Assembly (NCBI GenBank): GCA_018263355.1
Contig: JAANXH010000045.1
Coordinates: 1 to 51,237 of the forward strand
Length of the DNA stretch: 51,237 nucleotides
Direction of reading: 5' to 3'
Origin: Candidatus Woesearchaeota archaeon
GTDB taxonomy: Archaea > Nanobdellota > Nanobdellia > Woesearchaeales > JAGVZT01
The notes under the pieces were generated by a model. It saw only the letters and a program-made list of their open reading frames with translations. It had not been told where the DNA came from and did not search any database. The position numbers and the translations under genes were made by a program. Positions 1 to 51,237 of this stretch are shown piece by piece (the first letter of the stretch is position 1; the number at the start of each line of letters is the position of its first letter).

Positions 1-176
1 ACATTTTCAAGTTCCGAAAAAGTGGTAGTCAAAGCAGAGGCGACAATACCCCACATCATGTCACTAACGTTCCTGACCTTAAGCATAGCTTAAGGCTTTA
101 TTGTGGGGATCGGTGCTTTTAGGCACCCACCGAACACAGTGACTGTGAGCCTCTGCACCACTTTTTAGTTATTTTA
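1..176 (-). ncRNA. Structured RNA motif A, copy 1 (runs off the left window edge)
   Basis: 171/176 nt identical to 2344-2519. Closing stem GCAGAGGC/GCCTCTGC (34-156) with several internal hairpins; non-coding and GC-richer than its flanks. Confidence 0.7.
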
Positions 177-185
177 CTATTAATT

Positions 186-356
186 ATGATTATATCTACT
201 GGATGCGGGACAGATTCTAACCATAGTTTAACTGAAACAGATACTAACTCACTTGAAGGTTCTTGCATTAGTGGTGGTTGATGCACTTCTCCTGGATGTG
301 GTCAGTGGATAGACCAAAACAAAGATGGTGCTTGTGACAGAGGTATAAAAACATAA
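186..356 (+). pseudogene. Small Cys-rich, lipoprotein-like ORF interrupted by an in-frame TGA
   Basis: Reads MIISTGCG...CISGG*CTSPGCGQWIDQNKDGACDRGIKT with TGA at 279-281. The Cys/DxNxDGxCD pattern continues across the stop. Confidence 0.5.
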
Positions 357-381
357 ATACTAATTTTTATTGTTTAAAAAA

Positions 382-1617
382 TTAGTTTCTATTGTTATGT
401 TTTTTGTGTTTTTTTCTGCGTCTGTTTTTATGTCTTTTATGCCTTCGCCTTTTTTTGTGATGATGTCTTCTACCTCGTCTCCTATTTGGAACCCATCTAA
501 CTTTTCTTCTTTTGACTTGTGGCATTTGTTCTTTTTTAATATCTAAAGAAAAATCCCTAAGGATTCTAGAAAAACTCCTGTGGTCTCTTTCTGCCAGCAA
601 TGTGATTGCTTTTCCTTTTTCCCCTGCACGAGCAGTTCTCCCGATTCTATGAACGTATCTTTTACTTTCTCTTGGAAGATCATAATTATATACATGAGTT
701 ATATCATCTATATCTAAACCTCGAGCTGCAACATCTGTGCATACTAAAACATTCACTCTTTGGCTTTTAAAGCTTCTCATTGTTCTTTCACGTTTTGCTT
801 GTGAATACCCCCCATGGATTGCTATTGCATTTATTCCATAAGATTTAAGATTTTTGCTGATAAAATCAACTGTTTTTCTGGTATTACAAAATACCATTAC
901 TAACTCTGCGTCTTCATGCTCCAATAAATGGACAAGTAATGAGAATTTTAGATTTTTTGGCACATCAATATATGATTGTTTTAAATCTCTTGGATCTACC
1001 AAAGGTGTTCCAGATATCTTTACCTGATGGTCCATATATTTTTTTGCAAGTCTGCTAATTTCTGGCCTAATTGTTGCACTAAATAGCAGTGTTTGCCGAT
1101 CTTTTGGACACTTGCAAATTATTTGCTCTACATCATCAATAAATCCCATGTCAAGCATCCGGTCAGCTTCATCCAAAACTACAATATTTACATAGTCTAA
1201 ATTCATAGTTCTTCTTTGAAGATGATCGAGTGTTCTTCCAGGTGTTCCCACAACTATATCTGTTCCTTTTAGTTTATGAATCTGCCTGTTAATTGAAACA
1301 CCACCATAAACTGGCAGTACTTTTAATCCTGAGAACTTGGATAGTTTTCTTATTGCTTTTGCAACCTGATTTGCTAGTTCTCTGGTTGGAACAAGAATTA
1401 TTGCCTGCACCCCATTTCCTTTTTCGCATTTGTTAATTACTCCTGATGCAAATGCAAGTGTTTTACCAGATCCAGTTGCTGATCCAGCAATTACATCGTT
1501 TCCTTGCATAATCTCTGGAATTGATTTTTCCTGTATTAATGTTGGTTTTTCAAAACCTAATTTATTTATTGATTTGAGCATAGGTTTACATACTCCTAAT
1601 TGTTTAAATGTTTTCAT
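382..1617 (-). CDS. DEAD-box RNA helicase (DeaD/CshA-like) with a basic C-terminal tail
   Basis: Q motif, ATGSGKT, PTRELA, TPGR, DEAD, SAT, ARGLD and HRIGRTAR motifs; R/K/H-rich tail. Confidence 0.97.
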   Translation of the reverse strand: MKTFKQLGVCKPMLKSINKLGFEKPTLIQEKSIPEIMQGNDVIAGSATGSGKTLAFASGVINKCEKGNGVQAIILVPTRELANQVAKAIRKLSKFSGLKVLPVYGGVSINRQIHKLKGTDIVVGTPGRTLDHLQRRTMNLDYVNIVVLDEADRMLDMGFIDDVEQIICKCPKDRQTLLFSATIRPEISRLAKKYMDHQVKISGTPLVDPRDLKQSYIDVPKNLKFSLLVHLLEHEDAELVMVFCNTRKTVDFISKNLKSYGINAIAIHGGYSQAKRERTMRSFKSQRVNVLVCTDVAARGLDIDDITHVYNYDLPRESKRYVHRIGRTARAGEKGKAITLLAERDHRSFSRILRDFSLDIKKEQMPQVKRRKVRWVPNRRRGRRHHHKKRRRHKRHKNRRRKKHKKHNNRN

Positions 1618-1801
1618 TTTTATCTTACCTCATTATGTTAAGAAAAAGTCAATTAAAATAATAATAATTTCAATGCTTTTTCTTTTCAACTATTCAGCCT
1701 TTGTACTTTAGATTATAAATCAACACATTTTAATGTATTTTCAGAAAAAGCACATTGCTGTTTATTCTTTCTTTATTCTGATAACAAGAAGTAGCCTAAA
1801 G

Positions 1802-1820
1802 TTACTTATAAGTGTTTGGG
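1802..1820 (-). promoter_or_regulatory. BRE/TATA promoter of the helicase (long 5' leader)
   Basis: Minus strand CCCAAACACTTATAAGTAA; near-identical to the element at 3157-3175. Confidence 0.5.
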
Positions 1821-1907
1821 TTTTATTACTGATTTTTAACAAAAATAAGTGATATTACGCTAAACAACATATATTTTTGTGTTTTAAATATAACTAGAAC
1901 AATATTA

Positions 1908-2321
1908 CTGCATAACGAAAATCTGCGGTGAGGAGCAATCCCCATAATAAATTATGGGGTTTTTAACACTCCTCACTTTTACTTAGAATGCGTTGGGTCT
2001 AAATGTCAGGACTATTCGTCCTGATCATGCTCAGGAAGGTACGCTTCCCGACAGCCCCTGACTTATCTCACTAGCGTTCCTAACACATAAATCATAGATT
2101 TCTGACATTTAACCAGTAGCATTGTAATGCAGTCACTCCACACATTCGTGTTTTGTTCGGCATCCATAAGCTTTGCTTCTGGAGTCTGAAAAGCTATCGT
2201 AAGATAGCTGCCGAGTGAACAAAGTGAACGAATGCATCTGCTTGTCAAAGGGAAGAGTGCAAAAGCCCCCGCCTTTAGGCGATGGGATTAACTCTTCACA
2301 GCAGATTTTCTTTACATGCAG
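1908..2321 (-). ncRNA. ~410-nt highly structured non-coding element closed by ~28-bp imperfect inverted repeats
   Basis: 1908-1935 pairs with 2292-2321. Many internal hairpins (CCCCATAAT/ATTATGGGG, TCAGGAC/GTCCTGA, AGCTATC/GATAGCT, CGCC-TTTA-GGCG). Contains a diverged motif-A core at 2064-2144. Confidence 0.65.
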
Positions 2322-2343
2322 ATTTTCTGACTGAAAATCTTTC

Positions 2344-2519
2344 ACATTTTCAAGTTCCGAAAAAGTGGTAGTCAAAGCAGAGGCGACAATACCCCACATC
2401 ATGTCACTAACGTTCCTGACCTTAGGCATAGCTTAAGGCTTTAGTGTGGGGATTGGTGCTTTTAGGCACCCACCGAACACAGTGACCGTGAGCCTCTGCA
2501 CCCCTTTTTAGTTATTTTA
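2344..2519 (-). ncRNA. Structured RNA motif A, copy 2
   Basis: Near-identical to 1-176 and homologous to 34308-34432. Closing stem 2377-2384/2492-2499. Confidence 0.7.
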
Positions 2520-2588
2520 TTTTTTCTTAGAATAAATATTCTTGGTTTTAAAAAGGTATCAAAGTTTTTTTATTCAGATAAATTAGAT

Positions 2589-2894
2589 CTATTTTTTCTT
2601 TTTCTTCTTTTTGGACTTCTTCTTACTTTTCTTTTTCTTTTTTGATTTCTTTTTCTTTGATTTACTCTTCTTACTTTTCTTTTTTTTCTTTTCTTCGTTA
2701 TCCTTGTTTATTCTATAGTCATGGTCATACTTTTTGTAGCATTTTTTGCAATATAGTTTTGCATGGTATTTTGATGTGTAATAATCAGATTTTTTATTTA
2801 CTGTGAATGTTTTTCCACAAACTATACATTTTGCTCTTCTTTTAAAGCATTTCCCATTATCGTTTTTTTTTATTTTAGCATGCATTTTTTTCAA
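2589..2894 (-). CDS. Zn-finger protein (CxxC...CxxC, resembling the CxxC-x17-CxxC family) with a Lys/Ser-rich tail
   Basis: AKCIVCGK...LYCKKCY followed by a poly-K/KS tail; probably binds nucleic acid. Confidence 0.75.
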   Translation of the reverse strand: MKKMHAKIKKNDNGKCFKRRAKCIVCGKTFTVNKKSDYYTSKYHAKLYCKKCYKKYDHDYRINKDNEEKKKKKSKKSKSKKKKSKKKKKSKKKSKKKKKKK

Positions 2895-3060
2895 AAAACC
2901 TCTCTTTTGCTTCTAAGAAAGTCATAGACCTTTGTATTTTCTGTTCTTTTCCTAAAACCTGTACTTTCTCTATTATGTACTGGTTCCACATTAGATTCAA
3001 TATGCTTTCTTCCTCTTCTTTGTTAACTGTTTTGTCAATGTGTTTTAAGTTTTGTTTCAT
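2875..3060 (-). CDS. Small hypothetical protein
   Basis: 61-aa ATG ORF overlapping the start of the Zn-finger gene, with a promoter-like element upstream. Confidence 0.55.
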   Translation of the reverse strand: MKQNLKHIDKTVNKEEEESILNLMWNQYIIEKVQVLGKEQKIQRSMTFLEAKERFFEKNAC

Positions 3061-3168
3061 TGTAAAAATAAGTATTAATATTATTTAATTGGGTAAGATG
3101 CTTATGCAAGAACACATAATTTAAGTTGTGCCCCAATATAATATTAAAGGAGAGCTTTATTTATAAGT

Positions 3169-3202
3169 GTTTTGGACTTTGTTTAGTTTTGGACTTTGTT
3201 TA
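3169..3202. repeat. 17-bp perfect tandem duplication next to a TATA element
   Basis: GTTTTGGACTTTGTTTA repeated twice. Confidence 0.85.
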
Positions 3203-3259
3203 TAAAGCAATTTTTCTATATATCCTAAAATCAAATTGTGTTTAACAGATAAACAGAAT

Positions 3260-4315
3260 CTATTTTTCAACTAGAATTGTTTGGGTTGGATATGGCATTT
3301 CTATCTTTTGTTTATTAAATTCACGCAGGATACCTAGGTTAATTTTCTCATGAACTCTTCTGTATAATCCAAAATCTTTATCTTGTATATGATAAACTAC
3401 TTTGTAATTTATGCTAAAGTCTCCAATTTCAGATAAATGCGTTCTAGTATGTTCAGTTTTATCAATTCCTGAAATTATTTTTTCAACAATTTTCGGAATT
3501 TTTTTAAGTTTAGCATCTGATGTTTCACTAGCCACAGCAAATTCAAATGAAACTCTTCTTTTATCCATTTTTTTGTAATTGTGGATTCTAGTCTCTGTTA
3601 GTTCCTTGTTTGATACAACTAGTTCTTCTCCTCTTAATGTTTTAATTCTTGTTGATTTTATCCCTATTTTTTTTACTGTTCCACTGTCATCACCAATAAC
3701 AATAAAATCTCCAATTGTAAATGGTTTGTCCAGGTTTATTGAAATTGATGCAAATAAATCTGCCAAAATATTTTGGAGAGCAAACGCCACAGCAATTCCT
3801 CCTATTCCTAGACCAGTAACAAGCCCGGTAACATTTACCCCAAGGTTTGACAATAAAAGAATAAAAGCCACAACCCAGACTACAAATATTGACAATTTTT
3901 TTATTAGGTTCACTGCTGCTGCATCTTCTGATTTTATTTTTCGGTTTTTGACAATTAATCTGTGTGCTGCATAATTAATAAACTCTTGAATTGCTTTTAC
4001 AGAATAATATATCACAGTTGTAATAACTAAGTATTTGAGAACAGTAGAAAATATATCTGTAACAGTTAAAAACTGAACTGAGATATACAAAGAAATTATT
4101 ACATATAATGGCCACTGTGTACTGTGAATAATATCCACTAATAAGTCGTCTGCATAAGTTTTTGTTTTTTTTGCGTATTTTCGTAACCTATTTAAAATTA
4201 TTATCTTAAATATGTACAACACTGCCAAACAGCTTAAAAATATACCTAAAAAGATTAAATATTCCTGAATTGTATTTTTCATATAACTTAATTCAAGTAT
4301 GTAACTAATATCCAT
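3260..4315 (-). CDS. mscS: Small-conductance mechanosensitive channel (MscS family)
   Basis: TM helices, GIGGIAVAFALQ, PFTIGDFI, G-x-V-x-x-IG-x-x-ST and MPYPTQ. Confidence 0.93.
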   Translation of the reverse strand: MDISYILELSYMKNTIQEYLIFLGIFLSCLAVLYIFKIIILNRLRKYAKKTKTYADDLLVDIIHSTQWPLYVIISLYISVQFLTVTDIFSTVLKYLVITTVIYYSVKAIQEFINYAAHRLIVKNRKIKSEDAAAVNLIKKLSIFVVWVVAFILLLSNLGVNVTGLVTGLGIGGIAVAFALQNILADLFASISINLDKPFTIGDFIVIGDDSGTVKKIGIKSTRIKTLRGEELVVSNKELTETRIHNYKKMDKRRVSFEFAVASETSDAKLKKIPKIVEKIISGIDKTEHTRTHLSEIGDFSINYKVVYHIQDKDFGLYRRVHEKINLGILREFNKQKIEMPYPTQTILVEK

Positions 4316-4469
4316 AAATACTATTGTTTAGAACTCATTTATATTTGTTTAGGATAACTATTGAGTACAAAATTGACTTATGAGGGAAATACTTAAAAAC
4401 ATCTGCTGCTTATTTTAATTATTACGTATGATGTATATAAGGAGTATTCTAACAACGAAGTGTTTTTAA

Positions 4470-6422
4470 ATGAAAATCTATTTTGCATCGCAGTCATTTT
4501 ACCCGCATATTGGTGGAGTTTCTACTTATTTGCTAAATCTGGCTAGAGAGTTAGTTAAAAAAGATAATGAAGTAGTTGAGGTTCACCTAAGACCTTCTGG
4601 AGAAGAGAATGCAGATGATATTAAAGGAATAGAGATTCATAGAGTTCCAAAAGAGCCTTTGGATAGAGAAATGCTTAAAAATTACAGCAAGTTCAAAGAA
4701 GCTATTTACAAAGAATGTCATACTGATAAGGGATCATTTACACAACCTGCAACAGAAATGCCAGGATATAATGATTATAATAAAATAAATATTGCTTTTG
4801 GTGAGGAAGTTCGCTCATTATTAGAGCATCATCCAGCAGAGATAGTGCATGTTCATGATTTTCAATTATTGTTTTTGTATAGGTATGTTCCTAGGGGAAC
4901 TCCACTTGTTTTAACATGGCATATCCCTTTTGACGAAAAGATCAGTGATAATTTAAAGGTGTTTTTAGTCAAACACCTTAATGAGTATGACAGAATTGTT
5001 TTTTCTTCCCAGGATTACCTAAATGCTGCTGTTAAAGCAGGGGTTGAATTTGAAAAGTGCAAAATAATTCATCCTATATGTAATACTGATCTATTTAAGA
5101 TAATGGATGTTGATAAAGGAAAGGTTAGAGAGGAATATAATATTGATAAAGATTGTAAAATGATCATGTGCGTGCAGAGGATTGATCCAAAAAGTGGTCA
5201 CGAACAGCTTGTTAGAGCTATGCCAAAGATTTTAAAACAAGGTGAAAATGCAAAGCTGGTTTTTGTGGGTGGTCAATCAATGAGCTCAAAGCTTTCAAAA
5301 TCCAGACAAGTATATGTTAAGAAAGTAATGGATCTGATAAAAGAACTTGATATTGAAGATAATGTTATATTCACAGGGAATATTGATTATCCGAAATTAC
5401 CAAAGTTGTATAATGCTGCTGATATTGTAGCACTTACTTCAAAAACAGAAGGATTTGGTCTGAGTGTGACTGAAGGGATGAGTTGTGGAAAACCAATTGT
5501 TGGAACCAGAGCAGGAGGGATTCCAATACAAGTCAAGGATGGGTTTAATGGCTATCTTGTTGATGTTGGTGATATTGACACAACTGCTCGCAGGATTAGT
5601 GCATTGCTCAAAAGTGACTCATTAAGAAAGCAAATTGGGAAAAATAGTCTGAGAACGGTCAATGAAAAGTTTAGTATGAATATTGGTATTGAAAAACATT
5701 TGATTATGTATTCACAGCTTATGAAAGAGAAACATGAGTCAAAACGTATTGAAGAGCTGGAATTAAAAAATATCAGGGGGTTTATTACTGATTTTGACAG
5801 AACTTTAACATCAGATGAGCCAGGAGATTTTACTTGGAGAACTTATTCAAAAATAAAGTCAATTAATGTCCCATTAATACTTGCCACAGGCAGAAGTTAT
5901 GGATATGTTAAAAACTTTTTATTTAATGAAAAAAAACAATGGGATGCTGTTGTGGCTGAGAATGGTGCAATAGTTTATTTTCCTAAATCTGGGAAAAAAA
6001 TAGTCAGCACTTCTGTACATATTAAAAAAATAAGAAAACTTTTTGAAAAACACAGACTGGAATTTACTGCAGGAGAAGTTGTTTTAAGCACTTCTATTGA
6101 AAATAAAGGCAGAATTGAAGAGTTATTGGGAGAGGATAAGGAATTTGTGGATCTTATAGTAAATGTAGATGAGGTTATGCTTTTGCCAAAAGGTGTAAAT
6201 AAAGGTTATGGAGCAGGTATTGCATTAAAAGAGCTTAGTATTGATCCAGAAAAAACAATTGTTGTTGGTGACTCTGATAATGATATTGATTTATTTAATG
6301 TTAATGGTTTTAAGATTGCAGTTGCAAATGCTTGTGAGAAATTAAAATTGCTGGCAGATGATGTAACAGAAAAATCCTATGTTGAGGGTGTTTTGGAGAT
6401 TATTGAAAAGATAAAACAATAA
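4470..6422 (+). CDS. GT4 glycosyltransferase (TreT/SPS-like) fused to a HAD-IIB phosphatase
   Basis: HVHDFQ, RIDPKSG and EGFGLSVTEGM GT4 motifs; C-terminal DFDRTL, ATGR, NKG and GDSDND HAD motifs. Confidence 0.88.
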   Translation: MKIYFASQSFYPHIGGVSTYLLNLARELVKKDNEVVEVHLRPSGEENADDIKGIEIHRVPKEPLDREMLKNYSKFKEAIYKECHTDKGSFTQPATEMPGYNDYNKINIAFGEEVRSLLEHHPAEIVHVHDFQLLFLYRYVPRGTPLVLTWHIPFDEKISDNLKVFLVKHLNEYDRIVFSSQDYLNAAVKAGVEFEKCKIIHPICNTDLFKIMDVDKGKVREEYNIDKDCKMIMCVQRIDPKSGHEQLVRAMPKILKQGENAKLVFVGGQSMSSKLSKSRQVYVKKVMDLIKELDIEDNVIFTGNIDYPKLPKLYNAADIVALTSKTEGFGLSVTEGMSCGKPIVGTRAGGIPIQVKDGFNGYLVDVGDIDTTARRISALLKSDSLRKQIGKNSLRTVNEKFSMNIGIEKHLIMYSQLMKEKHESKRIEELELKNIRGFITDFDRTLTSDEPGDFTWRTYSKIKSINVPLILATGRSYGYVKNFLFNEKKQWDAVVAENGAIVYFPKSGKKIVSTSVHIKKIRKLFEKHRLEFTAGEVVLSTSIENKGRIEELLGEDKEFVDLIVNVDEVMLLPKGVNKGYGAGIALKELSIDPEKTIVVGDSDNDIDLFNVNGFKIAVANACEKLKLLADDVTEKSYVEGVLEIIEKIKQ

Positions 6423-6507
6423 TCAGAAACTTACATACTCTGGTTAGTTTCTATTAACAGGAATTTGTTTAGAAACTTTTATATAGCTTTTATTTAAAAG
6501 AATAATT

Positions 6508-6999
6508 GTGAAAATTCCAAAAGAGCTACGGGCTGCAGACTATGTTTCTGCAATTAATTGTGTTTGTGGTGTACTTTCAATTATTCTTTCAATTAAGGGA
6601 GATTATATTTATGCTGCACTGTTAATGGTTGCTTCTTTTATTGCTGATAGTCTGGATGGAAGATTTGCCAGAAGAGGCAGGCCTACTCGGTTTGGTAAAG
6701 AATTAGATTCTCTTTGTGATATTGTTTCTTTTTGCGTTGCTCCTATTGTTTTGTATTTGCATTTAATTGGTATAAACAAGCTGGGCATAATTATTTGTCC
6801 TTTGTTTGTTGTTTCTGGAACAATGAGATTGGCCAGATTTAATATTTCAAAAAGTAAAAACTATCGAGGATTACCTGTGACTACTAATGGTATATTTGTT
6901 CCTATTCTTGTTTTTTTAGGATTAGGACATTTACTTGTTTATTATTTTGCGTTGATGAGTGTACTTATGGTTAGCTCTTTTAAATTCAGGAAATTTTAG
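6508..6999 (+). CDS. pssA: CDP-alcohol phosphatidyltransferase (PssA/archaetidylserine synthase-like)
   Basis: DSLDGRFAR...FGKELDSLCD signature and RLARFN. Confidence 0.85.
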   Translation: MKIPKELRAADYVSAINCVCGVLSIILSIKGDYIYAALLMVASFIADSLDGRFARRGRPTRFGKELDSLCDIVSFCVAPIVLYLHLIGINKLGIIICPLFVVSGTMRLARFNISKSKNYRGLPVTTNGIFVPILVFLGLGHLLVYYFALMSVLMVSSFKFRKF

Positions 7000-7064
7000 A
7001 TTTTAGGTTCAGACATCTATGGTTTTACATTAAATTTATATTGTGCACCTAATCAATAATATGT

Positions 7065-7748
7065 ATGCACCGTGTACAAAAGCTTTTGAGTAGGTATGGC
7101 TATTGCTCTAGAAGAAAGGGCGAAGAATTAATTAAAAAAGGAAGAGTCAGGGTTAATGATAGAGTTATTAAAATAGGAGATAAGGCTAGCAAAAAAGACA
7201 AGATTTATGTAGATAACAAATTGGTCAAAAAACAAAAGCTTCGTTATATTATGTTTAACAAACCTGTTGGTTGTGTAACTTCTCTTAAATCTGCTTATAA
7301 TGAGACTATTATGAAGTACATTGATGTAAAACAGAGAGTTTTTCCTGTTGGAAGGCTGGATTATGAAACATCTGGATTGTTAATTCTTACTAATGATGGT
7401 GATTTTGCTAATAGAATAATGCATCCAAGATATGAAGTAGATAAAACTTACTTGCTTGAGCTTAAAAAACAGATATCTAAAAAACAGATTCTGCAATTAG
7501 AAAAAGGAGTTGATGTTGGGGATTATACTACACATCCTGCTAAAGTTAAAAAAATAAATGACAAATCTATGGAGCTTACAATTCATGAAGGTAAGAAAAG
7601 GATTGTAAGAAAAATGCTGAAAGCACTGGGTAATAGGGTGGTATTTTTAAAGCGAGTGGGTATAGGAAAATTAAGATTAGGAAAATTAAGAGCTGGAGAG
7701 TACGTAGAATTAACAGAAAGAGAAAAGGAGTTAATTTATGAAGTATGA
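7065..7748 (+). CDS. RsuA/RluB-family pseudouridine synthase with an S4 domain
   Basis: SRRKGEELI S4 motif, NKPVG and GRLD catalytic Asp. Confidence 0.93.
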   Translation: MHRVQKLLSRYGYCSRRKGEELIKKGRVRVNDRVIKIGDKASKKDKIYVDNKLVKKQKLRYIMFNKPVGCVTSLKSAYNETIMKYIDVKQRVFPVGRLDYETSGLLILTNDGDFANRIMHPRYEVDKTYLLELKKQISKKQILQLEKGVDVGDYTTHPAKVKKINDKSMELTIHEGKKRIVRKMLKALGNRVVFLKRVGIGKLRLGKLRAGEYVELTEREKELIYEV

Positions 7749-9237
7749 TATAATTTTGGTTTTAGGAGATGAATTTTATGATCACCCTCTTTGTGGTGCT
7801 GCTATTATTAAAAGAGTTTTAGAAGATAAAGGCTACTCTGTGGGTGTAATAGATAGGGTAACTAAGGAAGCAGATGTGAAATTTCTTGGAAAGCCAAATT
7901 TATTTTTTGGTGTAAGTTCTGGAAGTGTTGATTCTATGGTTCGAAATTATACTCCTTTAAAAAAACCAAGAGTAGAGGATAAGCATCTGGATTATGATCA
8001 GTTAGTTAAAGATAGAGCTGATATTGTTTTGAGTAATTGGATTAAGAAAAATTTTAAGGATTCTATTATTGTGCTAGGAGGAGTTGAAGCTACTCTTAGG
8101 AGGTTTACTCACTATGATTACTGGGAAAACAGGCTAAGAAGACCGATTTTACTAGATTCTAGAGCTGATGTTTTGGTTTATGGTTGTGGTGAAAAGCAGA
8201 TTATTGAGATTGCGGCAAGAATTAAAGCTAATAAAAACTTGCAGGGCATTGGTGGAACTTGCATTGTTAGTCGAGAATTGCCAGAAAACTTTGTAAAGTT
8301 ACCTAGTCACAAACAGGTTTTAGAGTCAAAAGAAAAGTTTTGTGATATGCATATGCTGTTTTCAAATAATGAAAATCTTGCAGAGCCTGTTTTAAATCAA
8401 TATGTGCTCCAGTATAAACTCCCAGCATATACTACAAAAGATTTGGATTACTATTACTCTCTAGATTATTCAAGAGATGTTCCAAAAAGACTTAGGGGAT
8501 TTCAATTTAGTGTTGTAACTCATAGAGGCTGCTATGGTGGATGTAATTTTTGCTCTATTAAACTTACTCAGGGGGACAGAATTGTTTCCCGTTCGGAAAA
8601 ATCAATTCTTGAGGAAATTAAAAAACTGACAAAACATCCTCAGTTTAGAAGCCAGGTTGATGATTTGACTGGTCCAACTGTAAATATGTATGGTACTGAT
8701 TGTGACAAGTGCAGAAAGGATTGTATGTCCTGCCCAACATTGGACAGATCTCATAAAAAATTATTATCTTTACTTAGACGAGCTAGAAAGATTAAAGGAG
8801 TTAAGAAAGTAAATATTAAAAGTGGAATTGGATATCGGCTTTGCACTCCTGAACTAATAAAGGAGTTAGTGGATTTTCATAATTTCAGTACTTTGAGAAT
8901 TGCTCCTGAACATGTAAATAAAAAAGTGCTTAAGCTCATGAATAAACAGGGAGATTTTCCAAAATTTCTAAAAGAGTTTAAAAAAATTGCTCCTGAAGAT
9001 AGATTATCTTATTATTTTATTACTGCTCATCCTGGTTCTACAAAAAAAGATGCAAAAGAACTAGCAGAAGCTGTATCTAAGCTTACACATAAAGACCACG
9101 TACAGGTATTTACTCCAACTCCTATGAGCATTTCTACTTGTATGTATTATACTGGTATGAATCCAAAGACAAAGAAGAAAATTTTCGTTCCATATAAGTA
9201 TTCAGAGAAAAAAAAGCAGAAAAGAATAATATATTGA
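7738..9237 (+). CDS. YgiQ-family radical SAM protein
   Basis: DSMVRNYT, EATLRRFTHYDYW, CYGGCNFC and QVFTPTP...STCMYYTG. Confidence 0.92.
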   Translation: MKYDIILVLGDEFYDHPLCGAAIIKRVLEDKGYSVGVIDRVTKEADVKFLGKPNLFFGVSSGSVDSMVRNYTPLKKPRVEDKHLDYDQLVKDRADIVLSNWIKKNFKDSIIVLGGVEATLRRFTHYDYWENRLRRPILLDSRADVLVYGCGEKQIIEIAARIKANKNLQGIGGTCIVSRELPENFVKLPSHKQVLESKEKFCDMHMLFSNNENLAEPVLNQYVLQYKLPAYTTKDLDYYYSLDYSRDVPKRLRGFQFSVVTHRGCYGGCNFCSIKLTQGDRIVSRSEKSILEEIKKLTKHPQFRSQVDDLTGPTVNMYGTDCDKCRKDCMSCPTLDRSHKKLLSLLRRARKIKGVKKVNIKSGIGYRLCTPELIKELVDFHNFSTLRIAPEHVNKKVLKLMNKQGDFPKFLKEFKKIAPEDRLSYYFITAHPGSTKKDAKELAEAVSKLTHKDHVQVFTPTPMSISTCMYYTGMNPKTKKKIFVPYKYSEKKKQKRIIY

Positions 9238-9380
9238 CTACCCTCATTTAAATCTCTAATTGTACAACATTAAATTGTGTTAATTAACTCTTTCCGCGAG
9301 ATCTGGATTTCCCTACCCTCTAAGTTCTTCTTGTATTTTTTCCACCATATTTGGTGGCAACTCAAGATTGTAATTGATAT

Positions 9381-9731
9381 TTATTCATTAATAAAAAACT
9401 TATCTATGAACCAGTCTATCTGATTTTCTTTATCCATATCATAGAAATGAAAATTCTGTATATTTTCTGGGTCTCCTGTTGTCCTTTGAAAATATCTTAA
9501 AAGCACAAAATTGTAAAACTGAAGAAACTGAGCATTTTTTAGAGCTTTATTACTAAGATCCCTTTCTGATTGGATAAATGTCTGCAAATAAAAAGAGTTC
9601 TGCGCAGTTTGGTGTCCCAGATAGTTAATAAACTGAGCAGGAGTATGAAATGAACCCCAGTGCTCTGCATTTTCAACCACTGCCTCCAAAGGCAGACCTT
9701 CCAATACCTCACTTCCAGTTAAATCATGCAT
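9381..9731 (-). CDS. Hypothetical protein
   Basis: 116-aa ATG ORF co-oriented with its neighbours; no recognisable motif. Confidence 0.55.
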   Translation of the reverse strand: MHDLTGSEVLEGLPLEAVVENAEHWGSFHTPAQFINYLGHQTAQNSFYLQTFIQSERDLSNKALKNAQFLQFYNFVLLRYFQRTTGDPENIQNFHFYDMDKENQIDWFIDKFFINE

Positions 9732-9756
9732 TGTAAATAGAAATTAAACCAAGTAT

Positions 9757-10332
9757 TTATGTTTTATTTAATTTTCTAATAAAAATCTCTAGTTGGGCTT
9801 CCAAATCCCTTGAAGAATCAATTACCATATGATTTTTCCATTTAATTGGTTTCCACCAGGACTTCATTTGTTGATGGATATCCCATCTTGATTGTTTATC
9901 ACCAACCATTCTTTTCTGTTCATGAGGATTTTCAAAAATTCTTTTTTTAACAATATTTGAAGGACATTTTATTTCAAGTATCCAAAGGTTTACTTTTTTT
10001 GCATATTTGTAAAACATTTTCCTTGAGTCTAAAAGATCAAAACAAGTATCTAAAAGTATCACTCTTTTTTTGTATAATTTACCAAATAAGCTATTGAATC
10101 TTCTGTCAATCTCCACAATCTTTGCCTGGTGTGTTTCTAATCTTATCTTGGTTTGTTCTTCTGGGGACAGATCTAGGTAATTGGGATGTTTTTTTTGGTA
10201 GTTTTTGGAAAATAAATCAGAGTCAAACCAATGCACATTCCAGCCATGTTTCTTTAACTTTGATTCTAAAATCCTCATTGCATAGCTTTTTCCTACTCCT
10301 GGAAGTCCTGCTGTAATGATCAATTCTTTCAT
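9757..10332 (-). CDS. P-loop kinase (AAA_33-like)
   Basis: GLPGVGKS Walker A and ILLD Walker B. Confidence 0.8.
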   Translation of the reverse strand: MKELIITAGLPGVGKSYAMRILESKLKKHGWNVHWFDSDLFSKNYQKKHPNYLDLSPEEQTKIRLETHQAKIVEIDRRFNSLFGKLYKKRVILLDTCFDLLDSRKMFYKYAKKVNLWILEIKCPSNIVKKRIFENPHEQKRMVGDKQSRWDIHQQMKSWWKPIKWKNHMVIDSSRDLEAQLEIFIRKLNKT

Positions 10333-10364
10333 TTTCTGCAAATCTGTTAAGTTTTAAAATTATA

Positions 10365-10970
10365 TTATTGTCTCAATCTTACATCCTTCTCACTTGAAAC
10401 ACTACTAATAATCAGATAAACTATTCTCATTATTATTTCAAGACCCATAGCTAATAAGAAATAATATAGCAGCATTCTCCAGTGAGAGGGTACTTTCATT
10501 AAGGTATCCCATGATTCTGCAAATGAGACAAATGTTGAGTCAACAATATATACCCCAAGCAGGGCCAAAGGCAATAGTTTTGCTAGGTCCACAGACAGAT
10601 TCTCATTATAATATGCTGAAATTCTTATAGCTGCAACAACTGCCATTGATGATAAGATCAGATTCTGGATTATAAGCTGTTCTGATAAAAAAGTCAGCAA
10701 GGTTAAAAGTACTCCAAACCAAATAAATGTAAGTATTGGGACTAATAAAATGTATTGGATAAGATAAAAAATAACACGTAATAGTTTTTTAAAAAACGGC
10801 TGCTGTGCTTCATTGTATTTGTTAAGATCAAAATTTATTACATCTCTTTTAGCTAAAAACTTGTAAAAATGAAAAATGAAGATTGCATACAATGCAATAC
10901 CAATTACATAAATAACCAAAGGCTGCAGTATTGTGTATGCTTCTTGATAGCTTAATTGCAATGATATCAT
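10365..10970 (-). CDS. Integral membrane protein of unknown function
   Basis: Several hydrophobic segments; RISAYYNE..S.DLAK..P motif. Confidence 0.8.
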   Translation of the reverse strand: MISLQLSYQEAYTILQPLVIYVIGIALYAIFIFHFYKFLAKRDVINFDLNKYNEAQQPFFKKLLRVIFYLIQYILLVPILTFIWFGVLLTLLTFLSEQLIIQNLILSSMAVVAAIRISAYYNENLSVDLAKLLPLALLGVYIVDSTFVSFAESWDTLMKVPSHWRMLLYYFLLAMGLEIIMRIVYLIISSVSSEKDVRLRQ

Positions 10971-11301
10971 TTAGTTTTCCTTATTAAAATTTATATTTAA
11001 ATGTTTGCTATAGCACTCGTACACTTTTTTAGTCTAAGTTGCACCTATAGTATCCTGCTAAAATATTAATTAATGCAAAAAGGTATATTCAAACTTAGTT
11101 AATGGAAAAACCAAAGCATTTAAAAAAGGCGACTGATTACGGTTTTGTATCGGGAACTTAAAACTTTATGAGAAAATCAAAAAAGCTGTTTCTGAATTAC
11201 AAAAAATTGTCTGATGGTAACACATCACTTAAAAAATCAATTTTTTGGTTGAAAATCTCTTTGAGGAGATTTTACAATAAAATTAATGGAGGGAAATAAA
11301 T

Positions 11302-11496
11302 ATGGAAGGAACTGTAAAATTTTTCAACAGCATGAGAGGATTTGGTTTCATTGCTGCAGATGACGGAGAAGAGTACTTTGTACACCAGACTGGATTAACA
11401 GAAGGAACTGTTATTGCAGAAGGAGATAAAGTTACTTTTGACATTGAAGAAGGCGATAGAGGACCAAAAGCTGCTAATGTTCAAAAGGTTGAATAA
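11302..11496 (+). CDS. csp: Cold-shock domain protein
   Basis: GTVKFFN...GFGFI...FVH (RNP1/RNP2); GGAGG RBS. Confidence 0.95.
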   Translation: MEGTVKFFNSMRGFGFIAADDGEEYFVHQTGLTEGTVIAEGDKVTFDIEEGDRGPKAANVQKVE

Positions 11497-11925
11497 ATGG
11501 CTGTAAAGAAAGGAGATAAAGTCAAAGTTGAATATACAGGAACATTGGAAGATGGTACTGTATTTGACTCTTCTGAAAAACACAACCAGCCTCTTGAATT
11601 TGAGGTTGGTTCAGGTCAGATTATCCAAGGTTTGGATAAAGCTATTATTGGAATGAAAAAAGACGAAGAAAAGGAAGTCAAGATCAAGCCAGAACAGGCT
11701 TATGGACAACCTAATCCTGAGTTAGTAAGAGTAGTTCCAAAAGAACAACTGCCTCTTGAAAAAGAGCCAAAAAAAGGTATGGTTTTGATTATGGCACTTC
11801 CAAATGGACAACAAATGCCAGTCACTATTACAAAAGTTAGTGATAAGGAAGTAACACTGGATCTGAATCATCCTTTAGCCGGAAAAACCTTAAACTTCAA
11901 AGTTAAGATTATTGAAGTAGCTTAA
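11497..11925 (+). CDS. FKBP-type peptidyl-prolyl isomerase (SlyD-like)
   Basis: YTGTLEDGTVFDSS and DLNHPLAGKTLNF. Confidence 0.95.
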   Translation: MAVKKGDKVKVEYTGTLEDGTVFDSSEKHNQPLEFEVGSGQIIQGLDKAIIGMKKDEEKEVKIKPEQAYGQPNPELVRVVPKEQLPLEKEPKKGMVLIMALPNGQQMPVTITKVSDKEVTLDLNHPLAGKTLNFKVKIIEVA

Positions 11926-12098
11926 AATTTAAGCCAATCAATAATAAATGCTTTTTCTTATTTTTTATTTCTAAATTTTTCATATTTGATAATTACTTAT
12001 ATTTACAAATTTTATGTTGAGTATTAAAGATACTTAATCGCAATAATCTTTATAAAAGCAAACAGCCCACCTTTACAAAAAGCAATGAGGTGCAATTT

Positions 12099-14711
12099 AT
12101 GAAATATGTTTATTATTTTGGTGAAGGAAAAAAAGGTATGAAGGATATTTTAGGAGGTAAGGGTTTAAATTTAGGTGTTATGACTAATATTGGTATTCCT
12201 GTTCCACCGGGTTTTACAATAACTACACAAGCTTGTAAAAAGATAAATGAGAATAATAAATGGCCGGAAGGTCTAAAAAAAGAGTTAGATGAAAATATTG
12301 CCAGACTTCAAGAAGAGATGCAACAAAAATTATCTGATGATAACTATCCTTTACTCTTATCAGTGCGTTCTGGTGCAGCAGTTTCTATGCCAGGTATGAT
12401 GGATACGGTTCTTAATCTTGGTATGAATGATAAAACAGTAAAAGTAATTGCAAACAAGACAGACAACCCAAGATTTGCATGGGATTCTTACAGAAGATTT
12501 ATCCAGATGTTTGGAAATGTTGTAATGGGAATCAAGCACCATTATTTTGAAGAAGTGTTAGATAATGTTAAGGAGACCAAAGGTGTTAAGTTTGATACTG
12601 AACTTGAGATAGAGGATCTAAAAAAAGTAGTTAAGGATTATAAGAAAGTAGTTGCAGAGCATGCAGGAAAGGATTTTCCTCAGGATCCACACAAACAATT
12701 AGAAATGTCTATTGATGCAGTTTTTGGTTCATGGGATAATAAAAGAGCAATTTCTTATAGAAGAATTAACAACATCAAAGGTTTAATTGGAACTGCAGTC
12801 AATATCCAGACAATGGTTTTTGGGAATATGGGGGATGATTCTGGTACAGGTGTATTGTTTACAAGAAATCCTGCTAATGGTGAGAAAGAGTTTTATGGTG
12901 AGTTTTTGATGAATGCTCAAGGAGAAGATGTTGTTGCAGGAATTAGAACTCCCAAAGATATAAAAAAATTAAAGCAAATCAATCAAGATGTTTATGACGA
13001 GCTTGTTGAGATTTATGAAAAGGTTGAACATTATTACAAAGATATGCAGGATATGGAATTTACGATTCAGAAAGGTAAATTGTATATTTTACAGACAAGA
13101 ACTGGAAAAAGAACAGCACAAGCTGCTGTCAAGATTGCCGTTGATATGGTCAACGAAGAGCTTATTGATAAAAAACAGGCAATATTAAGAATAGATCCAG
13201 ATCAGCTTGATCAATTACTTCACAAGCAGATTGATGAGTTGGCAAAGAAAAAACATGAAGTTTTAGCTAAAGGTCTTCCAGCTAGTCCTGGTGCTGCTGT
13301 GGGAGAAGTTGTTTTTGATGCAGACACAGCATTTGAATGGACAAAACAAGGTAAAGATGTTGTGCTTGTAAGAGTTGAAACCAGTCCTGAGGATATTGAA
13401 GGCATGAATGCTGCAAAAGGAGTTTTAACTGCAAGAGGAGGCATGACCAGTCATGCTGCGGTTGTTGCAAGAGGTATGGGTAAATGCTGTGTTGCAGGCT
13501 GCGGAGATATTGATATTGATTATGAAAATTCTCAGTTTACAGTAAATAATACTATTGTTCAACAAGGAGATTATATTACTCTAGATGGTGGAACTGGTGA
13601 ACTATTCAAAGGGAGATTACCAGTTAAGGATCCTGAAGTTGGAGGTAGTTTTGCAACCATAATGAAGTGGGCAGATGAATTTAGAAAGATTGGTGTGAGA
13701 ACTAATGCAGATATTCCAAGAGATGCAAAAGTAGCTCTTGAGTTTGGAGCTGAAGGTATAGGTCTTTGCAGAACAGAACATATGTTTTTTGAAGGCGAAA
13801 GAATAAAGCATGTCAGAAAAATGATTTTGGCAGATAATGAAACTGCAAGAAAAAAAGCACTTGATAATTTATTGCCATATCAAAAATCAGATTTTAAAGG
13901 TTTGTTTGAGGTTATGGGAGAAAAACCAGTTGTTATTAGAACATTAGACCCACCACTGCATGAATTTTTGCCTAAAAAAGAGGAAGATATTGAATTGATT
14001 GCAAAGGAGATGCAGGTAAGTGTTGAAAAGATTAAGGCATCTATCTCTGATTTGCATGAGTTTAATCCAATGCTTGGCCATCGTGGGTGCAGGCTTGGAA
14101 TTACTTATCCAGAGATTACTGCTATGCAGGCAAGAGCAATTGTTGAAGCAGCTTGCGAGGTTTCAAAAGAAAATGATCTTGAGGTTAAAGCAGAAATTAT
14201 GATTCCCTTAGTTGGGAATGTAAAAGAACTTGCAGATCAAAAAAAGGTTGTGCAAAATGTAATTGACAACACCTTGGAAAAATTTGATATGGATCTGCAT
14301 ATTATGATTGGAACAATGATTGAAATTCCAAGAGCTGCAATTACTGCAGACGAAATTGCAAAGCAAGCAGAGTTTTTCAGTTTTGGAACAAATGACCTAA
14401 CTCAGATGACGTGCGGTTTTTCAAGAGATGATGCTGGAAAGTTTTTAAAAGAGTATGTGCAAAAGGGAATTTATTCAAGAGATCCTTTCCAAGTGCTTGA
14501 TCAAGATGGTGTTGGAAAAATTATGACTATTGCTGTTGAAAAAGGAAGAAAAACCAATCCAAAGATTGAACTTGGTATTTGTGGTGAACATGGAGGAGAA
14601 CCTTCAAGTGTAATATTCAGTCATAAGATTGGACTTGATTATGTGAGTTGTTCTCCTTACAGAGTGCCAATTGCAAGACTTGCCGCAGCACATGCAGTGC
14701 TTAAGAAATAG
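12099..14711 (+). CDS. ppdK: Pyruvate, phosphate dikinase
   Basis: LGGKG, SVRSGA..SMPGMMDT, GGMTSHAAVVAR (phospho-His) and GLCRTEHMF; GAGGTG RBS before ATG 12099. Confidence 0.97.
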   Translation: MKYVYYFGEGKKGMKDILGGKGLNLGVMTNIGIPVPPGFTITTQACKKINENNKWPEGLKKELDENIARLQEEMQQKLSDDNYPLLLSVRSGAAVSMPGMMDTVLNLGMNDKTVKVIANKTDNPRFAWDSYRRFIQMFGNVVMGIKHHYFEEVLDNVKETKGVKFDTELEIEDLKKVVKDYKKVVAEHAGKDFPQDPHKQLEMSIDAVFGSWDNKRAISYRRINNIKGLIGTAVNIQTMVFGNMGDDSGTGVLFTRNPANGEKEFYGEFLMNAQGEDVVAGIRTPKDIKKLKQINQDVYDELVEIYEKVEHYYKDMQDMEFTIQKGKLYILQTRTGKRTAQAAVKIAVDMVNEELIDKKQAILRIDPDQLDQLLHKQIDELAKKKHEVLAKGLPASPGAAVGEVVFDADTAFEWTKQGKDVVLVRVETSPEDIEGMNAAKGVLTARGGMTSHAAVVARGMGKCCVAGCGDIDIDYENSQFTVNNTIVQQGDYITLDGGTGELFKGRLPVKDPEVGGSFATIMKWADEFRKIGVRTNADIPRDAKVALEFGAEGIGLCRTEHMFFEGERIKHVRKMILADNETARKKALDNLLPYQKSDFKGLFEVMGEKPVVIRTLDPPLHEFLPKKEEDIELIAKEMQVSVEKIKASISDLHEFNPMLGHRGCRLGITYPEITAMQARAIVEAACEVSKENDLEVKAEIMIPLVGNVKELADQKKVVQNVIDNTLEKFDMDLHIMIGTMIEIPRAAITADEIAKQAEFFSFGTNDLTQMTCGFSRDDAGKFLKEYVQKGIYSRDPFQVLDQDGVGKIMTIAVEKGRKTNPKIELGICGEHGGEPSSVIFSHKIGLDYVSCSPYRVPIARLAAAHAVLKK

Positions 14712-14885
14712 AATTTATTTTTTCTTTTTTGATTTATTTAATACAAACTCAACAAGAACTAAAACAGGTCTTTTAATTGGGGTTACACCCCTCGACCCCT
14801 CTATTTTCTTATCCACTCGAAAAGATTCCAAGTTTTCTTGGGAAATACTTAAATTTATCTTGTTTTAATATATATTTGGAAAGGT

Positions 14886-14912
14886 TTTTATACTAGGTAA
14901 GATTTGTCTTAC
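14886..14912 (+). promoter_or_regulatory. TATA box plus inverted-repeat operator of the toxin-antitoxin operon
   Basis: TTTTATA followed by GTAAGA-TTTG-TCTTAC just before the antitoxin start. Confidence 0.55.
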
Positions 14913-14925
14913 TTGGTGAAGAAAC

Positions 14926-15192
14926 ATGGATATTGGGTTAACAAAAATGAGTTCAAAAGGACAAATTGTGATTCCAGCGGATATGCGTGATGAGATTGAA
15001 GTAGGCGAAAAGCTTATTGTGATTAAGAACAAAGGACAGCTTATCTTGAAAAAGGCAACTGAGTTAAGTGAACAGTTTCTAGATGATCTTGAATTTGCTC
15101 GTCAGACAGAAGAAGCTTACAAAGCATATGAACGTGGTGAGTTTAAATCAATGGATGCTGATGAATTCTTGAAAGAGTTGGAGAAATGGTAG
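14926..15192 (+). CDS. AbrB/MazE-type antitoxin
   Basis: KMSSKGQIVIPADMR AbrB motif, acidic C-terminus, overlaps the toxin gene. Confidence 0.88.
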   Translation: MDIGLTKMSSKGQIVIPADMRDEIEVGEKLIVIKNKGQLILKKATELSEQFLDDLEFARQTEEAYKAYERGEFKSMDADEFLKELEKW

Positions 15193-15428
15193 AACTTTAT
15201 TATGATGATTTTTTTTTGAAAAGATATAGTAAGATAAAGAATAAAGCTTTTAAGAAAAAAATTAAAAAACAAATTGCTAAGATTATAAAAAATCCAGAAA
15301 CTGGGAAGCCAATGAGCTATTCTCGTAAGGGCACCCGTGAAGTGTATGTTGGATCTTATAGGATTTCTTATTCATATTCAAAAGATAAGATTGTGTTGCT
15401 TAATCTATATCATAAGAATAAGCAGTGA
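15186..15428 (+). CDS. RelE/ParE-family toxin
   Basis: Basic 80-aa protein, NPETGKPM...RE..VG.YRI.Y...YHK; coupled to the antitoxin. Confidence 0.85.
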   Translation: MVELYYDDFFLKRYSKIKNKAFKKKIKKQIAKIIKNPETGKPMSYSRKGTREVYVGSYRISYSYSKDKIVLLNLYHKNKQ

Positions 15429-15471
15429 TTAGAATTTGTTTCTTATGTTTTTAATCAGAACATTCTTGACC

Positions 15472-15636
15472 TTATTCATAATCAAATTTAGGAGGTTCAT
15501 ACTCCTCTAATTTCTTCTTTTCAAGTTTTGGAAATTCATAATCTGGTAAGTCTGGTTCTTCCATCTCGGCGAGTTTCCTCTTTCTGGGTTTTGGAAACTT
15601 TTTCTTTTTAGGTTCTACAAAATCATCAACTGACAT
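15472..15636 (-). CDS. Small charged hypothetical protein
   Basis: MSVDDFVEPKKKKFP..., 54 aa, with a TATA-like element about 25 nt upstream. Confidence 0.55.
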   Translation of the reverse strand: MSVDDFVEPKKKKFPKPRKRKLAEMEEPDLPDYEFPKLEKKKLEEYEPPKFDYE

Positions 15637-15709
15637 ATTAAGTAGAAACTGGTTTATCTTTAAATGAATTTTGAATAAAAAAAAAGAGTACAATTAGTAT
15701 AGATTCTAA

Positions 15710-15748
15710 TTACCAATCATCGTCATCCCAATCTTCATCATATCTCAT
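15710..15748 (-). CDS. 12-aa acidic microprotein MRYDEDWDDDDW
   Basis: AGGAGGTG RBS upstream, CTTAAATA TATA box further upstream, T-run terminator downstream. Confidence 0.55.
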   Translation of the reverse strand: MRYDEDWDDDDW

Positions 15749-15887
15749 GCAAAACACCTCCTTCTGGTAGGAATCAGCCCATTATCTCATAGGTTGTATT
15801 TAAGGTTTTCTTTTTTTTATAGAATTTTTGTCATAAAGATGAGATTATCATAATATTTATATATGCTTTAGAAATACTGTTTACAAG

Positions 15888-16084
15888 CCCCTCTTAGCTC
15901 AACCGCAGAGCGCTCGGCTGTAGATGCAGAAAGAGGTTCTATTAAGAAACAATGAAATTCTGCCAGCCGTGACCGAGAGGTTCCCAGTTCAAACGACCTT
16001 TTACCGCTAACGCTTAAAAGCTCGACCAAAAAGAGGAGTCTTGGCTTCGCCAATCCTCGGGTCTTGGAAGTCTGGGAGAGGGGA
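15888..16084 (+). tRNA. tRNA-Tyr(GTA) with two introns (37/38: 15924-15971; T-loop 59/60: ~15994-16070)
   Basis: C1-G72 acceptor CCCCTCT/AGAGGGG-A; anticodon stem CTCGG/CCGAG with GTA at 15920-15922; T-stem CCCAG/CTGGG; BHB-like junctions. Confidence 0.9.
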
Positions 16085-16089
16085 TTTTT

Positions 16090-16437
16090 TTATAATTTAC
16101 ATTCTTTACAATTCGTGCTCTGACACAAATTATTTGTTTTTTTCCAGTTTATTGCCCAGGTTTTTATTTGTTTTAATATATTAATAAATTCCTCTCCGGA
16201 TTTTGTCAAAGAATACTCGCATTTTATTGGTACTGTTGAAGAATCAACTTTTTTATTTACCATATCTTTTTTTATTAGCTCAGATAAACGTAAAGATAGC
16301 ATTTTTGGAGTTATTTTTGGTATTTTTTCCTCAATTTCATTGTATCTTTTTTTACCTTTGTATAACTCCATTAAGATTAGCAAGGTCCATTTTTTGCCAA
16401 TTATGTCTGCTGTCTGATAAATTGCGCACTTTTCCAT
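16090..16437 (-). CDS. HxlR-family winged-helix regulator with a Cys-rich C-terminus
   Basis: C...ADIIGKKWTLLIL, ITPKMLS.RL.EL and EYSLT..G. Confidence 0.9.
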   Translation of the reverse strand: MEKCAIYQTADIIGKKWTLLILMELYKGKKRYNEIEEKIPKITPKMLSLRLSELIKKDMVNKKVDSSTVPIKCEYSLTKSGEEFINILKQIKTWAINWKKTNNLCQSTNCKECKL

Positions 16438-16469
16438 ACTATAGTTTTTGAAACCAACTATTATTTATA

Positions 16470-16490
16470 TAACTATCTATTTTATAGTTA
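16470..16490. promoter_or_regulatory. Candidate HxlR operator
   Basis: TAACTAT-N7-ATAGTTA inverted repeat in the divergent intergenic region. Confidence 0.5.
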
Positions 16491-16517
16491 ATATACTAAA
16501 TATATCGAGGTGGAAAA

Positions 16518-17348
16518 ATGGTTTTAAGAGAAATTATCACAATTGATGAGGATTTATGCACTGGATGTGGAGACTGTGTTCCTGCATGTCCAGAAGGAGC
16601 CATTCAGATAATAGATGGGAAAGCAAGATTAGTAAGTGATTTACTTTGTGATGGGTTAGGTGCATGTATTGGGCATTGTCCAGAAGATGCTATAACTGTT
16701 GAAAAAAGAGAGGCAGAACCATATGATGAAAAAAAAGTGATGGAAAGTATTGTAAAACAAGGAGAAAACACGATCAGAGCTCACCTACAGCATCTCAAAG
16801 ACCATAATCAACAGGAGTTTTTTGATCAAGCTATTCTATTTCTTAAAGATAATGAGATTGATATTCCGGATTTAAAAGAACCAGGTGATGTTCCTTGTGG
16901 ATGTCCAGGATCCCAAATAATGGATTTTGAAGATACAAAAGAAAAGCAACTTCCTAAGGGTAGTATGCCTTCTCAGCTAAGGCAGTGGCCAGTGCAGCTT
17001 CATCTAGTTCCTCCACGGGCACCTTATTTTTCTGGCCAAGATGTTTTACTTGCCGCAGATTGTGTGGCTTATTCTCTTGGAGATTTTCATAAACATTTAA
17101 AATCAAAGAGCTTGGCAATTGCTTGCCCTAAATTAGACTCTAACCAAGAGGTCTATGTTAATAAACTAAGAGCTTTGATAGACAATGCAAAAATTAACAC
17201 TTTAACTGTAATGATAATGCAAGTGCCATGTTGTTCTGGATTATTAACACTGGCAAAAAAAGCAGCAGAAAACGCTGAAAGAAAGATTCCAATTAAAAAA
17301 ATTGTTGTTGGAATTAAAGGAAATATAATTAATGAAAGCTGGATGTAG
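16518..17348 (+). CDS. 4Fe-4S ferredoxin-domain protein
   Basis: CTGCGDCVPACP, CDGLGACIGHCP, CGCPGS, QWPVQL, ACPKLD and VPCCSG. Confidence 0.9.
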   Translation: MVLREIITIDEDLCTGCGDCVPACPEGAIQIIDGKARLVSDLLCDGLGACIGHCPEDAITVEKREAEPYDEKKVMESIVKQGENTIRAHLQHLKDHNQQEFFDQAILFLKDNEIDIPDLKEPGDVPCGCPGSQIMDFEDTKEKQLPKGSMPSQLRQWPVQLHLVPPRAPYFSGQDVLLAADCVAYSLGDFHKHLKSKSLAIACPKLDSNQEVYVNKLRALIDNAKINTLTVMIMQVPCCSGLLTLAKKAAENAERKIPIKKIVVGIKGNIINESWM

Positions 17349-17385
17349 AAACGTTTAAAAACAAATCCCCCCAATTTAGTAATTA

Positions 17386-19626
17386 ATGGGTAAAAAACCA
17401 AAGATTAACAAGAAACATCTTATTATTGGAATTATAGCAGTAGTTTTGATCGTGGTATTTGTTAATTTAGGTATTAAAATAAATTTTCTGGCTAATGATG
17501 AGCTTCATATTAGGATTGAACCTTTGCAAACAAGTTTTGAGGTTGTTAATAATCAGGATTTTGAACTTAATTTTACTGTACAAAATAATAATTTTTGGTT
17601 TTGCAAAACAGAATGTGAACTAAAATTATATGATCCATATAAAGAAGAGTATATTGATACAGAGAAAATTGAGCTTGATTCAAATAGTAAAGTTGAAAAA
17701 AACTATGTTATAAATCTAAAAGAGACAAAAGAAGGACAAAGAGATTTTTATTTTGAAGTTGTATGCAATAATATTAAAACTCAAGTTTGCCAGACTAAGG
17801 AGAAAAAGATTTACAGGTCGGCATTTGCTAATGTAAATTATGTTCTTGATCCAGATAAAGCCAAGCTTGGCTCAAGTTTAAGACCAGTTTTAAATAAACA
17901 AAGCAGCCAGGTAAATTATGCTCTGAATCTTGCGAAAGAAATTGAACAGTTGAGTGGAAAAAAAACCAATCTAAATAAGTATATTATTAATCTAAATGAA
18001 CAAAAAGAATTATGGGACCAGGGAAGATATGAGGATATTGATGTTGATGAGAGCATAAATAAAACCATAATTGACCTTGAAAATCAAAAAAATGATATCT
18101 TGCAAGACACTGAGTCATATAATTTGATTGTAGAGATTATTAATGGTTTTGAAAAAAACTGGCCTGTTTTAAACAATGCTTATAAGCTTAATAATAAAGA
18201 TGTACAAAATGTTGCTGATACAGTTAATGCAAGGATTTTTGTGTTTAACCAAAGCGATTTTGAGGATTCTAGTGAATTAACTGAGAGTTTTGTTAATCTT
18301 AATATGAGTTTTTTTAATATTTTGCAGGAATACAATTATAGTTTGGTTAGAGATGATTTGATTTCGAGACACTGGAAAGTGCAGTCAAGACTCAATTATG
18401 AGCTTGAGACTAATTACTCTATTAATGGAGATGATTGTCAAAAAATAATGATGCTGGCAGAGAATTATAAGCAAATTAATAGTAATTCTAATGAATCTTT
18501 GAAAGACTATGAAGAGTACATCAATAATAGTGAATTTTTGAGTTTAAAAAAAGAGTTTAAAAAAGCAGTATTACTTAATCTTAGTGTTGAACCTGGTTTT
18601 TTTATTAATAATACTTTTTATAATAATAGCCTGAACTTATCTGCTAGAGATTATTATTCTGTTTTAGAATTTAATGATTCAAGTGTTTTGGAGTTTGAGG
18701 ATATTGCATGCACTAACTCATCTTTGGATATTGATTCTGGTGATTATGAGCTAATTAATGTTAGTAATTATACACAAGAAAGATTAATTGATGTTGATTT
18801 TGAGATTGGTAAGCCTGAGTGCTGTATTTTTGGTGAATGCTTGGAATGCATGAAAGATCCAGAATTGTATCCTGTTATTTTTGTGCATGGCCATTCTCCT
18901 TTTGAGCAGAGCCCTGTTGAAAGCTCTTACAAATCTTTGTCAAAGATGCAGATTAAGATGGGTCATGAAAGTTTTGTTAATATGGGAGATATTGATTTGG
19001 ATACATTAAATCAGGATTGGTATGGTATGAGTTACCCGGTTGCTGTTAAAGGAAGTTACTATTATACGTTTTATTATGATGCTGGTTTTTCTGCTGTTGT
19101 CAAAAAGTCATTGAGTATTGAAAATTATGCAATTAGGTTAAAAGAGATTGTAGAGAATGTTAAGGCAAATACTGGAGCAGAAAAAGTTAATATTATTGCG
19201 CACTCAATGGGTGGTTTAGTTGCACGTGAATACATATTATTGTTTGAAGAAGATGATATTGATAAGCTGATTGTTATTGGAACTCCTAACCAAGGTATTT
19301 CAGGAAGAGCAAAAAAGTTTTGTTCAACTATTGGGAATGATAAAGAGTGTGAGGATATGCACAAGAACAGTGTTTTTATGAAACGATTAAACAATTATGT
19401 TCCAGATATTGAAGTGTATACTATTTATGGAACTGGCTGTGATACTGATGGACAAGATGGAGATGGTTTAATAGCAGCAGAGGATGTTAAATTGGAATAT
19501 GCAGAAAACATTATGGTCAATGGTACTTGTGAAGATGTTTTAGGGGTTAGTTTACACAGAGACATGGTTGATCCTGAGAAATATCCTGTGGTATATGAGA
19601 TTGTTACTGAGATAATCGATAGTTGA
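17386..19626 (+). CDS. Membrane-anchored alpha/beta hydrolase (PGAP1/lipase-like C-terminal domain)
   Basis: N-terminal TM; VIFVHG, AHSMGG, GTPNQG and DG...H motifs; many N-x-S/T sequons. Confidence 0.85.
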   Translation: MGKKPKINKKHLIIGIIAVVLIVVFVNLGIKINFLANDELHIRIEPLQTSFEVVNNQDFELNFTVQNNNFWFCKTECELKLYDPYKEEYIDTEKIELDSNSKVEKNYVINLKETKEGQRDFYFEVVCNNIKTQVCQTKEKKIYRSAFANVNYVLDPDKAKLGSSLRPVLNKQSSQVNYALNLAKEIEQLSGKKTNLNKYIINLNEQKELWDQGRYEDIDVDESINKTIIDLENQKNDILQDTESYNLIVEIINGFEKNWPVLNNAYKLNNKDVQNVADTVNARIFVFNQSDFEDSSELTESFVNLNMSFFNILQEYNYSLVRDDLISRHWKVQSRLNYELETNYSINGDDCQKIMMLAENYKQINSNSNESLKDYEEYINNSEFLSLKKEFKKAVLLNLSVEPGFFINNTFYNNSLNLSARDYYSVLEFNDSSVLEFEDIACTNSSLDIDSGDYELINVSNYTQERLIDVDFEIGKPECCIFGECLECMKDPELYPVIFVHGHSPFEQSPVESSYKSLSKMQIKMGHESFVNMGDIDLDTLNQDWYGMSYPVAVKGSYYYTFYYDAGFSAVVKKSLSIENYAIRLKEIVENVKANTGAEKVNIIAHSMGGLVAREYILLFEEDDIDKLIVIGTPNQGISGRAKKFCSTIGNDKECEDMHKNSVFMKRLNNYVPDIEVYTIYGTGCDTDGQDGDGLIAAEDVKLEYAENIMVNGTCEDVLGVSLHRDMVDPEKYPVVYEIVTEIIDS

Positions 19627-19638
19627 ATTGTAACACAT

Positions 19639-20472
19639 TCAATTGCTTTGATCCACATATCCGATACACTTATTCTTCAAATCGCAATTACCACATTTTT
19701 CAATATCTTCGGGTAATGTTAAAATTATTCCAACATGATTTCTTTCATAAGAAAATAGGTCTTGACTGCTTGGATCAACACAGATAGGCAATTTCTCATA
19801 CCAATAATGTGTTTTACTGTTTTCAAGCAGAGGTTTTGTTTCTAAAATAAATGATTTCACATCACTAAACTTAGGTATTAAGGATGGTTTGTTATTCATT
19901 CTTCCTTGTTTAATCAGCCCAGATATGTTTATTCCATAAACCCCCTGCTCAACCAATAGCTCACATGTTCTTTTTAAATCCTGGACATTTAATCTAGTCA
20001 GAACAATTGTTGTTACGACTTTAATTCCCTCTTCAACCAAATTTTCAATCCCCCTTAGGGTCTGCCTATGGCTTCCTTTCACAGAAGTTATCTTATCATG
20101 GATTTCTGCATTATAGCTAAACAAAGAGGTAACCACAGAACCCTTTATTTTTTTTATTAATTCAGTATATTTTTTGTAGTAAAAAATTCTTGCATTCGTG
20201 AAGAGCTGATATCGTATGTTTTTTGATACAATATACCTGATAATTTTATCTAAATCTTTGCGCAGAAATGGTTCTCCACCATAAAGAGATATAGTTTTAA
20301 TTCCATTTTTGCACATCTCATCAATTTCTTTTTTTATCTCCCTAAATTCCTTTTTTAGTGGGACTTGGTCTACTTTATCCTGACAAATAATACAATTATT
20401 ATTGCACTGATTTGTTATAAATAAAACATTGTTTGGTAAATCTTTTTCTTTAAAAGATTTGATAGATTCCAT
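19639..20472 (-). CDS. Radical SAM protein (peptide-modifying/SPASM-like)
   Basis: CNNNCIIC, GGEP, TNAR, HDKIT.V.GS and C-terminal C..C....C.G. Confidence 0.85.
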   Translation of the reverse strand: MESIKSFKEKDLPNNVLFITNQCNNNCIICQDKVDQVPLKKEFREIKKEIDEMCKNGIKTISLYGGEPFLRKDLDKIIRYIVSKNIRYQLFTNARIFYYKKYTELIKKIKGSVVTSLFSYNAEIHDKITSVKGSHRQTLRGIENLVEEGIKVVTTIVLTRLNVQDLKRTCELLVEQGVYGINISGLIKQGRMNNKPSLIPKFSDVKSFILETKPLLENSKTHYWYEKLPICVDPSSQDLFSYERNHVGIILTLPEDIEKCGNCDLKNKCIGYVDQSN

Positions 20473-20582
20473 CTGATTTTTTTAAAATAAGTTTAAGTTT
20501 AAAAATTTATCTACTTGCTTAGTTAATACACATATAGAATATACTACTTGATTAAATCCAAGGCTATTTATTTTGTAATTTG

Positions 20583-20657
20583 ATTTTGTTCAGAAATATA
20601 ATCGACCAGGATATTCATCCTAAGGTTTATGAAGAAATAGTTAGAATTCTGGATTAA
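20583..20657 (+). pseudogene. Orphan 3' gene fragment homologous to the C-terminus of the upstream hydrolase
   Basis: FRNIIDQDIHPKVYEEIVRILD* aligns without gaps to HRDMVDPEKYPVVYEIVTEIIDS*. Confidence 0.55.
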
Positions 20658-20957
20658 CTTGTGTAAGCAGGCTCTCTGGTTGTACCATGGTTTTTGCTAT
20701 ATGATCTGGCAATAAATCTTCTTGCCCTCTGTATTTCATTTTTACACCATCTGGAATTTCTCTTGCATAGCAAGGGATTCCTGCTTGTGTTCTTCATCCT
20801 TGTATCTGATTGTAATAGCCGCATACCTTTTTCTCTCTGACCGGATCTGATTTACTAAAACTGCTGGTTTGTTTGAACCAGGATTTAAGGAAGTCATTCC
20901 CACAATATTTGTAAATCCTCCAATAGACATATCTGAAAAAAGTACTCCAATTTTCAT
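20641..20957 (-). pseudogene. Probably frameshifted hypothetical gene
   Basis: 71-aa ORF (20742-20957) continued in another frame by EIPDGVKMKYRGQ...NPEF*. Confidence 0.35.
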
Positions 20958-21102
20958 TTTTTATAGATTGGTATACTAATTTCTATAAATATTTACGAAA
21001 ATACAATATAATTTGCCTTTTTGTATATCTATATATCTTTAACTATACCGTAAGTGAACTAAAACTTAAAGTAGTATACTCAACCGTATATTATTATATA
21101 TT

Positions 21103-23640
21103 TTACTTACTATTAAACAACTTCTTTGTGAGCTTTAGTTGTTTTTCTAGAATCTTATGTTTGTTGTTTTTTGGATTGTATAATGAAACTCTGGTTTTTA
21201 TTTTTTCTACTAGTTTGTGGATTTCTATCTTAAGACCCATTTTTTTCAGCAGGATAATTGTTTTTTTCTGGCTTTCTCTAAGTGGCTCATAATCTAGTTT
21301 GCATTCTACAAATTTGAATTTATTTCGATAGCAGATAAAGTCTGGCATTCCATGATGCACATCACAGATGTATTTTAGATGCTCGAGTTTTTCTGGATGA
21401 TGTTTTTTTAGTAGTCTTATCAATTTAGAATATTTTTTTTGTACATTTGGGTAATTGTCTTTTCTTAATATATTTATCAAAGAGCCTTTCCATACTTCCC
21501 AGCCTTGTTTTTCTAATCTTTTTTTGATTAATTTTTCAGACAGGCCTCTTTTTTCAGCATAGGTTTTTTTGATGGGTATATAGATGCATTTGACAAAATC
21601 TTTTATTGTGGTTTGTTTTTCTTTTTCTATTAATCCTTTTATGTCTTGTTTTGTATAACCAAATTGCTGGAGCAGTACATATAAAGATTTGACAAGAAGT
21701 TTTTTGTAATAAGCTATATCTGGATTTTTATTGTAATCTTCTGGAAGAACTACTCCCTGCTCTGTGATTATGTAATGGATGTGCTGGCCAGGTTTTACAA
21801 TAATACCTTTTTTTCTCAAAGATTTTATTGCATATTTTTGAGGTATGTTGTTTTTGTAATCTGTTTTACTTATTGTGATTGAGCATGCCATCAGTGCTGC
21901 ATCATATTTATCAAGATTTTCAATTGTTTTTTTCAGCAGATTTATCAGCACAGAAATTTTTGTTTTTATTTGGTCTTCTGCAGTGCATTCTCCCATTATT
22001 TTGAGTGCAGATTTCTGAAATTTTTTTACTATTTCTGGAGTATTTCTTTTTCTAAGTTCTATACCTCTTGCTTTTATTTCTCTGTTTCTAAAAACTCCAA
22101 AGTATGTTGAGGGCAATGGTCTATAAGGATCGTTTACTGATGCTAAAAAAACAACCCAGTTAAAGATTCCTTTAAACCCTACTGGGATTCCGGTCATTGT
22201 TTGAAGTTCTTTGCAAAATTCTCTTACTTCTTTTTCTTTGATATTTTTTTTCTTGATGAATAATGAGTCAACTATCCCATGCACTACTTCAAAACCGTAT
22301 TCTTCTGCCAATTTTGCAGATTTTAGTAATGTTTCCCTAGCATAGGCACATATTGCCATATGTGAGCTTGGCAATCCTAATTTAAATTCCCTGAATCTTA
22401 AGTAGCCATAGCTTGTTACTAAGACCCACTTTAATCCTCTAGCTTTTGCTTTGTTTATAGATGAAGGTATTTTTTTGTATTGCATTCTCTTATCTAATAA
22501 GGGTTTTATTGCTCTGGGCACTAAACCTTTGAATCTTAATGAGGCTTTTATTGGTAAGTCAGGTACTTTATCAAAAGGTCCTTTTTCTGACAATAGTGTT
22601 TCAGCACTTATGTTATGATTGTAGATTAACCAAGGAAACATGCTTGAGAAGTCAACTTCTGCAACATTTTTGTGAAATCCTATTTTTGGGTCAAATGTGT
22701 GCGCCCCTCTATCTGCTTTTAATAGATGGAACATATTAATTGGTTTATCTATTGGTTTTTCTTTATAAGGTACAAGATAATTATCATTTATCATCTCTTT
22801 TATTAATGCGGACTGGAATGCAGCTCCAAAACTTCTGGATGCAACTGTCTGAAATCTTGTTCCTGTCATCCTGCTGAGTTCAGCTATTGCCTCTGTGCTG
22901 CATATATTACCCACCATTGTGGAATTGTCTATCAGGAATCTGCCATTTAGTTTTATTGAGTAATTCTGGTAGCGCACATTTCCATAAGAGTAAAATGATT
23001 TTCCGCCTTTGTATTTTATGGGATATGAGTCCCAACGGTGGAAACTAAAACTGAGGTTATTCTTCCTAAGTTTTTCTGCTAGCAAAGGAAGTCTTGCATA
23101 AGCATAGTCCATCCTGATCACATCTGGATCTAGTTTTTGGAATTTTTCTACAAATTCTTCAACACTTACTGTCTTATTATTGAATTTGATTTTGTTGTTT
23201 TCTAAATTAAGATCAAGTTTTGTTAGAGGAATTGTGTATTCCTGCTTGATAGGTTTTACTTTGTTATCCTTTAGAATTATTTGCGAGCATGGCTTTAATT
23301 TATTTTCATACAAAAACATCTGCTCAGGTTTTATGTCTGCATTATATAATGGGATTCTGTACAGGGTTATTTTTTCAAGATATCTTACAAGATTTTCAAA
23401 ATTACTAAGATTAAAAACTGGAACTGCAAGAACTTTTTTTGTTTTAAACGGAGTTTTTCTTGTAGGTTTTAGGAATTGAATATTGTGTTTTTTTAAGATT
23501 TGTTCTGCTTTTTTATCAATGTAGACAAACATACGGCAGGTTTTTTCAAGCTTGATATTTTGTTTTCCCTTTATCCATAATACAATAGAGTTCTTGTTCC
23601 TGTACGTATCGATTAACCAGGCTTTCATATTGTTTTTCAA
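21103..23640 (-). CDS. polB2: Family B DNA polymerase, PolB2 type, with a C-terminal VRR-NUC-like PD-(D/E)xK domain
   Basis: DFSSMFP (A), KWVLVTSYGY (B), HGIVDSLF (degenerate C) and KARGIE; C-terminal GMPDF...FVECK...L...Q. Confidence 0.85.
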   Translation of the reverse strand: MKNNMKAWLIDTYRNKNSIVLWIKGKQNIKLEKTCRMFVYIDKKAEQILKKHNIQFLKPTRKTPFKTKKVLAVPVFNLSNFENLVRYLEKITLYRIPLYNADIKPEQMFLYENKLKPCSQIILKDNKVKPIKQEYTIPLTKLDLNLENNKIKFNNKTVSVEEFVEKFQKLDPDVIRMDYAYARLPLLAEKLRKNNLSFSFHRWDSYPIKYKGGKSFYSYGNVRYQNYSIKLNGRFLIDNSTMVGNICSTEAIAELSRMTGTRFQTVASRSFGAAFQSALIKEMINDNYLVPYKEKPIDKPINMFHLLKADRGAHTFDPKIGFHKNVAEVDFSSMFPWLIYNHNISAETLLSEKGPFDKVPDLPIKASLRFKGLVPRAIKPLLDKRMQYKKIPSSINKAKARGLKWVLVTSYGYLRFREFKLGLPSSHMAICAYARETLLKSAKLAEEYGFEVVHGIVDSLFIKKKNIKEKEVREFCKELQTMTGIPVGFKGIFNWVVFLASVNDPYRPLPSTYFGVFRNREIKARGIELRKRNTPEIVKKFQKSALKIMGECTAEDQIKTKISVLINLLKKTIENLDKYDAALMACSITISKTDYKNNIPQKYAIKSLRKKGIIVKPGQHIHYIITEQGVVLPEDYNKNPDIAYYKKLLVKSLYVLLQQFGYTKQDIKGLIEKEKQTTIKDFVKCIYIPIKKTYAEKRGLSEKLIKKRLEKQGWEVWKGSLINILRKDNYPNVQKKYSKLIRLLKKHHPEKLEHLKYICDVHHGMPDFICYRNKFKFVECKLDYEPLRESQKKTIILLKKMGLKIEIHKLVEKIKTRVSLYNPKNNKHKILEKQLKLTKKLFNSK

Positions 23641-23863
23641 ATTCTTTTATTTTCTTTTCCTGCTCAAGAATTATTGATAGTAAAACAAATGCCCAGACAT
23701 GGATGCTGCTGGCATAGCTTATATTACTGATATGTTTCAGAGGCTGTTTTAGCAATTTTTGGTAAATTTCTGCATCTTCTTGCCTCATTGATTTTCCGTA
23801 TTTTTCTAACTCTTTTAATATCTTATCCAATACTATTCTTTGGCTCCATACTGTGTGTCCCAT
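23546..23863 (-). CDS. PolB2-associated small helical protein
   Basis: MGHTVWS N-terminus and position directly upstream of polB2, as in archaeal PolB2 cassettes. Confidence 0.75.
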   Translation of the reverse strand: MGHTVWSQRIVLDKILKELEKYGKSMRQEDAEIYQKLLKQPLKHISNISYASSIHVWAFVLLSIILEQEKKIKEFEKQYESLVNRYVQEQELYCIMDKGKTKYQA

Positions 23864-24288
23864 TATACTTCTACAATTTTACAATATTGTTGTGCAAGAT
23901 CTTCATGTATAGTATTTTCCTGGATTCCAACTAAGATATTATGTGTTTTTGAAAGATTTGATATAAGTTCCCAGGAGTGTTTAAAGATCTCTTTGTTTTC
24001 CTCTTCATTATCATAATCAAATAACCTTGTGAATGTTGTTATGATTATATTTGTAGCACCTATACTTTTTGATATGCTCTTTAGATTTTTCAGGGTATCT
24101 CTTAGTTTATAGATTAGATCTATGTTTATCACATATATTTTATCAAAGTCCTCCTCAAAAGAAAGGAGCAGATGCGGGTTTGCATAGTTTGCACAGTCTA
24201 GAATCAGTGAAGGAAGGTGCTCTGAAGCATGAGCTAGCAAAGCTGTATTTACTGCCTCGCATCTGCCCTTGTATACTGAAAGTGTCAT
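23863..24288 (-). CDS. Inactivated RecA/RadA-fold protein of the PolB2 cassette
   Basis: LILDCANYANP motif, no Walker A; first gene of the coupled three-gene operon. Confidence 0.65.
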   Translation of the reverse strand: MTLSVYKGRCEAVNTALLAHASEHLPSLILDCANYANPHLLLSFEEDFDKIYVINIDLIYKLRDTLKNLKSISKSIGATNIIITTFTRLFDYDNEEENKEIFKHSWELISNLSKTHNILVGIQENTIHEDLAQQYCKIVEV

Positions 24289-24502
24289 AAATAAGGAAAG
24301 GGTTTATGGTTTAAAATAGCTTACGCACAAATGTCCAGTGAGAAAATGAATTCTCCAGATTCTCGACAATTTTCCAATAGATTTAAATATCAAATCCAAT
24401 TACCTTTTTACATGATAACAGATTTACATAACAAGTTTGATTTTACTAGTTATTTCTATATGTGATTTTGTTTCTCATTGTTTATTAGCCTTTTTTAAAA
24501 AA

Positions 24503-25567
24503 ATGTTTGATAAAAAGATAAGAGTTGGGATCCGGGGTATATCAGGACTCCTCGGAAATAGACTAGCTTTAGCTATACAAAAGCAAAAAGATATTGAAAT
24601 CACCGTAGGAATTGGTAAAAATGACAATAGTCTCCAAAGAATTATTAGTGGTCACTGGACAAGGAATCAATTACCTGAAAAGCTTTTTCTTGATGAACCT
24701 CACAAGATTGTAAGACAAGTAAATAGATCTCAGTCAAAAGTAGAATTTGTACCTGTAGATCAAGCCAATCTTAAGAACTTATGTGATATTATTGTTGATG
24801 CAACCCCTCCTGGCTGCAGAGGAGATAAATGGGATAGGATATACCGTAACTTTGGAAAACCTGTTATTTTACAGTCAGGAGAATACCCTGATGGGGTTTT
24901 AATTGCTCCCCCTATTGTTCCTGAAACAACAAACTTATACAGGCAGGGAGATTGTATCTTGTCCGGAATTGCTCCATTGATAGATCCATTCAGAGAAATC
25001 TTAAAGGGAGTTAGGGTAAATATTCTGATGCAGTATGGGCAGTATTTGAATGATTATCCTACTAGCCAGAGGGTTAATTCAACTTATTTGAATATAGAAC
25101 TTGCCAACCAGATTGAAGATGAACTTGGCGTACTGCTACCTGGTAAACACGTTGTGATGGAACAGCTTTTGCAAGTGCCAGCATTAAATTATTACACAAT
25201 CACATTACACCTTGAAACTGAAAAGCCAATATCAGAAAAAAAAGCAGCTCATGTACTTGAGTTAAGACCAAGAATAATGAGGTGCGAATTCACTTCAACT
25301 TATGAGATAGATCATTTTGTTAGAGAAGAAGCTAATGCCTTTGGTATGGAAGTTCCGCCAATTGTAGTGTACGATTTTCATAATTCAGAAAGAAAAATTA
25401 AAGATATTAAAGTTACAGCAGCAATATATTCCCGGCTTATTGCCATACTCCCAAATATTGATACAATAAGGATTATTAGCCAGAATATGCATCCTCTTGA
25501 ATCTATGGCCCTCACTGATAAATATGCTGGTTTTGGCGAAAGATTTAATAAAAACAAATCAGAATAA
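24503..25567 (+). CDS. Divergent archaeal GAPDH-like NAD(P)-binding oxidoreductase
   Basis: KIRVGIRG..G.LG.RLA.AI.KQ.D, DIIVDATP, LQSGE and PNID.IR; the SCNTT motif is replaced by GDCIL. Confidence 0.7.
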   Translation: MFDKKIRVGIRGISGLLGNRLALAIQKQKDIEITVGIGKNDNSLQRIISGHWTRNQLPEKLFLDEPHKIVRQVNRSQSKVEFVPVDQANLKNLCDIIVDATPPGCRGDKWDRIYRNFGKPVILQSGEYPDGVLIAPPIVPETTNLYRQGDCILSGIAPLIDPFREILKGVRVNILMQYGQYLNDYPTSQRVNSTYLNIELANQIEDELGVLLPGKHVVMEQLLQVPALNYYTITLHLETEKPISEKKAAHVLELRPRIMRCEFTSTYEIDHFVREEANAFGMEVPPIVVYDFHNSERKIKDIKVTAAIYSRLIAILPNIDTIRIISQNMHPLESMALTDKYAGFGERFNKNKSE

Positions 25568-25576
25568 AAATATAAA

Positions 25577-26647
25577 ATGGAAATTTCAAAAAGATTAAAA
25601 CTCATTAAACAAGTTGGAGAGGAGATTACCACAGATGAAGATCTAAAAAAATTGCTGCAAGAAAAGGAAAATTTTGTTGCATATGATGGTTTTGAGCCTT
25701 CTGGGCGTATTCATATTGCTCAAGGTATTTTGAGAGCTATTAATGTTAATAAGATGATTAAAGCTGGAGCTAAGTTCAAGATGTTTGTTGCTGACTGGCA
25801 TGGCTGGGCAAACAATAAAATGGGTGGTGATCTGGAAAAGATTCAAAAGGTTGGCAAGTATTTTATTGAAGTCTGGAAAGCGTGTGGTATGGACCTAGAT
25901 AATGTGGATTTTGTCTGGGCTAATAATATGATTGTTGATCGAGAGTATTGGAAGATTGTGATGGGAGTTGCAAGAAATTCAACTGTTAATAGGATAATTC
26001 GATGTGGCCAAATTATGGGCAGAGATGATGTTAAGCAGGCTTCTCAAATCCTATATCCTTGTATGCAAGCGGCAGATATTTTTTATCTTAAAGCAGATAT
26101 TTGTCAGCTTGGGATGGATCAAAGAAAAGTGAACATGCTTGCAAGAGAAGTTGGTCCAAAAATTGGTTTTTATAAGCCTGTGGTTGTTAGCCATCATATG
26201 CTGATGGGATTGAAAAAACCCACTAGCAATGAATCTGACGTGGTTGAGAGAACTATTAAATTAAAGATGTCTAAATCTGATCCAAGTTCTGCTATTTTTA
26301 TGGATGATAGCAAGGACGAGGTTTATGAAAAGATGAAGAATGCTTGGTGTCCAGAAAAGCAGGCAAAAGAAAACCCAGTACTAGAGTATTGTAAATATAT
26401 TGTTTTTGAGAGGTTTGATAATTTCAAGATTAAAAGGCCTGATAAGTTTGGAGGTAATGTTGAATTTGCATCTTATGATGAGCTAAAGCAGGCTTATGTT
26501 GAAGGAAATATTCATCCTCTTGACCTTAAGAAATCAACTGCTTTCTACATTAATGAACTTTTGAAACCTGTAAGAAAGCATTTTGAGAATAATAAAAAAG
26601 CAAAAGAATTAGCTGAGTTTGTTAAAAAACAAAAAATTACAAGGTAA
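25577..26647 (+). CDS. tyrS: Tyrosyl-tRNA synthetase (archaeal type)
   Basis: YDGFEPSGRIHIAQ, YPCMQAAD, GMDQRK and KMSKS. Confidence 0.97.
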   Translation: MEISKRLKLIKQVGEEITTDEDLKKLLQEKENFVAYDGFEPSGRIHIAQGILRAINVNKMIKAGAKFKMFVADWHGWANNKMGGDLEKIQKVGKYFIEVWKACGMDLDNVDFVWANNMIVDREYWKIVMGVARNSTVNRIIRCGQIMGRDDVKQASQILYPCMQAADIFYLKADICQLGMDQRKVNMLAREVGPKIGFYKPVVVSHHMLMGLKKPTSNESDVVERTIKLKMSKSDPSSAIFMDDSKDEVYEKMKNAWCPEKQAKENPVLEYCKYIVFERFDNFKIKRPDKFGGNVEFASYDELKQAYVEGNIHPLDLKKSTAFYINELLKPVRKHFENNKKAKELAEFVKKQKITR

Positions 26648-26648
26648 A

Positions 26649-28145
26649 TTATTTTTCTATTTTGTATATCTTGACAACTCCAATTTGTTGTTGCTCTGAC
26701 AGATTAACATGGAATGCTGATTCAAGTTCTTGTTTTTCTGGTTTCCAGTCCTGCAAAAAAACAATATAATCGTATTTTAAAGCATTTTTCTCTTTAATAA
26801 AGTCCTTTGAATCATATGCATATATTTGTTTATCTAGGAGTATATTTACTGATGTATAGTTTGAATAAAAACGAGAATATGTGTTAGCCAGGCAGCGTTC
26901 TGAGTAAATGATAACTGATTTATTTTGAAGATTACCTCCTACTTCTTTCTGTGAAATAATATAGTGTTTATTCTCAGGGATTTGCTGGAACATGTTTTGG
27001 GGCAGTGCAAACACTGACAGTATAAATAAAATTAAAATGATATTTTTCCAAAGCTCCAATTTGAAGAATAGTGATAATGAGTAAAATCCAAAAGTAATAT
27101 ATATCAAAACTAAAGACAGGAAATTAATTATGTATCTTCTTGGAAATATTTCATAAACAACGTACAGATGGTAGAATAAGACTAAAAGAAAAATTATCTG
27201 ATTCTGCATTTTTCTATTCTTAATAATCAAAGCCACATATCCAACCAAGAACATCAGTACAAGTATCAAAGACAAAACAGAGATCATACTATATATTATT
27301 GAAAAATTCAATGTACTAATACCAAAACCTAAAAATCCCCTGCCAACATGGTTTTTGCTGTGTGTTAGTATTGGTAGAGTATTTGGTATGAAAAGAATGT
27401 ATCCTAAAAGTAAGTCAATGGGTTTTACTGAGGTTTTATACTTAATAAAGTAATATATTAATGGTAAAAATAGGATTGTATTTTCCATACGAAAATATGT
27501 TGAAAATATTGTGGTGTAAAAAATCAATTTAAGATTCTCATTTTTTGAATTATCTGTGAGGTAAAACAAAAAAAGTAACAATATGATTAACGAAGAGTAA
27601 TATAGCCCAGTTACATATGTCGTAGAGATTTCAACAGTAATAGGTACTAGAATGTACATTAAACAACCAAGTAAGGAATAAATTTCGCTTTTTGTTAGTC
27701 TTTTTATTGTAAAGAATACTAACAATATTATGCATATGCTGCAGATTATCCCCAGAATTGTGAAAATAAAATAGGTCTCTAATTCTGGTAGCAGTAGTTT
27801 AAGCAGGAATGCAATTGTGCTGAATCCATGAGTTCTCTCAAATTTTTCTATCCTGTGTTCATAAAAAATATTATCTGCCTGGCATACTTCCTGAACACCA
27901 ATATCTGCTATGTTATTGATTGGATTCATGCTGATAATACTGTTAGCAATATGAAAAATAATTATTAGGACTAATGCAAATAAAGCTGTTTTTGACATTC
28001 GAATCTTGTGTTTTTTAATCCATGGTATCAAGAAATAAATTAGTATCACAAGGTTTGCTAGGAAGAATAAGATATAAAATTTGTTATAGAAATCAGGAAT
28101 CAAGTAAAGAGGATTAACAATCTTGAAAATTGTAATTAAGTCCAT
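26649..28145 (-). CDS. Polytopic membrane protein, probable GT-C glycosyltransferase
   Basis: About 11-12 TM segments, R.EN and PRRY motifs, soluble C-terminal domain; adjacent to a surface-protein gene. Confidence 0.65.
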   Translation of the reverse strand: MDLITIFKIVNPLYLIPDFYNKFYILFFLANLVILIYFLIPWIKKHKIRMSKTALFALVLIIIFHIANSIISMNPINNIADIGVQEVCQADNIFYEHRIEKFERTHGFSTIAFLLKLLLPELETYFIFTILGIICSICIILLVFFTIKRLTKSEIYSLLGCLMYILVPITVEISTTYVTGLYYSSLIILLLFLFYLTDNSKNENLKLIFYTTIFSTYFRMENTILFLPLIYYFIKYKTSVKPIDLLLGYILFIPNTLPILTHSKNHVGRGFLGFGISTLNFSIIYSMISVLSLILVLMFLVGYVALIIKNRKMQNQIIFLLVLFYHLYVVYEIFPRRYIINFLSLVLIYITFGFYSLSLFFKLELWKNIILILFILSVFALPQNMFQQIPENKHYIISQKEVGGNLQNKSVIIYSERCLANTYSRFYSNYTSVNILLDKQIYAYDSKDFIKEKNALKYDYIVFLQDWKPEKQELESAFHVNLSEQQQIGVVKIYKIEK

Positions 28146-28228
28146 AATCTGCAATAAAACAAAATTCTATTTAAATATAATTAAAAAAACAGAAAATTAC
28201 AAAATAAAATAAAGGAAAATTCCTATTC

Positions 28229-31200
28229 CTATGCTTTTTTCTTTTTGACAAAGGTTATCAAGACAGGTATTAGTATTGCTACTGCAACAATTACAACCAC
28301 AATCAAAATGTTTTTAAACACATCTTTTTGCTCTTTGGTTTGCTCTTGATTTAATGATTCTTGTTCTTGATCTGTTGATTCTTGTTCTGTGGTTTGTGCT
28401 GGTGCTTGTTCTTGATCTGTTTCTTCTTCTACAACCACTTGTTCTTGCTCTGCTTGCGGGCTTTCCTCTGCTGAGATTGCAAAGTAACTAAAACCAGGTG
28501 ATGTTGCTTCAAACAAATAATTGTCTGTATCATATCCTTTACTACTAGTTGTAAGCTCTACCCATTTGTCATCCACATACCTATTTAGTTTGATTGTGTT
28601 TTTGTCAATATTGTTGTCACTTACCCAAGATTTACCTACCTTAAAATTGATTTTTACATCACTGACATCTTCTGTTGAGATTATTTTGGGAGTAATTTCT
28701 AGATATTTGTAGACCTTTTTTGAGTGAGCTGTTACACTGCTTGGTTTTTCTCCTAAACCTGCAACCTTAATCTCAGCATTTGTTTTCTGTTCATTAACAG
28801 TAAACTCAACCTTGGAAATAGGTATGTCCTCTTTTGAGACCGGCATTGAAACAGATTCTCCTGATTTTAATTCAGTCCAAACCCTGGTTTCAGATGTTGA
28901 AGCAATGGTTGCAACTGCTGCTCCACCGCCACCTCCTCCACCGCCTCCGTTTCCCCCATCATCTCCACCATCCTCTCCTGATGATTCTCCTGGTTGTCCT
29001 CCAACCCAAGTGGAGAACTGACAATCTGGAACTTCCCAGACACAGTAATCACTTCCTGTCTTATTTAATGTTGCTTCTGTTGTTCTGTTCAAACATTTGG
29101 TCATGTTATTGTCACAGTGCCAGAATTCAGCACAGGTTCCATTTCCTGGAATCCTTAATAGACATTTTTCAGGATAAAGATTATTGATAATCTTATCTCT
29201 TGTGGCTTCAGCCATACCAGCATATCCAACACTACCTCCTGCAGTTGAATTTATAGTTCCTGATTTCAAAGCATCTGCTGCATCAATATCTCTTGTTTTA
29301 CTGTTTAGACCTGTTTTTGTAATTCTTGCATTGACAAATTCAACATAAGAACTGTTATCTGTGGATGTAAGCAAGATGTTTGCTCTTTTACCTGAGGTGT
29401 AATTGGTTTTCATTCCTGCATTTTCACCACAAACATGTCCTTGCCAGTGCTCATAAGTTTCATCTTGATCAAGATCATATTTAACCTCCCAACCAGTAGG
29501 TGCTTTAATTTTAGTCACAAATCTACAGAAAGAACAAGAGCTGTATGTTTCTGTTGTGAAGTTAGAGCATTTACTTGCACCGCATTTTCCATTCTCATCA
29601 CAGATTTTTATTCTGTAATAATAAGTTGAGTCCGGATTTAATCCAAATCCTAATTTGGTTTGGTCCACTTCTGCAGTGTGCCACAACTTATATTCCTCTA
29701 CTCCACTGTTTGTTATTCCAACATCTGCAATTATGTTGTTTAGTGAAGCTGCAGCACATGTGCTGTCATTAATGTAGAAATTCAAAGTTCCATTTGCTGG
29801 CTTATCTGTGAAATAAGATACAAACGCACTATCTGGATATGTTTCTTTCATCATACCAATCACAAGCGGCATTTTTGTATCTTCAAAACTTGATGCTTCT
29901 ACACCAAGGCTATTGTTTACACAATATGGATGTCCATCACAGTAATAACTTTCACAACCAGATTCTGTCCAGCAATCAGTATTTTCACTGTAATAAATAA
30001 ATCCATCATCTGCTCCTACATTACCTGCTTTTTTCTTAGCATCTGTTTCAAATTTAAACATGTCAAATCCATCAAAGTCAAAGTCAAATGCACCAGGGGT
30101 TGCCCAACCTGCATCTGCAAAATCTGAAGGATTTGTATCATTATTGTTTGGACCTGCACTTGCTACTGCTACTCTCAAATCTACTTCTGAATCATACATA
30201 CCTGAGAATTTGCTTAGCTCATTTAAGTCAAAAGCAATCATTGGGCCTCCAAGCATAGAGCACATCATTTGCCTGACACTACTCACACTAATCTCTGCTT
30301 TTACCCATGAACCATCTGAGCACCTATATGCTGCTGGTGAATCAGAAACACTTCCTGATGTGGAATCATAAGTCCAACTATTTTTAAAGTAGAACTCATA
30401 TCCTGGTTGGCTTGAGTTATATTTTAGTTCACAATTGTTTGTCTTGTTTCCATCTGAATCAAGATACCAATAATAAGTTGATTTATTTGTGCCTGAACCT
30501 TTACCTCCACCCATCAAGTTCATATTATTACATGCTGCTGCAAAATTCATTGAACGTACTCCCACTCCAAAACCATATGCTTGACCCATATCTTTCATAC
30601 CAAAGTCAAGTATATCAACTTCTGCATCTAATCCTGAGTCTTGTGGATCTTTACCTAGATCCACAGGCGGTGCTCCCATATCCATTCCTTTAAAGAATTT
30701 TGCTGCCTGTGCTGGATTACACCATCCATTAACCCATCTAAATGAGTTTCCTAGATTTGTACAGTTCTGCTGAGTATCTGCTTGGCTAAATCCTGCTGGT
30801 TCACATCTGCCATCATTAGCAGCACAAAGTGGATGTGCATCACATAATGCAAGATTATTTTGCAGACTTGTATTCCACATACATTCAAATGGTTTTTCAT
30901 CACAAAATTGCTGCTGTTCATTCCATTTACATAAGGAGTGTTGTTCACATATAGTTTGATTATATGTGTATTGTGGACAGTTTTCTCCAAAGTTTATATC
31001 ACAGAAAGGCCAAGGTTCATCAAACCACCCACAACCAGTTTGAGTCTCACATGCTGTTTGGTTACCATCATACTGCATACACTGCATTCCAAATCCTCCC
31101 ATTGCTATGCTATCTCCTCCTGGCCCTCCTCCTCCACCAGAGCTCATTCCAAAGGTCATTTCTCCGCCAAAGCCTTTTGGATCACAAAAACCAGATGTCC

Positions 31201-34135
31201 AGCTACAGCCTGCACTTGAACAAGCAGTTGCATTTGGCTGATTTTTACAATTTGATTTAACTAGTGGTTCACAATCTCCTCCACCTTCATTAAACATCAT
31301 CCACTCACAATTCTCAGCTAAATCACAAGCAGTGGCATTGTTATGGCTGCATGCAAAAAGTTCATGTTCGCAAAAACCTGCATCTTCTCCTTGCTGCTCA
31401 CACCATGGATCTGGCTTCCACATACATGGTTTTACTCCACTAGAATCTGCAGTTCCTGCATTACTGCAAGTTGCATTTACATCCTGGTCGTGCTGCCAGC
31501 ATTCATAATAGGTTGATCCTGAATAACTTGGATTAGGGTCACAAATTGCACCGAAATCTTGACACCATGTGTCCTGTATCCAAGTACAGTTTGCTTTGTT
31601 ATTACAGGTATTTAGATCTAGTCCTTTACACGATTCTCCTATGCTCCAGTTTCCTTCACACATACCGCCAAAGCCAGAGTGCCATTCACAAGTTCCATTT
31701 CCAGTCATATTATTGTTTTCACATTCTAATTGTGAAGTACCATCAAATTTCCAGCATGCTGCAAAAGGCATATCACATTTTTCTCCCCAAGATTCATTTA
31801 TCCATACACAACCTTCACCTTCACAAGAGGTATTGTCACTGAACCCAAAACAGTCAACCCCAAATTGACCAAACATTACATCTCCACCACAAAACGGATC
31901 TGTAAAACACATTGAGTCAGCACAATCCATTTTATTATCATTATTATTATCAATACCATCCCAACAGATTTCTAGTGAATCTGCTCCAGATTTATATTGA
32001 CAGATTGAACCTGACCATTCACAAACTCCCTGTGCATTACTATCTCCTTTTTTTCCACCTTTGTTTTTACAATCAGATTCTGAATAACATTTATCACATT
32101 GATCTGAACAGGTTTTTTGAGATTGTGATACACACGCTCCGCTAGATTCGTCCTGACTATTTGTTGAATCTGCTACCCATTTACACTTTGCAGGACTTTG
32201 ACTGCAATAACAAGATGGAGCTACACAAGTATCATAACTTGCTGTGGTCCCAGTATACTTTGTTGAAGAAGTTGAATCTCCCATTTTTGCACAACTTGCG
32301 CAATCAGTTTTACAATCTCCTGCTGTTCCTTTTTTAAACTCTTCTTTTGGTTCACAATATCCATATGTGTTTGGAGCATTTGTATCACTGGTAAATCCAC
32401 ATATTCCTAATCTGGATTGTCCACATGCTGATTTAGCTTCTGATTGGCTTGCCCAGTTTGTCTTATCAGATTTGTATTCACATGCCTTACAACTTTTATC
32501 ACAGTTTCTCTCATCTTCAAACTTAAATTCACATCTACCTGTTGGAACCTGCATAGATCCTTCACAATAACTTTCAACAATCCATTTTCCACCTGCAACT
32601 TCACAATTTTTCTTATTATCTATTTTAAAGATATTTCCTCCACCTGAGCCAAACACATCTTCTTTTTTAAAGTGACACCTGCTCTCATTTGCATTCCATT
32701 GACAAGGCATGTACCAAGGAAATCCTGCTATTTGATTACATAGAGTTTGACTAGTAAAAGAGTTATAATCATCACAATATTGTGCTCCTTCTGGAGGTTC
32801 TTCCATTTGGTCCCTACAAGAAGATGAGAATTTATCTTCTACACATTCTCCTGCCATCCAATTACAACAAGAACTAAGCAAAGGAAGACTATTACACACA
32901 GTCTTGTTTGTTAATAGTGAACAATTTAATTGATTATTTCCTATTATTGAATTGTTAGTTTCACATCCTCCTGATACCCAATCACACCCAGTTGTATTAG
33001 TACATGTATTTTGATCTGTATCAAATATATAACAACCAGGATTCCATGCCTGAAAGTCCATTTGGATTCCGCCTTGAGAAGGATCATTACAAACAGATGC
33101 TGTCTTGTTCCAAAGACAATACATGCTATCTAAACAATTTTTTTCTGAGTTTATATTTGAACAGGATTTTGCTGTTACATTTTCATAACATTCAGACCCA
33201 CTCCATATACAATTTAATCCAACAGTATTATTTTCACAATTACCTATACTTTGATATGAAAAACATTGTACTTCTTTACACTGGCCACCTGTAAATGTGT
33301 GCCAGAAACAATCACTTGAAGATTGACATGATGAAACATCCCCGTAATTCTTACATCCTAGTTCAGTACAAACACTAGTTGTAGAGTTCCATTGACAATC
33401 TAGTCCTTTAGTATTATTCTCACAGTTACCTACCTTTGTCCAGCTATAGGATTTACAAGTTGTTTCATGACAAGATGAACCTCCCCAGGTACAATTGTTT
33501 GTTTGACAATCTGATAAAGTTGAGTAAGATGAACAACCAGATTCTCTACATTCATTATATTTAGTGTCCCATTCACAAGCATTACCTTGCATACCTACGT
33601 GTGACTCACAAACTGATGCATTAGTATTTGAATAGTCCCAGCAGTCTTCATCTTTACATACTCCCCAGGTGCAGCCTGCAACATTTTCACAGGTTGAAGA
33701 AGAGGTGTAATTCCAGCATGATTTTTCTGGAGGACCCATACATGGAAATTGATAATTAGCAGCATCAAATTCATCAATCCATTCACATTCAAGATTATAA
33801 GTATTATTTACACATGCACTAGCATTTGTTCCTTCAAATGCAAAACAATCAAGGTGATGACAGAATCCAGAGCTTGCTCCAGCGCTCCAAGAACAGGTTT
33901 TGTTTATGAAATATTGGGTGGAGGCATTATCTGCACTAGAACACTCATTTTCAGAGAATAAATTCCAGCAGCCCACTGGTTCACACCAGCTCCCCCAGGG
34001 ATCTTCTCTCCAGGTACAACTAGTTGCATTATTACATGCTGTTTCATCATATTGATGACAATCAAAAGCATAAACACCCACACTCAAAGCAAATATCATT
34101 AGAAAAAGTAGTATAATCCTGTTCTTATTCATCAA
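28229..34135 (-). CDS. Giant Cys-rich surface glycoprotein with a PGF-pre-PGF domain and C-terminal TM anchor
   Basis: Signal peptide, many C-x(4-8)-C-x-W units, DGIDNNND Ca-binding-like motif, Gly linker, TSPGFSYFAI, acidic linker, then TM plus KKKA. Confidence 0.9.
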   Translation of the reverse strand: MMNKNRIILLFLMIFALSVGVYAFDCHQYDETACNNATSCTWREDPWGSWCEPVGCWNLFSENECSSADNASTQYFINKTCSWSAGASSGFCHHLDCFAFEGTNASACVNNTYNLECEWIDEFDAANYQFPCMGPPEKSCWNYTSSSTCENVAGCTWGVCKDEDCWDYSNTNASVCESHVGMQGNACEWDTKYNECRESGCSSYSTLSDCQTNNCTWGGSSCHETTCKSYSWTKVGNCENNTKGLDCQWNSTTSVCTELGCKNYGDVSSCQSSSDCFWHTFTGGQCKEVQCFSYQSIGNCENNTVGLNCIWSGSECYENVTAKSCSNINSEKNCLDSMYCLWNKTASVCNDPSQGGIQMDFQAWNPGCYIFDTDQNTCTNTTGCDWVSGGCETNNSIIGNNQLNCSLLTNKTVCNSLPLLSSCCNWMAGECVEDKFSSSCRDQMEEPPEGAQYCDDYNSFTSQTLCNQIAGFPWYMPCQWNANESRCHFKKEDVFGSGGGNIFKIDNKKNCEVAGGKWIVESYCEGSMQVPTGRCEFKFEDERNCDKSCKACEYKSDKTNWASQSEAKSACGQSRLGICGFTSDTNAPNTYGYCEPKEEFKKGTAGDCKTDCASCAKMGDSTSSTKYTGTTASYDTCVAPSCYCSQSPAKCKWVADSTNSQDESSGACVSQSQKTCSDQCDKCYSESDCKNKGGKKGDSNAQGVCEWSGSICQYKSGADSLEICWDGIDNNNDNKMDCADSMCFTDPFCGGDVMFGQFGVDCFGFSDNTSCEGEGCVWINESWGEKCDMPFAACWKFDGTSQLECENNNMTGNGTCEWHSGFGGMCEGNWSIGESCKGLDLNTCNNKANCTWIQDTWCQDFGAICDPNPSYSGSTYYECWQHDQDVNATCSNAGTADSSGVKPCMWKPDPWCEQQGEDAGFCEHELFACSHNNATACDLAENCEWMMFNEGGGDCEPLVKSNCKNQPNATACSSAGCSWTSGFCDPKGFGGEMTFGMSSGGGGGPGGDSIAMGGFGMQCMQYDGNQTACETQTGCGWFDEPWPFCDINFGENCPQYTYNQTICEQHSLCKWNEQQQFCDEKPFECMWNTSLQNNLALCDAHPLCAANDGRCEPAGFSQADTQQNCTNLGNSFRWVNGWCNPAQAAKFFKGMDMGAPPVDLGKDPQDSGLDAEVDILDFGMKDMGQAYGFGVGVRSMNFAAACNNMNLMGGGKGSGTNKSTYYWYLDSDGNKTNNCELKYNSSQPGYEFYFKNSWTYDSTSGSVSDSPAAYRCSDGSWVKAEISVSSVRQMMCSMLGGPMIAFDLNELSKFSGMYDSEVDLRVAVASAGPNNNDTNPSDFADAGWATPGAFDFDFDGFDMFKFETDAKKKAGNVGADDGFIYYSENTDCWTESGCESYYCDGHPYCVNNSLGVEASSFEDTKMPLVIGMMKETYPDSAFVSYFTDKPANGTLNFYINDSTCAAASLNNIIADVGITNSGVEEYKLWHTAEVDQTKLGFGLNPDSTYYYRIKICDENGKCGASKCSNFTTETYSSCSFCRFVTKIKAPTGWEVKYDLDQDETYEHWQGHVCGENAGMKTNYTSGKRANILLTSTDNSSYVEFVNARITKTGLNSKTRDIDAADALKSGTINSTAGGSVGYAGMAEATRDKIINNLYPEKCLLRIPGNGTCAEFWHCDNNMTKCLNRTTEATLNKTGSDYCVWEVPDCQFSTWVGGQPGESSGEDGGDDGGNGGGGGGGGGAAVATIASTSETRVWTELKSGESVSMPVSKEDIPISKVEFTVNEQKTNAEIKVAGLGEKPSSVTAHSKKVYKYLEITPKIISTEDVSDVKINFKVGKSWVSDNNIDKNTIKLNRYVDDKWVELTTSSKGYDTDNYLFEATSPGFSYFAISAEESPQAEQEQVVVEEETDQEQAPAQTTEQESTDQEQESLNQEQTKEQKDVFKNILIVVVIVAVAILIPVLITFVKKKKA

Positions 34136-34307
34136 ACTGCACCTCTTTTTTAAAAAAAGTGAATTTTCTCACTTTTTCTATATATAAATTTATAATACAA
34201 TTATAACTAGGTATACATTTTGACTCATTAAATATATAAATGTTTGTATTTTCAACTGTTCATCTGATACTTCTTGAGGAGTTTTTATAATGGTAGCCAA
34301 TGCAAGG

Positions 34308-34432
34308 AAAAAGTGGCACAGATGCTCACAGTCACTGTGTTCAGTGAGTTGCTCTGGCAACCATACACTGAAGGTTTCAGCTACGCTGAAATTTAGGAAC
34401 ATTAGTGACATGATGTAGGGTATTATACCCCA
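34308..34432 (+). ncRNA. Structured RNA motif A, copy 3 (diverged)
   Basis: Shares AAAAAGTGG, GCTCACAGTCACTGTGTTC-GTG and AGGAAC-TTAGTGACATGATGT-GGGTATT with the reverse complement of copies 1 and 2; TTTTATAA at 34283-34290. Confidence 0.7.
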
Positions 34433-34606
34433 TAGAAAATCCCTCAATGCGTGATTTTCAATAATCTATTTTTCATGAGGAAAAATGCTTATATAATAAA
34501 AGACCAATTTTACAAAACATTTAGGCTTTAGCATGCTAATTAAGTGATTTTGAGTATTTTTCGAAAGGTTTATATATTCATTTTATCAATTAAAGTAGTT
34601 AGAGGG

Positions 34607-34777
34607 ATGGCAGCTTTTAATTTCTTAAATTCTATTGACCATTTAGAGCGAAAATGTGGGAAGTGTGGCTCTAAGATAGATTGGGGTACAACAACAGAGT
34701 ATGATGATGAACTAGAAGCACACAAATGCAAGAGTTGTGGAGAGATTGTTAAAGCTCTAAGTGCTAAGTCTGACTAA
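34607..34777 (+). CDS. Small zinc-ribbon protein
   Basis: CGKCG...CKSCG; TATA at about 34569 and GAGGG RBS. Confidence 0.75.
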   Translation: MAAFNFLNSIDHLERKCGKCGSKIDWGTTTEYDDELEAHKCKSCGEIVKALSAKSD

Positions 34778-35533
34778 CTGACCTGATTTTTTTGACTTTT
34801 TAAATACATATATATAAAATGGTAGTACTATACATAAAACTGCCATAGATATTATTAAAGACCTGTTGATTAGGTTTATATTTAATGCACCTTCTGTAGG
34901 CAGTCTTTTTAAAGTTTCAAATATCCATGTGTGTGGAAGTACATATGCTACTTTTTGCATCCATACTGGGTAAGTTTTAATTGGAAAAAATGGGGCTGAC
35001 AAGAGGATTATCAGCTGGAGAAAGCTCCAGGATAAAAAAGCATATTCTCTACCTAATAAGACAAATAATGCAACAATCAAGATGCATAAAGAGGTTGAGG
35101 CTAGCAAAGTTGCTGCAATTAGATATAATAAAGGTAATAACGCAGGCAACTGGAACCCAAATAGATGCGTTATGTATAACATTGATCCAAGAATTATTAA
35201 TGATGATATTACTGAGTATAGTATTCTTGCTATTATATATTCTAACTCATGGATTCCTGAAACTAATAATTGATACAAGCTTCTGCTCCACACATCCATG
35301 TTTATCTGAAGATTAGCTGCAGATTGTGATAAATATGAAAATGACCAGAATACATTTATGATTAACAACATCATTGCGGTTTCAACAGAAAACTGTTTAA
35401 AGTAGTTTGCAAACAATCCCCAAATTAAAGTGGAAGTTAGTGGAAAGAATAAAGATTCTATTATTCTTTGCTTTGATTTTGACAAAGTAAGAAAATCTCT
35501 GTACAACAGTGCTTTTATTTTGTGAAATCTCAT
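34757..35533 (-). CDS. ABC-2 type transporter permease
   Basis: Six TM segments, FFPI...P.WMQ.VAY.LP.TW; coupled to the ATPase. Confidence 0.9.
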   Translation of the reverse strand: MRFHKIKALLYRDFLTLSKSKQRIIESLFFPLTSTLIWGLFANYFKQFSVETAMMLLIINVFWSFSYLSQSAANLQINMDVWSRSLYQLLVSGIHELEYIIARILYSVISSLIILGSMLYITHLFGFQLPALLPLLYLIAATLLASTSLCILIVALFVLLGREYAFLSWSFLQLIILLSAPFFPIKTYPVWMQKVAYVLPHTWIFETLKRLPTEGALNINLINRSLIISMAVLCIVLPFYIYVFKKSKKSGQLVRLST

Positions 35534-36438
35534 TTTAACATTTTTACAAAGTAATCCTCAAGAGAGGGTTTTTTAACCTCCATATCAATTATTTTATATC
35601 CTCCTTTTACTAGCTCTGATAAGACTTTGCTTATATCTTGGTCATGCTTCAATTGTTTTGTTATTTGTTTTCCTCGAACTTTAAATCCCATTCGTTGTAA
35701 TGGTGCTTTTTTTGGATTTTTTATATCTATTATTATTTTGTATGTGTTAAATTTACTTGTTTTTACGTCTTTTACACTGCCAATATCAATAAGTTGTCCT
35801 TTATGAAGAAATGCTATTCTATCGCAGAGCTGCTCTACTTCATGCATATAATGGCTTGTTAAAAGTATTGTTGTATTATATTTGTCTCTTACATCACATA
35901 TTTTTTTCCTAACTTTTATTGCTATGTCTGGATCTAAACCCAATGTTGGCTCATCAAGGAGCAATAATTTTGGATGATTGATCAAAGATTTTGCTAACAC
36001 CAGCCTAACTCTTTGACCAGTTGACAGTGTTGTAAATTTTTTATCCATAAATTCAGATATTTCAAGATCTGAAATTAGTCCTTTTATCCTTTTTTCTCTC
36101 TCTGCTTTTGGTACTTTGTAAAGCATACAATAAAAATTTAAAATTTGATTTGCAGATAAGTTCCAATGAAACCTGGTTTCTCCAGATACTGAATTCATTT
36201 TTTCCAGTATTTTTCTATTTTTTGCTAATTCTTTTCCAAATATCTTGATATTTCCCTTATCTGGAATTAACATGCCATTAATACAATTAAGCAAGGTGGT
36301 TTTTCCTGCTCCGTTTGCTCCAAGAACACCAAAGATTTCTCCTTTCTGAATATTTATTGAAAGATTTTTTAGAGCATCAAATCTAGCACCGTTGTTCTTG
36401 AAATATTTTGATACTTTATTGATTTTTACAGCGAGCAT
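35530..36438 (-). CDS. ABC transporter ATP-binding protein
   Basis: GANGAGKT, LSTGQ, LLLDEPT and TSH. Confidence 0.95.
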   Translation of the reverse strand: MLAVKINKVSKYFKNNGARFDALKNLSINIQKGEIFGVLGANGAGKTTLLNCINGMLIPDKGNIKIFGKELAKNRKILEKMNSVSGETRFHWNLSANQILNFYCMLYKVPKAEREKRIKGLISDLEISEFMDKKFTTLSTGQRVRLVLAKSLINHPKLLLLDEPTLGLDPDIAIKVRKKICDVRDKYNTTILLTSHYMHEVEQLCDRIAFLHKGQLIDIGSVKDVKTSKFNTYKIIIDIKNPKKAPLQRMGFKVRGKQITKQLKHDQDISKVLSELVKGGYKIIDMEVKKPSLEDYFVKMLK

Positions 36439-36480
36439 AACATGAGCTAAAATTGTGTTATTTAAAAAGTATAGGGTATT

Positions 36481-36628
36481 AGTTTATGCCTCTTGACCGG
36501 TTTCCTCGCCAGTTTGTTAAATATATTGTTTGTAAAACAAAACAGGAAATGAAAAGACAAACTGTTCCTTTTTGCATCTTACGATGACCGAGGTCTCTCT
36601 CAACAGTTTGGCCAGGGAGGCACAAACT
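36481..36628 (-). ncRNA. Structured RNA motif B, copy 1
   Basis: Long terminal stem; internal blocks homologous to 45271-45426. Confidence 0.68.
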
Positions 36629-36749
36629 CATCTACTATCTTAAATTTTTAACAAAAAGCTTTATATACAGTTTTTAATTCTGACTTGTTTAGGTCTCTGT
36701 AGCATACTCGAAAAAGCTTTTTCGGTCGCTTCAGATGCTTACCATATTC

Positions 36750-36859
36750 GCCTCTGTAGCATAGTGGTGGTGCGTAGCCTTGGTATGTTCAACTTGTTAT
36801 TTAAAGCGAGTTGAGCGACATAAAGGCTAAGGTCCCGAGTTCAAGTCTCGGCAGAGGCT
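36750..36859 (+). tRNA. tRNA-Thr(GGT) with a 38-nt anticodon-loop intron (~36786-36823)
   Basis: Acceptor GCCTCTG/CAGAGGC-T; anticodon stem TAGCC/GGCTA with GGT at 36782-36784; T arm CCGAG-TTCAAGT-CTCGG. Confidence 0.88.
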
Positions 36860-36929
36860 CTTTTTTCTAATTTTTTTGTTTTAGTAAAATATTTAAATGA
36901 TCTATGTCTTGAATAGTTTGGTGAGACTT

Positions 36930-37979
36930 ATGGTGGTTGGCTGGCTTGCAAAAACTTATTACAACAATACTGTTAAAGAATGGTTATATGCATTGTTGAT
37001 AATTTTTGGTGTGGCAATTATTGCAAAAATTTTTTATAAAATTATAGGAAGTATCTTAAAAAGACTAACAAGTAAGACAAAATCTAAAATTGATGATATT
37101 TTTATTGATATGCTTGAAGAACCTTTAGTATTTGCACTGATTCTAGGCGGAGCTTGGTTTGGATTAAATACATTAGTTTTATCTGATGCAATTAAAGCCC
37201 TCTTAGTTAAAGCATTTCACTTTTTGATTGCCATTGATATAGCTTGGTTATTGGCAAGATTATTTGAAGCTATATATGAGGAATATATTGTTCCTTTTGC
37301 AAAAAATACTGATACAGAATTAGATGACCAGATTTTACCTTTAATTAGGAAAGGAGTTAAGTCCATTATTTGGGCTTTGGGCATTGTCATTGCTTTGAAT
37401 AATGCAGGATATAATGTTGGAGCAATACTTGCTGGTCTAGGTATAGGTGGTATTGCACTTGCCATGGCAGCAAAGGATACAATCTCAAACATATTTGGAG
37501 GAATTGCCATATTTACTGACCAATTATTTTTGATAGGAGATAGAATAAAGATTTCTGGTATTGACGGAGTTGTTGAAGAGATTAGATTAAGGTCAACAAA
37601 AGTTAGGACAATGCAAGGCAGATTAACCACAATTCCAAACTCTGAGTTTATTTCGGCAGCTGTTGAAAATGTTAGTTCTGAACCTTCAAGAAAAGTTAAA
37701 GTAACACTTGGGGTCAGTTGTGATTTGAGTAAGAAAAAAATGCAAAAAGCAATGAAAATAGTTAATGATCTGCTTGAAAAAAATAAGAATGTTGTTAAAC
37801 ATTCTGTTGCATTTAATGGTTTTGGAGATTTTACTTTTGACATTTTTGTGATTTATTATATTAAAAAAGGTGCTGGGGTATTAGATACAAAAACACAAGT
37901 AAATCTTGAGATACTAAATCAATTTAATAAACACAAGATTGACATGCCTTATCCAACACAAGTAGTCAGAAAAGCATAA
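36930..37979 (+). CDS. mscS: Second MscS-family mechanosensitive channel
   Basis: GLGIGGIALAMAAKD, F.IGD.I, EEI.LRST and MPYPTQ. Confidence 0.93.
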   Translation: MVVGWLAKTYYNNTVKEWLYALLIIFGVAIIAKIFYKIIGSILKRLTSKTKSKIDDIFIDMLEEPLVFALILGGAWFGLNTLVLSDAIKALLVKAFHFLIAIDIAWLLARLFEAIYEEYIVPFAKNTDTELDDQILPLIRKGVKSIIWALGIVIALNNAGYNVGAILAGLGIGGIALAMAAKDTISNIFGGIAIFTDQLFLIGDRIKISGIDGVVEEIRLRSTKVRTMQGRLTTIPNSEFISAAVENVSSEPSRKVKVTLGVSCDLSKKKMQKAMKIVNDLLEKNKNVVKHSVAFNGFGDFTFDIFVIYYIKKGAGVLDTKTQVNLEILNQFNKHKIDMPYPTQVVRKA

Positions 37980-37983
37980 ATAT

Positions 37984-38898
37984 ATGCCTTTGGAGAATAA
38001 TGTGTCTAACAAAAAACTGGTCCAATATATTAAGGATACACTAAAAAAAGGGTTTAGCAAAGCAGATATAGAAAACGCGCTCTTACAGAGAGGTTATACT
38101 GAAGATACTATAAGACAAGCTTTTCTTCAAGTTAACTCTAGAAATACTAATTTTACAAAAACAAACAAAGCAGTCAAAAATAAACAGTACAAACCACCAA
38201 ATAAAAAAGCTAATAAATCTGTTAAAACTAACATACCAAATAAAAAATATGGTCTGCCGATTGCAGCATTTATTTTATCTTTGATTCCTGTTTTTTCGTT
38301 AATCGGATTAATCTTAGGAATTGTGAGTTTAGTTAAAATCAAGAAAAACCCTGCACTAAAGGGAAAGGGTTTTGCTATTGCTGCGATTGTGATAAGTTCA
38401 TTAGGTTTAATTTTCACTGCTTTAGTTTTTGGTTTAGGTCTTAGTTTTGTCAGAAATGTTTTCGGTCCTAGTTTACAAGAACCACACATGCTTGATATTG
38501 GTAAGCAAACATTAATTGAAAACCCACCAACACAAGACAAACCTTTCACTTTATCTAAAGCAGAATTATTTTTAATGTTAGGAGAAGAATTAACTATCAA
38601 TGCAGGTTTTTATAATAAATTTAATGAATCAGTTGAATCAAGTTTGGATATTCATAGTTGTTATACTAAAGGTAAAGATACTACAGACCAAATTAGTTTT
38701 ACAACAACACAATCTAAGGAAGTTGCAGCCAATGATACGGTGGCATTTCCAGCAATTATTACAGCTTCAAAAACAGCATCTTCTGCAATACATGCTTGTA
38801 CTTTAGTTATTACAGCAAAACCAATTGGTTCTCAAAATGAAGAAGAGAAATTTTATCAAGACATATTAATTACTATTAAATCCAATATCTCAGAATAA
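37984..38898 (+). CDS. DUF4190-like membrane protein with an extracellular domain
   Basis: N-terminal LVQYIK..L.KG helical domain and two TMs with KGKGFAIAA. Confidence 0.75.
   Translation: MPLENNVSNKKLVQYIKDTLKKGFSKADIENALLQRGYTEDTIRQAFLQVNSRNTNFTKTNKAVKNKQYKPPNKKANKSVKTNIPNKKYGLPIAAFILSLIPVFSLIGLILGIVSLVKIKKNPALKGKGFAIAAIVISSLGLIFTALVFGLGLSFVRNVFGPSLQEPHMLDIGKQTLIENPPTQDKPFTLSKAELFLMLGEELTINAGFYNKFNESVESSLDIHSCYTKGKDTTDQISFTTTQSKEVAANDTVAFPAIITASKTASSAIHACTLVITAKPIGSQNEEEKFYQDILITIKSNISE
38237..38384 (+). repeat. 148-bp direct repeat, copy 1 (copy 2 at 39204-39351)
   Basis: 146/148 identical, covering the TM module of the two paralogues. Confidence 0.9.
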
Positions 38899-38944
38899 AC
38901 AAACAGAAAATATTATATACTCTTATTTTTAAAAAATAATTACC

Positions 38945-39709
38945 GTGGCTGACCAACAGCTTGTTGAATACATTAAAAATACACTAAAGAAAGGGTTTAC
39001 TCAACCTGAAATAGAAAGAGTTCTTTTTGATAATGGTTATTCTAAAGATGATGTTAGCCAAGCTTTTTTAGAAGCATATAGTAACCAAAATTTAAATGCT
39101 GAAGAAAAACCAAAAAAACGAACAAGTAAAATACACACACAAGTACCAATTAAATCATCTAAGCAAAAAAACAAAAATAATTCTCACACGAAAAAAGTCA
39201 AGTCAAATAAAAAATATGGTCTGCCGATTGCAGCATTTGTTTTATCTTTGATTCCTGTTATTTCGTTAATCGGATTAATCTTAGGAATTGTGAGTTTAGT
39301 TAAAATCAAGAAAAACCCTGCACTAAAGGGAAAGGGTTTTGCTATTGCTGCCCTGATTATTAGTATTATCAATATTATTCTTATAATAGTGGGTGTATTA
39401 ATGGTTTTACCACTCTTTTTAGCAGCATCAAGAATGAGAAGTTTTGGAGGGAATTTTTCTTATTTAACAGAATCTAATCCTATTAGCGCAGATTCCTGTG
39501 CTTCTTTAGAAGGATTTTCTAAAGATATGTGTCTTATAAAAGCAGCAAAAGACCAAGGAGATGTGGGTATTTGTGATAGTCTATCTAACTCCCTACAGAA
39601 AAAAGATTGTATTCAAACTGTAGCTATTGAAACAAAAAATCCAGACCTTTGCAGTTTAATAGAAGATAGTGCTGCAAGTGAAAAATGTTTGAGTTATGTT
39701 ACTAGATAA
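38945..39709 (+). CDS. DUF4190-like membrane protein with Cys-repeat C-terminus
   Basis: Same N-terminal and TM modules as its neighbour; C-terminal D...C..L.....K..C repeats. Confidence 0.75.
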   Translation: MADQQLVEYIKNTLKKGFTQPEIERVLFDNGYSKDDVSQAFLEAYSNQNLNAEEKPKKRTSKIHTQVPIKSSKQKNKNNSHTKKVKSNKKYGLPIAAFVLSLIPVISLIGLILGIVSLVKIKKNPALKGKGFAIAALIISIINIILIIVGVLMVLPLFLAASRMRSFGGNFSYLTESNPISADSCASLEGFSKDMCLIKAAKDQGDVGICDSLSNSLQKKDCIQTVAIETKNPDLCSLIEDSAASEKCLSYVTR

Positions 39710-39757
39710 AATCATCTTATAAAACCAGTCTCATATCTTTAATCATTTTACAACAGA

Positions 39758-40120
39758 TTAACAATATTTTAGAGATTGACCAGCTTGATAAACATCAGTA
39801 AAGTCTTGTTCAGATTTTATAATCTTTGCAAATACTTGTGTTTGCCTATATGGTCTATTCCTTGTTTCAGGAAGATATCCCTCACTTGTTTCAACCAATT
39901 TTACTTTAAAGTCATTCTCTATTTGTTTTACTCTCTGAGTTAATATTGGACAGAAGTTTGTCTGACACTGTGCCCCATGATATTCTGCTATTGTTAAATC
40001 TGGGTTTTCATAAACAACTAAAAGTCCAGCCACTAAACGCCTGTCAAACTCCCTAAATTCTTCTGTTATTACTGGTTTTTTATTTGTCAGTTCTTTTAGA
40101 ATTTTTGATATATCTGACAT
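39758..40120 (-). CDS. Hypothetical protein
   Basis: 120-aa ORF with a TATA-like element upstream. Confidence 0.6.
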   Translation of the reverse strand: MSDISKILKELTNKKPVITEEFREFDRRLVAGLLVVYENPDLTIAEYHGAQCQTNFCPILTQRVKQIENDFKVKLVETSEGYLPETRNRPYRQTQVFAKIIKSEQDFTDVYQAGQSLKYC

Positions 40121-40173
40121 ATTAACATAAAAATACATTTAGTATTTAATATTTGTGTTGAATGACATTGTAA

Positions 40174-40280
40174 AGTTAAAGGGACAGGTGTCACCCCATA
40201 GGTACTTATAGCTATAATCTAGGAACAAAATGAAAGGGGAGTGAGTCTGTATGACTGGTGGTCGCCACGAGCATTTGACT
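40174..40280 (+). ncRNA. Candidate small structured RNA
   Basis: Nested stems AGTTAAA/TTTGACT, ACAGG/TCTGT, TCACCCC/GGGGAGTGA, TAGGT/ATCTA and GTGG/CCAC; G-U pairs favour the plus strand. Confidence 0.45.
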
Positions 40281-40349
40281 AATAAAAAAAGGCTTTTTAA
40301 GCAAAGTAATCGATAATTATAAAAATCAAACTACGTTATTATATATCAT

Positions 40350-40505
40350 GGGCTCGTGGTCTAGTGGCTACAACTTCGGTTGCCATAGATGATATCGCCT
40401 TGACGTGGCGGAGGTCCCCGGTTCAAAGCGATCTTTTTGGTAAAAAACTCGACCAAAAATTGGAGTTGCTATGCAACTCATTCGTTGAAAGTCCGGGCGG
40501 GCCCA
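40350..40505 (+). tRNA. tRNA-Val(GAC) with D-loop (40370-40388) and T-loop 59/60 (40428-40491) introns
   Basis: Acceptor GGGCTCG/CGGGCCC-A; GAC at 40402-40404; central helices GTGG/CCAT and TTCA/TGAA flanked by 3-nt bulges. Confidence 0.9.
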
Positions 40506-40510
40506 TTTTT

Positions 40511-41074
40511 TTACAGTTCTTGATAAATTTGTGCAAAGTGTTGTTTTAACTTATCTCTTTCAGGTTGAAAACGAATTGCATAACATGGATGGTACATTGA
40601 GTAAACTGTTGCACCATTGTATCTTGATACTGAACCTTTTTGTTTAGTTATTCTCTCTGGAAAGTTTCCAATTAGTTGATTAAAAATATAAAAAACTGGG
40701 GATCCCCATGTAATAATCAGATTAGGATTAAATTCTTCTATTGTCCCAAACAAGTATGTTTCCATACATCTTTCCAAGTCTGTTAATTGTGGAGTCGTGT
40801 TTGGAGTTTTTGTCAAACATTGAAGTCCATTAACAAATTTCATGTCATTAAATGAAAGTCCAACACTCTGTAAAAATTCAGAAAAATATATGCCTGTCAT
40901 TGATTTAGCAAATGGTTCTTGCCAATTTCCTTGCTCCTGTACTCTTTTATCTGCAAAATGACCTATAACTAGCAACTTTGTTAAGTCTGATCTTGCACCA
41001 CTATAACCTTCTCATCTTGTATTTGGTATTATCTTTGGACTCTGACACAAGCTGCATTCTTTGTATTTAAGCAT
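40511..41074 (-). pseudogene. Uracil-DNA glycosylase superfamily protein (family 4-like) with an in-frame TGA
   Basis: MLKYKECSLC...PNTR*EGYSG...LLVIG; later EPF, N...C, LIITWG and YHP; TGA at 41014-41012. Confidence 0.7.
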
Positions 41075-41159
41075 AATTTACGGAAAATCATTTACATATT
41101 TAATGCTTATTGGTTTGTCCGGCAAAATGTTTATTAATCTTTTGTTATTAAAAACTGGT

Positions 41160-41609
41160 ATGAAAACCTTAGTGGTGTATTATTCAAGAACAGGAAATAC
41201 AAGAAAAGCTGCTGAATCTATAGCTAAGCATCTTAATGCAGATATAGATGAGATTATTGATAAAAAAAATAGAACCAGAAAAATAATTGGATGGCTTATT
41301 GCAGGAAAGGACGCAAGCCAGAAAAAACTAACAGAGATTGAATATGAAAAGAATCCAGATGATTATGATCTTGTTATTATTGGTACTCCTGTATGGGCAT
41401 GGACAATGACTCCTGCTATTAGGACTTATTTAAGTAAAAATAAGTTCAAAAAAGTGGCTTTTTTCTGTACATCTGGTGGAAGTCCTGGCAAAGTATTAGA
41501 GCACATGAGAGAGCTATCAAAAAAACCTTTGGCTAAACTTAGTCTTGTTGGCAGGGAAATTGATGATTCTAACAAAAAAATCAGGAAATTTTGTACAAAA
41601 TTGCAATAA
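41160..41609 (+). CDS. Flavodoxin-family protein
   Basis: YYSRTGNT, IIGTPVW and AFFCTSGG. Confidence 0.9.
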   Translation: MKTLVVYYSRTGNTRKAAESIAKHLNADIDEIIDKKNRTRKIIGWLIAGKDASQKKLTEIEYEKNPDDYDLVIIGTPVWAWTMTPAIRTYLSKNKFKKVAFFCTSGGSPGKVLEHMRELSKKPLAKLSLVGREIDDSNKKIRKFCTKLQ

Positions 41610-41637
41610 ATTTATTTAGTTAAAATGATTTCTTATT

Positions 41638-41991
41638 AGGGTATATAATATACTTATAATAGATGACCGTTATTATGTATATGAAGGCACAAAAATTAAA
41701 TTCCAGGCTGTTAGTGATGAATTAAAACTCCTATACGCTGGAAACGAAGCTGTAGCCAGAGAATTACTTCAAGATAACGATATTTGCAGAGTTTTTTGTG
41801 ACACTAGATTTCGCAGAAAAAATATTGGACCAGATATTGCAAGAAGTATACAAGAAGATTATCCAGATTTAAAGATTATCGGAGTTTCTATGAATGAGGT
41901 GGAAGAATTATGGATGGGTTTTGAGTTTATGTATAAGACCATAATGCAAGATAATAACTATATTTCTGATTTGCTTTCTGAGCTACGGTAA
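41638..41991 (+). CDS. Response-regulator receiver (REC) domain protein lacking a canonical start codon
   Basis: Stop-free frame VYNILIIDD...VFCD...IIGVS...MYK; not present in the ORF track. Confidence 0.6.
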   Translation, partial: RVYNILIIDDRYYVYEGTKIKFQAVSDELKLLYAGNEAVARELLQDNDICRVFCDTRFRRKNIGPDIARSIQEDYPDLKIIGVSMNEVEELWMGFEFMYKTIMQDNNYISDLLSELR

Positions 41992-42033
41992 ATTATAACA
42001 ATTATTTTATAGTATTGTTTATTAGCTTATCAT

Positions 42034-43320
42034 ATGAAAAATGTTTTTATTGAGACTTATGGATGTTCTGCTAATCAGAATGATACAGAAATTATGGCTG
42101 GCCTTTTAAAAAAAGATGGTTTTAAATTAGTTGATTCTATAAAAGAAGCAAACATTATTGTTTTAAATACCTGTATTGTAAAGCAGCCAACATATCATAA
42201 GATGAATCATCTTATCCTAAAATACAAAGATGAGTTTCCATCAAAAAACCTGATTGTAGCTGGATGCATGCCACAGGTTATTGATTTAGATGTAAGTTGT
42301 GTTGGACCACACAATATTGAAAATATTGTTGATGCTGCAAAGTTAGTCATTAATGGGAAAGTTGCAAAGTTTACAGATAAAAAATACACTGAAAAAATCA
42401 ACCTGCCAAAGCACAACAAAAACCAGGTTATTGATATTATCCAGATTCTTGAAGGATGTAGTGGTAATTGTGCTTATTGTATTGTCAAGAATGTTAAACC
42501 TACTTTGATTAGTTTTTCAAAAAACAGGATTGTTGATGATGTAAGAAAAGCTTGTGAAAGAGGCTGCAGAGAAATTTGGATTACTTCGCAGGATAATGGT
42601 GCTTATGGGTTGGATAAACATGATGTTTCACAGCTTCCTGAATTGTTAAGAGAGATTATTAAAGTTGAGGGAGATTTTCTTGTCAGAGTTGGAATGATGA
42701 ATCCAAATAATATTTTACCAGTATTGGATGATCTGGTTGAGGTTTTCAAAAATAATAAGATTTTCAAGTTTGTTCATATTCCTGTGCAGTCAGGTAATGA
42801 TAATGTGCTAGAGAAAATGAAAAGAAAGTATAAAGTAAAGGATTTTAAGAATATTGTTGACAAGTTTAGACAACAAATTCCAGATATATCTATTAGTACA
42901 GACATTATATGTGGTTTTCCAGGTGAGACTGAAAAGCAATTTCAGGATAGTATTGAATTGATTAAAGATATTAAGCCTGATCATCTTAATATTTCTAAGT
43001 TTGGTGCAATGCCTGGTACTGCAGCTAAAGATATGAAACAACTAGATCCAAAGATTATTAATAATCGTTCTGCTAAACTAACCAAGATATTTCACAAAAT
43101 TGCCCTGGAAGAAAACAAAAAATGGATTGGCTGGAGGGGAAAGATTTTACTGGATGAAATCCGTAGAAAAGGAACTGTAATTGGCAGGAATTTTGCTTAT
43201 AAACAGGTAATTGTTCAGGGTGATGAGAATATTTTGGGTAGTTTTGTGAATGCAAAGATTGTTGATTGCACTGGTTTTTATTTGATTGCAGAAAAATCTT
43301 TTACCTGGATCATCCCATGA
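42034..43320 (+). CDS. MiaB-like tRNA methylthiotransferase (archaeal MtaB type)
   Basis: TYGCSAN, NTC, AGC, CSGNCAYC, DIICGFPGET and a TRAM domain. Confidence 0.93.
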   Translation: MKNVFIETYGCSANQNDTEIMAGLLKKDGFKLVDSIKEANIIVLNTCIVKQPTYHKMNHLILKYKDEFPSKNLIVAGCMPQVIDLDVSCVGPHNIENIVDAAKLVINGKVAKFTDKKYTEKINLPKHNKNQVIDIIQILEGCSGNCAYCIVKNVKPTLISFSKNRIVDDVRKACERGCREIWITSQDNGAYGLDKHDVSQLPELLREIIKVEGDFLVRVGMMNPNNILPVLDDLVEVFKNNKIFKFVHIPVQSGNDNVLEKMKRKYKVKDFKNIVDKFRQQIPDISISTDIICGFPGETEKQFQDSIELIKDIKPDHLNISKFGAMPGTAAKDMKQLDPKIINNRSAKLTKIFHKIALEENKKWIGWRGKILLDEIRRKGTVIGRNFAYKQVIVQGDENILGSFVNAKIVDCTGFYLIAEKSFTWIIP

Positions 43321-43898
43321 AATTTTCTAATGAGCTTCATGATATGGACTCACTTGTGGAGCATGTGCATAGTTTTGTAGAGAAGAAGAAATTAGATAAT
43401 TTTGATCTTGCTGGTTTTTCCCTTGGAGGGATTGTTGCGGTTAAGTATACCCATCTATATGGAGAAAAAGTTAAAAATCTTTTTGTGCTCAATTCCAGCC
43501 CAAGATTAGTTCGGAAAAATATGCAAAGGTTCATTAAGATTTTTAATCCAATTATAACATCTGCTTTATTTTGCAATTTATTTAGGTACTTTAACACAAA
43601 TAATCTAATTAGAAAAATATTTGGTATCCATAAATTATCAAACCAGAATGCTACAAAAAAATTTCCTAGAGCAATTTATGGTACTATGTTCAATGTGCTT
43701 TCAATTTCTCTTGTAGATGAATTCAATTCATTAAAAATACCAAAAACAATCGCTCTTTTCAAGGATGATACTGTTCTTAGATTTAAAAACCAGAAAGATT
43801 TAGTTCCGAGTCTTAATTCAAATGTCATTGTGTTTGATAAAGGCGGGCATATGACTAGACCAGAATATTTGGAGAATATTATAACAATTTTTAATTAA
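43266..43898 (+). CDS. Alpha/beta hydrolase, apparently N-terminally truncated
   Basis: GFSLGG nucleophile elbow, DD and GGH; no N-terminal HG motif; overlaps the end of the methylthiotransferase gene. Confidence 0.6.
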   Translation: MHWFLFDCRKIFYLDHPMKFSNELHDMDSLVEHVHSFVEKKKLDNFDLAGFSLGGIVAVKYTHLYGEKVKNLFVLNSSPRLVRKNMQRFIKIFNPIITSALFCNLFRYFNTNNLIRKIFGIHKLSNQNATKKFPRAIYGTMFNVLSISLVDEFNSLKIPKTIALFKDDTVLRFKNQKDLVPSLNSNVIVFDKGGHMTRPEYLENIITIFN

Positions 43899-44298
43899 AA
43901 TAAAAATCAAGCTCATCAGATCTTATGGTTACTGATTTTTTAGTTTCTTTCTCTGCTTTGTAATTTGGCTTTGCACTTATCTGATTTTCTGAATCCTTTT
44001 TTGTTTTCTGCTCTTTTTGGTTTTGTTTCTGATTTTTGTCAGAATTTCTTATATGTGGGTTAAGTTCTAAACCCTTTCTAAAATTAATATTGCCACAATC
44101 CATACATCTAAAATAAGGTCCCCATTTTCCTGCACAAACATCAAGCCATTCTCCGCACGCACATTTTGTGTTTTCTAACAGCTTATCTTTGTGTGCTGGA
44201 CAGACTGGAACAACTTGCTTATTCTTGATTGTAGCCTGCTTCTCGCAGAATGGACATTTGTTAATTTTTGATTTTCCATATTTCTTTGGAATATACAT
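43891..44298 (-). CDS. Multi-zinc-finger protein
   Basis: CPFC...C..H, CACG and GKWGPYFRCMDCG. Confidence 0.8.
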   Translation of the reverse strand: MYIPKKYGKSKINKCPFCEKQATIKNKQVVPVCPAHKDKLLENTKCACGEWLDVCAGKWGPYFRCMDCGNINFRKGLELNPHIRNSDKNQKQNQKEQKTKKDSENQISAKPNYKAEKETKKSVTIRSDELDFYFN

Positions 44299-44342
44299 AT
44301 ACCTTAGTGTTAAACTTGCATTCAAAAAGCTTTCTAATAAAA

Positions 44343-45203
44343 CTACTCAAACTCCTTAACAAATTTAATTAGCTCTTTTGCCTTTTCAAGTTCTAAAAAT
44401 TCTGGCTTTGTAACAGAAGGAATATCTTTGGGTTTTTTCTTTTTAAAAATTACTAGCTTATTTACTTCAAGTAACCTTGCCCAAGGCAATAGCTCAGGGC
44501 TTGTCTTGTCTCCAATTTCTGTCAGGATTATATCATTTTTTTTCTTTGCAATAACATTAAATGGAGCTCTTTTTGTATCTGTTGCTTTAAAACCTAAGTC
44601 AAGATATTTTTTCGAAATTGCAGATTTTGGATCTGATTCTGTTTCAAATGTGTCCAATATGTTAATATGCTCAAACACAGGATCTCCAAATATATCATAA
44701 AGTTTTAATGCTTTTTTTAATGTGATTTCTGATTTTTCTTTCTCATAATTAACAATCATCTTCCTGCTTACCCCTAGTTTTGTTGCCAGGGTGTTAATTG
44801 AGTAGCCTTGTTTTTGCCTTTTTTCTTTTAACTTTTTTCCGCATATACAGGCAGTGTAACCTGCTCTTGTACTCTTTATTATTGGAAGTTTCTTTTTGAT
44901 ACATCCCTTAAAAGTCTGAAAATTGATTGTATATATTCCATATCTGAGATACACAACATTGTCAACAAGCTTGTTTCCAGCTTTTTGCGCTATTACTAAA
45001 GGAACTCCGTTAATATAGCTGGCAATTTTTCTCATACCTGCTGCCCACTCTTTAGCCAAAGAGTTTGCATCTGATAAAACCTTAATTAAAAAAATAGTAT
45101 CTTTTCTAGCAAGAATATCAAAGCTTCCAACATTTAATACTTTTACTGTATAACCTTGTTTAAGCAAAAATACTGATATTTGTTCAGTTAGGTCCTTTTT
45201 CAT
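44343..45203 (-). CDS. Archaeal Cro/C1-type HTH regulator (COG1395-like)
   Basis: FDILAR...IKVL, VVY.RYG, central HTH (LA.KLGVSRK....YE) and APFN. Confidence 0.85.
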   Translation of the reverse strand: MKKDLTEQISVFLLKQGYTVKVLNVGSFDILARKDTIFLIKVLSDANSLAKEWAAGMRKIASYINGVPLVIAQKAGNKLVDNVVYLRYGIYTINFQTFKGCIKKKLPIIKSTRAGYTACICGKKLKEKRQKQGYSINTLATKLGVSRKMIVNYEKEKSEITLKKALKLYDIFGDPVFEHINILDTFETESDPKSAISKKYLDLGFKATDTKRAPFNVIAKKKNDIILTEIGDKTSPELLPWARLLEVNKLVIFKKKKPKDIPSVTKPEFLELEKAKELIKFVKEFE

Positions 45204-45270
45204 GCTATATTTACTATTTAGATTGTTTTAATTTAAAAATATATTGTAAAATAGGCAATCTTAAATATCG

Positions 45271-45426
45271 AGTGTTAGCTCCATTAGTGCCTGATTTGAG
45301 TGAAGGAGACAATCCTAGTCGTAAGAGTCAGTGGGGAACAGTTTGCCTTAATCAAATTAAACTCCACACAATATGAATGATGGTTTAGCAAACTGGCGAC
45401 TGAACCGGTATTATGGAGCTAACATT
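45271..45426 (+). ncRNA. Structured RNA motif B, copy 2
   Basis: Terminal stem TGTTAGCTCCAT/ATGGAGCTAACA; internal blocks shared with 36481-36628. Confidence 0.68.
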
Positions 45427-45567
45427 AGGTTGACTTTGCCTGTAAAATATGATGCTTTGCAAAAGCTGTATTTTTTACTCATTGGACATCTAGTAATTCT
45501 CATCTAACTGATTGATTTAACCGAAAATTATATATATCACAAATATTTACTTACTGGTGGTGGAGAC

Positions 45568-45810
45568 ATGGTTCTAACAGACATTTATACTATCTTTGAG
45601 CAGAGGAAACTTAAGATGCAGAATATGCTCAAAGGTAAGAATGGAGTTTCTTCTAGTAAAAAATTGGAATTAGAAGGTGCTTTAAATGAAATTGAGATGT
45701 TTTTAAGCACACTTGAATACTATAAAAATGTTCCAAAAAATGTACCTGAACCAGACCTTGAAACACCAATTGATGATAGATCATTCTTATCCAAATTATT
45801 CAAAAAATAA
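45568..45810 (+). CDS. Hypothetical protein
   Basis: TATA, GGTGGAG RBS and an 80-aa ORF. Confidence 0.7.
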   Translation: MVLTDIYTIFEQRKLKMQNMLKGKNGVSSSKKLELEGALNEIEMFLSTLEYYKNVPKNVPEPDLETPIDDRSFLSKLFKK

Positions 45811-45874
45811 ACTTTTGTTACAATTACAAAAATGTTATAAACAATAGAACTTAATTATTTGTAGAGGTATACAA

Positions 45875-46264
45875 ATGAAAGTCGATGTAAAACTGGATAG
45901 CATTAAAGTATCAAAGTTTTCTCCAAAAGATTTTTCTGTAGAAATTGAGACTGTTTTTTTTGATGATGATTATAGGAAATTTCACAAAACTGTTCATGTA
46001 AATGATTCAAATTTAGCAGAGAGTATAATAAAAGACATTAAGAATATGATAAACAATAGAAGTGTTGAGTTCAATGGTGAAGTTATTAAAGGTTATAGAG
46101 TACAGGTTGAGATTAAAGATAAAGAAGATGTTTTAAAGAAATTAGGTAAGTTTTTTTCTAAACTTAAGACAAGGGTTGCTAAGGTTAAGAATATTAAGCA
46201 AGCTGAAGGTTATATGGATGCTGTGAATAGAGTAAGGATTCTGAGTACAAAATTTAAAAAGTAG
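45875..46264 (+). CDS. Hypothetical protein
   Basis: GAGGT RBS and a 129-aa ORF. Confidence 0.72.
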   Translation: MKVDVKLDSIKVSKFSPKDFSVEIETVFFDDDYRKFHKTVHVNDSNLAESIIKDIKNMINNRSVEFNGEVIKGYRVQVEIKDKEDVLKKLGKFFSKLKTRVAKVKNIKQAEGYMDAVNRVRILSTKFKK

Positions 46265-46318
46265 TACTTCCTCATATAAAACATAAAATTTATATATGAC
46301 AATGTAATATAAAGCTTT

Positions 46319-47149
46319 ATGAGAGAAAGAGTAACTTTAACAATTGACGAGAATCTGCTAAAAAATATTGACCACAGTATTGATGGGCATAATGTTAAGA
46401 ACAGAAGTCATGCAATTGAGATGCTGCTCAATAAAGCATTAGGAAGCAAGATGCCTTCAAAGGCACTAATCTTAGCTGGAGGTAAAAGTAAACCACTAAA
46501 ATCTAAATTTAAAGATACTCCTCATGCATTGACTCCTTTTAATGGTTCTACTGTTATAGAAGAGATTATTAAATTATTTAAAAAATATGGAGTTAAAGAT
46601 ATTATTATTACATTACATCATGATGCAGATGTTATTCAAAATCATTTGGAAAGCAAAGATCTTGGAGTAAGATTAATATTTATAAAAGAAAAATTTCCAA
46701 TGGGCACAGCTGGCGCACTACGAAATGCTAAGGAATACCTAAAGTCAACTTTTTTTATGACAAATGCTGATGAATTAAAAAATATTAACCTAAAAGATAT
46801 GTATATGTTTCATCTGGATCATCATGGAAAAACAACTATTGCACTAACAACTGTTGAAGATCCAAGCAAATATGGTGTTGCAAATCTTACTGGGTACAAC
46901 ATAATTAGTTTTATGGAAAAACCAAAAAAACAAAATGCACCAAGCAACCTGATTAATGCTGGTTTATATGTTATGGATCCAGAAGCTATTGAATTTATAC
47001 CTGATGGGTTTGCAACTTTAGAAAATGATGTGTTTCCAAAACTAGCCAAGGAAAATAAGCTTATTGGATATTCCTTTGGTGGTCAGTGGTTCTCACTGAA
47101 TTCAGAGAAAGAGTATAGTATTGCAGAGAAAAAATGGAAGGACATCTAA
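46319..47149 (+). CDS. Ribbon-helix-helix domain fused to a sugar-phosphate nucleotidyltransferase-like domain
   Basis: RERVTLTID..LL..ID...NRS.AIE (RHH), then LAGG, MGTAGAL and FMEKP. Confidence 0.85.
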   Translation: MRERVTLTIDENLLKNIDHSIDGHNVKNRSHAIEMLLNKALGSKMPSKALILAGGKSKPLKSKFKDTPHALTPFNGSTVIEEIIKLFKKYGVKDIIITLHHDADVIQNHLESKDLGVRLIFIKEKFPMGTAGALRNAKEYLKSTFFMTNADELKNINLKDMYMFHLDHHGKTTIALTTVEDPSKYGVANLTGYNIISFMEKPKKQNAPSNLINAGLYVMDPEAIEFIPDGFATLENDVFPKLAKENKLIGYSFGGQWFSLNSEKEYSIAEKKWKDI

Positions 47150-47847
47150 ATGCCGTAATACTTGCAGGTGGCCTAGGTACAAGACTGAGACCTTTGACTG
47201 ATAACACTCCTAAACCACTTTTGCCAATAAAAGGAAAACCCATTTTGCTGCATATTATTGAAAATCTTAAAAAATATGGGGTTAAAGATATTGTTCTAGC
47301 AGTGTGTTTTGAGGCTGACAAGATTAAAGATTATTTTGGAGATGGCAGCAAGTTTAAAGTTAATGTATCTTATTGTATAGAAAAAGAGCCACTTGGAACT
47401 GGCGGAGCAATCAAATTAGCTTCAAGAGATTTTTCCAACCGGTTTATTGCACTAAATGGAGATAATCTTGGTGATTTTGATTATGACAAAATGCTAAATT
47501 TTCATAAAAAAAATAATGCAAAGGTTACAATTGCACTCTATCCAGTAGAAGATGTTACTCAGTTTGGTATTGCTGATTTAGATGAAAATAGGATCAGAAG
47601 GTTTATTGAAAAACCTTGCATTGCAGAAGCTCCAACCAACCTAAACAATGCAGGAGCATATATATTTGAGCCAGAGGTTATGGATAGTCTGCCTTCTGGA
47701 AAATGTTCTATTGAACGTGATTGTTTTGAAAAACTAGCTCCAAAAGGAGAAGTTTTTGGGTTTGAGCATGAAGGACAATGGTTTCCAACTGACAACATAG
47801 AAAGGTATAATCTTGCAAATAAGAGGTGGAAAAGTGAAAATAGATAA
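47134..47847 (+). CDS. NDP-sugar pyrophosphorylase
   Basis: LAGGLGTRLRPLT..PKPL, LGTGGAI, NGD and FIEKP. Confidence 0.93.
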   Translation: MEGHLNAVILAGGLGTRLRPLTDNTPKPLLPIKGKPILLHIIENLKKYGVKDIVLAVCFEADKIKDYFGDGSKFKVNVSYCIEKEPLGTGGAIKLASRDFSNRFIALNGDNLGDFDYDKMLNFHKKNNAKVTIALYPVEDVTQFGIADLDENRIRRFIEKPCIAEAPTNLNNAGAYIFEPEVMDSLPSGKCSIERDCFEKLAPKGEVFGFEHEGQWFPTDNIERYNLANKRWKSENR

Positions 47848-49192
47848 AAGTATTTTTAGAGCTTATGATATTAGAGGAGTTTATCCTGATCAGCTTAATG
47901 AAGAAGTTATTTACCGGATAGGTAAAGCTTATATAAAATTCATGCAAGAAGAAAACCCAGGAAAACAGGAGTTTACTATTGCAGTGGGTTGTGATATGAG
48001 GCTTTCTTCTCCTGCTTTGAAAAAAAGTTTAATTAAGTCATTAGTAAATATGGGGGTAAAAGTTGTTGATATTGGGTTAGTTTCTACCCCAACATATTAT
48101 TTTGCTGTAGCAAAATATGGTTATGATGGAGGATTAATAGTTTCTGCGTCTCATAATCCCAAGGAATACAATGGTACAAAGATTGTACGGCAAGGTGCAG
48201 AAGCAATTGGGCTAGTGAATGGTCTAGATAAGATAAGAGATTATGCTCAAGAGGATATAAAAGAAAGTGATTCTAAAGGAAGTGTTATTAAAAACAATAA
48301 GGCTTTAAAGGACAGAACAGATTATGCATTAGATTTTTATGATTTTAAATTAGATAAGATGAAAGTTGTGGCTGATGTTGCTAATGCTATGGGAAGTCCG
48401 GATATTAGAGAGCTTTTTTCACGTCTTGACTCTGAATTAATTGAGATGAATTTCAAATTAGATGGGACTTTTCCTGCACATGAAGCAAATCCTTTCAAAG
48501 AGGAAAATGTTGTAGATCTTAAAAAGAGAGTAGTAGAAGAAAATGCAGATTTAGGAATTGGGGTAGATGGTGATGCTGACCGTTATTTTTTTGTGGATGA
48601 AAAAGGAGAATTAGTTGAGCCTGGAATCTTGAGAGGCATTTTTGCAGAGGTTGTACTAAGACACAATCCTAAGGCAAATATTGGTTATGATATCAGGCCA
48701 GGCCAGATTACACATGATATGATTGTTGAGAATGGAGGAAAACCATTTGTTACCAAGGTTGGACATACATTGATAAAGAAAAAAGGTCGCGAAGTTGATG
48801 CAGCTTTTGCTGGTGAGTCTTCTGGACATTTCTTTTTTAAAACAGACTATGGATTTTTTGAAACTCCATTTATTGGAACATTAGTAATTATGGACGAGAT
48901 ATCTAAGAGAGGTCCATTGTCAAAGATTGTTAAACCTCTAAAAAAATATTTTCATTCTGGAGAAATTAATTTTGAAGTGGAAAACAAGAATGCAAAACTC
49001 TATGAGATTGCAAAAGCTTTTTCTGATGGAGAGATTTCTTTGCTTGATGGTGTTAGTGTCAAGTATGAGAATTGGTGGTTTAATGTTAGGCCAAGCAATA
49101 CAGAGGACAAGATTAGGCTAAATCTGGAAGCAAGAACTAAAGAGAAAATGGAAGAGATGAAATCAAAAGTCATAAAAGTGATTAAGTCTTAA
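47834..49192 (+). CDS. Phosphomannomutase/phosphoglucomutase
   Basis: FRAYDIRG, SASHNP, DGDADR, GESSGH and RPSNTE. Confidence 0.95.
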   Translation: MKIDKSIFRAYDIRGVYPDQLNEEVIYRIGKAYIKFMQEENPGKQEFTIAVGCDMRLSSPALKKSLIKSLVNMGVKVVDIGLVSTPTYYFAVAKYGYDGGLIVSASHNPKEYNGTKIVRQGAEAIGLVNGLDKIRDYAQEDIKESDSKGSVIKNNKALKDRTDYALDFYDFKLDKMKVVADVANAMGSPDIRELFSRLDSELIEMNFKLDGTFPAHEANPFKEENVVDLKKRVVEENADLGIGVDGDADRYFFVDEKGELVEPGILRGIFAEVVLRHNPKANIGYDIRPGQITHDMIVENGGKPFVTKVGHTLIKKKGREVDAAFAGESSGHFFFKTDYGFFETPFIGTLVIMDEISKRGPLSKIVKPLKKYFHSGEINFEVENKNAKLYEIAKAFSDGEISLLDGVSVKYENWWFNVRPSNTEDKIRLNLEARTKEKMEEMKSKVIKVIKS

Positions 49193-50281
49193 AGTTTTGT
49201 CCTTTGAATAATTTTTTGAAAATTCTCTTAACTTAGCAGGATTTATCTTTATTTGCTTTTTCTCTAGTAAATTCACAATTTTTTTGCTTGATAAAAACTG
49301 ACAAAACTGAGTTACATTATGTGGTTTTTGTGTGTATCTTGCTCTTTCAAAATCAATTAAAACTGGTGTATTGTTTTGCACAATTATATGCTTTACTGGA
49401 TGATGCATTTCCTGTTTGTTTATTTTTACTTTGTCTAGTTTGTATAGCTGCTGCAGAGTTTGGTTGATTATTTCTAGAATTTGGTTTTTTTCTGCTTTTT
49501 TAAAAAAATCAAGGATCATTTCTCCTTTGACAAATTCCATTATTAAGTAATCTTTCTCAGATTTCAATAGTTGAGGTCCAATCCCAAGCTTGTTTACTTT
49601 TTTTAGCATGTTTGCTTCATGAGAAATAGTGTTTATTGCTTTTGATTCTGGAGCTTTTATTTTAATTGCTACTTTTTTGTTATTGTATTCTCCTTTGTAC
49701 ACTAATCCTCTTTTTCCTTTTGCAAAAAGCTCTAGTTTTTTTACAATATTCAGGTTTTTGAGAAGAGCTGTTTTTCTTAGTTCATAAACAAAAAGTTTTT
49801 CAAAATCAAGCTTTTGTTCTTCTAATTGTTTTGATTTGTAAAGATTTTCTTTGATTGATTTATCAATAATTTCTTTGTTTGTTAGTGAACTAAAGAGTAT
49901 TAAGATAGTGGCATTGTTTTTTAGGTAGTCTTTTGCATTGATTAAAAATCTGACTAAAGTTTCGTATCCGTGCTTTCCTCCGTACAGTGTTTTATCTTCT
50001 ATTCCTTTGTCTTGAGGAAGATATGGGGGATGGAATATAATTAAATCAAACTTGTTTTTTATGTTGGAAAATAAATCTGATTGTATGAATGTGATTTTTT
50101 TGTTTTTTGGTGCTTTTTCTATAGCTATTGAGATATCTGCCCCAATTACTTTTTGAGCAGTTTTTGCTGCCTCCAAAGCTAAGATTCCAGAGCCTGTTCC
50201 CATATCTAGCACAGTTCCTTTTGCATATTTTCTAATATGCTTTTTTATTAAATATGAGTCTTCTCTTGGTTTGTATGTCAT
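49163..50281 (-). CDS. HemK2-like methyltransferase fused to an atypical Ser/Thr kinase domain
   Basis: Y.PREDS, DMGTGSG and FHPPY; then KGKRGLVY, VAIK and LIDFE. Confidence 0.88.
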   Translation of the reverse strand: MTYKPREDSYLIKKHIRKYAKGTVLDMGTGSGILALEAAKTAQKVIGADISIAIEKAPKNKKITFIQSDLFSNIKNKFDLIIFHPPYLPQDKGIEDKTLYGGKHGYETLVRFLINAKDYLKNNATILILFSSLTNKEIIDKSIKENLYKSKQLEEQKLDFEKLFVYELRKTALLKNLNIVKKLELFAKGKRGLVYKGEYNNKKVAIKIKAPESKAINTISHEANMLKKVNKLGIGPQLLKSEKDYLIMEFVKGEMILDFFKKAEKNQILEIINQTLQQLYKLDKVKINKQEMHHPVKHIIVQNNTPVLIDFERARYTQKPHNVTQFCQFLSSKKIVNLLEKKQIKINPAKLREFSKNYSKDKTLRLNHFYDF

Positions 50282-50308
50282 TTTAATCTAACATGAGTTC
50301 TTTCTCAG

Positions 50309-50602
50309 TTACTTTTTTGTAAGTAATCTGAAATAATGTTCACCACCAGTCAGGATTATGTGATTGTTTATTACCTCTTTAACAACATTTAAATTTTTCC
50401 CCCTCTTCAGCTCGGAAAAACTTTGTTGAGTTATAATATTAATGTCCCAATCATAATTAATTAAGCTAAAAATTGAATCGATTTTATTTTCAAAATCCTC
50501 TGTTTTTTCAGTATCTGGAATCACAAACAGTAAATCAATATCACTATCTTCAGTGTTTCTGCCTTTAACATAACTACCAAAAAGAATTGCTATGAAAAAC
50601 AC
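50309..50602 (-). pseudogene. Truncated/frameshifted nucleotidyltransferase (MNT) domain paralogue
   Basis: LFGSYVKG...SDIDL; upstream coding-like sequence shifts frame in an A-run at about 50641-50646. Confidence 0.6.
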
Positions 50603-50691
50603 ATTATTTATTTTATTCAGTTCATTTAGTATAACTGATATTTTTATGCTTTTTTATCACCTTCTCCAGTTTTTTCTTGTCTTTTAAATAA

Positions 50692-51237
50692 TCATATTTT
50701 CCTCTGTAAGCCATTTTTAACTGCCTCCTTTATTATCTGATAATAAGAATCAACACCATAAAACAATAAATGTTTTCTGAAAAGTTCTTTGCCAAAATTC
50801 TCTTCCTCATTAATCAGCATTTTATAAAAATCAGATTTCTTAATAACATGATAATCAATTTCTATAAGAGATAATCTTGAAATATCTTTGATATAAGGGA
50901 TCAATGTTTTTTCATTCATTTGATCATCTATGATGATAACTACATCAATATCAGAATTTTTTCTTTGATTTCCTACAGCATAACTACCTGTTACAAGCAA
51001 TGTAAAAAAGGGTGTTTTTTTTGATATTGATTTTATCATATCATCAACCACAGGAATCTCTTTGCTGAAAGCTTCTTTTTTATCCAAGAATGAAAGATAA
51101 TTTATTGTATTCTGATTATCCAAATTTAGTGAAATTAGATTAGTATTTCCTTTTTTCTCTAATTTTAGAATATGTTTACTTAATTTTTGTATTGCATTAT
51201 ATGTCCAGTTATAAGATTTTTTTTTTAATTTTTTCAT
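50692..51237 (-). CDS. Nucleotidyltransferase (MNT) domain protein with a wHTH-like N-terminus; probably 5'-truncated by the window edge
   Basis: TGSYAVG...SDIDV. Confidence 0.82.
   Translation of the reverse strand: MKKLKKKSYNWTYNAIQKLSKHILKLEKKGNTNLISLNLDNQNTINYLSFLDKKEAFSKEIPVVDDMIKSISKKTPFFTLLVTGSYAVGNQRKNSDIDVVIIIDDQMNEKTLIPYIKDISRLSLIEIDYHVIKKSDFYKMLINEEENFGKELFRKHLLFYGVDSYYQIIKEAVKNGLQRKI

What the first reader, a model, noticed from the sequence alone, without database searches (positions are those of the whole stretch)
1..2519. Multi-copy structured RNA family (motif A) bracketing a DEAD-box helicase: candidate undescribed RNA/RNP system
Seen in sequence: a ~125-nt motif occurs at 34-156 (-), 2377-2499 (-) and 34313-34432 (+). 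Its consensus is AAAAAG-GG..CAGA.GCTCAC-GTCACTGTGTTCRGTG-[hairpin]-..-[hairpin around CTAYG]-YAGGAACRTTAGTGACATGATGTRGGGTATT. Loops are conserved while hairpin stems change compensatorily (GGTGC/GCACC vs GTTGC/GCAAC; CCTTAAGC/GCTTAAGG vs TTTCAGC/GCTGAAA), and GTCACT can pair with AGTGAC. Each copy has a TATA-like box ~25-30 nt upstream. Copies 1 and 2 are 97% identical, co-oriented, and sit on either side of the helicase gene; a Lys-rich Zn-finger gene lies directly upstream of copy 2. I do not recognise it as tRNA, rRNA, SRP or RNase P RNA. Inference: an independently transcribed ncRNA family, possibly catalytic or mobile, with the helicase and Zn-finger protein as candidate partners.
Basis: partly seen in the sequence, partly recalled or inferred. 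Interest (0 to 1): 0.9.

Follow-up and report, generated by a model that had tools for sequence, protein, structure and literature searches.

The report
Modular hairpin repeat, not helicase RNA
The motif is real, but it is one branch of a large family of short, hairpin-rich repeats scattered through this tiny archaeal genome, most likely non-autonomous mobile DNA, and it has no special tie to the helicase gene it happens to bracket.

Summary
Observation confirmed; interpretation mostly not. The three copies sit where stated. They are 3 of about 24 copies in a 1.17 Mb, 60-contig Nanobdellota-like genome. Of 120 contig ends, 47 stop in repeats with 5 or more copies.

Each copy has inverted terminal arms, a sharp 5' boundary and 1-3 swappable hairpin modules. 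Short forms keep the arms and one small central hairpin. One copy has its core flipped.

No Rfam family matches. The 34 flanking ORFs share no family. The helicase orthologue in the sister species has no repeat beside it. Upstream TATA-like boxes are not enriched: 5 of 24 copies against a 24% background.

Base pairing and compensatory changes are real but come largely from module swapping.

The core, a hairpin followed by GGAACGNNAGTGA, recurs in other families of the same order. There it sits inside elements with unrelated arms and, in some genomes, beside tRNA genes.

Best reading: a MITE-like modular repeat family carrying a conserved module of unknown function. Transcription could not be tested.

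The parts
17..174 (-). Motif A copy 1, full unit: conserved 8-nt lead (AAATAACT), 5' arm (149-166), one hairpin module, core module X with the 13-mer W (61-73), and 3' arm (17-41). Bases 1-16 are the start of the shared tail, cut by the contig end.
2360..2517 (-). Motif A copy 2, full unit: 5' arm at 2492-2509, W at 2404-2416, 3' arm at 2360-2384. It is 97% identical to copy 1.
2321..2359 (-). Tail module that follows the 3' arm. The same tail follows copies on other contigs (C1, C23, C17, C43, C53, C50, C37).
1909..2317 (-). Motif B, a second interspersed repeat of about 400 nt. Best other copy is C47:16007-16385 at 97%; others lie on C2, C38, C7, C45, C14, C31 and C27. It carries its own hairpin + W unit (W at 2068-2080).
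34300..34472 (+). Motif A copy 3, a diverged subfamily (about 76% identity). It has the 5' arm, one hairpin module and module X (W at 34396-34408). It lacks the inverted 3' arm and ends in a terminal hairpin followed by ..TTTTCAATAA.
382..1617 (-). DEAD-box helicase gene (Pfam DEAD + Helicase_C) lying between copies 1 and 2. I read it as a bystander, not part of the element.
2589..2894 (-). Lys-rich Cys-rich small protein gene upstream of copy 2. Its only Pfam hit is a sub-threshold DUF7445 match and it has no paralogue in the genome. I read it as a bystander.

Best explanation
Motif A is one subfamily of a genome-wide population of short, non-coding, modular palindromic repeats. They behave like miniature inverted-repeat (MITE-like) non-autonomous mobile DNA.

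ANATOMY (shown)
- A unit has a conserved lead (AAATAACT).
- Next comes an 18-nt 5' arm whose inverted copy forms the 3' arm.
- Between the arms lie 1-3 interchangeable hairpin modules.
- The core is 'module X': a short closing helix around a 7-8 bp hairpin, followed by a conserved stretch T(C/T)AGGAACG(T/C)(T/A)AGTGA, here called W. In the wider W family this stretch has no evident pairing partner.

BEHAVIOUR
- Copies spread to unrelated intergenic sites (shown).
- They lose or swap internal modules by recombination (inferred from the short forms, multi-module forms and one copy with an inverted core).
- They break the assembly (shown).

WHAT DRIVES SPREAD (inferred)
- The arms appear to be the part needed for spread. 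Arm-bearing short forms that lack W are themselves multi-copy here, and arm-only forms are multi-copy in another genome.
- The hairpin + W module is conserved cargo. It occurs between unrelated arms in other families of the same order.
- W therefore probably serves as a recognition site for a trans-acting factor, on single-stranded nucleic acid (RNA or ssDNA).

The helicase and Zn-finger genes are chance neighbours. The enzyme that moves the elements was not found.
For: COPY NUMBER AND PLACEMENT
- 31 BLAST matches in the genome.
- About 24 intact 5' ends.
- 16 units have a 5' end and a W core within 340 nt, one of them a composite.
- There are 122 repeat islands with 5 or more copies, totalling 30.4 kb, on 47 of 60 contigs.
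- 47 of 120 contig ends stop in such repeats.
- Only 11% of island bases overlap crude ORFs, whereas about 85% of the genome does.

DISCRETE UNIT
- All copies begin at the same base. Flank conservation starts at -8 and upstream flanks are unrelated.
- Copies 97-100% identical lie beside unrelated genes.

INVERTED ARMS AND DERIVATIVES
- The 5' AAAAAGTGGTGCAGAGGC arm pairs with GCCTCTGC..ACCACTTTTT.
- Four near-identical short forms (C58, C22, C48, C37) keep the arms and one small central hairpin.
- Three to four copies carry 2-3 hairpin modules.
- C50:7270-7359 has its core inverted relative to the arms.

NO CODING CAPACITY, NO LINKED GENE
- The 34 flanking ORFs share no family.
- Orientation relative to the neighbouring gene is mixed: 14 co-oriented against 8 divergent, by my count.

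NOT SYNTENIC
- The G001 helicase locus has no repeat.
- The family was detectable by BLAST only in the same genus among 41 relatives.

SAME CARGO, DIFFERENT ARMS ELSEWHERE
- W count is 39 in this genome against 0 for the reversed control.
- W is also enriched in G012 (9 vs 1), G108 (7 vs 0), G299 (10 vs 1), G257, G043, G302 and G332. The maximum is 3 in other orders of the class.
- G108 copies sit antisense inside the top6B-top6A and atpB-atpA spacers. In this genome top6B and top6A abut.
- G299 has a ~153-nt element with perfect 13-bp inverted ends, flanked by TA by eye. It also has 11 arm-only 43-nt forms.

IN PRINT
- One passage of PMC11602168 reports 'a Woesearchaea genome' among the highest MITE densities in archaea (only that passage was read).
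Against: - No target-site duplication was found. The 74 internal islands have no flanking direct repeat of 11 nt or more, and the mean longest shared word equals the control. Short duplications cannot be resolved because AATAA occurs at both ends of every composite.
- No autonomous partner was found. There is no Y1 transposase and no TnpB above cut-off.
- The one DDE transposase is a single degenerate IS5-like copy with unrelated ends.
- No W'..ORF..W arrangement exists in the genome.
- No filled-versus-empty pair was shown for this genome itself.
- W lies internally, not at the termini, which is unusual for a transposase site.
- Features that lean towards function as a single strand: the motif-sense strand folds more stably than its complement in 15 of 16 copies (mean -57.8 against -53.3 kcal/mol, though the copies are related).
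- There are many G-U pairs in the sense fold.
- Helix P1 shows two-sided changes.
- The motif's own CTAAAAAG resembles boxes seen at about -25 to -31 upstream of this genome's tRNA genes, and the 3' arm ends in T5. A transcription unit is therefore conceivable (by eye).
Confidence: 0.6

Rival explanations
1. An independently transcribed, functional structured ncRNA family. Each copy would be a small RNA gene using the A-rich 5' end of the repeat as its promoter box and the T5 run in the 3' arm as its terminator. The RNA would fold into the multi-helix structure, with W as a protein- or RNA-binding site.
For: - 94.8% of cells are paired in 11 copies, and 6 pairs show two-sided changes. No shuffle in 500 reaches the observed values.
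- Module X is 92.8% paired, with two-sided changes in P1 and the hairpin.
- The sense strand is more stable than the antisense in 15 of 16 copies.
- CTAAAAAG-like boxes lie at -25 to -31 upstream of tRNA genes, and tRNA genes end in T-runs.
- W with an upstream hairpin is conserved across families of the order.
Against: - No Rfam match.
- No upstream promoter enrichment.
- The arms are symmetric, so the same 'promoter' and 'terminator' words occur on both strands.
- Short forms lacking W and most helices are themselves multi-copy.
- One copy has the core inverted relative to the arms.
- Copies are not syntenic with the sister species.
- Two-sided changes come mainly from swapping whole modules among related copies, which the shuffle control does not correct for.
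- Hairpins upstream of W show no G-U excess on the sense strand: 51 against 52.
Confidence: 0.2
2. Hairpin elements mobilised as single-stranded DNA by an HUH-type enzyme, in the manner of REP/RAYT or IS200/IS605-derived elements. The hairpin + W would be the recognition and cleavage unit. This contrasts with TIR-dependent cut-and-paste MITEs.
For: - A predicted helix ends within 4 nt upstream of W in 44 of 49 distinct units. This is my count from the fold strings; no control was run.
- W is mostly unpaired. An upstream complement is no more frequent than in shuffles, 6.74 against 6.82.
- No TSD was detected.
- The organisation is mosaic, with modules in alternating orientation, like BIMEs (the BIME comparison is recalled).
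- There is a mild sense-strand stability bias.
Against: - No Y1 transposase match in the genome at E<=0.01, in a 99.96%-complete assembly.
- W-less forms that keep the arms have multiplied here, and arm-only forms have multiplied in G299.
- The G299 element has perfect inverted ends flanked by TA, typical of cut-and-paste MITEs (by eye).
Confidence: 0.1
3. Intron-like elements removed from transcripts by the tRNA-splicing endonuclease. They would be mobile bulge-helix-bulge introns that also sit in intergenic transcripts.
For: - In G012 a hairpin + W unit is the 41-nt insert in the T-loop of a tRNA gene and forms a perfect h-B-H-B-h' motif. After in-silico removal ARAGORN recognises a tRNA.
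- This genome has 22 candidate tRNA genes with T-loop inserts drawn from two repeat families.
Against: - Canonical BHB motifs around W are not enriched: 16 of 67 units against a mean of 18.9 in shuffles.
- Motif A offers only a 4-nt bulge plus a 4x5 internal loop around GTCA/TGAC (by eye).
- The T-loop inserts share no blastn-short similarity with motif A, its tail or motif B.
- Flanks of motif A are not exons of any recognisable RNA.
Confidence: 0.05

Closest known systems
Bacterial MITEs with internal-deletion and modular variants, such as Correia/NEMIS elements of Neisseria and BOX elements of Streptococcus pneumoniae (recalled, not tested here)
   Same: - 100-250 nt, non-coding, with inverted ends.
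- Dozens of intergenic copies.
- Short forms that lack internal parts.
- Modular build.
- Predicted long hairpin when transcribed.
   Different: - No TSD was shown here and no cognate transposase found.
- The host is an archaeon.
- A conserved internal hairpin + 13-mer module is shared with elements that have unrelated ends in other families of the order.
Computationally catalogued prokaryotic MITEs (cMITEs), PMC11602168.
   Same: The paper reports that a Woesearchaeal genome has one of the highest MITE densities among archaea (105 per Mb), consistent with what is seen here.
   Different: I could not check whether this family is in their tables. The passage says nothing about sequence, structure or the W module.
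REP/BIME elements and their RAYT transposase; IS200/IS605-derived palindromic elements (recalled)
   Same: - A hairpin next to a short conserved single-stranded word.
- Mosaic clusters of units in both orientations.
- No TSD.
   Different: - No Y1 (HUH) transposase was found in this genome.
- The units here are embedded between longer inverted arms.
Mobile tRNA introns of Thermoproteales, meaning related introns at non-canonical positions in different tRNA genes (recalled, not read here)
   Same: - The same genome carries two repeat families that occupy the T-loop of 22 candidate tRNA genes with BHB geometry.
- One W unit in G012 is such an intron.
   Different: Motif A itself lies in intergenic DNA, has no canonical BHB, and shares no detectable sequence with the T-loop inserts.

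Membership tests
MITE (miniature inverted-repeat transposable element) | Short (under about 500 bp) and non-coding | tested here: met
   Units are 120-250 nt. The only ORFs across them are spurious and not conserved between copies.
MITE (miniature inverted-repeat transposable element) | Terminal inverted repeats | tested here: met
   An 18-nt 5' arm and its inverted copy, the latter interrupted by 7 nt, are present in copies 1 and 2 and at least 10 others. They are absent from the diverged subfamily that includes copy 3.
MITE (miniature inverted-repeat transposable element) | Many dispersed, mostly intergenic copies with sharp common boundaries | tested here: met
MITE (miniature inverted-repeat transposable element) | Target-site duplication | tested here: inconclusive
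   No flanking direct repeat of 11 nt or more at 74 islands, and the mean equals the control. Short TSDs are masked by AATAA at both composite ends. The related G299 element is flanked by TA (by eye).
MITE (miniature inverted-repeat transposable element) | A cognate autonomous element with the same ends | tested here: not met
   - Y1_Tnp: none.
- TnpB Zn-ribbon: sub-threshold only.
- DDE_Tnp_1: one degenerate IS5-like copy with other ends.
- No arm or W pairs flank an ORF here or in G299.

Only three transposase families were searched.
MITE (miniature inverted-repeat transposable element) | Presence/absence polymorphism at orthologous sites | tested here: inconclusive
   - The G108 top6B-top6A spacer holds an element, whereas the two genes abut in this genome.
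- The G001 helicase locus is repeat-free but not syntenic.
- The PdxS locus could not be compared because the gene was not found in 5 relatives.
Any described RNA family (Rfam 15) | Covariance-model match | tested here: not met
   - Gathering thresholds on the window gave only a tRNA.
- E<=10 on 1-2600 gave five weak non-credible hits.
- E<=1 on 20 other loci with copies (43 kb) gave one tRNA and three sub-threshold hits.
Independent structured ncRNA gene | Conserved secondary structure with covariation | tested here: inconclusive
   Pairing is 93-95% with two-sided changes. The sequences are close paralogues and the changes are module swaps. No phylogeny-aware test was run.
Independent structured ncRNA gene | Own promoter at a fixed distance | tested here: not met
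   Upstream TATA-like words occur in 5 of 24 copies against a 24% background. An internal A-rich box remains possible.
Independent structured ncRNA gene | Discrete transcript | not testable with these tools
   No run could be listed for this sequence.
Archaeal BHB intron | Bulge(3)-helix(4)-bulge(3) at both ends, flanked by helices | tested here: not met
   16 of 67 W units against 18.9 in shuffles. It is met only for the G012 tRNA insert.
REP/RAYT or IS200/IS605-derived element | HUH Y1 transposase in the genome | tested here: not met
   PF01797 gave no match at E<=0.01, while the control genomes rang.
TnpB/IscB guide RNA (omega RNA) | Adjacent TnpB/IscB gene | tested here: not met
   PF07282 gave one sub-threshold hit (16.9 bits against a cut-off of 26.3) on C31, not next to a copy.

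The most novel reading that the evidence does not exclude
The hairpin + GGAACGNNAGTGA unit is a self-standing functional module, an RNA or ssDNA recognition element for a still unknown protein. It would have been carried for a long time as cargo by unrelated MITE-like frames in one order of Nanobdellota. In some lineages it would insert at, or be captured next to, the T-loop or 3' end of tRNA genes, once as a bona fide BHB intron. Motif A would then be the most amplified known vehicle of a new kind of tRNA-linked mobile RNA/DNA module rather than just another MITE.
Probability: 0.15. Interest if true: 0.75.

Novelty: new variant of a known kind. Interest (0 to 1): 0.45.

Why it matters
DPANN/Nanobdellota genomes are small and thought to be streamlined. 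Yet here 5% of the assembled bases are repeated, about 2.6% are high-copy, and two in five contig ends stop in hairpin repeats. These elements therefore shape both genome structure and assembly quality.

A 13-nt word with an adjacent hairpin is conserved across families while everything around it changes. This points to an unknown trans-acting factor and would be a handle for finding it.

For annotation, the practical message is that such motifs should not be called RNA genes or paired with neighbouring proteins from a single window.

The side finding may matter more. Two thirds of the recognisable tRNA genes in this genome seem to carry T-loop inserts from two repeat families. That bears on how archaeal tRNA introns spread and on why tRNA counts in such MAGs look too low.

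Tried and rejected
- Expression: the look-up of sequencing runs with window:1-10000, kind rna. No RNA holder was listed and none could be listed.
- Homologues by exact words:
  - An 18-mer of the 5' arm in genome contigs gave 13 single hits in unrelated taxa. About 17 are expected by chance for 596 Gb by my arithmetic, so I read them as chance.
  - A 21-mer of the core in metagenome contigs gave one coding chance hit.
  - Two IMG/VR scans gave 5 and 8 hits, all in unrelated contexts without the element.
- Covariance model R1 (module X) found strong matches only in the same-genus genome G001: 6 matches, best 77.7 bits. Matches in G108, G109 and G043 were weak and G012 had none. I did not build a broader model because MAFFT could not align hairpins of different lengths. 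Alignment A4 contains spurious rows and was not used.
- The BHB-intron idea for the whole family was rejected.
- The idea that W pairs with an upstream complement was rejected outside motif A.
- The tRNA-likeness of motif A (an acceptor-like arm sharing a 10-mer with the window's tRNA) is judged compatible with chance, about 0.3 expected by my estimate. It was not pursued.
- K-turn, ORB, attC, dif and coding-remnant readings of W were considered by eye and dropped for lack of fit. None was tested.
- Empty-site test at the C33 tRNA-PdxS locus: PdxS was not found in 5 relatives.
- My first scan for T-loop-interrupted tRNAs was far too permissive (1,059 hits) and was discarded. The stricter scan was used.
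- ARAGORN recognised a tRNA after in-silico removal of the insert in 1 of the 3 cases tried.
They may list this family.
This call repeats it with the field added.
Full report
WHAT IS THERE

Copy 2 is 97% identical to copy 1 and copy 3 about 76%. Rfam finds nothing at these places. This holds at gathering thresholds over the whole window, where the only hit is an intron-containing tRNA at 36750-36859. It holds at E<=10 over 1-2600. It also holds at E<=1 over 20 other loci that carry copies, 43 kb in all.

THE WINDOW IS NOT THE RIGHT SCALE

The window is contig C40 of a 1,167,524-base assembly in 60 contigs with 32% G+C. The nearest protein-atlas cluster of the helicase is archaeal, most commonly Nanobdellota. 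The 131-nt motif has 31 BLAST matches in this genome. About 24 intact 5' ends exist. Sixteen units have both the 5' end and the core, one of them a composite.

Many copies sit at the very ends of contigs. A self-comparison of the genome shows the following.
- 60,562 bases (5.2%) have at least one other copy.
- There are 122 islands with 5 or more copies, 30.4 kb in total, on 47 of 60 contigs.
- 47 of 120 contig ends terminate in such an island.
- Only 11% of island bases overlap crude ORFs, although about 85% of the genome does.

Window 1909-2317(-), between copy 2 and the helicase gene, is a second family (motif B) with many copies elsewhere.

ANATOMY

All copies start at the same base. Flanks are unrelated up to position -8, and then AAATAACT and the 18-nt 5' arm follow. 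In copies 1 and 2 and at least ten others, a 3' arm is the inverted repeat of the 5' arm, interrupted by 7 nt.

Between the arms lie, in order:
- a segment GTCACTgtGTTC;
- one of three alternative hairpin modules;
- the core 'module X'.

Some copies carry two or three hairpin modules in tandem. Module X is a closing helix P1 (CCCCACA/TGTGGGG) around a 7-8 bp hairpin with a 3-nt loop, followed by T(C/T)AGGAACG(T/C)(T/A)AGTGA, here called W.

Three kinds of variant stand out.
- Four nearly identical short forms (C58, C22, C48, C37) keep only the arms and the P1 hairpin.
- One copy (C50:7270-7359) has its core inverted relative to the arms.
- Copy 3 belongs to a diverged subfamily without the 3' arm. 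It ends in a terminal hairpin followed by ..TTTTCAATAA.

Tails and other modules follow in varying combinations, so the islands are mosaics.

STRUCTURE

On 11 single-module copies, 94.8% of cells pair in the structure I wrote and 6 pairs show two-sided changes. None of 500 shuffles reaches the observed values, and slid controls fall to 28-46%. RNAalifold gives a nested alternative in which CTCACA pairs with TGTGGG.

On 20 module X copies, 92.8% of cells pair. P1 shows CG/UA and AU/GC exchanges.

These figures need caution. The sequences are close paralogues, and the changes in the first hairpin are swaps among three ready-made modules.

The motif-sense strand folds more stably than its complement in 15 of 16 copies, -57.8 against -53.3 kcal/mol. 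This weakly favours function as a single strand. The hairpins next to W show no G-U excess on that strand, 51 against 52.

THE PROPOSED PARTNERS

The helicase is an ordinary DEAD/Helicase_C protein. The Lys-rich protein has only a sub-threshold DUF7445 hit. Several results argue against a partnership.
- Among the 34 ORFs that flank 24 5' ends, no family recurs.
- The Zn protein has no paralogue.
- The helicase orthologue of the same-genus genome G001 (60% identity) has 38-60-nt repeat-free flanks and different neighbours.
- No other gene in the genome is bracketed in this way, apart from a 4.7-kb stretch on C7.
- Orientation relative to the neighbouring gene is mixed, 14 against 8 by my count.
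- TATA-like words at -45 to -19 occur in 5 of 24 copies against 24% of random intergenic 27-mers.

BEYOND THIS GENOME

BLAST finds the family only in G001 among 41 relatives. The single G008 match is an A/T-rich chance hit by eye. Model R1 finds 6 matches in G001, the best at 77.7 bits.

The 13-mer W, however, is enriched in several other families of the same order.
- In 151 genomes of the order, this genome has 39 (reversed control 0), G012 has 9 (control 1), G108 has 7 (0) and G043 has 4 (0).
- In 401 genomes of the phylum, G299 has 10 (1), G257 has 5 (0), and G302 and G332 have 4 (0) each. No genome from other orders of the class exceeds 3.

In the MFE folds of 49 distinct units, a helix ends within 4 nt upstream of W in 44. 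This is my count, and no control was run. The hairpin sequences are unrelated between genomes.

The frames around the module differ by lineage.
- G108 has about 170-nt elements with AATTTGCA/TGCAAATT ends. They lie antisense in the top6B-top6A and atpB-atpA spacers. In this genome top6B and top6A abut.
- G299 has a ~153-nt element with perfect 13-bp inverted ends flanked by TA (by eye). It carries three W-like words. The genome also has 11 arm-only 43-nt forms and no pair of ends at IS-like distance.

Arms therefore differ by lineage while the hairpin + W is shared. Forms without W also multiply.

THE tRNA LEADS

Several W units in other genomes lie at tRNA genes.
- In G012, one W unit is the 41-nt insert in the T-loop of a tRNA gene and forms a perfect bulge-helix-bulge motif. 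After in-silico removal ARAGORN calls a tRNA.
- Another G012 unit follows a complete tRNA-Arg and is followed by a 19-nt copy of the tRNA 3' end.
- In G332, all 4 W hits lie about 50 nt from four different tRNA genes. Each has a 12-19-nt direct copy of that tRNA's 3' end on the far side of the unit.

For the family as a whole these ideas fail.
- Canonical BHB motifs are not enriched: 16 of 67 against 18.9 in shuffles.
- An upstream complement of W is not enriched: 6.74 against 6.82.
- No long flanking direct repeats exist at 74 islands in this genome.

WHAT MOVES THEM

This is unknown. There is no Y1 transposase and no TnpB above cut-off. The one DDE transposase is a degenerate, single-copy IS5-like element with unrelated ends. 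No arm or W pairs flank an ORF. No copies occur on IMG/VR contigs. Only three transposase families were searched.

VERDICT

The reading as an RNA/RNP system with the helicase does not.

The best-supported explanation (about 0.6) is a MITE-like, modular, recombining family of non-autonomous repeats that carries a conserved hairpin + 13-mer module. An expressed functional RNA remains possible (about 0.2) and is not exclusive with mobility.

One printed passage notes very high MITE density in a Woesearchaeal genome (PMC11602168; only that passage was read). Two literature searches found no description of this family or of the W module. The searches were narrow, so I do not claim that it is absent from print.

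Noticed in passing
window 40350-40505 (+), and 21 further places in G000 listed: Candidate tRNA genes whose T-loop is interrupted after TTC[AG]AA by a 49-190-nt insert. Each insert ends in GAAAGT just before the complementary T-stem strand, a 7-nt acceptor strand and usually a T-rich run. 20 of 22 have a matching acceptor 5' strand upstream. The geometry fits a BHB, with UUCA/UGAA as the 4-bp helix. The Rfam tRNA model finds only 11 tRNAs in this 99.96%-complete genome. The inserts form two repeat families of about 9-10 copies each. After in-silico removal, ARAGORN called a tRNA in 1 of 3 cases.
   Followed up: partly
window 1909-2317 (-): Motif B, a separate repeat of about 400 nt. Its best copy is 97% identical on C47, with many others elsewhere. 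It has its own hairpin + W unit and a closing helix (CTGGYT/AGYCAG) that shows G-U and two-sided changes between copies.
   Followed up: partly
window 45223-45453: Another repeat island reaching 24 other copies. It looks unlike motif A or B and was not analysed.
   Followed up: no
window 36750-36859 (+): A tRNA gene with an insert of about 40 nt in the anticodon loop. The Rfam model finds it (53 bits), default ARAGORN misses it, and ARAGORN finds it once introns are allowed.
   Followed up: partly
L137-L140 (G332), L136 (G302), L077 (G012): Hairpin + W units lie next to tRNA genes with a 12-19-nt direct copy of the tRNA 3' end (3' terminus to T-loop) on the far side. In G332 and G302, W is followed by 5-6 nt and then GTTCGAATCC (GTTCGAATAC in one of the four G332 units). 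The pattern looks like insertion with a long duplication, or integrase-type capture at the T-loop. It is unexplained.
   Followed up: partly
L127-L135 (G299), and G299 places: An element of about 153 nt with perfect 13-bp inverted ends flanked by TA and three W-like words. There are also 11 copies of a 43-nt form made of the two ends only. No pair of ends lies at IS-like distance.
   Followed up: partly
L126 (G201:C16:23700-24173): A tRNA 5' part that stops in the T-loop. It is followed by an insert and then at least three tandem 81-nt units. Each unit holds a tRNA 3'-exon-like piece and a W word. The stretch is cut by the contig end.
   Followed up: no
G000:C58:13790-14760 (L042): A single degenerate IS5-like DDE transposase gene with one in-frame TGA and GGCTCTGTCCA-type inverted ends. 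It is inserted between two paralogous methyltransferase-like genes, 1.5 kb from a short motif A form. Its ends are unrelated to motif A.
   Followed up: partly
window 38002-38384 and 38945-39351: A pair of ~400-nt segments that match each other or one other place (one other copy). They were not examined.
   Followed up: no
G000 whole genome: V-type ATPase A and B subunits of G108 found no tblastn match in G000 at E<=1e-30, whereas top6A and top6B did. They were not found with this query, and absence is not shown.
   Followed up: no

Follow-up and report, generated by a model that had tools for sequence, protein, structure and literature searches.

Two stretches of about 150 nt on opposite strands of a 51,237-nucleotide contig from a Candidatus Woesearchaeota archaeon (the window, here meaning the whole stretch of DNA analysed) have been proposed to be two copies of a new structured RNA, either trans-acting or catalytic. 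The question that they raise is whether they belong to an RNA gene, to the promoter region of a neighbouring gene or to a mobile element. Both were found where the preliminary description had placed them, at 36628-36481 on the minus strand (copy 1) and at 45271-45426 on the plus strand (copy 2). The ordered common blocks are seen in an alignment of the two (mean column identity 73%, flanks included), and the terminal stems are, as had been said, unlike in sequence. Within the window there are exactly two occurrences of the composite block TCGTAAGA-N8-GGAACAGTTTG, with 0.00 expected from 100 shuffles, and an nhmmer search of the whole genome with copy 2 as the sole query retrieved copy 1 at E = 0.005. 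The folding energy of copy 1 is -43.2 kcal/mol (z = -3.14, equalled by 1 of 200 shuffles) and that of copy 2 is -54.1 kcal/mol (z = -5.45, equalled by none of 200).

Searches against Rfam 15 gave no family match at either locus, which agrees with the claim of a structured family outside that database. At gathering scores, tRNA was the only match in the whole window; at E ≤ 10, both loci gave chance-level matches only, with ribozymes, riboswitches, C/D, H/ACA, RNase P, and SRP included in the search. For 20 further copies at E ≤ 1, the sole match (Archaea_SRP, E = 0.58) fell in the flank of a copy, L237, from the sister species G001, and none fell on a module. The match is weak and end-truncated and concerns the first part of the SRP RNA model of archaea (L237 311-354, plus strand, 18.2 bits); it adjoins the module and is syntenic to about 71262-71345 of contig C47 in the window's own genome, so that an SRP RNA gene is probably the neighbour of that module. 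The neighbour of copy 1 is the tRNA-Thr gene reported before: an intron-bearing tRNA at 36750-36859 (+), scored at 53.1 bits by Rfam and missed by ARAGORN, with the anticodon GGT (Thr) read by eye and with about 39 nt of intron following the anticodon loop. A search of the literature available to us found no account of a structured RNA in Woesearchaeota or of a covarying ncRNA in DPANN. The two stretches belong to an undescribed, structure-constrained repeat family that is absent from Rfam.

Copy number and distribution of the module

The view that there are two copies did not survive a search of the window's own genome (1.17 Mb in 60 contigs). A covariance model, R1, gave 46 matches, and a 21-base pattern from the 3' block, with at most 3 mismatches, was found at 32 places (reversed control, 0). 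The nhmmer search with copy 2 returned 48 matches, about 15 of them full length and many within about 200 nt of contig ends. The module family breaks assemblies, and when two copies are seen alone it can be mistaken for a riboswitch or a new RNA gene.

Expansion by covariance model found homologues in related genomes as well. The sister species G001 holds 25 full-length, mutually diverged modules scoring 70 to 132 bits. Across a sample of 151 genomes of the order, R1 matched 4 (the window's own genome, G150, G029, and G122). Model R2 matched 2 of 41 genomes among the relatives of the window (34 matches in its own genome and 26 in G001) and 2 of 31 among the relatives of G150 (9 matches in G150 and 22 in G310, both from another family of the same order), while six other genera in the window's own family gave no match. 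The module is thus a multi-copy repeat with a patchy distribution, confined to a few lineages of one archaeal order, and such a spread is more like that of a mobile or recently expanded element than that of a housekeeping RNA.

Beyond the order, a strict pattern found nothing in viral or metagenome contigs. Twenty-four metagenome stretches collected with a looser pattern were discarded, none being recognised by R2 at E ≤ 0.01, and a loose scan of genome contigs gave chance matches in unrelated bacteria. One locus of G122 (L164, contig C33, 8405-8542), GC-rich (64%) and in an otherwise unrelated genome, has a module-like block order and stems at 30.5 bits; it could be a distant member or a chance match.

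The copy number also bears on the reading of the two stretches as a two-copy trans-acting or self-cleaving ncRNA gene, which we now consider highly improbable. Features that would suit such a gene are the junction architecture, the unpaired blocks that are conserved, and a GNRA-like loop, which reads GTAA or GCAA in many copies. Against it stand the number of copies, the failure of the E ≤ 10 search to assign a ribozyme or any other Rfam family to both loci, the loss of the GTAA block in several members, and the lack of an identified cleavage-site signature; nothing points to catalysis.

A fold kept by compensatory substitutions

The module, about 155 nt long, is one long irregular hairpin composed of a terminal stem (P1 and P2), a helix P4, a side hairpin P5, and a long variable arm P3. 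Model R1 was built from 14 members of the window's own genome with P1, P2, and P3, and larger sets were aligned to it. Among 29 sequences, 88.8% of the cells pair and 22 of the 26 pairs change on both sides; among 31 more diverse sequences, the values are 88.7% and 19 of 26. P2 covaries across the family. The stem CAGTTTGY/RCAAACTG, on which the original claim of covariation was based, pairs in each of the 14 members, 3 of its 8 pairs changing in a compensatory way, and it is 98 to 100% paired in the larger sets. Across the sets, 4 of the 8 pairs vary in a compensatory manner, so the covariation is real and much wider than had been stated.

Helix P4, absent from the aligning model, emerged from an all-against-all scan of the alignment columns. 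It joins GUGA-R-N-GAG to C-GA-N-Y-GAAC in nine layers (Table 1), and five of its six Watson-Crick pairs covary. With P1 to P4 taken together on the 31 sequences, 88.1% of the cells are paired, and two-sided changes are seen at 24 of 32 pairs. These values were reached by none of 500 shuffles and slid controls were 28 to 42% paired, but the alignments (A3 and A4) were fitted to the P1-P3 model, which favours those helices, and the sequences are related, and therefore the shuffle counts are not probabilities.

P4 also replaces the second compensated helix of the preliminary description (CCTCG/CGAGG in copy 1, AGTCG/CGACT in copy 2). The 5' positions of that helix are not homologous between the copies, and family-wide its 3' block pairs with GUGARNGAG. 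The proposed UCG/CGA helix is less consistent than P4: column pair 42-145 is canonical in 31 of 31 sequences, whereas members with UCA or UGA at the 5' site break it. The CCTCG/CGAGG pairing is possible, as an alternative, in copy 1 only, whose P4 deviates from that of the family at two covarying Watson-Crick layers. The extra CAAACTGTT noted in copy 1 is there, and none of the 30 members aligned with it has this sequence.

By eye, a hairpin of 3 to 4 bp (P5) is possible between P4 and P3 in most members; its cap is often GUAA or AUAA, and its sequence differs between members. Two further candidates were dropped: a pairing of the bulge after P2 with the AAUC block, which was 40 to 65% canonical, and a pseudoknot joining the P3 loop to the segment that precedes P3, which by eye had no consistent position. 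At the one pair of syntenic modules (C3 in the window's own genome and L240 in G001), double changes in P1 keep the pairing, as judged by eye. In copies without terminal inverted repeats (TIRs), P1 varies up to its outermost pairs, and the terminal stems covary to the last pairs; P1 is therefore structural rather than a fixed protein-recognition sequence. Compensatory substitutions keep the fold among copies of only about 55% identity, and the comparison of these sequences indicates that its core is very probably under selection.

The claim that G-U pairs agree on the orientation of the fold was not confirmed. The ratio of G.U to A.C was 41:4 in a set dominated by near-identical MITE copies, rich in MITE-A members of common ancestry, and 27:18 in 29 diverged members, where the asymmetry is not significant. 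Among diverged members the wobble pairs are a weak test of strand, and the lack of asymmetry there would agree with the reading as selfish DNA, to which we return below.

Table 1. Positions of the two modules and their parts in the window, and the make-up of helix P4 among 31 sequences
Feature	Position	Strand	Pairing, score or basis
Copy 1, module without TIRs	36480..36629	-	model match 36479-36630; R1 126.8 bits, R2 117.9 bits
Copy 1, P1 5' strand	36617..36629	-	pairs with 36480-36492; 12 bp including one G.U; column mapping
Copy 1, P1 3' strand	36480..36492	-	column mapping
Copy 1, P2 5' strand TGGCC	36610..36614	-	pairs with GGTCA 36494-36498
Copy 1, P2 3' strand GGTCA	36494..36498	-	column mapping
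Copy 1, P4 5' strand TTGAGAGAGA	36594..36603	-	pairs weakly with GCGAGGAAAC
Copy 1, P4 3' strand GCGAGGAAAC	36500..36509	-	column mapping
Copy 1, small hairpin P5 CATC-GTAA-GATG	36575..36586	-	read by eye, unscored
Copy 1, P3 5' strand CAGTTTGT	36557..36564	-	pairs with 36510-36517
Copy 1, P3 3' strand ACAAACTG	36510..36517	-	column mapping
Copy 2, whole 187-bp element of subfamily MITE-A (outer TIRs and module)	45254..45440	+	alignment of 10 full copies with flanks
Left target-site duplication TGTAAAATA	45245..45253	+	flank alignment
Right target-site duplication TGTAAAATA	45441..45449	+	flank alignment
Copy 2, left outer TIR, degenerate	45254..45270	+	about 10 of 17 bases equal the family consensus
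Copy 2, right outer TIR AGGTTGACTTTGCC	45427..45440	+	
Copy 2, module (bounds of the preliminary description)	45271..45426	+	R1 151.1 bits, R2 125.4 bits
Copy 2, P1 5' strand	45272..45284	+	pairs with 45413-45425, 13 bp
Copy 2, P1 3' strand	45413..45425	+	column mapping
Copy 2, P2 5' strand GTGCC	45287..45291	+	pairs with GGTAT 45407-45411
Copy 2, P2 3' strand GGTAT	45407..45411	+	column mapping
Copy 2, P4 5' strand GTGAAGGAGA	45300..45309	+	pairs with GCGACTGAAC via Watson-Crick layers and two tandem G.A steps
Copy 2, P4 3' strand GCGACTGAAC	45396..45405	+	column mapping
Copy 2, P3 5' strand CAGTTTGC	45339..45346	+	pairs with 45388-45395
Copy 2, P3 3' strand GCAAACTG	45388..45395	+	column mapping
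P4 layer 1			G-C 29 of 31
P4 layer 2			U-A 26 of 31
P4 layer 3			G.A 30 of 31
P4 layer 4			A.G 27 of 31
P4 layer 5, R-Y			G-C 19, A-U 7 of 31
P4 layer 6, N-N			U-A 13, C-G 10, G-C 1 of 31
P4 layers 7-8			G.A with A.G 19, or G-C with A-U 9, of 31
P4 layer 9			G-C 28, A-U 2 of 31

Modules with and without transposon ends

What had been described as the long terminal stem of copy 2 is the module's own P1, which lies just inside outer inverted repeats. In an alignment of 10 full copies of this subfamily (MITE-A), these repeats read GGCAAAGTCAACTACTC... on one side and ...AAGTTGACTTTGCC on the other. Direct repeats of 9 bp flank the 10 copies, perfect in seven, with one mismatch in one, and absent or unrecognisable in two; the variant copies C59 and C47b have perfect 9-bp repeats too. 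At the syntenic spot in the sister species, there is a single, uninterrupted copy of the target of copy 2, different by one base and one indel. The subfamily has about 30 copies in the window's own genome, and no open reading frame of at least 60 codons overlaps the 187 bp of copy 2. A second subfamily, MITE-B, has different ends, GATGAAGTCAAGTTTGATG, and duplications of about 9 bp. In G150 and G310, the IS6-like end itself makes the terminal stem, and some G150 copies have 9-bp duplications.

The ends of MITE-A are found on larger elements of the same order. A scan of 301 genomes of the order with the transposase profile PF13610 matched 48 genomes (a tally that includes G138 and G213, flagged as unpublished), and 31 loci were fetched. 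Three of the 31 (L193, L202, and L205) are elements of 915 to 941 bp bounded by the 12 terminal bases of the MITE, and two of the three are flanked by 9-bp duplications (L193 and L202, CTTTTTCAG and CATTATTAG). The two transposases that were scanned, those of L193 and L205, pass Pfam PF13610 and score above the cut-off of 125 for the NCBIfam IS6 equivalog (127.2 and 126.4 bits). Of the two MITE ends, the one 5' of the module is similar to the transposase-distal terminus of these elements for about 25 nt and the other to the transposase-proximal terminus for about 18 nt. On the strength of its sequence, copy 2 is almost certainly an IS6-type MITE; given its IS6-like inverted-repeat ends and its 9-bp duplication, it therefore arrived as a non-autonomous transposon. 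The IS6-like elements lack the module core, and a search with R1 gave no module in the 31 IS6 loci or next to them; the MITE is therefore a foreign module, about 155 nt long, enclosed by IS6 ends.

The copies that bear transposon ends would be moved in trans by a DDE transposase of the IS6-like kind. No IS6 transposase was found in the window's own genome, in G001, or in G150; in the own genome, whose 60 contigs may leave repeats unassembled, PF13610 had no match and tblastn with two IS6-like transposases gave weak matches to a frameshifted IS1-like gene only. That gene was rejected as a partner since it has no matching inverted repeats, as was an IS6-like element of G122, whose ends are unrelated; an IS256-type partner was dropped because PF00872 is absent from the own genome, G001, G029, G122, and G150. 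The IS1-like transposase (contig C10, 45790-46500, L221) spans three frames with zinc-ribbon, HTH, and DDE parts, and it is apparently frameshifted, with no clear inverted repeats. Elsewhere in the own genome (contig C47, 71346-71476), a different element of about 131 nt, with ends that resemble IS6-type inverted repeats, lies beside a MITE-A copy (71486-71683) and occupies the spot where the sister species has module L237.

Six MITE-A copies in the own genome are longer variants (C23:13419-13772, C6:7499-7851, C50:82160-82510, C33:4360-4694, C48:17973-18442, and C59:27039-27271). Four share an insert of about 165 nt in the P3 loop and two have inserts after the GAGGC block, so the extra material sits in loops of the fold. 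Contigs assembled from four DNA runs, three of them possibly from the source sample, have no joint that skips copy 1 or copy 2; they end at 45301 and restart at 45398 inside copy 2, and one contig spans copy 1 without a difference. The same contigs show a 115-nt skip (40370-40486), loose ends at 40196, and a joint from 45423 to 40163 bridged by letters that resemble the right end of MITE-A. The window at about 40163-40486 may hold another repeat fragment or a variant arrangement.

Copy 1 is of the other kind. It is a diverged sequence whose nearest relative is 62% identical, with no near-identical sibling found. No TIR core was found within 30 nt of either end and no 9-bp repeat at 8 of 9 or better, the flanks being read by eye as well. 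Copy 1 is an old, single-copy family member without transposon ends, one of six such modules in the own genome (with C3, C32, C6, C38, and C28). The modules of G001 likewise have individual terminal stems and, with two exceptions, no adjoining IS6 motif. In alignment A4 (31 sequences, mostly modules without transposon ends, with one MITE-A and one MITE-B copy), pairwise identity has a median of 0.55 and a maximum of 0.69, and no pair exceeds 0.8.

A possible but doubtful reading of all this is that the family is purely selfish DNA, made of palindromic miniature transposons in which the hairpin serves their own spread, as single-stranded DNA in transposition or as a by-product of inverted repeats, with no RNA function. 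The multi-copy, patchy spread agrees with it, as do the IS6 ends and target-site duplications on subfamilies A and B and on G150 copies, the IS6-like ends on G310 copies, and the exact TIR core that adjoins 2 of 31 modules without TIRs. Each of the 53 copies inspected is intergenic (0 of 28 and 0 of 25 within an open reading frame). The sister species also differ in the presence and absence of modules. The flanks of G001 modules, mapped to the own genome, gave the one shared locus mentioned above. The G001 loci L229 and L242 are empty in the own genome, and several others hold other content there, including MITE-A or MITE-B copies. The upstream flank of L234 from the sister species maps to 15844-15928 of the window at 88% identity; no module is there, which makes this another difference in presence and absence.

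The modules without TIRs fit purely selfish DNA less well. Flanking 9-bp repeats at 8 of 9 or better were found for 7 of 30, compared with 17% of mismatched flank pairs, with none at 9 of 9; there is thus no target-site duplication above the shuffled-pair null. No pair among these modules is more than 69% identical, which gives no sign of recent copying, yet their stems are intact, and this needs selection after insertion. Transposases of the IS6 family act on double-stranded ends, and IS6-like elements exist without the module. Mobilisation by a Y1 (IS200/IS605-type) or RAYT protein was rejected: Y1 genes are present in G001, G150, G310, and G002, with no module at the Y1 loci of carriers, and the own genome has none.

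RNA or DNA, and likeness to known systems

We find it somewhat probable that the whole is best explained as a family of structured modules whose fold is selected as a single strand, with IS6 ends that carry copy 2. The fold would be selected on a single-stranded molecule, most likely a transcript. A single-stranded fold is favoured because the terminal stems covary to the end, because the purine-purine steps are conserved on the modelled strand, and because old, diverged copies keep their stems. The product would be a putative RNA, small and stable, with its ends paired and with G.A motifs as possible binding sites for a protein, and the IS6 ends would have taken up this putative RNA module as cargo. 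Single-stranded DNA, too, can adopt long hairpins and tandem G.A steps, and on sequence grounds the choice between RNA and DNA appears close to even, with RNA slightly favoured. TATA-like boxes in the sense orientation lie 18 to 36 nt upstream of 12 of 31 modules, compared with 6 of 31 in a mirror control, a difference that is not significant, and several of them are promoters of divergent neighbour genes.

The position of the modules relative to genes could suggest instead a cis-acting or DNA-level element of the promoter region, that is, an upstream regulatory or insulating sequence or the leader of the downstream gene. Twelve of the 25 G001 modules end 40 to 76 nt before a co-oriented start codon, and copy 1 ends 41 nt before a gene for an ABC-transporter ATPase. 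However, this co-orientation follows from divergent intergenic geometry, and in tandem regions of G001 there are 7 co-oriented against 5 opposite modules. The downstream genes do have TATA-like boxes of their own, as had been observed: in most of 14 inspected by eye, canonical boxes lie between module and start codon, which places the modules upstream of core promoters and not in leaders. The downstream proteins, to judge from their N-termini only, look diverse and unrelated, and by eye the modules do not form the mRNA leader of a coherent gene set, as a riboswitch would. A cis-acting role is therefore improbable.

A bolder form of the RNA reading, rather unlikely on present sequences, is that the modules make up a putative new class of small structured archaeal RNA, with paired ends, a tandem G.A helix, and a three-way junction, present as dozens of fast-evolving paralogues per genome in some DPANN. 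IS6-type ends would then have captured modules repeatedly and spread the RNA gene as MITE cargo, or the RNA would aid the element, for example by attaching to a host protein or restraining the transposase. Should the fold serve as RNA, the family would be an undescribed, abundant RNA of DPANN archaea, in whose reduced genomes little spare DNA is expected, and transposon ends would here clearly be the carriers of a structured RNA. Should it be selfish DNA only, 1.2-Mb symbiont-type archaeal genomes would tolerate about 45 copies of a 155-nt repeat, and archaeal IS6-like elements would mobilise foreign cargo.

Three kinds of known system resemble the module in part. Kink-turns and box C/D-like motifs have tandem sheared G.A pairs flanked by Watson-Crick pairs. 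P4 likewise has tandem G.A between Watson-Crick pairs, and its GUGA and YGAAC blocks recall the C and D boxes. However, P4 is without a 3-nt bulge by the G.A step, the size of 155 nt and the box spacing are wrong, and no C/D family of Rfam matched above chance; the likeness is a resemblance only and not membership.

The bacterial repeats ERIC/IRU, Correia/NEMIS, and REPINs are intergenic, imperfect hairpins of about 100 to 150 nt, present in tens of copies with a patchy distribution and compensatory change. The modules share each of these traits. They differ in that the host is archaeal, that the modules without TIRs have no near-identical copies, and that no RAYT-like gene is flanked by modules. 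A further difference is the fold of the module, with its side hairpin and a conserved internal helix that contains tandem G.A steps.

The MITEs and archaeal elements of the IS6 group are the third. In the part of the published account available to us, two IS6-family MITEs in ISfinder are named (MITEBth2 and MITEHarch3), archaeal IS6-like elements have TIRs reaching at least 18 bp and are only distant kin of bacterial IS6/IS26, and the duplication made by IS26 is 8 bp (PMC6807381). Over 12 bases the ends of the MITE-A subfamily equal those of full IS6-like elements from the same order, and the resemblance extends over about 18 to 25 bases. A fixed-length duplication, the lack of coding capacity, and many copies are traits common to MITE-A and the IS6 MITEs. 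In contrast, the MITE-A duplication is 9 bp, as compared with the 8 bp given for IS26 in that part of the account, and the carrier genomes are ones in which no transposase was found. Finally, the interior of copy 2 is not a deletion derivative of the insertion sequence: the structured module there is unrelated to it and is also found free of transposon ends.
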